Assembly (NCBI RefSeq): GCF_000002075.1
Contig: NW_004797381.1
Coordinates: 80,620 to 138,620, forward strand
Source: Aplysia californica
Lineage: Eukaryota
Direction of reading: 5' to 3'
DNA: 58,001 nt
Both the position numbers and the translations under genes were made by a program. Position 1 is the stretch's first letter, and the number at the start of each line of letters is the position of its first letter. The notes beneath the pieces are model-generated. The model was not told the DNA's origin and did not search any database. It worked only from the letters and a program-made list of their open reading frames with translations. Positions 1 to 58,001 of this stretch are shown piece by piece.

Positions 1-12100: not shown

Positions 12101-13126
12101 CGCGTGGCGTGCTATTTCCCCAGCGGCGGAGCGCCCATCCCTCTTCAACAGCTGCCCTTGCAGTACTTCCCTCCCACCTGTCCGCCCGTCGCCCTCGCGC
12201 TTTTCCCCGCCACCCTCAACCTCAGCCTGGGCGCAGAACTTTGGCTCGAGTGCCACGGGTTGGGGGTTCCAACCCCGTCGGTGTCCTGGATCCTGCCCGG
12301 TGGATACGAGATCAACGCCACCTCCACGCCGAAATGGCCGGATGGAAGCGGCAAAACCACGCCGGCGTCGTCAGTGCGCGTTGTTGGGGAGACACGTCTA
12401 CATATCGCGGCGTTAACGCTGGCGGACAGCGGACCTTACGGCTGCCGTGCGTCCAACGCGGTAGGGGATGACTTCAGCTCTACTGTGGTTCTAGTGCTCA
12501 ATAAACCCCTGCGTTTGGTACAGGTGGAGGTGGGTGGCGATCACATCACCGTGTCGTGGCGCGGCTCGATACCGCGCCCACAGATGTCGCAATTTCAGCT
12601 AGTCTATAGGAGCCTGCGACCATCCGCTATCGAGGCGGAAAACGCGCGGCAAGATGACGCTACCTTGAAGGACGGCGGAAAGAGCGGCGGAGAAGAGGAA
12701 GACGGCTCGGCCGAGGTGTCGGGTTACCGGGTCGTCTTCCTACACGGCTCCATACACAAATGCACCATCACGGGACTTGAACCGCGAACCACTTACGAGG
12801 TATGCTTGGTGTACCGGCGCAACCAGCCCGTGCACTGCCAGAACTACACCACGACGACGGAAATTCGCCGCGTGGCCGCGCCGGCGGGCGGTATTGTGCG
12901 CGTGTCCGGCTCACAGATCGCCGTGGGCATGGCGTGCGTTTTGGGCTTCGCTCTGCTGGTGGTGAGCGTGGCTCTTGTGCGGAAGTTGCGTCACCGGAAG
13001 GACTACCGTGACCCCCTGGCGGAGGAGGAGAAGGCAGCCATACCGCTAGAAGGACTGGCCCCAAACGCCCCCAGCACACCGCTCACCTCCTCCAGAACAG
13101 CGCTGCTCACGAATTCGCAGACGTAG
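1588..13126 (+). CDS. LRRN: Leucine-rich repeat neuronal protein (LRRN1/2/3-like); 4 coding exons, 1020 aa; signal peptide-LRRNT-LRRs-LRRCT-Ig-FN3-TM
   Basis: Exons 1588-1881, 3971-4170, 9203-9338 and 10694-13126 join in frame (phases 0,2,0) with canonical junctions (CAG|gtaggt, ttgcag|G, CAG|gtacga, cccag|C, CAA|gtgagg, ttgcag|G). There is an in-frame stop at 1561 upstream of the ATG. Motifs: hydrophobic signal peptide, CPQKCRC...VNC cap, LxxLxLxxN repeats, HNPLHCDC, Ig (LWLECHGLGVPTPSVSW...DSGPYGC), FN3 (ITVSW...LEPRTTYEVC) and TM (IAVGMACVLGFALLVVSVALV). The segment DNPRLVFLHPDAFSGLPALRHLHLHNNAL...CPP...FPATLNL matches vertebrate LRRN proteins as I recall them. Confidence 0.92.
1909..2066. 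mobile_element. Small inverted-repeat element with internal TTAGGG-like repeats
   Basis: TTTCGTAACGAGCGACCAC / GTGGTCGCTCGATACGGAA flank GTTAGGG...TTTAGGGTAGGGCTAGGGTTAGGGTTA; the element lies in a (TAA)n tract. Confidence 0.55.
2082..2233. repeat. (AAT)n microsatellite
   Basis: Seen directly. (GT/CA)n tracts also occur at 1-58, 2943-3010, 8170-8362, 13167-13437, 14250-14460 and 39175-39245, and several abut assembly gaps. Confidence 0.95.
4527..4685 (-). repeat. Short interspersed repeat (family C); copies at about 39335-39500, 42750-42908 and 43952-44050
   Basis: Shared TTTTACGGCACTTGCAACACAAT...GTCATATAAGTGCC...TAGAGGTGTTACAAGAG...CCAACCACCCAC. Confidence 0.7.
5443..5962 (-). mobile_element. 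tRNA-derived SINE with Deu/Nin-like central domain, copy 1
   Basis: Minus-strand head GGGGCTCTCGTGGCCTAGAGG...GGTTCGAATCC (A/B boxes), a pyrimidine-rich spacer and a core TTCTCGGA...GCACGTTAAAGATCCC...TAAGAGTAGG...CAAAATTCAA. There are four copies in the window. Confidence 0.8.
8752..9135 (+). repeat. About 385-bp interspersed repeat (family B), copy 1
   Basis: Further copies on - at about 24178-24570, 38042-38415 and 42343-42730; same 3' tail as the Deu/Nin-like SINE. Confidence 0.8.
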
Positions 13127-13177
13127 CAGCAGACCCGAAAGAACCATACTGTCACAGACTGCTCTTACACACACAAA

Positions 13178-13217
<40 letters not shown>

Positions 13218-14285
13218 CGTGCACACACACGCGCTCACACACACACCAGCTTTACAGACTAGCTTTTTGCGCATATTTTGGCGGAACGGTCGTTACACAA
13301 CCATACACATGAATCAACACACACACGCACACACACACACACACTCACACCTATTCACATGCACGCAAACGCACGCACGCACACACAGACACACACATTC
13401 ACACCTACAAACTCGCACCACACCTACACATAAACTANNNNNNNNNNNNNNNNNNNNNNNNNNNNNNNNNNNNNNNNNNNNNNNNNNNNNNNNNNNNNNN
13501 NNNNNNNNNNNNNNNNNNNNNNNNNNNNNNNNNNNNNNNNNNNNNNNNNNNNNNNNNNNNNNNNNNNNNNNNNNNNNCACATTAAGATCTCTTTTCGAAC
13601 CCGGAGACTAAGATTACGAATCAAAACATACTTTCAATACAGACAAACATTGACACTACTTCGATTCCCTAACCACCTTTGTTTTCAAGATACATTATTA
13701 TGTACATGTCAAGGAATATAAAGTGAGTCATACAAGATGAGTATATCTAATTATCTTTAGAGAGAGAGAGAGAGGCAGAGAGAGGGTGTGANNNNNNNNN
13801 NNNNNNNNNNNNNNNNNNNNNNNNNNNNNNNNNNNNNNNNNNNNNNNNNNNNNNNNNNNNNNNNNNNNNNNNNNNNNNNNNNNNNNNNNNNNNNNNNNNN
13901 NNNNNNNNNNNNNNNNNNNNNNNNNNNNNNNNNNNNNNNNNNNNNNNNNNNNNNNNNNNNNNNNNNNNNNNNNNNNNNNNNNNNNNNNNNNNNNNNNNNN
14001 NNNTTGTGATTTGATTGATTACTACTCCGTGTCCAATCTGGCGTACATGTATAGTGTATGAATCCATTTAGCGTTGCTGAACCGTTTCTCATGAACCATG
14101 AAAATGATTGTAAAGATACGAGCCAATAATTCGGTCGTCTACGACCATTGTATTACCGCCGTGCAATGAACGTGTGCATCTGGCGGTGCTGTGTTCCTTA
14201 ATAAAGTTATGCGTTCTTGAAGCGCACTTTTGTTCCGACCTTGACCGTTCTGTGTGCGTGTGCATGTATGTTATATTATGTGTGC

Positions 14286-14326
<41 letters not shown>

Positions 14327-14519
14327 CGTGTGTGTGCGTGCGTGTGTGTGTGGGTTTGTGTGTGTGCGCAAGTGTGCTTTTTGTGCGTGCGTGCGTGTTT
14401 GTGTGTGCGTTTGTGTTTGCGTACGTACGTACGGGCGTGCGTGCGTGTGTTTCTGTGCGCGCGGTCTTTTTTTTTTTTTTTTATCTATTCGCTCCCGTAG
14501 AGTTCTGGAAAGCCATCAA

Positions 14520-14698
14520 CACAATTTAGATCATTTAGGAGGCAGGTTTCAACCCTGTCTGTCAGGGCCAACCCGGTCTGAGAGGGATACAACATCCCAG
14601 CAGAACAGTGATTTAAAAAAATCTCCCAACACGGGAATCGAACTCCGGTCTTGCGTGAACGACGGCGAAGCGCCTTACCGCTACAACACGGACGTCGG
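14520..14698 (-). mobile_element. Short tRNA-derived SINE; copies at about 3718-3915 (+), 7455-7815 (-) and 30020-30195 (-)
   Basis: Minus-strand head CGTCCGTGTTGTAGCGGTAAGGCGCTTCGCC...GGAGTTCGATTCCCG, followed by a shared non-tRNA body. Confidence 0.7.
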
Positions 14699-14721
14699 TA
14701 TACAGGGCCTGGGAATATATA

Positions 14722-15153
14722 TGAGGCAGCGTGGTGGAATCAGGCTCTCGTCAATTTTTGGGCATGTAGAGTTATTGGTGTGATCGTAAAGCTTGTTCAC
14801 TTGTCTTTATTTCAATGACAAAAATATCTATTTATCTTGAATACAAGTCGAGATATTTGCCAATGAAGGAGGTGGGGGTCACCTGTTCTCAGAGGTAAAA
14901 TTAGTGAAAAAATGGCCACCAAAGATTAGTTGTTTCCTTAGCTTAAGAGTCCGTGGTAACTGAAAATTTACATTTTTATGCCTTTAATCAACGTTTTTAA
15001 GACAAATCCACACAGAAATGAATTCTTTAATGGGCATGAAAGGTGTTGAGCCAAAAAACAAAAATTTGATTAAAACTCACAAACCTGCGGAAAAATGCAA
15101 GCTTCTTCACTTTGATTATTTTGACGAGAGCCTGATTCCACCACGCTGCCTCA
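14722..15153. mobile_element. MITE family copy 1 (about 430 bp)
   Basis: About 33-bp TIR TGAGGCAGCGTGGTGGAATCAGGCTCTCGTCAA. Close copy at 34431-34856; diverged inverted copy at about 50200-50610. Confidence 0.85.
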
Positions 15154-15961
15154 CTAATGAACTGTACCAGTGGAGATGTAAAATGTTTACGACAAAACTG
15201 GATAAAGCCGGAGAAGATGATCTGGAACGTGCAACACCCCCTCCCCCAGCACGCGCACGCACGCACACGCACGCACGCACGCACATGCACACACACACCA
15301 CACACCTTTCCAAAGAATAAACTGAGCAAAACAAACCGCAAGTCGGCCTCTCACTTATTTATAAGACAATTCGGAATAAACAGTTGAATTTAAAATGCAG
15401 TTTCTGGGACTCTTGAACCGCCATAAAGGCCTTACTTGAAAGATTGAAAGTAGAAGGAAAACGAGGAAGTGGTAGACCAGGAGCAACTCTCCAGTAAAAC
15501 CTGAACAGGTGGATCACCGGGTACAACCAGGATTTTTAAAAATATAATTTTCTTTCTGTCAGATTGGTATTTTATTATGACGATGAGCTATGTTGTATAG
15601 GCCTGGTCTATTCACTACCTATCGATAGAAAAAAATCATATTATTATTGTTTCGTTAGAGTTTTACGGCACTCGCAAAACAATTATGACAAGTAAATGCC
15701 GAACATTAAATAAAGGTGTTGTAAGAGGAGAGGGAGACGGATGTTAGAATGGAAAGGAGGAGCAAACAACACCAGAAGTCTTTGTACACTTTATCCCTCC
15801 ATCCGGAACTTGCCTGGCCTAGTAGGCACGCTTGGCGTTTCTACATTCTTTGGGGAAGCGTACCGGTCGCCATGATGCCATGATCAAAAGACATTTTTAA
15901 CTTATGTAAAGAACGAAGGGATTGAGATTTACTTATAATGTAGAAATACCCCCCCCCCCCC

Positions 15962-15992
<31 letters not shown>

Positions 15993-18151
15993 CGACTGCC
16001 GGCATCGAAATGGCGCCAACGATACAGACCACTACAAAGAAGTCACAAGCCTGAAACCCAGTTTCCAAAAAAGTCACCACTATTTTACACTACGTGTAAT
16101 ACAAATAGGTTGTTACAAAGCCAGCGTATTTCACCAAAGAGGTAACGGTAAACTTTAAAGAAAAGAAAGTGAGGATTGTAAAGGCGATACACTGGATAAA
16201 ATATCTATATTTCCGAGTAAGTATAAACACTCCGGTGGGTTATTTCACAATCAAAAAGGTTGCATCCCATACGTTCTTATCTTATCCTCTGACTGAAATC
16301 GGTGTCCACAAAGCCGTCAAGGTTGCATCTCTTATAACACCTCCGACTAAAATAGTAAGGTTGGAACCAAACATAAAGGAAATACATTCGAGAGAAAGTA
16401 AAAGTATACCATAATAACAACATTTTTATAAAAAAGTATCAGACATTGAAAATGACTGGAAAACGGCCAAAAGCGCTCCCAATTTCGCCACTCACGCAAA
16501 GGGGGACAATCATTCATTACTCACAGGGGAATTTAAATATCAAGGCTACATCCCTTGGACTTAATTGCGTTAAAAACCGCATAGAGGCAAGTTGTCACTA
16601 AACGTACTCTGTCACCCGCAAATCAGATAATCTAATGATAAAGGTCTGAGGTATACTGTGTACAATGTACCTTCTCAAATTGAAGACAAAAATATCAAGA
16701 CATTAACTGTATTTAGGGGGATGGTTTAAATATTCGAACATGTTTACACAGAGTCAACAGTCTATAAAAAACACCCCCAGTAGGTGCATTACCAGTGTTT
16801 CATGATACTGTGAGAGGCCATCATATAAATATAAGGACTACCATCAGGCTGGCATCTTTGCTAAAAAGGCAATGAGCTCCTACACTCTAACATTAAATCT
16901 GTAAAAACATGTTTTCAGTAAAAGGGGGACACACATTACATAGATGCTGTCTTCAGAACAAAGATAATCAAGTGAAACATTTTTGTTGGCCAAATAAAAC
17001 AACCTTTCTCCCACTATGGCATGACTTGGAGATCATACTTTTGAAAAATGATTAAGAAGACAAATGAACTAGTAAGTATCACTTTCGAACATTGGACTGC
17101 AGGGTGATAAAATCGGGAACATCACTTGGACAATAACAGCAACAACAAAACACTAACTTAACAAGTAATAGTAATTATTTGGGGAGGACAACCAATGACT
17201 ATAGTTCGGTCAAAAATGCATCGAACAACTTATTGTCAAATATCTCCTTACTATCGAACACAGATTATCAAACTTTTGCGCAATGACTTAGATCTATATC
17301 AATTTGTCTTAACAGGTGAATATTTTTTCAAACTCTTGAACACTGTATTCTAGAAAATTCCTTAATAAATACCAATAAAAAATCCTGGTCAATGGTTTCT
17401 ACAGATTTTAAAAAGTTAACACCTCTGGCAATATCACTTTTAATAGTAAGTTGGTCATTTTTTTCTAATCGCAACATTATGCTCATTGAACGTATGTTTA
17501 GGAAACCTTTAGTGTAAAAAATGTGTTCACTATAAAATTAACTTCTTGTAAGAAGTTTTGCCACTAAAAAGTGTCATAGAAAGGTGAGCTGTGACGAAGG
17601 CCATACGCGTATGCAAAATGTGTGCGAGGAGCGGGAAGAGCTGTGAACAATCCCATTTTCAGAGTGATGAAGATTTAAAGTATTTTATATAAATTTAGGA
17701 AGATAAGTTTTTAATAGAGCCTCAGTGGTTGTGGAAAAATGTGATTAAGTTAAGACAATTGATACAAACTGATGTGCAAAGTATGGGTAACATTGATTCA
17801 CCCGTTAAAGAGATATTTGAGGACAAGTTGCGCCACGAATTTTTGACTGCACTATAGGCTGCCTCAGGCGTTACCCAAAGGATCGTTGATACTTGCAAGA
17901 AGCACCTTTTTTAACGTTGCGGATAGGTGCAAAGATGACAAAACAACAACCAACTACAACAACTGGCTCCATTGCCCCCTCAACCTGTCGGCCACAAACA
18001 CACACAACAAGGATAGCAACGAGAAAAAAACACATTTTTGATATTAATTAAAAATGCACCACTTTCTGTATAATGGTGCTAACTATCAGTTACACTTTCC
18101 TCTGCACAAACCAAAAATTCGTGCCAAAGAAGGTGGAAAATAATACATGCA

Positions 18152-18533
18152 CAGACATGCCAAACCCTCCATGATCAAAAACAGGGAGTTTCCCTGAGAA
18201 TCCTCCTTAAAACTCTGAGGGGAAAAAATTGGAGTCTCCAGAACCGCAGTAGAATCAGATTATGTAATGAAATAATTGTGAATTACAAATACACACAAAT
18301 AAACACAAATTAAAATGTGTATCATCATGCCATTAATGATCTGTTATGCGAATATTGCAAATTGACATTTTTTTTTCAAGTCTCTTACGACAAGTGCGTA
18401 TGACCAATGGAAATGGAATTCAAGAACAAAATTGGATTTCATGCAAATCTGATCAATCAGAGTTCTTCCATGCACAACATTTTCTTTAAAACATTGGAAG
18501 ACTCCGATTTATTTGGAGTTCTTGGCAGGTCTG
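18152..18533. mobile_element. hAT-like MITE (related copy at about 35012-35392)
   Basis: Ends CAGACATGCCAA...TTGGCAGGTCTG; shares interior (AGAATCCTCC...AGTCTCCAGAACC...CAGATTA) with the 35 kb copy. Confidence 0.5.
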
Positions 18534-18599
18534 CATGTACAACAACCACACAAATCAGAACTCAGCACAGCAAGCCCACAAATGACATGGAGTACTTAC

Positions 18600-20345
18600 A
18601 CAAGGGAAACAACTTCTCCTCTCTCAAACTGCATGCTAGAAGCCGCCCAGCGGTTCAGCAGCACAAAATCTGTGTTGTTGCCCTCCGCATTCAAGGTTGG
18701 CTGGGGACAGATGAACAAACATCAGATGCTATTTGACAGACTGACTGAAGACAGACAGACAAACATAAGCTGCAGGTTAACTGAGGACAGAAGGCAAACA
18801 TCAGTTGCTATCATACATACAGACCAATAGCTATAGATTGTTTATACCCCAACGTTCAGCTACTAATTACTTGCCTTTAAAATATTTATCCTGAGTAGGG
18901 GTTTTTTTTCTCTTGTATTTTTTAAAATGAAAGACAAACACATTTCAGCAACCTCTCCATCTTGGCAAACACAATGTTTTACCAGTATGAACAATCGCTT
19001 TTCATTTTGTGAAAATCTATGACCATGCGACCTATAGAGGAGGTAATTGGGGGGGGGGGTTAAAGCTAAAACAAGACTAGATTGTTATGATTAGGTGCTA
19101 AGAACATAGATTGACTGACAAGACTCTCCAGTACCTTAAAGCTGAGTACTCATCCCTCTATGAATAAATTGACAAAAGAAATGATTATTTTAAAGTATAA
19201 GTGTTCTTCCCAACTGACACAACAATATTAGGCCCGAGTTAAATGTATCATATTCAAGACCTAATGGTTGCAAGTCCAACGGCTTATAATACCACAAACT
19301 TTTCACTAAGCTACTGATGTCACAAAGAAACAGGAAAAAGATATCAGCTGTTTAGTGTTAGACTCCGCCACATGCCATTTTGAAAAATGACGTGCGACAC
19401 AGAGTCTTACAGTGAGCAGTCGATATAATATGCAATATGCACTGAAAGAAATAGACAGAGAATCATTTTTTTGTCACATGGTGAGGATTTTTTATTGTTG
19501 TTTTTGATGTTTTACGGCGCTCGCAACTGCATAACGTCACATGAACGTGTGGGACACATTGAGCATTTTCAGTCTGCTAGGAATTAATTTGGTTTTTGCC
19601 AGGGTGGTGGCCGAAGCTTACTATCAATTTTAGGACCACCAAGGGATCTTTATACGGGGTGCCCACTACGGATGGGATCAGCCGATCGGGGCGATCGCCC
19701 AACTCGATCGCCTCAAAAACAAACGTGTTTGTTTTCAGTTTCAGGCGATCGAGTCGGGCGATCGGCCAAATCCAGCTGTAGTGGGCACCCCGTCGTAATG
19801 TGTGAACTTGAATATGGGACCTCCGAGATCTTTTTGTTTTTACCCGAGAAGGATGGGTGTTAGATCTTACTTACCATAAGATCGGGGGTGTGGCTGGAAG
19901 TCAGTGGTAAAAAGGAGCCAAGGAGTAGCAGTAGAAAGGCAGAAGAAAAAGTCTGGAGAAAAGAGGGGGCAAGGGGAGGGGGAGGAGGGGGAGGGGCAGA
20001 AAGTGGAGACGAAAGCAGACGACAGAACAAATTTAGAGATCAGGAAAGGAGGTGAGAGGAGAAGTTTTTTGAAGAGAAGAAAATTTTCCGTCGCTGTCGG
20101 GTTTCGCAACCAGTTGAACGAGAGGCAAACACAATACCTCTAGACCAAGAGAGCCCCCATGGTGGTGGGGTCTGGCCACCTATCATAAAATACTCACATT
20201 ACAACACTGAAGACTTCATAATCACGATTACCTGCATTGATACACCATCTACAGTCCTCACTGCATAGAAAATGTCGGTGAAGGCCACATATGATGGAAC
20301 AAACATGATCGCGCCTTTGATCATGTGCTTAATCCACCTGGCCAT
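18600..20345 (-). CDS. IMMP2L: Mitochondrial inner membrane protease subunit 2, first two coding exons (gene continues beyond the left edge)
   Basis: Exon 20345-20232 encodes MARWIKHMIKGAIMFVPSYVAFTDIFYAVRTVDGVSMQ|gtaatc (phase 0). Exon 18700-18600 encodes cccag|PTLNAEGNNTDFVLLNRWAASSMQFERGEVVSL(V)|gtaagt (phase 2). The S26 peptidase catalytic-serine motif G-x-SMQP, the D-x-VLLN and RG-x-x-V motifs and the intron positions match human IMMP2L (VEGASMQ|PSLNP...RGDIVSLV|). Confidence 0.92.
19508..20158 (-). mobile_element. Deu/Nin-like SINE copy 2 (contains MITE)
   Basis: Colinear with 5443-5962 apart from the 19654-19793 insertion. Confidence 0.8.
19654..19793. mobile_element. 140-bp hairpin MITE nested in a SINE
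   Basis: ACGGGGTGCCCACTAC...GTAGTGGGCACCCCGT, with inner inverted arms CGATCGCCCAACTCGATCGCCT / AGGCGATCGAGTCGGGCGATCG. It is absent from the other SINE copies. Confidence 0.75.
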
Positions 20346-22066
20346 CTTGTACCTTTTTGTGCTTCCCAGATGATTTCAGGAAATTTTTTTTCATCTGTGG
20401 AAATTATTGCACAAGTGTAAATTTGTCGGCCAACTATATTCTCACCTGGGGAGAATAACTCATGATCTGCTATTCTCATCCCCCCCCCCCCCCCCCCCCG
20501 ACCGGACATCGACAGTGATGTACATCAATATTTCTTTATTGTAATAGTTCGGCCAGCTTCAAGCACCCTAGCCCATGAGATGGAAGGAGCACTCTTACAG
20601 AATTAAAGTCAGGATTATGGGATATATATGGAAAATTATGAAGCAGACTTTTGAAACAGATGATCATCTTAACCAGATCTTTGCTAAATAATTAAATTAA
20701 ATTAAAAAAAACCCAAAAAATAGAATAATAATAATGTTAAAACATTTTTCGCCTCTCCAGTAAAAAATATGTCTCACTACTGATGACACTGGACGGGATG
20801 TGAGACCGGCTGGACCATTCGTTGTTTACACACTTAATGATGACAGGCCTCTCTGCCTGCACACACTACATTGGTCCAAGGAACAGAGAGCGTGCATGAA
20901 CGTGTAATGAGACACAAGCACGAGACTTTTATATTATGCTCTTGCACGACGATAGAAGTAGAAGGGTAGTAAATTATTCAGACCAAATGGGCGAGGGCGT
21001 TAAATCGTGTTAACTAGTTCAATTACTAAGCAATCCAAGCTCTTTTCTTCACTTTCATTTCGTTTTCTTTTATTCTTTCTTTTTCTTTTTTTCTTGCCCC
21101 TTCTTTCCCCTTCTTCTTGAACATTGGGAGTTTGGAGTAAAAAAAAAAGAGCCAGAGAGCCAAATGAAATTCTCCGGGCCAGACGCGATCCCTCCAAACT
21201 GACAACCCTTACTGTGACTATTCCGACCACGAACACAATCCAGTGGAGCATCAGCCCCCCCCCTGGATCATTTCTGGAAACCTCAGCCCTGAACCCTCTA
21301 CGGTCATTTCCTGTAAAACGAGGGGGTGAGAATAGCGACACATGAGAACAACCACTTCCAAATTTGTCAGACCTCTCCTGCCTGTACTGTTGCGTACGTG
21401 TTCGCCGCTTGTAGCAGCAGCGTCAGCAATGATGACGACGTGTGTGTGTTTGGAAGGAGCTCCGCAGAGGGCTGGCCGACCAACAACACACAAAAGAGGG
21501 GATATTCTATGCAGGGTATAGATCTACCCTAACCCTAACCTATAGGCCTACCCTGACCCAAAATCCTAACTCTTGTAATCTGCTCAGTGGATCTTGTCAT
21601 GGTCAGTCTGAAACCCCCTCATTTATAGTTAAATTTACTATTATCAAACATAATAACTCAATCAATAACTAATAACTATTGATTTGCGGCAAAATCAAAA
21701 ATGAAGGCCATTATATTCGTGTTCAGCATGCAAAATACTACTAGAAAAATAGTATATCAAACGTGTACATGTGACGAGTGTATTAGTAAAAAAATACCGA
21801 CGATGTACACTTACATTCTAGATCTAGAAATCTAGATATCTAGATCTAGATTATACTGAACTGTAAACTGTAATAATATATACAGAATTAGTACAGTCGA
21901 TCTGCAACATTCAATCATTATCATTGAGACCAATTTGACTTTGTTGCTCAAAAATCCGTTAAAATTTGGTTAAAAATTCAAAGCCACATTCCAAATGATA
22001 AAAGGCAAGCACTAAGGAAATAAGACGTTCTGTGTGAAATTTGCATTTCGAGTCATTCTACCCTAC

Positions 22067-22280
22067 CTGAGCGAAAACATTGTTTTTCTTCGCTGGTAGG
22101 GCCTACATCAATGTCATGTTTGACCGGCGAGTCCCAATGTTTTGATCATGTACTTTTGTACTTTTTTCAATAACAGTACGGCAAGGGAGGTCACTCTCAA
22201 AATTAATGGTAAGTTAGGCTACTGATGCGTGCACGGCAACGTGCCCCGGGGTCGCATGTGCTGTTGCAACCGGAGGAAGA
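22067..22280 (-). promoter_or_regulatory. Probable non-coding first exon and promoter of IMMP2L
   Basis: Minus-strand donor TCAG|gtaggg at 22067/22066, next to a locally CpG-richer segment (22220-22280). A suitable acceptor (ttccacag|) precedes the ATG exon at 20394. The TSS cannot be determined from sequence. Confidence 0.45.
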
Positions 22281-22679
22281 AAAACACTTTTTGAAAACGA
22301 TCCCTTTTGAAAATAAAGAAGAAGAAAAAGAATATGAATAGACTGATCTGCTTCTAACTCTTAGACCACAGAAGATTTTTTAAAGAGAGTATTTTTCTGA
22401 GCCAACCCACCACTAAAGTAAAGCCACTATCGGTACACTTACCCTTGCACTTTCTGAATCTATTGACCGCTAATCCTCGCCCCACAGTGTGCGCAGCTCG
22501 TCCTAGCTCCGAAACTCTCCTTTTAAATGAGGGAGACTGGCAGAATATTTAAAATGCTTTGCGAAGGAAAGGAATCCGATGTTGGAGCATAGGAGAAAGA
22601 AGTGAAAGCAATACCGTAAGAAATGACAGATCAGTTGCTTTCCCCCAAAAATAATATATAACTAAAAACAAAGGGCGAG

Positions 22680-23162
22680 GGGGGGGTCTCTTGTGATCTT
22701 GATCGAGGCACAGTGTTCACCTCTCATTCGACAATATCTCCCGTGTTCGAAACCTGATAGCAACGGTCCATTTTCTCCTCTAAAATTTTCTCCTTTCATC
22801 TCCTTGTTCCTGCTCTCTAATAATATTCTGTCATCTGCTTTCATTTCCCCTTTCAGCCCCCCCCCCCCCCCCCCTTTCCTCTGAGCTCCTGACTCTTTCA
22901 GCTGCTACTCCTGCTCTCTGTCTTTCAGCCACACCCCTGATCTTAGGGTAGGCAATATCAAATACTAAGCCTTCTCGGATATGGGCGAAAAATCTCAGAG
23001 GTCCCAGTGTACGTTGAGCACGTAAAAGATCTCTGGTGGTCCTAAAATTGATAAGAGTACGCTTCAGCCGCCACACGGACAAAATTCAAAATTCCTACCA
23101 AACTGAAAATATTTAATGTGTCCCGTGCGCATATATGGCATTATGCAGTTGGGAGCGCCTAA
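22680..23162 (+). mobile_element. Deu/Nin-like SINE copy 3
   Basis: Reverse complement of 5443-5962; B box GTTCGAAACC at about 22745. Confidence 0.8.
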
Positions 23163-23299
23163 AATACCCCCTCCTCCCAAAAACCCCCCAAAAAACCCCC
23201 CAACAACAAACAAACCCAAAACAAAACAACAACAAAACAACAATTTCCCTCAACTCTCTCTCTCTCTCTCTCTCTTTCTCTCACTCTCTCTGTTTTGGT

Positions 23300-24058
23300 G
23301 TTGTCGACGCTCGCAACTGCATAAGGTCATAATATGAAAGCGCGGGACACATAAGCATTTTCAGATTTGAAGGGATTCATTTTGAATTTTGCTCGAGAGC
23401 CGGCTAAAGCTTACTCTCATTCTTAGGTCCTATTAATTTTAGGACCACCAAGGGATCTTTTTTATGTGTGCAACTTGCACACGAGACCTCCGAGATTTTT
23501 TCGCCCGTATCCGAGAAGGACACGGGTAAGATCTTTGGCTTTCTCACTGAGAAGGCCTAGGTTAGATCTTATCTACCCTAAGATCAGGGGTGTGGCTGAA
23601 AGACAGCATTAAGAAGGAGTCAAGTAGCAGTAGAAAGGCTGCAGAAAGAGTCATGAGCCCAGAGGAGGGGGCAAAAAGGGGCGGGTCAAAGGGGGGGGGG
23701 AGAAGGGCAGAAAATGGAGACGAAATTTGAAGACAGAACATGGTTAGGGAGCAGGAAAGGAGGAAAAAGAAGAACATTTTGGAGATTAAAATTTTCCTTC
23801 GCTGTCAGGTTTCGAACCCGGGACCTGTCCCCGTCGTTTTATGCAAGAAAAATTCTGAAATTATGCAAACTGAGCCCAAAAATGAGAAATTATGCGAATT
23901 TGTTAATTTTAACAAAGAATGATAAAGGAAAATAATCAGAAATTAGACAAAAAAGGATCAAATTTTGCTAAATTATGCGGGGTGCATAAAACCACGGGGA
24001 CAGCCCGGGACCCATTGAATGAGAGGTGAAAACCGTACCTCAAGACCTATAGAGCCCT
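23300..24058 (-). mobile_element. Deu/Nin-like SINE copy 4 (contains MITE)
   Basis: Colinear with 5443-5962, with a short internal duplication and the 23825-24003 insertion. Confidence 0.8.
23825..24003. mobile_element. MITE with 8-bp TSD nested in a SINE head
   Basis: TIR CTGTCCCCGTCGTTTTATGCA / TGCATAAAACCACGGGGACAG; TSD CCCGGGAC at 23817-23824 and 24004-24011. Confidence 0.85.
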
Positions 24059-24177
24059 CCTCTCTCTTCAACAGGGCTGTCAGTAGTTTGACTCATAAAA
24101 AAGAGCACCTTGACTCTTTAACGTTCATTTAAAGTAAGGAAAGAGTAAGACATACACATTAAAAAAAAAAATTTAAG

Positions 24178-24570
24178 TAGAGGGTTTTACGGCGCTCGCA
24201 ACAGCATATGGTCATATGAGCACCAAGGGGTGGGTGTCAACAGAGAAGTCCTTACAGGGAATCAGACTTACTCTGCTCACCTCTTTGGCTTCAACAGCAC
24301 AAGGTCTGCTTCGACTATCAAGGCACCCCGGAAATAGCGGGTCACAAGAGTGATAAATATAAAAAAAGAAGTAGAGGAAAATGACAATAGTACAATAGTA
24401 AGGATAAGGAAAGAAAAAGCAGCAGTTCCCTGTTGCAGATCAGGCACAGTTATGAGCGTGACATGATGAATCAGCCCATTTACAATTCTACTGTGCTGGA
24501 ACGAGAAATGTCCCCCCTTTGGGAATGGCCTGAAGACACTAGTCAGTGGCACCGCCTCGGGGGGTACAGA
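24178..24570 (-). repeat. Family B repeat, copy 2
   Basis: Colinear with 42343-42730. Confidence 0.8.
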
Positions 24571-27203
24571 CAAAAACAACACAGCGAAAGTAAAGAAGTA
24601 GGAACAACCAGCGGCGCCCTCAAATTTCCCACGGTACATTGTGTACAAATTCATTGATGGCAGTCTCATCTTGTGGAATAGAATGAAGATGGCAGGCTCA
24701 TTGATTGAGCAAGTTTGAGGGAAGAGAAGCACATTGACACAGTAACAGTCATTTAGTGAATGAAAAAAAAAGACAGTTGAGATAGAAATGGTACTAAAAA
24801 CCGTCTACTCACTAGGACAGAAAAAACAAATCAGAAGGAGAGGAGAAAAGTTTCCCTATCCGCCCCCACCCCCTTTCAAACACTAACAGATACACATAAT
24901 ATACACACACAAAAACTGAAAAGTTCCCTCCCTATGTCCAACCAAGAGGGAGAGAATCAATACGCTCTGGCCAAAAAAAAAAAATATATTAACCAACAAC
25001 AATTTTGAACATTTTGAAATTTATTTCAGTAAAAACATACATGGGTATATTAAAAAAAAAAGACCAGAGAGAAAAAGGACAATTGGTCCTTCATTGTTTC
25101 TCACGTTATAAATAAAATTTTCAAAGAAAGAACATGTCCAACTGTGATTCTCTATACATGCCAAATATGGTTTGGTTTTTCCTTTGTTGTGAGGAACAAA
25201 TCGTGTGTGTAGAGAGAAGACACAAAAAGTAATGGGTCCATAAGAAAGGTAGAAACAATAAACAAAGGCCCCTCCCAACCCCGAGCCATCATGTACTTGG
25301 ATTATGCTTATCATCAGAGAGTTGTGCCCAATACACGTATGAGCTTGTAGCTACATCATATGGCTAGGTGAATGTAAAATTGTACATACATTTGTAAAAT
25401 TCCAGCTCCTTTCATTAACAGTTTCTGTCAGGAGATGAAAGGTCGTGACATCTGCATGGCCACTGTGACAATACAAGATCTCTACTATAGAAATTAACAT
25501 CACTGTCATCAATGTAACTGTGGGAGATTGTCAGTACATGTAAAAGGCAGAAACTCTGAATGTTCACGTATGGCAGTAAATATACATAAACATAAAGTAC
25601 ACAGCAAAACAACATTGCTCAAATGAAAAAAAATTTAAAAATACCATGCAGTAAAGTCACCTCTATAAAAATTTTGTCGTAAATATTTCAAGATCCCATT
25701 GATATTATTTAGACCATTTAAGAGGCGGACTGCATAGAATCTGCATGTAAGGGCCAATCCCAGATAGAATACTACCCAGCAGAAAGACAGGTGCTAAAAA
25801 AACCCCAACAAGGTAATTAATCTCACACCTTTAGCACATAAGGTGTCGAGCCTCACCATTTATTCCAGACGTTTTGTAACACAGACAAGCACAGCAGCGC
25901 AATGTTGATAATCATAGAGAGGAAGCAGAAGCTAGATGAGGGTGGAAGAATNNNNNNNNNNNNNNNNNNNNNNNNNNNNNNNNNNNNNNNNNNNNNNNNN
26001 NNNNNNNNNNNNNNNNNNNNNNNNNNNNNNNNNNNNNNNNNNNNNNNNNNNNNNNNNNNNNNNNNNNNNNNNNNNNNNNNNNNNNNNNNNNNNNNNNNNN
26101 NNNNNNNNNNNNNNNNNNNNNNNNNNNNNNNNNNNNNNNCAGAGAATTCTATGAACTGTAGAAAAAACAGAAAGATGTACCCAAAATCAACCTCATCCTT
26201 TGTCCACGGCTCAGATTAGTAAAATTTTACAGAATAAATAATAATCCAAGCATAAAAAATAGCCTACAAATGAAGCTGGAATGTGAACCCATGAAGTGCG
26301 GTCCCCAAATTAATCAAGAAACACAACAATTCTGTACAGCTAGCAAATCCAAAAATTGAGCAGCCAACCCTATCCTTCCCTTCCCCCATCATTACGACCT
26401 GAAAAGAGCAGAAACAGACCTGCTGTATTCCAAACCAAAGCTTCCCTCCCATCTCTTCATTTCCTAAAAATTTGAACTAACAATAAGACTTGAACAGATG
26501 TACAATAGTATCAATAATTTTGTGTGAAAAAAAAAAACTATCCATGAAGAACACAGGAGAACATCCCCCCAAACCCCTCCTCTATCCCCCCCAACCTGAA
26601 CAGGATTATTTATTGACCATAAATATAAATCACAAGGCAGTGAATATAATTATATATAAATATACTCTACATTTGAAAAATTCAAAATGATAAAGACTAA
26701 ATATACCAGATATGCAACTGACATTATGACACATTGGGATTGGTAGGATATGAATTCATGAACTATACAGTTAACAAAACATGGAGGGGGAAAAAGAAGT
26801 AGTCTTCAGTGACCGCTTTGCAAAAATATAAAACAGAGAGAATCCAGTGACATTGCAATGTGCTCACATTTTCATCCGAAACTGAAGTCAACAACTTATA
26901 ATGTACTAGACTCGTTCAATGAACAGACTCAATTGATTGTCAAGTCATTTTCATGCATGAGAAAAATCTCCAAATGATCAATTGAAAGGGAGAAGTATCA
27001 CCTGAAACTGAAAGAGAAATTTAGATTTAATCCTCTATCCCGCTTTCGTGGTTGTACACTCCAAAATTTCAAAGGGTGTGGAATCAGTGCGCACTACTTG
27101 TGAACGGAAGCCTCACTTGCTTACAATGGTGTCTTAGAAGACAGACTTTCCCAAGATTAGATCTAAACGAAACTAATGAAAAACTGAAAATTAAGCCACA
27201 GTG

Positions 27204-27540
27204 ATTCTTCTTCTTCTCGATCGCACACTTGAAGTCTGGTATCTGTCATAAATTGGGCCGTCCAGCTCAGTTCATCTGTCGGCCCATATAGCTTTTCTAG
27301 TAGTGTCAGTGGGGTTTGCCACATTTCCTGTCTCAGAGCCCTGAGTGTCTTGCAGTGCTGAAGGATGTGTTCAACAGTTTGGTCTGCCTCTCTACACTGG
27401 CATTTTGGTGATTGTACTAGTTTAAAACATCTGTACATATGTTGTCTCAGTCTTGTGTGTTGTGTTCTTAGTAGGAAGATAATCACTTGTTCTTGGCGGG
27501 ACAGCTCATGGTAGCTATCTCGTGTCTGAGGTGCTTTAAA
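27204..27540 (-). mobile_element. 3' fragment of a non-LTR retrotransposon (C-terminal CCHC region) with (GAA)n tail
   Basis: LSRQEQVIIFLLRTQHTRL...SPKCQC...QTVEHILQHC...LYG, followed by GAAGAAGAAGAA. The 5' side runs into a gap. Confidence 0.75.
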
Positions 27541-29469
27541 TAGTGTATTTATAATAGNNNNNNNNNNNNNNNNNNNNNNNNNNNNNNNNNNNNNNNNNNN
27601 NNNNNNNNNNNNNNNNNNNNNNNNNNNNNNNNNNNNNNNNNNNNNNNNNNNNNNNNNNNNNNNNNNNNNNNNNNNNNNNNNNNNNNNNNNNNNNNNNNNN
27701 NNNNNATCAGTTGTTCTAATAAAAGAAAAATCCACAATATGAAAAGAAGACGAGAAATATGATAAAATGGATTTTGTTTCAGAAATCTTTTGTCTCTTTA
27801 CCCAAACAACCAATACAGAAATGTAAAAAAATGAATAAGTGTCACTTACTGCTGAAACAGTAAGTATGTAATTCCTCATTTTTCACTGTAAGTTGACACA
27901 TTATGGTCTAAAAAAAAACCCCATGTACACACGCACGCACAACACACACACTTGCATGTTTTGTATGTATAAGTATAATTACCATTTCTCATTTCTAAAA
28001 GTTTCACCACATGGGTTTTGGCTGCTGATTAGGACGTTCTCTTCCAGCATTACATTTACACTATATATTATATAGGTAATGCTTTTAACTTCAGCAATAC
28101 CATGCATGCAAACACACATCATTCAAGAATGCAAACACACAGACACAATATGTAGTACAAACTCATCACTTATAAAATCTCAAATTTTAAAAATAAATGC
28201 AGTTGACCAATGTCATGGACTGTGACACAAACCTCAGGAAAGGCTATCACTCCATAAGCAAAAACAAGTTGGGCATTCATGGATTCACAGGAAGACAAGA
28301 GTACTGGATGCATTAAGCACCCAATAGTGAAAAAGCTCATGATAACAGTAACTGACAGCATTGAAAAGTTAACAGAGTAATAAGAAGTAAAATGAGTGTT
28401 TGCAAAATATTACATGAGTCCCATCAGTCACAGTGAGACAGAACCCTTCTAAAACAATTAGCAAAGCAAAACTTCAGGATGCAAGTCTGTGAGAGTGAGT
28501 CAATGCTGAATTTTTAACGGTGGAAAGATTTTCAGATAAAAATTTAACTATGCTTTATAACAGTGAGCAAATAAAAACAACATATTGACTGCTCAGTGTA
28601 AGACTGCGTAATACATCACTTTTCAGAATGGTGCATGGCAGAGTCTAACACTTAGTAGTTGATATAATCTCAATCAAAATTTCACTTTCAAAAGAAATTT
28701 TGTTCCATTAGTAAGCTCTCAGGTACAAAAGCCTCATTTTTACCGCTTGTAAGACCATGTATGTCATTGGGAAAAATGGCACGGCTGGCTGGAGTCGCCA
28801 GGTCATATGTGCAAGGACTGATATGATGCTCACAAAATATGTAAACAACAGAGATGTGAGTGCAAAGTCTAAGTGAACCAGTCAATCAAACGGTACTGGA
28901 TGTAAAAAACACATATATGTCAATATGGTGGACAAGCCATGACCATTAACAATTCATTCAAATTAGAGTTTTGACAAAAGGAGAAAAACGCATCAGGGAA
29001 TCAGCTTAGGTAGACGAATCAGTATTTCTCCTGTCTACATGATTTAAAAAAAAAGTAATGTCTTATTGAGGCCAATAAGGGTCACACGGCCCAGTTTCTA
29101 TGGCTTGAAGTGAAGCATGTGATACTTTATATTGTTAAACTCATGTGTCATGATTTTGGAAAACTTCTCATGAGAGATCTCAGCTGATAATATCATATGA
29201 ACAACAAACTCTTCTTTTATGTCAAGTAGACACTGGAGACAGAAGTGATATTTTCATGAGTTTTATCTTGAATCACTGCCAATTCCTTTAATATCATTAT
29301 CATTTTTTTTTCAACTTATATTTCGAGTGAAGCCAAACAAATGTATGCACAACAACTTCTAGTGCAGAGTTGATGTCAATCTATCCGTCTCTTTGGCCAC
29401 TGGATACTAACATTTTTCTTTTCTACATTCAATTCTGGACAACAGTAGCCAAGAACAACTTATAAATCT

Positions 29470-32400
29470 TTACTTCCTTTTATCTATTGAGTTCCTTACA
29501 AACTGGATGGTTTTGTAGGGGTCAATGTTCACATTTGATGCCTGAAACAGAGAAAAAAATAAAAAGACATATTACCACTGTTACACCACAATCGAGATAG
29601 CTGTCAATTTATCTTAAATAAGTCAGTTTCTTTACACAGAATTTATCTTGTTTTCTATATGGTGTGATATAAGCAAATGTTTCAAAAAGAGAAATGGAAA
29701 TTGAATACAAAAGAGATTAAAAGCAAACAATTAAATGAACAGCTGAAAGAACAGAAGAACACAATTCATTATCAAAAGACCAAAAAAAAAAAAAAAAAGA
29801 ACCTTAAAGAAGCCGATGAGAGAGTTTATCATATAATGACAACAAGATATATAATAATAACAGGAAATAAGAACAGTTGCAAACACTAACATGTAATCAT
29901 AGGGCACCTTGATGCAGGCTGGGTCCCGTTCAAGCTTGTTTGGCAGTAGTCACCTATGTAAAAGTTTCCCCTGATTTTTCTCTCCCTTTTTTAAAATAAA
30001 CTTGTTTCATACTGAATTTAAATAATTTAGGAGTTGGGCTTTGACCCTGCTTGTCAGGACCAACCCGACCTGAAAGGGATACAACATCCTAGCGGAAAGA
30101 CCAATATATATTCGATTAAAAATTCTCCCCATGAATTGAACTTAGATCTCCTGCGTGCAACAGAGAAGTGCTTAACGACCACACCGCAGATGCCAGTAAA
30201 TTTTCTCAAGAGGAATAACTTACCAAAAAAAGCTCAAAGCTGCTTATGTCTGTCCTTATCTCTGTGACTGCTCCTCGAGTAATGACACGAGCATATGCTG
30301 GTAATCTGCCCTTAGAGGTATCCTGGGGGAAAAAAAGACCTCTTGTCAAAAACATTTCACATCAACAAAATGAGAGAGAGTGCACTAATATTGAAGCAAG
30401 TGTTGAAAACAAAGTGTAAAGTTTCCTTGAGAACTGCAAGTTTATTTTATTAATATCAAACATTTTTTTGGGGGGTCAGCAGAGCAAGTCCCATCATTTC
30501 TAGGTATTGAGTTGTTGGCAACACCAAGACTGCATAATACAATAAATAATTATAACATGCATGTTTGATTGGGTTAGTACTGACTGACTTTACATAAAAA
30601 GTTTTTGGTCCTTTTCTTGCTTTTATGAACAAGTAAATCTGTTATTTCATCATTCTCCCCGTGAAAAATACCCTAAACAAATGCGATTCATCACTACTAC
30701 TATCATATCATCGGTGCATTTGGCTGTCCACGTATGGAGCATTCAGATACTTTTGAGAAAATGTGAACAACATTTTTTGTTAGTCTAATATGAGTTTTAG
30801 CGTCTTGATTTTTTACGATTTATATTTAAGCTGTCATGAAATATTGATGCAAAGAAAACTGTAAGAGCTGGTTTTTAAGTCAAATGCCTTAAGATGGGAG
30901 TTAAATTTTTTTGTTCCATACACGGATAATGAACTGCAACAATGATATATGTGAATGGTGCTGACGAAATGAGTTACTTCTCGGATTCGAGCTCAATGGA
31001 AATCGCTACATCACGCTTATAGGTGAAGTTTTTACAATTTATAAATATGAAATAATATAAGGCATGTTATACTTAATGAATGTGACATCAATGGAAAATC
31101 TACAAATGTGACCCTAGTGTCGATTTTTTGCCAATATCTCCATTTGTGGATTGTGAGAAGTAACTCATTTTGTCAGCACGTCTCACATATAGTTATTAAA
31201 TACGGATGTCAAAATATTTTTTATCACACAGTATCACATGCAGCCACAGTACCAGTAGAGTAAGAGTAAGTGCACACAAGTGTATGGATGTTCATGCAAG
31301 GATGTAGGTCTGCATAAACATGCGAAAGCACACACAACATATGTATCTAAAATAAATCTATGGTTGCCTCATTGCCATGGACTTAATCAACTAAACTACA
31401 ATATATCAAAAGAAAACTCACAAAAGGTGGTAATCCCATGCCCATAGAGTAGCACATTTTCCCCAGGTCATCGATGAAAGCTGAAAAACAAAACACAAAG
31501 TGCTCATAAAAGAAAACTTTATTAAAAACAAGTGCTTGAAAGTGTAAAAACGAATGCAAATGTATGAGAGGCTCTGTGTAGATGCTTGCCAATATTTATG
31601 TGATGGTTGGAAAAATCAGATGGAAGATGCACTGACCAGCCTAGAAATCACGAAATAATTTTGATCAAATTTGCATACTCATTGTTTTCAATACTTTTAT
31701 TCAGCTGAAAGTTGTAATGATGATACCACAAGTCTTTGAGTACCACCCCACCCCCCCCCCAAAAAAAAAAGAAAGAAAAAACCCCAAACAAAAACCCAAC
31801 CCCTTCAAAAAAGAAACAAAAACCCAACAAAAAACAAAAAACCCCAAACATTTAAAGTGCTGACTAGCTCCGGCAGTATGCCTTCTCAAAGCAGACCTAC
31901 ATGTTTGTTAAGGCTATAACTCTTTTGGTGGTGAAGACAAGACAGCATTTGCTGAGCTGACACAGCTTGTCCCAGGGTGACAAACATAGCATACGCTGTG
32001 CTCCCACTTATCAAACTGGTAGTCTAGTTTTGAGAAACACTGATGTGGTTAAAGTGGGAAAATAACACTGAAAGTTATTCCTAGAGAGTTCCACTTTCAT
32101 TTTTCACACAGCTTGTGAACATAATCCATTTCTGAATGACCCCAGGTCTAATTTTCGACATTTAGTTGTTTCTTTTTTGTCAACAAAATGAAAACATGGT
32201 TGCACTAACAACTACTGTACATGATTCTGATACAAATATACAGCATTTTCCCTTTGAAATGTGACAAGAAGACTGAAAAGATGAAATAGACATCCACATT
32301 GTAGATGATATAAATATTGTTAACCAAGATACGCTTTGACAGACTGACTCAAACAGTGTCTCTGAAGACGAAACAGTTGACTCACCTCCGCTTGATAACA

Positions 32401-35400
32401 CAAAATTGCTATAGCCACTCATGGGAGAACCCAGTGTGAAAACAGATCTTATGTATTTCCTGTTTTGTTTTTTTCCTTCAAACATAACAATTACTACCAT
32501 GTTGACACAATTTTCCCATAACTTAAAAATATTGGCACCAAATCAGTACACGGGAACAAAAAAAAAATAATTAAAGAGTACCTCTGGGGTGCTAAAGTTG
32601 TTGATTGATAAGTGAACTCAGCTGATCGGGCACACAAATAAAGTTGAACAATATCCGTGATATTGCTTCAAAATCGAATGTTTAATGGGCTCAGTCCATG
32701 ACAAAAACGCAACAACGCTAGCTCGATTTAAATTTCTATGTGGTAATGAAGAAAGACAATAAAAACTGGTGGTCATTTTCAACACAGCGATTTACCTCTA
32801 AGCACAAAGTACAGTAACTTGTAAAAGTCTTCAGATGGCTTCTCTGCCATTATCACCACTTCGTGATCCTTCCTCGGAACCTAGGAGAAAGGAGGAAAAA
32901 ATGGATGAAAGCCATTTCAAAACTGAATTCATTTGAGAAAATTTGTACATGGTCATTGCGAAATTTCCCCTTCATCTTTCAGGGTAAATAATGTGATTTT
33001 GCACAATTTCTATAGCTTTGTACAGACTAAAGCCATATGTTTTTTAACTCTATATATATCCGAAAGAGGTAAATCCACTACATCGGGGCCCTTTTTTGGT
33101 GCTAAATCTAAAAATGACAAAAATGTCAATAAATGGGTCATTAAATCGAAACTAGCAAACCTTTTTAGATAGTTTTTCATCTTATGAATGAACTTCCTGC
33201 ATAAGAGACCTGTTTTAGGCAACTGCTGAAAGGTAACTTGATGTCGAAGTCACCGTAAAGGAATGTGCCCGAGCCGTGACGGCTCATCGGCACAGTGGTT
33301 CCGGCCGCGAGCCGCTGGGAGCGGCTTGCCACAGATAAAGAGTTAAAAAGGGTGAAAAATGTATCTATCATGTTTCTTATGGGTTCTCCTCTTTCTTTTG
33401 TGTTGCTTGAACAAAGACTTAAAATGCATCACAGATTTCTTATTGAATGTTGTAATTTGTCTTATAAAAAGGTCAGATATTTTATTGCATTCCCACATTC
33501 ACTTCATTGCACATTTTTTTGCTTCTTCTTGACCGGTCAGTTTATGCAACAGATCATCTCAAGTTCCGTTGCAAACCAATAGGCACATCCTTTCACATTC
33601 CCACATTATGAGTCTTCCAAAGCTAAGCTTACAAAGTCAAACTTGCTGCTGGGAATTTAACTTGCTAACTTTCAACAGCCAGCTCAGTGTCTTAAAAATT
33701 AGAATTGAATAGATTGAATGAAATCTACAATGTCTTCGTAAGATTATGATTAAATCAATTGAAATCAATTATGATAATAATATTAATAATGACAGGCCCT
33801 AATAATAGTAATAATAATAATAATTGCATATTTACATAGAACATAGCCACAATCAACAGCATGCTCTATATGCTTTACAACCATTATTACCCCAGCAGAC
33901 TGTAGAACACTCATAAACATTCTCAGCTTCCTGGGAAGCATACAGTGCAACCTGCCGGTTGCACACGCTCCAATACAAACTGACAAGATCTTTCACTCTC
34001 TGTCTCCCTGACCTGTTGAGTACGGAGACTAGCTTCAACTCACCAGGCTAGCAAAGGCCACAGCGTCACCGTAAGTGGCAGTCAGGTTAAGCACAGAGTA
34101 CATGGTGACCAGGTCGGAGAAATAGTTGCTGTTGAATTCATCGTTGTAGTCCTGGGCTCCGTCTCGCCACACCTCCACTTCACCTGATGGATAAAAACAT
34201 TACCAGATCCTTCGAATACAGTCTGTTGAATTTGATTTAAAAGAAGCATTTCGACAAAATAACTGTCTATCGGTGCAGGAAAGAAGCAAGACAGATAAAC
34301 AGAGACAATAGAGGGAGAGAAAAGAAGTAGGATGTACAAGTGGTGCCCTGCTTTAACAACCAACTGTCCAAGACTATCACCTGTAGAAATGATCACTTCC
34401 CACTTTGTCCCTTGTATTTTTTTCCATATGTGAGGCAGCGTGGTGGAATCAGGCTCTCGTCAATTTTTGGACATGTAGAGTTATTGGTTTCATCTTAAAG
34501 CTTGTTTACTTGTCTTTATTTTGATGAAAAAAAGATCCATTTATCTTGAATACAAGTCGAGATATTTGCGAAAGAAGGAGGAGGGGGTCACCTGTTTTCC
34601 TAGGTAAAATAAGTGAGAAAATGGCCGCCAAAGATTAGTTATTTCCGTAGCTTAAGAGTCCGTGGTAATTGAAATTTTACATTTTTTTAATCAACGTTTT
34701 TAAAGAAAATTTCACACAGAATTGGGTTCTTTATTGGGCATGAAAGGTGTTGAGCGAAAAAAAAAAATTTGATAAAAATTCACCAAGCTGCGGAAAAATG
34801 CAAGTTTCTTTACTTTGATTTGTTTTACTAGAGCCTGATTCCACCACGCTGCCTCACATATTTTAATGACACTGTCCAAGAGGACCACCTGTTCAAGAGG
34901 ACAACTTTTCTCCGCAACAACGGTGGTCATCGTCTTGGACAGGGGCAACTGTTTTGCTCCAAAATGCAGAGATAAACAATACAATTTTCAACAGCTTCCT
35001 TAACATGACAAACAAACCTGTCAACCCATGGATGGGCTAAAATAGGAGATTTCCCCAGAATCCTCCCTAAAAATCAGGGTTTGGGAAAAAAGATTGTAGT
35101 CTCCAGAACCCAAGAAGATTCAGATTACATTACAAATCAGTTGTGGCAAATAAACAATTTGCACCAATAAAAATGTGTGTTGTTGCGACATAAGTCATGC
35201 AAATATTACAAATAAACTCAAAATAAACCCGTGGATGTTCACGTCATTTATGATAAGTTGCGAAAAACCAATAGAAACGGAATTCCAGAAAAAAAAAAGA
35301 TTTTATGCAAATTTGATAATCAGGGTTCTTCTACAATAAAAATTTTCTTTTTAAAATTGAAGGGCTCCAATTTTATCACAGTGCTTGGCAACACTGTTGT

Positions 35401-38400
35401 AAAACATAGATATTTCCAAAATGAAAGCATACTTCTTTTATTCACCTTCTTCTCTTACTCCCCCCCCCCTCCCCCAATTTAAATTCACCTTTTTCTTTAT
35501 TTCTTTTAAATTTTAAGTGTAAATTCATAACTTCATGTAAGTCAACACAGCTAAAAGAAAGGAGCTACATTAATGGGGGGAAAAAAAGATATGGGACTTG
35601 CCACAGACAAAAACCATCTGTAGAAAACAAGTGGGACTTATTCAGTTTCTAAATGCTGCTTAAAAGATTTTATCTAATTATTTTATTTGAAAGAAAACTA
35701 TTTTTAGAAAAGAACTGATGGATTTCTCTGTTTTCTTTTCTTCGAAGGCAAATAATAATTGTTATTCTAAACAAAGCTCTTCAGAAAAAGCCTGATAACT
35801 CCCCCTGGTGAGAGTCTTTTGTCTAAATTGTATACACCTCACAACTAGAAACAAACAAACAGATGTGATCGTGGAGATAAGACAATGTTATGATGCAACC
35901 TCTTTGGGAAAAAACAGATGCAATATAATATGCTTCTCTCAAAGAATGCAAGATGACGTGATTCATTTAGCAAACAGTTGAACTTTCAAGCTGTGTGGTA
36001 CAGGCAGGAAGTCTAAAGCCAAGATATTAACAATTTTGTTACATCAGGGATGCCATTGGGATCTTGTAAAAATAACTGAAAATTTACGAAGTTGCATTTG
36101 CAAATAAAAAGACAAGCTATAGACACAACTAATATGAGGTCAAACAGAAAACAAATGCTGAGAACAATAACTGCTCTTCTAACCTACTTTCTGTGAATGT
36201 AATGGAAAATAGGGGAAAAATGGCATCCCTGTTTCCAGAGCTGTTAAAGTAGCCTACAGTACTTTTTAAAAAGTACTTAAGTACAAATTTAAGTACAATC
36301 TAAAAAATGTACTTAAGTACAGTAAAAGTACTTTCCTGTAAAATGTACTTGAGTACAAGTACTTTTTAAAAAAGTACTTATGAGTACATTTTGGGTACTT
36401 TCTGCTAATAAGCTAAGACACTTCAGTGCTAATGCAAAACATTATATTGAATAACATATCCAGTATATTTGGCAAATTAGACCATTTATTACTAAAAATG
36501 TAAACAGTATACAAAGCATTTGAATATACAATGTACGCACTGAACGTAGGTGGAAATGGTCTGTAAAATTGAAAAAAAAAACCCCCGAACAAACAGTCGC
36601 AACTAGTGGGTAAGTGATATTATGAATAGAACTTGTTTGAGCTAGATAATGTGATCAAATGTAAGTCTGTCCAAGAGGTCGGAAAGTTCTACAAAGAAAA
36701 TGTAGATACAAAGTTGCTCTTAAGAAAACATAAAATGGATGAAAATGGCCAGCACAGAAATGGAAAAGGGCATTGAATTCTTCATTAACAAATCCTCAAG
36801 GAATCAAAGTAGCCTTAAGCAAAAACAGCCCCAAAATTTTTTTACAAGAAATTTAGGTAGCCTCAAACATTGTTACATATACATTGAGAACTCAGTTTCA
36901 GTTTCAATTGATTAGTGGTAAGACAGATTTTGGTCACACTGTGTAGTCCACAGTGCCCACGGCAAACCAAAATACATGTAGTTTCCTAGAATCTAGTAAG
37001 TGTAGAGTAACCAAAGATTCTCTACTACAAGAGCCTCTGCCTGAGATCCCAGTGCTTGGAAGCAAGGAAAATACGGGAATTTAGCCGACGAAGCCAAGGA
37101 AGAATGTACAGTGACCCAAGAACTGGCATGATCCCTGGGTGGGTTTATGACATATGGCGAGCAAAGAGTGGTCAACCTTGATGACCTATCACAGTGGCAT
37201 GAGGCATGCCATGTACACTCATTAGCCTATCGTGAGTCTTGAGATCTGTATCTACGTTTATCCCAGTTGTCCCTCCCCTTTACCTGTCCAACAATTTTAG
37301 CTTTCCATCTCTGATTGAGTACCCCCGCCTTTGTCGTTATGCACCATTGCGTTGTGACCACACCAATTAAAATTCAGGCCGTCTCGCAAATTCGGGAATA
37401 AAGAAAAACTGCTTTCAATGGTTAGGGAAGAGTTTACAGTTCGATGTGATCCCGCCTGGAGCGAACTTGTAGGCCATACCCACCCAGTGAGTGATCATTG
37501 CCTTTCAGATAATGTAGGCCATGGAGTGATGTAAGTTTAGGTGGTGAGCTCAGATGCGAGTGCGATGTTTCGGGAAAAGAAACGCACCGGTCAGTTCACA
37601 CCTCAGTGTGATCCCGTCAGCGGCAAACACTGTGCCGTTTCATGGAGTTTTACAACGCTTATGATCACATTCACAAGAGTGGCTGATCTTTGACACGACG
37701 GGCTGTTCTTTGATCTCAACTTGGTTGATCGGCTGTTACCGCACTGGGGTTTATACTGTAAATTATGATCAGAAATGCCGGCACTTACCCTTTCATTAAG
37801 CTTCAAAAGTACTCAAAATATACTTAACAAATACTCAAAAGTACTTTTATAAAAAGTATCGGAGTACAGTAAAATTACTAGTTTCAAAAATGTACCGGAG
37901 TACAGTAAAAGTACCCAAAATTGTAATGTAAGTACAAGTACCGGAGTACCTGTACTCCGTTACTACCAGCTCTGCCTGTTTCATGACATTCTTTCTTCCA
38001 ACAACAATTCCTTGTAATGCAGCAGCTTTTTTTTTGTTTTAGAAAGGTTTTACGGTGCTTGCAACTGCATAAGGTCATATGAGCACAAAGGGGTGGATGT
38101 TAACAGTGAAGTCCAAATGGGGAATCAGGTTAACTCTGCACACCTCTCTAGCCTCAACAGCACAAAGACTGCTTCGATTATCAAGGCACTCTGGAAATAG
38201 CAGTTTACAAGAGAGCGACAAACATACGAAAGAAAAAGAGTAAAAATGATGATAGTAAGGATGAGGAAAGAAAAAGCAGCAGTTCCCCCTCTGTTGTTCG
38301 GGCACAGTATGAGCATGACAGTGATAAATTAGCCCATTTACAATTCTACTGTGCATAAGAACATGTTTATATTCTCCCCTTTGGGAATGACATCAGTCAG

Positions 38401-39197
38401 TAGCACTGCCCTGTGGAGGAGGCAGCTTCCTAAATGAGGGCACAATATAAAGTCATGTGACTAACCGTGGTATCTGTGGGAGTCAAGCATCACTTGCATG
38501 TGAGGGTGGACCTGGCTGGCTCCACATTTGGGCAGGACGTCCCAGATGAGGGCGGGATAGAGCGCGTTAGGGTAGTGCTTGTTGGCCTTGGTCAGCCTGT
38601 GGGGACACTTAATCTTCAGTGGGTCTCTTTATTACATTTAAGTTGAGATGTTTCACGTTTTGTTTGCTGCTTTTGTTTTTTGGGTTTTTTCTGGGGGGGG
38701 GGGGGGGGGGGGGGCAGCATTTGATAGAAGTAAAAAGACTAGTTTTTTCTTACCTTCCTAGATCTGAAAAAAATTAATATTGGACTTGAGGGAAAAGCTG
38801 AGTCATAATATACACATATACAACAGTAATATATATACACAAAGACAACAGAATAATCGTTACATTTCATTGGAACCAGATGTAGACAAAAGAAATACAA
38901 TAGTGTCCACCAATCAACATTACTCAGGATAACAACTGAGATTTATGCTATTGCCAGGAGAGGAAAAGTCACTATTTGCACCTTCAGGGATAAAACGAGC
39001 ACTTGTCCTGGAGCAGCACGATAAAATGTTTGTAGTAATGAAGAAAAAAAAAAAGAAACATTTTATAAACTAATAGAAACAAATAGTAGCAAGGGTCATC
39101 CATGGCAGCAAAAGAGGTGAAGTGGGAGATCACTGTACAACATCCATGGCCTGCTCCAGGAATCAAACACTCTGTGTATGTGAGTGAGTGCGAGTGA

Positions 39198-39237
<40 letters not shown>

Positions 39238-42200
39238 TTGTGTGTACATGTGTGAGCATGCTCTTATAAGAGCGCATGTAAAGGGGTGTACATGAGTGTG
39301 TGTGAGTCTCTAAGTATTAGTTTTTTTTAGCACAAGTTTTAAAGCACTTGCAATACAATTATGTAATATAAGCGCTGGAGATTTGAGGTGTTACTAGAGA
39401 GTAACTTACGAAGAAAAGAAGAAGGAAAGATATGGACGATAAATGTTAGATAGGTAAGAAGGCGCAAGCTACAAAAGAGGATCCACCAACCACCCACGTC
39501 TCTAAGAAGGTCAGTATGGTGCATTTCTCATGTGTGTACTTATGCGCGCGACTGTATGTACACATGCAGGCACAAGCAAATAAGTCCTCACACATGGGTG
39601 TACACGCTAGTCCTTGTATTTATTAAGTGATTCTGTAAGCATGCCTATTTCCACAAATGGCTTATGGTAGAGTGGTTAGCATACCCACCATGTCAAAGTG
39701 AGCCCCATCACATCCAAGAATTTCTCCATGTTCCAGTCCAGTGGATTATGTTGTTTCAATGCCACCAGAGCATGGAGTGGATTCATCTTGAAGATATTAG
39801 AGGCGGAGAACGCGTACCTCGATTCGACACGGCCGAATGTGTGCTCAGCAGTGAACCTGAACAAGATAAACTATTACTTCAGTGGGGTGTGATAATAATA
39901 ATAATAACAAAAACAACAACTATAATAATATAACAATTGCATGGCACATATCCCCGCTCAACTGCAAACTCTATGCGTTTTCCACTACATTATTACCCCA
40001 GCAGACCCTAGAACACCCCAAAACATTCTTGGCTTCCCAGGACGCATACAGTGCAAGCAGTTGATTAAGCGCTCAAACACTAACACACTGACAAGATCTT
40101 TTGCTGTCTACAGCCAGGTACCCGTTCTCACCTCAGTGAAGTGAGTACATTTCTTGCTTAGTGCCTTTCCAAGAATACAATATTGGGCCCCTGAGGGGAT
40201 TTGAACCTACGATCTAACGGTTACGAGTCCCAGAGCCTAACCACTAGGTCACTGACACCACATGTGTACACATATTACACGTCTCTGGATTTTTGCATGA
40301 TGGCTGTGATAGTTCTGGCCAGTATCCCCCCATCTTGATCTCGACTATAGTCAAACCATCTGTACCGGCCACCTGTATAAGACAGTAACTTGTACAAACA
40401 GCCACTTCATGTTTCCCCCCAGTGGGTTTTGTTTACATAATGACATCGTGTTAGGCACCCACCTGTCTTAGACAGTCACTTTTCTCCCCGATAATGAGTC
40501 ACCATCTTAGACAGTCACTTTTCTCCCCGATAATGAGTCACCATCTTAGACAATTTTGACTGTATGTATAACACTATTTGCCTTCCTGCAATTACCCATG
40601 TTTCTTTCTCTGGGTTAAAGTTGAAACCGATTCAAGCAGAAATAATATATTCTGAAATAATTTTGTGTGGAAAACTAGGGAGTGTATCATTGCCTCGATG
40701 GCAATGAAAACATCTGATGACCATGTCTATCATTTGTGGCATATCCTTTTCTCAATGAGACTTCACTTCGACCACCACAGCTGATCATTGGTCCGTCATA
40801 ATTAATGTGGAGAAGTAGCTCCAGAGGCCATCTTGTCGAGGCAGGAGTTTACTCTTGTTGATATCCGCTTGTTGAACATCAGACTTCATGGCCAAACCCC
40901 CAATCAAGATGACCTATCTAGTTGATTTAAAAGTAATTTCCATTTTATACTTCAAAAGGATAAAGGACTGCAATATAAAACTCCATATCAACAAAATCAT
41001 TGGGATCCAGATAATGTTACATTGATACAAGCTATACATTCATCCTATCCCCCCACCCCCCCAAAAAAATAAACCCCAAACAAACAGAAAAACATGCTTG
41101 CTTCATTTTTAATCAGTTAAAAAAACATCCCCTTCACACATTTTTATAGATTTAGGCCTACAGGTAATCTTTTATAGTTGAGAAAATATCAAGCAAAACA
41201 AAAGAAATACTTCAACTCACTCTTTAAAGTTACAAAAGTCACAGGATCCAGATGTTTCAGCCAAAATGTCATCCACACTGAAACAAAACAGAATGAATAA
41301 AATATGGTCATCAAAATGTAAGAAACTGAAAGACAGACATAAACAGACAGCCTTTCAAAATGCTGAGTTATCATAAAACCAAGATAAAAATGTTAAAAAA
41401 CTTCTCATAATTAAATCAGAACTTGAGAAAAAGATGTTGAGATGTCTGCAGAAATTCATAATAAGGCCAGAGAATAAGAAAATGTGACTAATGTCGCACT
41501 AGACATCTTCATTAAAAGTAAAAGATTTTCTCTTGTATTCTTGTTATAGAATTCAATGTCAGTCAATTGTGGACTCTCCAAACCAGTGTGCAACTGACTT
41601 TAAAGTGGATGGTATATTGTCTCATGAGACAGAACTAGCCTTGATTTTTCAAGCAGCTGTACGTTGTATCGTACAATACTAATTAATTATATGCACATTT
41701 CAGAGTTTTCAAGTACAGGGTAGAAATTTATGCAGAATTGTTTGGGCAGCTGACCTGGGCAGGCCTGATTTCCTTTGACAATCAACAGATCACATATCTC
41801 AAAAAAACATACAATGCACACAAGGGATCCCTGAAGGTATTGACTTAATCAAGCAGATCACATGCCAGACCTTATCCGTCCTGTGACAATGAGCATGACA
41901 AAATAAAGGCAAAATTAACACTTTGCCCACTGAACATGCCAACACAATCTCAGAATTAAAACATGTACTTTGGTATAAGAAGAAAGCCCTTAATCTCTAG
42001 GCTAAAGAGCCAATAAACAGTTAAGTTTAACTGAAGAAATCTTATAAATTTTATTGCCACACTTTTCATAGAAAGATCACAGAAAGAAAAACTCACTATT
42101 TCTTCTCCGAGATTTCAGGAGGAATTACGGGCCTCTTGTCACGGATAGGGTTGAAGATAGTGTGCTCATGAGTGTAGTGATTGACGACATGAATCACATC

Positions 42201-45200
42201 CTGTGCACATAAAATGAAACTTTTCTCAGAACTGAGACAATTCATAAGTTTGTTCTGAAAGGGGTTAATCATCAGAAGCAGATTTAAACAGAAATCTATA
42301 TTCCAGAATGACAATTCTTAAACACCGATTTTTCACCAATTAGTAGAGGTTTTATGGCGCTCGCAACAGCATAAGGTCATATGAGCGCCAAGGGGTGGAT
42401 GTCAACAGAGAAGTCCAAACAGGGAATCAGGCTAACCCTGCTCACCTCTCTAGCCTCAACAGCACAAAGTCTGCTTCAACTATCAGGGCACCCCGGAAAC
42501 AGCAGTTCACAAGAGAGCAACAAACATGATACAAAAGAAGTAGAGGAAAAATGACGATAGTAAGGATGAGGAAAGAAAAAAGCAGTTTCCCCTATGTTGT
42601 TCCGGTACAGTATGAGCATGACATTGATAAATCAGCCCATTTACAATTCTATTGTGCACAAGAACATGTTAATATCACCTCATTGGGAATGGCCTAAAGA
42701 CACTTCAGTGAGTGACACTGCCCTGGGGTACGGAAGGGTGTGTGTGTAAGACTTTTACGGCACTTGCAACACAATAAGGTCGTGCTGTAGATTAGAGCCC
42801 TTACACGCGAGAAAAAAATACAAAAAAGAAAGAGGAGAGATGAGGATGATAGATGTTTGATAGACAAGAAGGAGTAAACCACGCCAGTGCACCTGCCAAC
42901 CACCCACAAATTGTTGAATGAAGCAGAATTGTAGTCAGTAGCAAACCATGGGGACGGTGGCCAAATTTTGTCACAGGATACAAGTTAAGACAAAAACAAA
43001 ACTAAACAAAAGTTAAAGATGTACACGGCAAAAAAGCCCTCCCCCCGAAAAAAAAAAGACAATTTTTGTTATGATCTTATGATCNNNNNNNNNNNNNNNN
43101 NNNNNNNNNNNNNNNNNNNNNNNNNNNNNNNNNNNNNNNNNNNNNNNNNNNNNNNNNNNNNNNNNNNNNNNNNNNNNNNNNNNNGGGGGGGGGGTTGGGA
43201 GTTGTTAGGAAAGAAAAGATATTTTTGTGATCATGTGGAACACAAAGCGTAACCCATGCACGGCTGATAGGACAAGGACAAAAATAAACGAAAAAAGGTA
43301 CTTGAAGGGATCTCTTGCCTAACAAAGACAATGACAATCTTTCTTCATCTCGCAGGGAGAAATTTGTCTTGGTCGTTTACACTGGCAGTGGGTGTTACAA
43401 AGACCACGAGCACCCATGCATGCACACAACAAGACAGGTAATTAAATACATGAATTACGTGCTGAAACACCTCTGCTCTGTAAACATTTTCTCTCTCTCT
43501 CTCCGTGGAGGTGTTAGCTGGAGGTTGGGAGATAGTTCGGGGAGGGGGTGCGTGACAATAAGTGTAGGTTGGGTGAAAAGTGTTGGTGAAAAGAATGAAA
43601 GATGGATGACTACACTCGGGACAGAAAGATATAAACACATTACAATGAGTGGTCCTTTTATCTCTCACTTACATAAAAATATTTACCAACCAATAGAAAC
43701 AAAGGGAAAAGGAAAGAAAAAACAAGATTTTATAGATTGCCAAAAGCCTAGACTTTGTGTACAAACACAAGAAGTATTGTGTTGACAAGTCCTCTCCTGA
43801 TAAGAAATAAACTACCAAATGTTTGAACAAAGAATGAAGCTCTCCTAAAGAGTTTGAAATGAGGCCAAGAGATAACCACAATGCGTGCACATAGCAGAAT
43901 ATCCCAAATACAATACATTAGTGACACAAACAGAATCTTTTAGTTTTATTAGGAGTTTTCGGCACTTGCAACACAATAGCGTCATATAAGTGCCAAAGAC
44001 TAGAGGTGTTACAAGAGAGTAACAAACACAAAAAAGAAGGAGGGGAGACCCAAAGCTAAAAGTATAGTAAAAGAAGCCACAGCTTAAAGTGAGTCTACAA
44101 AATAACATGTACATGACAATGAGCAAAAAGGAAAAAAGGTTTAAACTAAAAAAAAAAAGTAGATAGAGCAGACTGCACGAAAGTATGCATTGACCATCCA
44201 TTCACAGGTTACGAAAAGGAGAAAAAATCAACTGCAAACAACAATATAACAGCATAAACAGGTGGCAACGATTTTCATTAACTGCTGCAATACAACAGGA
44301 ATAAATGCACTGTTACATCAATACCCAAGAAGTATATCCTGTGATCACAATGAGCAAAAAAAATATGAACTAATTACACAAAGAAATCTGACATACACAT
44401 ATATTAAGCAAAAGATTTTTTATATATATAAACAATAACCCTGGAAAATCCATCATACACACAAACAAACCAACTTACCTGGTTGTACACTTGCTGGAAA
44501 AGTGCTTCATCGTTTCCCAGCCACTTTCTCACTTTACGCTGGAACGGTTTTGGAATCTTCAATGAAGCATGTTCTCCCTCCAGTGCAAACACAGCACTGA
44601 ATTTTTGGAACAGTTCTCTGTAACATTACAAGTACAAATTGTGGTATGAATAGCTCCTTCGGGTCAAAGACAAACCGCAATGACACAATCCCAGTCAAAA
44701 TTCTCTAAGACGGCCGCCCAACGTCGAAGAGAAAAGAGGTGGTTTCAAATAGGTGCATGATGTCTCGAACAGTGTCATTGTGGAAAAAAAAAAGCAAAGG
44801 GAGGGGAGTCAAGAAGTTGTTGTCTAAGTGGTTGTCTTGGACAGGTGGCTGTTTGAGCAGGTTTGATTGTCCTTGAAGTGTCTGTGAGTCGGCATGAAAT
44901 GCCTGAGAATGAAATGCCTGTGAGAAATATTCAAGCATCCCTAAGTCATCTTGGGTACATGATGTCAATCACTTTAAAGGAAATATGAGTCAGTTTCAAG
45001 CACCACTGAATCATCATTAAGAGCCTGCAAATCACCTTTACAAGGCGAGGAGTCATTTTCTGGAGTATTTTAAAATCATCTTAAATCTTTTGGACATAAC
45101 TCTGTTATAATGAAAAGATAAACCCAGCAAGCATGTCTCTCAGCACACAACCCAGTCTAGGAATATTTCTGCAACCTACAGAGCTGCGTAAGTTAAAAGA

Positions 45201-47046
45201 AACATTGAAGTCACATTCTTAGTCATTCTAAAAAGAGCAAATTTTCAGTTTTCCCTTACCTGCACAGGAGATCTCTAGTGTCTGCCCACTCCTTTCGAAG
45301 GGTTACCAGACCTGTGATGCTGAAGTCAGTCTGCTTGACACAGCGCTTGCTGAAATATTCCTGACACAATGAAGTAGGAGGGTTAATATTTGTGTCTGTT
45401 TATTAACTGAGATTTACACAAATATGTCTAGTCGTCAATGGGGGATCTGAAATCTGACTAATAAAACCATTACNNNNNNNNNNNNNNNNNNNNNNNNNNN
45501 NNNNNNNNNNNNNNNNNNNNNNNNNNNNNNNNNNNNNNNNNNNNNNNNNNNNNNNNNNNNNNNNNNNNNNNNNCCTCAACTAAATACATATTATATCTTG
45601 GTAAAATAATCAGGAGCATGAGACAAAAAAAAAGGGTTGTAAAATATTAAAACTTACAAGACAATTTTGGTACAAAAAGAAGTAGGAGAAGACAAAAGGG
45701 AGCAGTGTTTTTTCTAGAACCTGACCAACAGAACAGGAATAGAAGAATAGAGCAGTAGGCTAAGTACAACACACAGAAATACCTGAAAGGGGAGGGCCAT
45801 CACAGTGATTATGGGTGAAAGAACAGGGAAATTTTATTTTAACAGAGAAACAAATTTTAAGAGTATTTAACATCGTTGAACTTGCTCTAATGGCCATTTG
45901 TATAGGACAATCGAATGGAAAAATGACCACTACCCACTTCTCCACTTGCGCCTTTTTTATATTATAATGACATTGTCCAGGACATCCTCCTGTCTAAGGC
46001 AACCTCTCTTCTCCTCAGCAATGGATGGATGTCTTGGACAGTTTCAACTGTAATAATTTTTTTCAGATTAATGTGAACTATTGATAAACGCCACATCAGC
46101 ACATCTGATCTTTCTTTAAAATAAGCAGAGATGTATTCTATTTTTAAAAAAATATATACACATATCTTGACAGTGCTACTTTCAGCCAGCTCCCACACAT
46201 CACTTCTATCTGACAATTCAAGGATGTATTCTACCCATGAGCCTATAACTTACAACAAGTAGAAGAATTCTCATCTCCGGGGTGGATTTTTGTTTCATGA
46301 AGGGAATTCAAACTGACAAACGAATGTGAATGATTCATGCAAAATGTGACTCATTTCATTTTATGAAAACTATCAATATAATATTCCTTGGACGTTCTTA
46401 ACCCTTTCCCCAGTGATTGGGTGTAATCCACTGGAGTTTAATGTTTGCGAATCTATTAAAACTTCACTCAATCATCAACTTAACCCCTCTAAACATCATA
46501 TTAACGCAAAATGTTTGAATTGTCAAAATGATGCAAGCACTTGTTGATCAAAATGTTTTTAAACGTATCCCGAGTGACTGGGTCTTTTACACATGTACAC
46601 GTTTTACAGAGCAAGCAGACAGCAGGAGATTTAAAAAATACTCTGTGAAGACTTAATTATCCATTCATTGCTTTAGATTTAAAAGAAAATAGATAATTCA
46701 TGAGGCTTTGAAAATCACTTCCACGGTCAATGAGTTTAAAGAGTATACTGACAGAGAGGAAAAAATACACACACAAAAAAGGAAAAGGATAAACAGCACT
46801 CACTCTGTCCATTCCTGGCTTTGGGTCAAATGTCTGCCAGACAGAGTATCCTTGTTTGTGACGAGACTTCTGTAGTAGTCTACTGCCATCAGAAACATTT
46901 CGTCTTAAACCACCACTACTAATACTTCCAAAGAAATATATAATGCTCACAACAATGAGTATTCCAAAAACAATCACAACATGTTTTTTCCACTTGAGGC
47001 CCATAGTTACCAAAGGAGGTTTGTTCCTTTCAAAGTTCAATTTCAT
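29470..47046 (-). CDS. Uncharacterised type II membrane protein with GalT-type HIT-superfamily nucleotidyltransferase/phosphorylase domain; 12 coding exons, 465 aa (451 aa from the second Met at 47004)
   Basis: Exons (minus strand): 47046-46804, 45360-45260, 44617-44479, 42200-42097, 41277-41221, 39856-39689, 38596-38466, 34183-34044, 32880-32796, 31480-31422, 30322-30224, 29541-29470. All junctions are GT-AG and the 1398 nt form one open frame ending ...DPYKTIQFVRNSIDKRK*. A basic N-tail and TM (KWKKHVVIVFGILIVVSIIYFFG) precede CDFC, SNIFKMNPLHAL and WDVLPKCGASQVHPHMQ. Confidence 0.88.
30946..31191. mobile_element. Probable MITE / inverted repeat
   Basis: TGCTGACGAAATGAGTTACTTCTC (30959-30982) versus GAGAAGTAACTCATTTTGTCAGCA (31155-31178). 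Confidence 0.5.
34431..34856. mobile_element. MITE family copy 2
   Basis: Same TIRs and interior as 14722-15153. Confidence 0.85.
36236..37974. mobile_element. hAT-type non-autonomous element
   Basis: Termini CAGAGCTG...CAGCTCTG; perfect 8-bp TSD CCTGTTTC (36228-36235 and 37975-37982); dense subterminal AAGTAC/GAGTAC repeats at both ends. Confidence 0.85.
38042..38415 (-). repeat. Family B repeat, copy 3
   Basis: Colinear with 42343-42730. Confidence 0.8.
39930..40260 (-). mobile_element. CORE-like tRNA SINE; related head at about 4200-4415, partial body at about 33820-34000
   Basis: Minus-strand head GACCTAGTGGTTAGGCTCTGGGACTCG...GGTTCAAATCC, a CORE-like TTGGAAAGGCACT segment and an (ATT)n tail. 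Confidence 0.6.
40348..40562. mobile_element. Tc1/pogo-type MITE with an internal 39-bp tandem duplication
   Basis: TA|TAGTCAAACC...TTTTGACTG|TA. GACAGTCACTTTTCTCCCCGATAATGAGTCACCATCTTA occurs twice in tandem. Confidence 0.55.
42343..42730 (-). repeat. Family B repeat, copy 4
   Basis: Colinear with 24178-24570. Confidence 0.8.
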
Positions 47047-47254
47047 TTTCGCATCAAATATGTGTCAAAATGTGCTGTAATAACTTTCTCTTGTCAAAAC
47101 CTATGAAGAAAAATATAAAATGGAAAAGTCAAAGTAATTCAATTTCCTGGAAAAGAAAAAATAGTCTCAAAATTAGTTGAAATCAAGCTAAGATATCATG
47201 AGCCATGCAATAATAATATTGTCGCATATCCGCAGCAATGCTATTAATATAAAA

Positions 47255-47575
47255 CCCTTTGAGCCCTGACATCCTCAGGCTACCATGCCCCTCTGCCAGA
47301 GCTCCTGGGCGTTATATTATTAACATTCATGATAGGATCGTCAGAATCACATTCCATATCCCACTCAGAGTAGTCCTTGTCATTATCAGCATCTAATTCA
47401 GAAAGATCTTCAAAATAATCACTAATGTCTTGTATAAAGGCACTGTCTTTTGTACCCATTTTGTCTCGGGCGAGCAGGTTGGGAATATAGAGTCTCGCTC
47501 ACTGCTGTACCCAGTGGCTAGGCATACAGGCAGCTTTACGCGCCATCGGTGGACCCTTGGCAAGGGCTCAAAGGG
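47255..47575. mobile_element. piggyBac-like non-autonomous element
   Basis: TIR CCCTTTGAGCCC...GGGCTCAAAGGG followed by TTAA on the right (left TSD degenerate). The interior encodes an Asp/Glu-rich stretch on the minus strand. Confidence 0.6.
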
Positions 47576-47629
47576 TTAAAATAGAACTTTTTTTTTCCCA
47601 TCTAAAGTAGATTCGGCAAACATTACATA

Positions 47630-49844
47630 GAGTAGCCGCGGTGTTGCGCAATAGGGGGGTCTGCGCGACAACCCTGTGGTATGAACCAATTTAAACATGC
47701 TAGAGAGTTCCCGCGTTTATCAACATCCGGCAGCACCCTTTCCTGTAGCATGAGATTATTTGCAGGGCGCTGTGGTTGCTTATAGCTCGTACACAGAGGC
47801 AAATTATTTCCAGGCTTGCTGATTATGTATTCTAACAGTACATCGGCCTGTAGTTGTAAGGCTGTCAATGCATTTTATGACGATGTGTATACTTGCACTA
47901 CACACAGAGCAGCGTGTTGTGCGTATAGCATCAGTATTAAGCGAAGCACGGAGCCGCTCAGCCTCTCTGTGGGGATGGATGGGGGTTGGTGCGCAGTGCC
48001 GCCATGGCGTCTGGTAAGGCGGGGTTTCGCGTCACAGACTTCTGCAGCGAGAACGGGGCAATATTATATTGCATCAAGGCCCACACCAGCCACTTGACAC
48101 AGCCTCTGGACTAGGTGTTTTTCGGGGCCATTATTAAGCCAGCGTGGCAAGAGGGGGTAAGGAAGTTTGTGAGGGACACCTCGGAATCCCTCACACTGAC
48201 GACGTTTGCCGGCATCCTGAATTGAAGGCCTGGATAACAGCAGCTCGGCTAAAAACGGCCCTGAGGGGATTCAACAAGTCAGGGTCGTTTCCCTACAACC
48301 CTGACGTTGTCCTCACAAGTGACAAGCTGAACCCAGCTGCACCTTCACAGGGTCCCCTGTCCCAACCCTCCACTTGTCATCCAACTCGTCTGCCTCTGCC
48401 CCATCCGCTTCTTCTGCCTCTGAACCATCCACGACGTCACAAACTCGCCGTCACCGACTCAAAGAAATATTCTCCATGAACTTTAAGCTTGGGGAGGAGA
48501 AGGTGGACCTGTACCTCAAAAGGTATGACAATGGATACGATCTCAAGATCGAACCCGACTACAACATGTGGTCCAGCTCCTCCGCTCCCCCAGCCATCAG
48601 CAAGAGCCCTGGAACCTCAGCACCCCTCCGGGGAGATGACTATCCACAAAGTGCTCACTTTTCCGTCCTGTTCCAAGAACAAGGCCGTTAGAAGGCCCCA
48701 GCCAACAGTGCCCCGGTCCATCAGTGGAAAAATGTCTATAAAGAGATGATACTCACGAAGAAGAGGAAGGCGGAAGAAGAACAACAGCAGAAGGAAGAGA
48801 GAAAGAAGCAAAGGGAGCAGAGAAAGATGGAACGGCTAGCACAAGCTGAAGACTAGAAAGAAAGCCAAAAAGAGAAGAAAAAACAAAGAGAGCAGGCATA
48901 GAAGGAGAAAAAGGAGGAGAAGAAAAGGAGAATTCAAAAGAAGGAAATGAATGCTTTGGTTGTGGCCTCACAGAAGAAGAAAGAGGAGGAAGATTCCTCT
49001 GACTCAGGTGAAGAGCCGGTGTATGACGACAGCTACGACAATTGTGGGGACATTACGGTCGACTGTGCTGGGTGTGGAGCCACCACCGCAGGACAGGTAG
49101 TGCTCACCCAGTGCATGCTTTGTGACAAGTGGTGGCACGCCAACTGTGTCAAACAGATGGACCTGAAGGACAAGACTCAGGAAGACATGGATGCCATGGA
49201 CATCTAGCTCTTTTGCTGTGCTGACTAATCTCTCCTTCCCAATTTGTTTCATACAAACAGTGTAAACAATATCTTTGTTTATCCATGTGCAATTAGATCC
49301 ACATGTCTCTACTTTGCTGTTCTTATATAATTTAATTCATGGTTTTCAGAGTTATCTAGACTCACTAATAGATTACTGTTTCCCTTTAAGTGTTGGCTTC
49401 AGTTATTTTTTGTTTTTTTTTCTCTTTTGGCTATGCATAAAAACTGAGTATCTTTTGTAACTCTTAACTCTTGTGCAATTTGTAAGAATATTTCCTGATT
49501 TATGATTAGAAAATCATACGTTAGCCTATAAGATTCATAATAAGAAGTTATTAGGACATGTTGCAAGACCCGCCCTATCCTAGCGCGCAGCCCCTCCATA
49601 AAACGCGCCACCCTCAAGCAGGAACGCGCACCCCCGCTCATTGTCGCACACACCCGCCCTCACTTTGCCTCACAAATACCACTACTGAGGGAGAGAGGCA
49701 AACAAAGCAGGCCATGCGCGCTGGGCCGACGATAGCAGACGAAATTTGCTTCTCATCAGTTATTGTGCGGTTACCTCCCCTTTCACCGGGCACTCGCAAG
49801 GTCACTTTTTATGCTTAGGGTAGCGCAGACTACCCCCTCTACTC
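47630..49844 (+). mobile_element. pogo/Tigger-like (DDE_1) DNA transposon remnant with C-terminal PHD-like finger
   Basis: Ends TA|GAGTAG...CTACTC|TA with imperfect TIRs. Decayed coding sequence: AHTSHLTQPLD..FGPL (about 48078-48133), KAW...GFNKSGSFPYNP, a Lys/Glu-rich tract and CAGC...QCMLCDKWWHANCV (49063-49150). Confidence 0.75.
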
Positions 49845-50199
49845 TAAAGATTTTTTAATACTGTAGATTATAAATTATTCTACACTCTATTTCTAATCCT
49901 ACATATATACCACCAAAAAATGCTTTAAAAGTTACTTTAACTAACAAATTGGGGGGTAGGGAATGATAGAATATTCAAAGAATAACATTCTACTCATGGT
50001 GGTATCCAGTCCAGACAAACTGAGTGTTCTTACAGTTAAGTTTTTAAAGTTTAGGGCTGGACATAGGGTTAAAGAAGCATCACCATCAGGCACTCCACTT
50101 GGCACTATCCATCGGTTCTTACAAGACAGTCTTACAGTCATCAGAACCAGATTTGTCATGCAGACTGAGAATGAAATGTGAGGGATTGTGGTGAAATTA

Positions 50200-50610
50200 T
50201 GCGCTCGTCAAAATAATGGAATTGAAGAAACAGGCACTTTTCCACCAGTTTGGCAATTTTTATCAAATTTTGTTTTTGGCTCAATACCTTTCGTGTCTAT
50301 ATATAAAAACACACCTTTCCATGTGAATTTCACTGAAAAAAGGTGATTAAAAGGCACAAAATAAGTACAATTTTATCGTTTTCAGGGAATCTGAAGCTAT
50401 TAAAATTGTCAAACTTTGGCGGCCATTTTCTCGCTAATTTTGCCACTGAAACCAGGCGACCCCCCCTTCAATCTCAAATATCTTGACTTCTATTCAAGAT
50501 AGATGGGTATAATTTCTTTTATCAAAATCAACACAAATAGGCAAGCTTCAGGACGATACCAAATGTTATAACATGCCCAAAAATTGACGAGCGCCTGATT
50601 CAACTACGTC
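50200..50610. mobile_element. MITE family copy 3 (inverted, diverged)
   Basis: Reverse-complement similarity to 14722-15153 (TTTGGCGGCCATTTT, TTGACTT.TATTCAAGATA, AAATTGACGAGCGCCTGATT). Confidence 0.65.
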
Positions 50611-50627
50611 ATGACACAAATGATACA

Positions 50628-51078
50628 CAGTGACTACGTTCACGGCATCCTGAATGTAGTTTGTAATTTAAGAATGATCTTGCTCACTTAATCCCCTACC
50701 CTTTTCCTTCTTTTTTTTTATCAGCCCCTTCCCATCCCTCTGCCTTCCTTGGCCTTCTTCGATTCTCCTCGAGGGACTTTTATTTTCAAATTATTCTAGC
50801 GTTGCCGGGTCCGCATACGGAAAGAGGATCGCTTGTCGACCACGGCTGTTTTACTGTGCCTGCCTTCCCCCTCCGTAAACCTGTTGCATTCGGACCACCG
50901 CTGCATTATTTTTCATGCGAGTTTCCACCGCTGTTTCCTCATTCACTTTGAGTGGCCGTTGCGTTTCACTTCAGTCAGGACTCTGCCTGCACCAATGAAT
51001 GGTGGATGATTCATGGCATCGTGAACATAGCCTGCAAACTGTGTTCAAGAAATCACGGCACTGTGAACGAAGTCACTG
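50628..51078. mobile_element. Probable MITE
   Basis: Terminal inverted repeat CAGTGACTACGTTCAC / GTGAACGAAGTCACTG; no clear TSD. Confidence 0.5.
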
Positions 51079-51402
51079 CGAAAATAATTATGATCTAGAT
51101 CTAGATATAGATCTATATATTCTAGATTAGATTTCTAACATATCAGGAATTTGGAGATGGAAGAGGCTAACGGCTAGACTGGCAGTCTAGCCGTACTTAT
51201 TCTTAATATGATGGCTAGACTGACCATTTACAAAAAATAGGCCTACTGAATTGTAAATATACATTTTTAGTGTGCAGTACCTAAAGTATTTGTATCTGAG
51301 ACGAAACCAGGTGCCTTAATAATGACAGTGCATGTATTTTAAACGTCCTGTTTTCTAATGTTAATAGGACGGCTAGACTGTCAGGCTAGCCGTACTTAAT
51401 AT

Positions 51403-54400
51403 CGCTGGTGGAGTGATGAAACCTCGTAACCCTCAATTTTTTCAAAATTCGTTTTTTTGGCTTAATGTCTTCTCCCAGTCCTTCTTCACAATGTGTCAAA
51501 AGCACTAGGTCATATTAGTAAGAGAAAGTATGAAAAATACTTAATAAGAAAACCTCGTATGTTTGCCCCCATGATATCCTGGCGTGATGAAACCTCGCAA
51601 CCCTCACCTTGTGCGCCGATCTGCTTTTGCGTGGTTTCATCACTCCCGGTTTGAGAGAGTGGCGTGCTTATACGAGGTTCTGGATAAGCCTTCTATATGA
51701 ACCGGCTTAATTGAAGCGCTCATAACTGACATTGTCTGGTGCATTTAATGTATCTGACGGAATAAAGAAATATTTCATTCCTTCATTCACCCATACATTC
51801 ATTCATTCTTTTATTCATTCACTTTATTTCAGTCAGTTCAGAAGTTCAAATATGGTCATAAGTGAAGTACTTACATTGTGTAAATCTATTAAAAATCCAT
51901 TCATAAGGATGACTAACTTGCTGATAATCAAGATGTTCTGATCGAGCACAAACATAGTTAACTTTTAAGTTAAGGCAACAGTCACACCTTGAAATGACAG
52001 GTGACGGTACTCCTTACTTAGACTAGGTGACAGATCTGTGCACTCTCCAGATGTCAACAGGCCATTCTGTTTATCAAAGAGAGGGTAAGGTTTTGCATCT
52101 TCTCAGACTATGAATCCGCTGTGTAGTCGAATTCTCCAGTTGTGGTTGAGACCGAATAGTACTGAACTTAACCATGGTCTTGATGACTCTGAAGTCTTTA
52201 GAGGACATTGTGACAAATTTGTGCCTCAACAACACAAGTAATACGGACATTTCCGAATATGTATTGAATGTCTCCTTCTAACTGTGCTCATCACCTAGAT
52301 CTTTATACCCTACAAAGGCTGGTTTGGAAACCACTGAGCAGACCACGTTCAAATGAATTGACCCCAGCCACCATGTCGCACTCCTTTCCAGGGCTGTCCC
52401 TGATATGTGGAGATAAGGAAATATCAGCATCATCCCAGACTGAGTCTGCACCAACAATAGTGTCGCCTGGAATCATACCCCAAACCATACTGACGTTTCA
52501 CCAGGCAGCTGTAAGTCAGATGCTGAATTATTACCTTCGAGGTCACAGCAACACAATCTGTAGACCATATTCAGGCACCTTAGCCACTTTTCCTGGAGCC
52601 TGATCCCGAGACACAGCTCATTTGTTATGCCAGCATAAATGATGCTCCACGGAGGAAAAGAAAGGGTTTTAAGGAGTGGCAACAAATAAGCGAAAAGCTA
52701 TCCGTGGATCAGGACAAGATCGGAATACATAATGGTTCAATGAAAAACCCAGCTAAGTTATTGAAACCAATATGTGATTGCAAGAGCTGGACTCTGAAAT
52801 ATAAAGGGCTCTCTGAAGTTGATCGACATTCTAATTTTGAATTAGTGTGGTCACTCTCATGGGATGACTAGTGGACCTCGGAGGAGGTATTCAGAGACTA
52901 ACCAGAGAGGGAATACCCTCAATAAACACTTTTAAAAGGTGGCCATAAGGTGCCAGTGTGTTAAAAGGTGTTCCTGAATTGAACTGGGTTGGATGAATGA
53001 TTTGTAAGAAACATTTAGAACCAATAATTATCAAAGTAACTCAGATATCTACAAAATATATGCACAAGTCTGCCAAGACCACGGGAAGCGGCCTCTCAAA
53101 AGACCCACCCTCGATGAAGCATTCAAGCAGAAAAACGTGTCGCTGTTCCTGTCAAAGATAGATGTACCACCTTTGCATCAGTCGTGAAGTTGACAATGTG
53201 CTGGAGGATCTTTGGAATGCTCACATTCTAGAAAAGGAGGCAGCGCGCATAGAAAAGGAACGAGCTAAATCTGAAGCCATCAAATCTCTCGCCAGTAATG
53301 AACCTAAAACGGCCGTACTTTCAATGGATCTTCAGCATCAGCCTTACATTACAAAACAAAACTCGCCATTCATAACTTTACGCAATTGGATGCTGCAACA
53401 CGCCAGACTACTTGTTACGTGTGTGATGGAGCAGAAGGGGGACTTATGGCAAATGAGTTTGCTTCATGTCTATTGGATTTTCTGGAAGAAAAGCTGGACC
53501 TCCAGAAAACCATCATCGACAGCGACAACTGTGGTTACCAATTCAGAAATGCCACACTGGCCAATGTTTCTCTCAGCCTGTTTTCAACAACATACGGAAG
53601 CACAATTGAACAAAAACATTTTATCAAAGGACACACACAAATGGAAGTTATCAGTGTGAACTCAACTATTAAGAGATCGCTTCGAAAAACACGCATCGAG
53701 GTCTTCCAAGACTACCTCCATTTCTTCAGGACGGCAAGAGCAAAACAAGAAACATATCAAAACAAATAGTTGGATCACATATTCTTCAAGAAATATTCCA
53801 AGTGTGGAAGCTACGACAAGTCTATAAGACTAGGTAGAAAAACGGGTGATCCTGTTGTCACCGACATCATGTGTTTGAAGTACACCCCAAACATGAACAT
53901 CCAGTTCAAGCTGCACCTCAGTGATGAAAGGGCTGACGTTCCGAAGGCAGGACACAGAAACATAAGGTCCACCCTACCTCACAAAAAACGTTTTAAGTTC
54001 CAGCACTTCAAAAGTACAATCACCTACAGGTGCTTAAATCTGTTATTGCCAGTATGCATTGTCACTTTATGACAATTACTACCATTAACATTTATGGCTG
54101 TTCTTTATGATTCAACATCTCTTTAAATGAAAGAAAACCATCTGTAGTGCAAACAGAGACCACATTGCAGAGATTTGTTATTCATAATTTGTGCTCTTTA
54201 GTAAAACTGGAAGTAACCAGACCTAATCTTGGCAAATTATAGTGAAACGAATTGCATTCATTGCAATCCGTTCGAGGATTCAAACATAAATTCTGCAGGT
54301 AACACACATTTATTTGCCTTCAGTTGGCCGGGAATCAAACTCCAAACTAATTGGTCTTGAAAAAACAACTTTATCACTTTGTGGCGTTTCAAATAACAGA

Positions 54401-54720
54401 CGCATATTGCAACCAAAATGAGCAGAGAGAAAACTCGCAACCCCCAAAGTCTGTCCTGATGAAACCTCGTAACCCTCCCGCCGGCTGACTACGAGGTTTC
54501 ATCACGACAAAAATGTCGTATGAAACCTCGCATCCTACAGCGTAACCACATAAACAATAGAAAAGTTATTGTATGTACTAACCACGTTTCTAAGGTGTTT
54601 TCATTTATCTGTACCAACTTTGGTTCATATAGGTCATTTTATTCATGAGTAAATCAGTTTTTTGTCTCTCCTGTAAAATTTTTCTTTCTGGGGTTACGAG
54701 GTTTCATCACTCCACCAGCG
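51403..54720 (+). mobile_element. Sola1-type DNA transposon, full length between TIRs, decayed transposase
   Basis: About 30-bp TIRs CGCTGGTGGAGTGATGAAACCTCGTAACCC; 4-bp TSD ATAT (51399-51402 and 54721-54724); subterminal copies of GATGAAACCTCG. Frameshifted transposase at 53162-54072 with SMDLQ, YYKTKLAIHNFT, EFASC, SDNCGYQFRN and KGHTQME motifs. Confidence 0.85.
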
Positions 54721-54843
54721 ATATATTGATGGCTGAATTGTAAATGAAATTTTTAGTTTGCAATAATGCCTAAAGTATTTGTATTTCAGACAAAATCAAA
54801 AGGTGCCTTACTGACTTGCATGTATTTGAACCTGAATAATTAC

Positions 54844-54958
54844 TAGATTCTAGATCTAGATCTAGATCTAATGAGACCTGTGTACTTAACAGGCTTGAGT
54901 CGAAGGGCCAAGCCCATACCAAGATCTAGATCTAGATCTAGATCTAGATCTAGATCTA
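54844..54958. repeat. (TCTAGA)n palindromic hexamer tracts
   Basis: Tracts at 54848-54870 and 54922-54958; similar tracts at 21818-21850 and 51093-51130. Confidence 0.85.
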
Positions 54959-56983
54959 CTTCGTTTGGAGATTCTAACTTTAATAGAAATCTAGTGGCTA
55001 CGCTAAATGAATCTACAAGGCAAAATGCGGTTCCTCACGAGGTCTTTTTTTATGTAACCTTAGAACAACCAAAACCAGTGAATGTGAAAAGAAAGGACAA
55101 GTTAGAACAGCAACGACATAAAAATTGTTTACCTTCATGAACATGACACACACATTATATCGGCGTTGTTGGTTACTCAGCCAAGCAAGACATTGAAGAA
55201 AATGAGAGAAAGGCATGGGAAATAACTCTCACGACGACAAGTTTTTCGATACAGAGTACTCTGATCTTTGGTACTCTTATAACAATAGTAGGCCCTAGTA
55301 CGTTCTCAAGTCTGAAGATCGTATAGATGAGAGAGAGAGAGAGAGAGAGAGANNNNNNNNNNNNNNNNNNNNNNNNNNNNNNNNNNNNNNNNNNNNNNNN
55401 NNNNNNNNNNNNNNNNNNNNNNNNNNNNNNNNNNNNNNNNNNNNNNNNNNNNNNNNNNNNNNNNNNNNNNNNNNNNNNNNNNNNNNNNNNNNNNNNNNNN
55501 NNNNNNNNNNNNNNNNNNNNNNNNNNNNNNNNNNNNNNNNNNNNNNNNNNNNNNNNNNNNNNNNGGGAGACAAGGGTGGGTGGGAGATGGGATATAAAGG
55601 GGGTAGTAGATCAGTACATCTAGATTAGAGAGACAGACAGAACTAATAAAATTTTGAGAAATGGAGTAACTGAATGATGGAACATTATTCAGGTACTGAA
55701 CATATCTTAATCAAATAACAAATACATGTACATTTGAACCTACTCTCCACGCCGAGTTAATTTCTTACTAGTAAGAATTATAATCGAATCTCAAAGGAGA
55801 CTTATTAAATGTCTGCACAATGGCATTCTTAATGTAGGCTACGTCGTCTGAAAACAAATTTTTCCTTTGTCTATTTTCTGAATTGTCTGTCTGTCTGTCT
55901 GTATGCCCGTGTGTCTGTCTATAAATCAGTCTTTATCTTTATCTCCTCCCTCCTTTGTCACATCTCTTCCCCCACCTCTTTCCATCCCCCTTCCTCCCCC
56001 CATCCACCTCTCTCTTTCGTCGTCACAACCAAAACATGTATTCCAAACGCATGTTCACCAAAGATCTTACAAGCAGATGGATGAAGGACACCACTCGTAG
56101 TGAAAGTTTGTTTAAACAACTTCGTGTACGCACTGAAATGCCCCCCCCCCCCTCTCATCGGCTCTCTAAATGGCACTCATTGTTTCCAATTATAAGCGCT
56201 CCTCTTAACTCATACTACATGCTACATGTGATTTTAGAGCGTCACTGGTATGTCCTTTTCTTTCTCTCTATTGTTTCTGTTTTGTTTTTTTTCCCTGCAC
56301 TTTACGATCGTTATTGTGTCAATCATAATATGAGCTTTGCTTCACTCAAACTATCAGTCTCAAAGCCACACTAAAAACAGAAGTGATCATAGAGCAACTA
56401 TATACATTGTGTACTCTCTTTTATTAGGCACGCGCGATGGGGGATTTTTAGGTGGTGGGTGGCTAGGCCTGTTTCATATGAACAGTTCTAAGTTCCGCTG
56501 AGAAAAAAAACACCAAAACCATTAAAAATTAATGGTATAGAAAAAAATAACCTGACCACGGTACCGTTAGAGTCGCTCCTGGCAAAGGTTTAGTTAATGT
56601 GTTCCAACTGCCTCATGTACTTATTGCACGAGTTCTGAGCACTATAAAGGATCGTCTCACTAAGGGCCTATAATCCACAATACAGCGGGAGTAGTTTATC
56701 GGATTAATGGACTAAGAACTAAGAGGTCGTTATGCGTGAGGATTACTGCTGTGTTGGAGTACAACACAGTTTGCAGTAGCACACGATAAGCTCTNNNNNN
56801 NNNNNNNNNNNNNNNNNNNNNNNNNNNNNNNNNNNNNNNNNNNNNNNNNNNNNNNNNNNNNNNNNNNNNNNNNNNNNNNNNNNNNNNNNNNNNNCCCCCC
56901 CCCCGGGCCACTAACTGGTCGCTCTCTAAGTCCCTCTCCCTTTCTCCACCCCATCTCCTTCACACTTTCCTTCCTTCTCTCTC

Positions 56984-57355
56984 GTTGCCAAGCAAGTAAT
57001 CCCACATACTATCGACACATAGGCCTACCTAACCGGAAGAAGAAATTCAACCGGCGCACCATGAGAGTATAGAAGTGAACACATTTTGCGTCGTGTAAGA
57101 ATTTCCTTCATTTTTTCTCAGTTACCTGCAATAGATGTCTATACACAAGATACACTTTGGACATCTCTTTTCTGGCTCATCATCGGAGGAACTAAGGGTA
57201 GTTAGACAATACTTTATCAATACCTAAACTAAGCTGAAGTTGGATATACCCCGGATCCGTGAAAAAAAGTGGAAAACAATTCCTTGTGTTAATTTATTGA
57301 TGAATGGGAAGACAATTTTTTAAAAGAGAAACGTAAACAAACAAGCAAACAAACT
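56984..57355. promoter_or_regulatory. Candidate bidirectional promoter with RFX X-box-like and forkhead motifs
   Basis: GTTGCCAAGCAAG at 56984-56996 (X-box-like, one mismatch) and GTAAACAAACAAGCAAACAAAC at about 57333-57354. Minus-strand donors at 57029 (TTAG|gtaggc) and 57126 (GCAG|gtaact) could end a 5' UTR exon of the HIT-domain gene, whose ATG exon has an acceptor at 47100. Confidence 0.4.
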
Positions 57356-57359
57356 AATA

Positions 57360-57485
57360 ATGTACGGTGCTGGCGGAGACGATGAGTCGGACGGACTTCC
57401 AGGAACTTATGAGATCTACAAAGCCGAGGCAGATGCCCTGTTCAAGAATGGAGACTACCGCAAGGCTATTGAAAGCTATACCACG
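57360..57485 (+). CDS. TTC25: First coding exon of a TPR protein, TTC25/ODAD4-like (outer dynein arm docking)
   Basis: MYGAGGDDESDGLPGTYEIYKAEADALFKNGDYRKAIESYTT|gtgagt (42 codons, strong donor). It is an N-terminal TPR helix pair resembling the TTC25 start (TF..Y.AEG..L...G...KA..SF). Only one exon is in the window. Confidence 0.68.
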
Positions 57486-58001
57486 GTGAGTGCGTGTACG
57501 CCTCATGCGTTTAAAAAAAATAAATTTTACATTACTTGACCTTGGAACTGAACTGAAGATGTATTCCCAGCTCCAGGTATGTAGGTGTATGGGAGGGGGT
57601 GGGGGAGAGAGGAGGGAAGGGGTGATTCTTTTTTCTCGCTGTACAATAATAATACGCTGCCAATGGGTCCACTTACGTCTTTTTCTTTAAAAAAATACTA
57701 ACAATCTGCTCATCAGAATAGGGTTTGGATGAATGAAATGTTTTTGTGTGAGGAGGAGGTGGGGTGGGCATGTGCTTTTTAATGTTCTCAGTACTATAAT
57801 ATGACTGTCGATGGGTTCAAATGCGTCTCTGTCTTAAAAAAAAATCTCCTCTCCAGATTAGGGTTTGGCTGGGTGAAATAGTATCTCCTCCCTCCCCCTC
57901 CCCCTACACACACATTTTCTCTCAAAATGACACAATCAAGAACCAACCCAATCCAATCCAACTAATGCTAATATCCATAGCACCCTAAAGCTTCTCGACC
58001 C

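What the first reader, a model, noticed from the sequence alone, without database searches (positions are those of the whole stretch)
29470..47046. Membrane-anchored, probably lumenal GalT-type HIT enzyme: candidate undescribed secretory-pathway nucleotide-sugar enzyme
Seen: a 12-exon ORF with glycosyltransferase-like topology (short basic tail, single TM, stem), followed by CDFC and GASQVHPHMQ. Established: H-x-H-x-Q defines the GalT/Apa1/VTC2 branch of the HIT superfamily. Its second His forms a covalent NMP intermediate, and CxxC binds zinc in E. coli GalT. The characterised members I know are soluble cytosolic enzymes. The rest of the protein does not resemble canonical animal GALT. Inference: a Golgi, ER or cell-surface nucleotidyltransferase, phosphorylase or hydrolase acting on NDP-sugars or dinucleoside polyphosphates. 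From memory, similar motifs (TFGRV, SNxxK, RG...D...EL...DP) occur in archaeal and bacterial hypothetical proteins; this is unverified.
Basis: partly seen in the sequence, partly recalled or inferred. Interest (0 to 1): 0.8.

Follow-up and report, generated by a model that had tools for sequence, protein, structure and literature searches.

The report
Membrane-anchored GalT-like HIT enzyme gene
A 12-exon sea-hare gene encodes a membrane-anchored relative of galactose-1-phosphate uridylyltransferase; it belongs to an unnamed, untested enzyme family whose soluble bacterial cousins sit next to glycogen (ADP-glucose) genes, so it is probably a nucleotide-sugar enzyme working in an unusual place.

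Summary
A minus-strand gene of 12 GT-AG exons (47046 to 29470) translates exactly to the 465-aa database protein 'uncharacterized protein LOC101853305 [Aplysia californica]'. Both assembly gaps lie in introns. Spliced RNA contigs from three studies join the TM exon to exons 2-5.

The protein has a basic tail, one TM helix (residues 19-43), and then a confidently modelled domain (pLDDT 91). This domain is a complete two-lobed GalT fold: Z 23.4 to Arabidopsis ADP-glucose phosphorylase, and Z 22 to E. coli and human GALT. RDKRP, CDFC, H251, H301-P-H303-M-Q305 are invariant or nearly so in 65 relatives.

No Pfam or NCBIfam model covers the family. TM-anchored members occur in molluscs, echinoderms, cnidarians, priapulids, crustaceans, choanoflagellates and Capsaspora. 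Soluble members occur in green algae, Chloroflexota, Rubrobacteraceae and archaea. In the prokaryotes, 46 of 80 loci have glgC and/or glgA close by, mostly directly upstream.

Best reading: a type II membrane enzyme with a probably lumenal catalytic domain. It would form a covalent NMP-His303 intermediate and act as an NDP-hexose phosphorylase or hexose-1-phosphate nucleotidyltransferase. Location and substrate are inferred, not shown. I rate it a new variant of a known kind.

The parts
46804..47046 (-). Exon 1 (residues 1-81): ATG, basic tail, TM helix, start of stem. The transcribed exon runs on to 47102 as 5'UTR.
   Evidence: Exact match to P0089. The donor is GTGAGT and there is an in-frame stop upstream. 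RNA contigs cover 46803-47102 and continue into a further upstream exon.
46918..46992 (-). TM helix / signal anchor (residues 19-43)
   Evidence: AF2 helix H19-43. Kyte-Doolittle 19-mer score 2.75. N-flank charge +4 against C-flank +2.
45260..45360 (-). Exon 2 (residues 82-114 plus 2 nt). Carries the Cys pair C88 (45342-45340) and C114 (45264-45262).
   Evidence: The Cys pair co-occurs in 46 of 65 relatives and both are absent in 15.
44479..44617 (-). Exon 3 (through residue 161)
   Evidence: Splice junctions seen in RNA contigs of X1, X12 and X4.
42097..42200 (-). Exon 4 (residues 162-195 plus 2 nt). Holds FNPIRDKRP; RDKRP lies at 42143-42129.
   Evidence: R181 is invariant; N178 and P185 are nearly so. 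It aligns to 'SPARAKRP' of 1Z84.
41221..41277 (-). Exon 5. Holds CDFC (41243-41232), the candidate Zn ligands C208 and C211.
   Evidence: C208/C211 are 100% conserved in TM-anchored members.
39689..39856 (-). Exon 6. Holds TAEHTFGRVES, SASNIFK, and H251 (39750-39748), a candidate Zn ligand.
   Evidence: T217, N235 and H251 are invariant.
38466..38596 (-). Exon 7. Holds GASQVHPHMQ (38523-38494): H301 at 38508-38506, nucleophile H303 at 38502-38500, Q305 at 38496-38494.
   Evidence: S298, H301 and H303 are invariant. The motif aligns to GASMSHSHSQ (H184/H186/Q188) of 1Z84.
34044..34183 (-). Exon 8 (start of the second HIT-like lobe)
32796..32880 (-). Exon 9 (VPRKDHEVV...)
31422..31480 (-). Exon 10 (FIDDLGKMCYSMGMGLPPF)
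30224..30322 (-). Exon 11 (PAYARVITRG...RTDISSFELF). R425, G426 and D434 are nearly invariant.
29470..29541 (-). Exon 12 (NVNIDPYK... plus the stop codon at 29472-29470)
45474..45573 (.). Assembly gap inside intron 1. It does not affect the coding sequence.
   Evidence: A DNA contig of run X10 bridges it, and RNA contigs splice across the intron.
43085..43184 (.). Assembly gap inside intron 3. It does not affect the coding sequence.
   Evidence: RNA contigs join 44478 to 42199 directly. Homologues lack no residues at this junction.

Best explanation
The gene encodes a type II single-pass membrane protein. It has a short basic cytosolic tail and a signal-anchor helix at residues 19-43. After a short flexible linker (about residues 44-65), the rest (to residue 465) is a compact catalytic domain that most likely faces the lumen of the ER or Golgi, or the cell exterior.

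That domain is a two-lobed GalT-type member of the histidine-triad superfamily. C208, C211, H251 and H301 would hold a structural zinc, as in class I GalT and Arabidopsis ADP-glucose phosphorylase. H303 would attack the alpha-phosphate of a nucleoside-diphosphate sugar. This releases hexose-1-phosphate and leaves a covalent NMP-His303 intermediate, which Q305 would stabilise. The NMP is then passed either to inorganic phosphate (phosphorylase, giving NDP) or to another sugar-1-phosphate (nucleotidyltransferase).

The soluble prokaryotic relatives are encoded next to glgC and glgA, so their substrate pair is probably ADP-glucose and glucose-1-phosphate. For the animal membrane form, a UDP- or GDP-hexose is the likelier nucleotide sugar.

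Shown here: the gene model, its transcription with the TM exon, the fold, and conservation of the catalytic residues. Inferred: zinc binding, membrane orientation, compartment, substrate, and the direction of the reaction.
For: - Gene model: identical to P0089.
- Transcripts: spliced RNA contigs in runs X1, X12 and X4 (three studies) join exons 1 to 5.
- Structure: AF2 model has pLDDT 91.1 and pTM 0.84, with a TM helix at 19-43.
- Foldseek: 2H39/1Z84 ADP-glucose phosphorylase at E 4e-12 and TM 0.70, followed by human and E. coli GalT, Apa2 and DUF4931.
- VIA-align: Z 23.4 (273 residues, 3.3 A) to 2H39, 22.4 to 1HXQ, 22.0 to 5IN3. Single-domain HIT proteins score only Z 10-13.6.
- Sequence profile of 65 relatives against PDB: best hit 1Z84, E 7.8e-4, with RxxRP and the His motif aligned.
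- Conservation: R181, T217, N235, H251, S298, H301 and H303 are invariant. C208, D209, F210, C211, R425, G426 and D434 are nearly invariant.
- Topology: almost all TM-anchored members have a more basic N-flank than C-flank. A Cys pair (C88/C114) occurs together in 46 of the 65 aligned relatives, and both are missing in 15, all of them forms without a TM anchor.
- Gene neighbourhood: 46 of 80 prokaryotic loci have a glgC-like and/or glgA-like gene within 6 kb, mostly directly upstream on the same strand. The examples tested pass NCBIfam cut-offs for GlgC (L036, L022) and for ADP-glucose-type GlgA (L046, L024). A spirochaete-like contig places the gene beside a sugar ABC transporter, LacI and TreT.
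- Eukaryotic soluble members come from green algae, which use ADP-glucose (established knowledge).
Against: - No experiment bears on location, metal binding or activity.
- Orientation rests only on the positive-inside rule, a conserved Cys pair and two sequons (N50, N347). I could not measure the Cys-Cys distance because the model coordinates are not exposed. The sequon density is only slightly above that of the soluble forms (0.57 against 0.39 per 100 aa).
- The glgC/glgA linkage concerns relatives with only about 30% identity. Many of them (Chloroflexota) have xPFC in place of CxxC. Animals are not known to make ADP-glucose, so the substrate cannot simply be transferred.
- The 80 loci were recovered with one peptide pattern and are phylogenetically clustered.
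- The fold cannot tell a phosphorylase from a transferase or a hydrolase.
- In two thirds of holozoan members the fifth motif position is H rather than Q.
Confidence: 0.55

Rival explanations
1. The fold and chemistry are the same, but the catalytic domain faces the cytosol. The N-terminal helix would merely tether the enzyme to an organelle surface (ER, Golgi or outer mitochondrial membrane), where it acts on cytosolic NDP-sugars.
For: All characterised GalT-branch enzymes are cytosolic (established knowledge). Zinc-cysteine sites are commonest in reducing compartments. Orientation was not tested. The C-flank of the helix also carries basic residues (RR at 48-49).
Against: In almost all TM-anchored members the N-flank is more basic than the C-flank. 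A Cys pair occurs only in the anchored forms. The hydrophobic stretch of 20+ residues and the short basic tail match the classical type II signal anchor.
Confidence: 0.2
2. It is a lumenal or cell-surface enzyme that acts on dinucleoside polyphosphates (Ap4A phosphorylase, as in Apa2) or on other NMP-X compounds rather than on NDP-sugars.
For: Apa2 structures are significant fold hits (E 5e-6 to 3e-5). Sub-threshold Ap4A_phos_N Pfam hits occur in 4 of 65 members. Extracellular Ap4A and UDP-sugars are signalling molecules (established knowledge).
Against: Apa2 aligns far worse (TM 0.27-0.43) than ADP-glucose phosphorylase or GalT (TM 0.60-0.70; Z 22-23). The prokaryotic neighbours are NDP-glucose enzymes.
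Confidence: 0.12
3. It is simply a divergent Leloir-pathway GALT (UDP-glucose:galactose-1-phosphate uridylyltransferase), as the automatic names of some homologues imply.
For: UniRef and the ESM Atlas label some homologues and clusters 'Galactose-1-phosphate uridylyltransferase'. Z is 22 to GalT structures.
Against: There is no hit to PF01087/PF02744 or TIGR00209 at E<=1 for P0089. Identity to GalT is 11-16%. The Leloir pathway is cytosolic and has no use for a membrane anchor. The prokaryotic relatives sit with glgC/glgA, not with gal operons.
Confidence: 0.08
4. It is a non-catalytic relic or a mis-assembled gene model.
For: There are two assembly gaps inside the locus. No functional data exist.
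Against: Both gaps are intronic. The translation matches P0089 exactly. RNA contigs are spliced as modelled. All catalytic residues are invariant across holozoans, algae, bacteria and archaea.
Confidence: 0.02

Closest known systems
Arabidopsis At5g18200 ADP-glucose phosphorylase (PDB 2H39, 1Z84, 1ZWJ)
   Same: It is the best structural match (Foldseek E 4e-12, TM 0.70; Z 23.4 over 273 residues) and the best sequence-profile match (E 7.8e-4). RxxRP, CxxC and the GAS..HxHxQ motif align. The prokaryotic relatives of the window protein are linked to ADP-glucose genes.
   Different: Identity is only 15-18%. At5g18200 is soluble with no TM anchor. It lacks the additional folded N-terminal segment (about residues 66-160, with the C88/C114 pair). 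No shared Pfam model detects the window protein.
Class I galactose-1-phosphate uridylyltransferase (E. coli GalT 1HXP/1HXQ/1GUP; human GALT 5IN3/6GQD)
   Same: It has the same two-lobed double-HIT fold (Z 21-22.4, 274-292 residues aligned). The Zn-ligand pattern (CxxC plus 2 His), the nucleophilic second His and the Gln are the same (features per bioRxiv 10.64898/2026.09.13.751320).
   Different: Identity is 11-16%. P0089 has no hit to PF01087, PF02744 or TIGR00209. GalT is cytosolic. The His ligands of the E. coli GalT iron site have no evident counterpart here; this is from my reading of the sequence and was not tested structurally.
Yeast Apa2 Ap4A phosphorylase (4I5T/V/W) and the DUF4921/DUF4931 proteins (4QVU)
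   Same: They belong to the same GalT branch of the HIT superfamily and are significant fold hits. Weak Pfam hits to Ap4A_phos_N and DUF4921 occur in a few family members.
   Different: The superposition is much poorer (Apa2 TM 0.27-0.43; DUF4931 Z 14.8). They are soluble.
Type II Golgi nucleotide-sugar-converting enzymes (e.g. UDP-glucuronate decarboxylase UXS)
   Same: The predicted architecture is the same: short tail, signal anchor, then a lumenal enzyme acting on nucleotide sugars. This is an analogy from established knowledge; see also PMC10631120.
   Different: The fold is unrelated (short-chain dehydrogenase) and so is the chemistry. The resemblance is in topology only.

Membership tests
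GalT branch of the HIT superfamily | Modified histidine-triad motif HxHxQ followed by hydrophobic residues, with the second His as nucleophile | tested here: met
   H301-P-H303-M-Q305-V-M at 38508-38488. H301 and H303 are invariant in 65 relatives. The fifth position is H or Q across the family. The motif definition is taken from the preprint read.
GalT branch of the HIT superfamily | Two HIT-like alpha/beta lobes in one chain (double HIT fold) | tested here: met
   AF2 model with pLDDT 91. Z 21-23.4 with 261-292 residues aligned, spanning model residues about 92-465, to GalT and ADP-glucose phosphorylase. Single-lobe HIT proteins match only residues about 200-320 at Z 10-13.6.
GalT branch of the HIT superfamily | Structural zinc site (Cys-x-x-Cys plus two His) of class I GalT and ADP-glucose phosphorylase | tested here: inconclusive
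   The candidate ligands C208, C211, H251 and H301 are present and conserved in all TM-anchored members. Metal binding cannot be tested here. Most Chloroflexota relatives lack the first Cys.
GalT branch of the HIT superfamily | Covalent NMP-histidine intermediate and ping-pong kinetics | not testable with these tools
   This needs enzymology with an H303 mutant.
Curated GalT families (Pfam PF01087/PF02744; NCBIfam TIGR00209) | Score at or above the curated cut-off | tested here: not met
   P0089 has no Pfam family at E<=1, and none of the 65 members reaches any gathering score. No NCBIfam GalT hit for P0089. One soluble relative scores 14 bits against a cut-off of 102.
ADP-glucose phosphorylase (At5g18200 type) | Phosphorolysis of ADP-glucose to glucose-1-phosphate plus ADP | not testable with these tools
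   There is only indirect support. It is the best fold and profile match, and the prokaryotic relatives have glgC/glgA next door.
Type II (signal-anchor) secretory-pathway membrane enzymes | A single N-terminal TM helix with a more positive cytosolic N-flank, present in the mature transcript | tested here: met
   Helix at 19-43. Flank charges +4 against +2, with the same bias in almost all anchored homologues. The TM exon is spliced to exons 2-5 in RNA contigs.
Type II (signal-anchor) secretory-pathway membrane enzymes | Catalytic domain in the lumen (glycosylated, disulfide-bonded, protease-protected) | not testable with these tools
   There are only hints: the C88/C114 pair restricted to anchored forms and the sequons N50 and N347.

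The most novel reading that the evidence does not exclude
This would be the first histidine-triad enzyme that works inside the secretory pathway. It would be a lumenal NDP-sugar phosphorylase or nucleotidyltransferase that interconverts nucleotide sugars, NDP and sugar-1-phosphates within the Golgi or ER of non-vertebrate animals and their unicellular relatives. That would add an unrecognised step to lumenal nucleotide-sugar homeostasis. Its soluble prokaryotic and algal cousins would be an unrecognised, ATP-independent route between glucose-1-phosphate and ADP-glucose in glycogen and starch metabolism.
Probability: 0.35. Interest if true: 0.8.

Novelty: new variant of a known kind. Interest (0 to 1): 0.6.

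Why it matters
Every characterised member of the GalT branch (GALT, ADP-glucose phosphorylase, Ap4A phosphorylases, GDP-L-galactose and GDP-glucose phosphorylases) is a soluble cytosolic enzyme.

A conserved, transcribed, catalytically intact member with a signal anchor implies covalent nucleotidyl-transfer chemistry on nucleotide sugars in the lumen or at the cell surface. It is spread from choanoflagellates and Capsaspora to molluscs, echinoderms and cnidarians, and it did not appear in vertebrates in my searches. Current models place only transporters, glycosyltransferases, a few sugar-converting enzymes and NDPases in that compartment.

The family has no Pfam or NCBIfam model. A curated model would therefore rename hundreds of 'hypothetical' proteins.

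The glgC-glgA-X gene order in Chloroflexota gives an immediately testable biochemical hypothesis for the soluble forms. That result would in turn guide assays of the animal enzyme.

Tried and rejected
- Single exons against Pfam, PDB by phmmer and the word-indexed protein search were all blank. Exon pieces are too short.
- The first Atlas call failed because the machine was busy.
- The HMMER search of 1.84 billion representatives with the 55-aa TFGRV exon opened the family: 78 hits.
- I did not build or submit a joined spliced sequence. The exon-by-exon walk showed the model equals the database protein P0089, and I used P0089 by id thereafter.
The narrower A3 worked.
- A quick ML tree grouped the 19 sequences I had classed as soluble (algal, metagenomic and prokaryotic) into one moderately supported cluster (SH-aLRT 83), nested with one TM-anchored row in a well-supported one (96). 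It is unrooted, has long branches and contains only 5 prokaryotic rows. I draw no origin or transfer claim from it.
- My BLAST cluster labelled 'glgA' also pulled in other GT4/GT5 enzymes. The Rubrobacteraceae neighbour is a sucrose-phosphate-synthase-like GT fused to a PfkB kinase, and the archaeal 'glgC' neighbours are generic sugar-1-P nucleotidyltransferases below the cut-offs. The strict glgC/glgA claim therefore holds for Chloroflexota and Thermomicrobiota. Elsewhere the neighbours are NDP-sugar enzymes in general.
- Four literature searches found no description of a membrane-anchored HIT/GalT enzyme. The library does not cover subscription journals.
- I rejected the pseudoenzyme, mis-assembly and canonical GALT readings (see the rival explanations).

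Full report

Yes. All three motifs lie on the minus strand: CDFC at 41243-41232, TFGRV at 39840-39826, and GASQVHPHMQ ending at 38494.

Single exons gave nothing in Pfam, PDB or the word-indexed protein search. I then searched 1.84 billion representative proteins with the 55-residue TFGRV exon, given by reference. This returned 78 relatives, several of them full length at about 450-500 aa. A word search seeded with the closest full-length hit then returned P0089, 'uncharacterized protein LOC101853305 [Aplysia californica]', 465 aa.

An exhaustive exon-by-exon walk asked which chain of GT-AG exons reproduces P0089 residue by residue. It has exactly one solution. The 12 exons are 47046-46804, 45360-45260, 44617-44479, 42200-42097, 41277-41221, 39856-39689, 38596-38466, 34183-34044, 32880-32796, 31480-31422, 30322-30224 and 29541-29470. 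They total 1398 nt.

Once identity was shown exon by exon, I used the database protein P0089 by its id.

An in-frame stop lies six codons upstream of the ATG within the same exon. The N-terminus therefore cannot be longer than modelled.

**2. The assembly gaps**

Gap 45474-45573 lies in intron 1 and gap 43085-43184 lies in intron 3. Homologues lose no residues at either junction.

Run X1 holds one 761-nt spliced contig that carries, in order, 41219-41277, 42097-42199, 44478-44617, 45260-45359 and 46803-47102. Runs X12 and X4, from other studies, show the same junctions. Transcripts therefore splice across both gap-bearing introns exactly as modelled.

Run X10 behaves as DNA, and one of its contigs bridges the first gap. 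I did not fill either gap.

The TM exon is present in transcripts and is joined to the catalytic exons. The RNA contig continues about 31 nt beyond 47102, so there is a further non-coding exon upstream.

**3. What the protein is**

AlphaFold2 was run on a 65-sequence alignment (A1) with P0089 as the first row. It gave mean pLDDT 91.1 and pTM 0.84. The model has a helix at 19-43, a low-confidence linker at about 44-65, and a compact domain from there to residue 465.

Foldseek against the PDB ranks these first:
- Arabidopsis ADP-glucose phosphorylase (2H39/1Z84): E 4e-12, target TM 0.70.
- Human GALT, E. coli GalT and an archaeal uridylyltransferase.
- Then Apa2, DUF4931 and the small HIT proteins.

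VIA-align gives Z 23.4 (273 residues, 3.3 A) to 2H39, 22.4 to 1HXQ and 22.0 to 5IN3. Single-lobe HIT proteins match only residues about 200-320 at Z 10-13.6. The whole two-lobed GalT architecture is therefore present, not just the motif.

A sequence profile of the family finds 1Z84 as its best PDB hit (E 7.8e-4). In that alignment FNPxRxKRP lies over 'FSPARAKRP' and GASQvHpHlQ lies over 'GASMSHSHSQ', which holds H184, H186 and Q188.

Across the 65 relatives:
- Invariant: R181, T217, N235, H251, S298, H301 and H303.
- Nearly invariant: C208, D209, F210, C211, R224, K238, Q299, R425, G426 and D434.

By position, C208, C211, H251 and H301 correspond to the structural zinc ligands of class I GalT, and H303 to the nucleophile. 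The family features are as summarised in bioRxiv 10.64898/2026.09.13.751320.

That is true of the sequence (11-18% identity) but not of the fold.

**4. Is it a named family?**

No. P0089 hits no Pfam model at E<=1, and none of the 65 members reaches any gathering score. The only recurrent sub-threshold hits are to HIT-clan families: Ap4A_phos_N in 4 members and DUF4921 in 3. NCBIfam is blank too.

Every source name is 'uncharacterized', 'hypothetical' or 'unnamed', with three exceptions. One amphipod entry is called 'HIT-like domain'. Two UniRef entries are auto-named 'Galactose-1-phosphate uridylyltransferase'. The ESM Atlas cluster names are the same.

Four full-text searches found no paper on a membrane-anchored HIT or GalT enzyme.

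**5. Distribution**

TM-anchored forms of about 450-500 aa occur in:
- gastropods, bivalves and a chiton
- Haliotis and Lottia
- echinoderms (Amphiura, Strongylocentrotus)
- Priapulus
- an amphipod
- an acanthocephalan
- Exaiptasia
- rotifers (Atlas only)
- Salpingoeca
- Capsaspora

Aplysia has a second copy on contig C588, which probably corresponds to LOC101858440. No vertebrate appeared, but my searches were not exhaustive.

Soluble forms of about 350-385 aa occur in green algae (Botryococcus, a pedinophyte) and on a picoeukaryote-like contig. One pattern scan also found them in 265 prokaryotic genomes. These include Chloroflexota, Thermomicrobiota, Rubrobacteraceae, Thermodesulfobacteriota, Methanobacterium, Bathyarchaeia, Archaeoglobales and Woese-/Nanoarchaeia.

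**6. Clues to function**

I called ORFs around the 80 retrieved prokaryotic loci and clustered the neighbours. The two commonest neighbour families lie mostly directly upstream on the same strand. One is glycogen-synthase-like (31 loci) and the other is a sugar-1-phosphate nucleotidyltransferase (24 loci). Together, 46 of the 80 loci have one or both.

- Representative Chloroflexota neighbours pass NCBIfam equivalog or subfamily cut-offs for glucose-1-phosphate adenylyltransferase GlgC (L036, L022) and for ADP-glucose-type glycogen synthase GlgA (L046; Herpetosiphon L024).
- In Rubrobacteraceae the neighbour is a sucrose-phosphate-synthase-like GT fused to a PfkB kinase.
- In archaea the neighbours are generic sugar-1-P nucleotidyltransferases and GT4 enzymes.
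- A spirochaete-like contig has a sugar ABC transporter, LacI and TreT alongside.

The common denominator is enzymes that make or use NDP-glucose, and specifically ADP-glucose in Chloroflexota. That agrees with the best structural match being an ADP-glucose phosphorylase. It also agrees with the eukaryotic soluble members coming from ADP-glucose-using green algae.

Caveats:
- The loci were retrieved with one peptide pattern and are phylogenetically clustered.
- They share only about 30% identity with the animal protein.
- Most Chloroflexota members have xPFC instead of CxxC.

**7. Topology**

In almost all anchored members the N-flank of the helix is more basic than the C-flank; P0089 has +4 against +2. 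The hydrophobic stretch is too long for a cleaved signal peptide. This is the classical type II signal-anchor pattern, with the N-terminus in the cytosol and the C-terminus in the lumen.

The cysteines C88 and C114 occur together in 46 of the 65 aligned sequences. Both are absent in 15 sequences, all of them lacking a TM anchor, and only one is present in 4. This is what a lumenal disulfide added together with the anchor would look like. I could not measure their distance in the model.

P0089 has two sequons, N50 and N347. Sequon density is only modestly higher than in the soluble forms. Orientation is therefore inferred; I put it at about 0.7.

**8. Mechanism I commit to**

The protein is a type II membrane enzyme with a probably lumenal catalytic domain.

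- C208, C211, H251 and H301 hold a structural zinc.
- H303 attacks the alpha-phosphate of an NDP-hexose.
- Hexose-1-phosphate leaves, and an NMP-His303 intermediate forms with help from Q305.
- The NMP is transferred to phosphate (phosphorylase) or to another sugar-1-phosphate (transferase).

For the soluble prokaryotic and algal forms, the likely substrate pair is ADP-glucose and glucose-1-phosphate. For the animal form it is more likely a UDP- or GDP-hexose. Overall confidence is 0.55.

Rivals:
- Cytosol-facing tethered enzyme: 0.2.
- Ap4A-type substrate: 0.12.
- Ordinary Leloir-pathway GALT: 0.08.
- Relic or artefact: 0.02.

**9. Novelty and verdict**

The gene is already annotated, though as uncharacterised, and automatic pipelines have noticed its GalT likeness. 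The fold assignment itself is therefore not new.

Three things appear undescribed:
- a distinct, model-less family within the GalT branch
- its holozoan members carry a conserved signal anchor and an extra N-terminal segment with a Cys pair
- its prokaryotic members sit in glgC/glgA neighbourhoods

I rate it a new variant of a known kind, with interest 0.6.

Noticed in passing
G000:C588:42313-50140 (minus strand); loci L011 and others: There is a second, paralogous copy of the gene in the same genome. It probably corresponds to P0104 (LOC101858440), which is 46-48% identical to P0089 and also has an N-terminal TM helix. Several other gastropods carry 2-3 paralogues.
   Followed up: partly
window 42195-42990, 43986-44184 and 38078-38392: These are interspersed-repeat copies inside introns 3 and 7. 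Word depth is enormous in every run, and many spurious 'joints' fall between 42390 and 43996-44005. The ORF translations at 42507-42659 and 38075-38356 are near-duplicates.
   Followed up: no
window 45474-45573: A DNA contig of run X10 bridges this gap with about 50 letters between the flanks, so the nominal 100-N gap is probably over-estimated. I did not read out or fill in the letters.
   Followed up: no
window 47102 and upstream: The RNA contig that covers exon 1 continues about 31 nt past 47102, where an AG acceptor sits (cttcatag|G at about 47100). The gene therefore has at least one further non-coding 5' exon that I did not locate.
   Followed up: no
loci L020-L092 (Chloroflexota, Thermomicrobiota): Most glgC/glgA-linked bacterial homologues have D/G-P-F-C instead of C-x-F-C, so they lack the first candidate zinc ligand. 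Methanobacterium and Bathyarchaeia keep CxFC. The metal site may differ between clades.
   Followed up: partly
loci L024, L025, L032, L037, L046, L047, L049, L053, L061, L069, L073, L078, L089: In these loci glgA lies directly upstream of the HIT gene with no glgC within 6 kb. This would fit the HIT enzyme supplying ADP-glucose from ADP plus glucose-1-phosphate. That idea is speculative.
   Followed up: no
P0001 (Haliotis rubra XP_046582314.1, 565 aa): The model contains the TAEH...HPHVH segment twice in tandem (residues about 200-310 and 314-425). This is either a tandem exon duplication or a gene-model artefact.
   Followed up: no
window 1588-13126 (+): A large LRR, Ig and FN3 single-pass membrane protein ORF (823 aa at 10655-13126, plus upstream LRR exons) lies on the other strand.
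   Followed up: no
window about 39100-39300: A (CA)n/(TG)n microsatellite lies in intron 6. It produces the spurious HTHTHT 'HxHxQ' matches in the motif scan.
   Followed up: no
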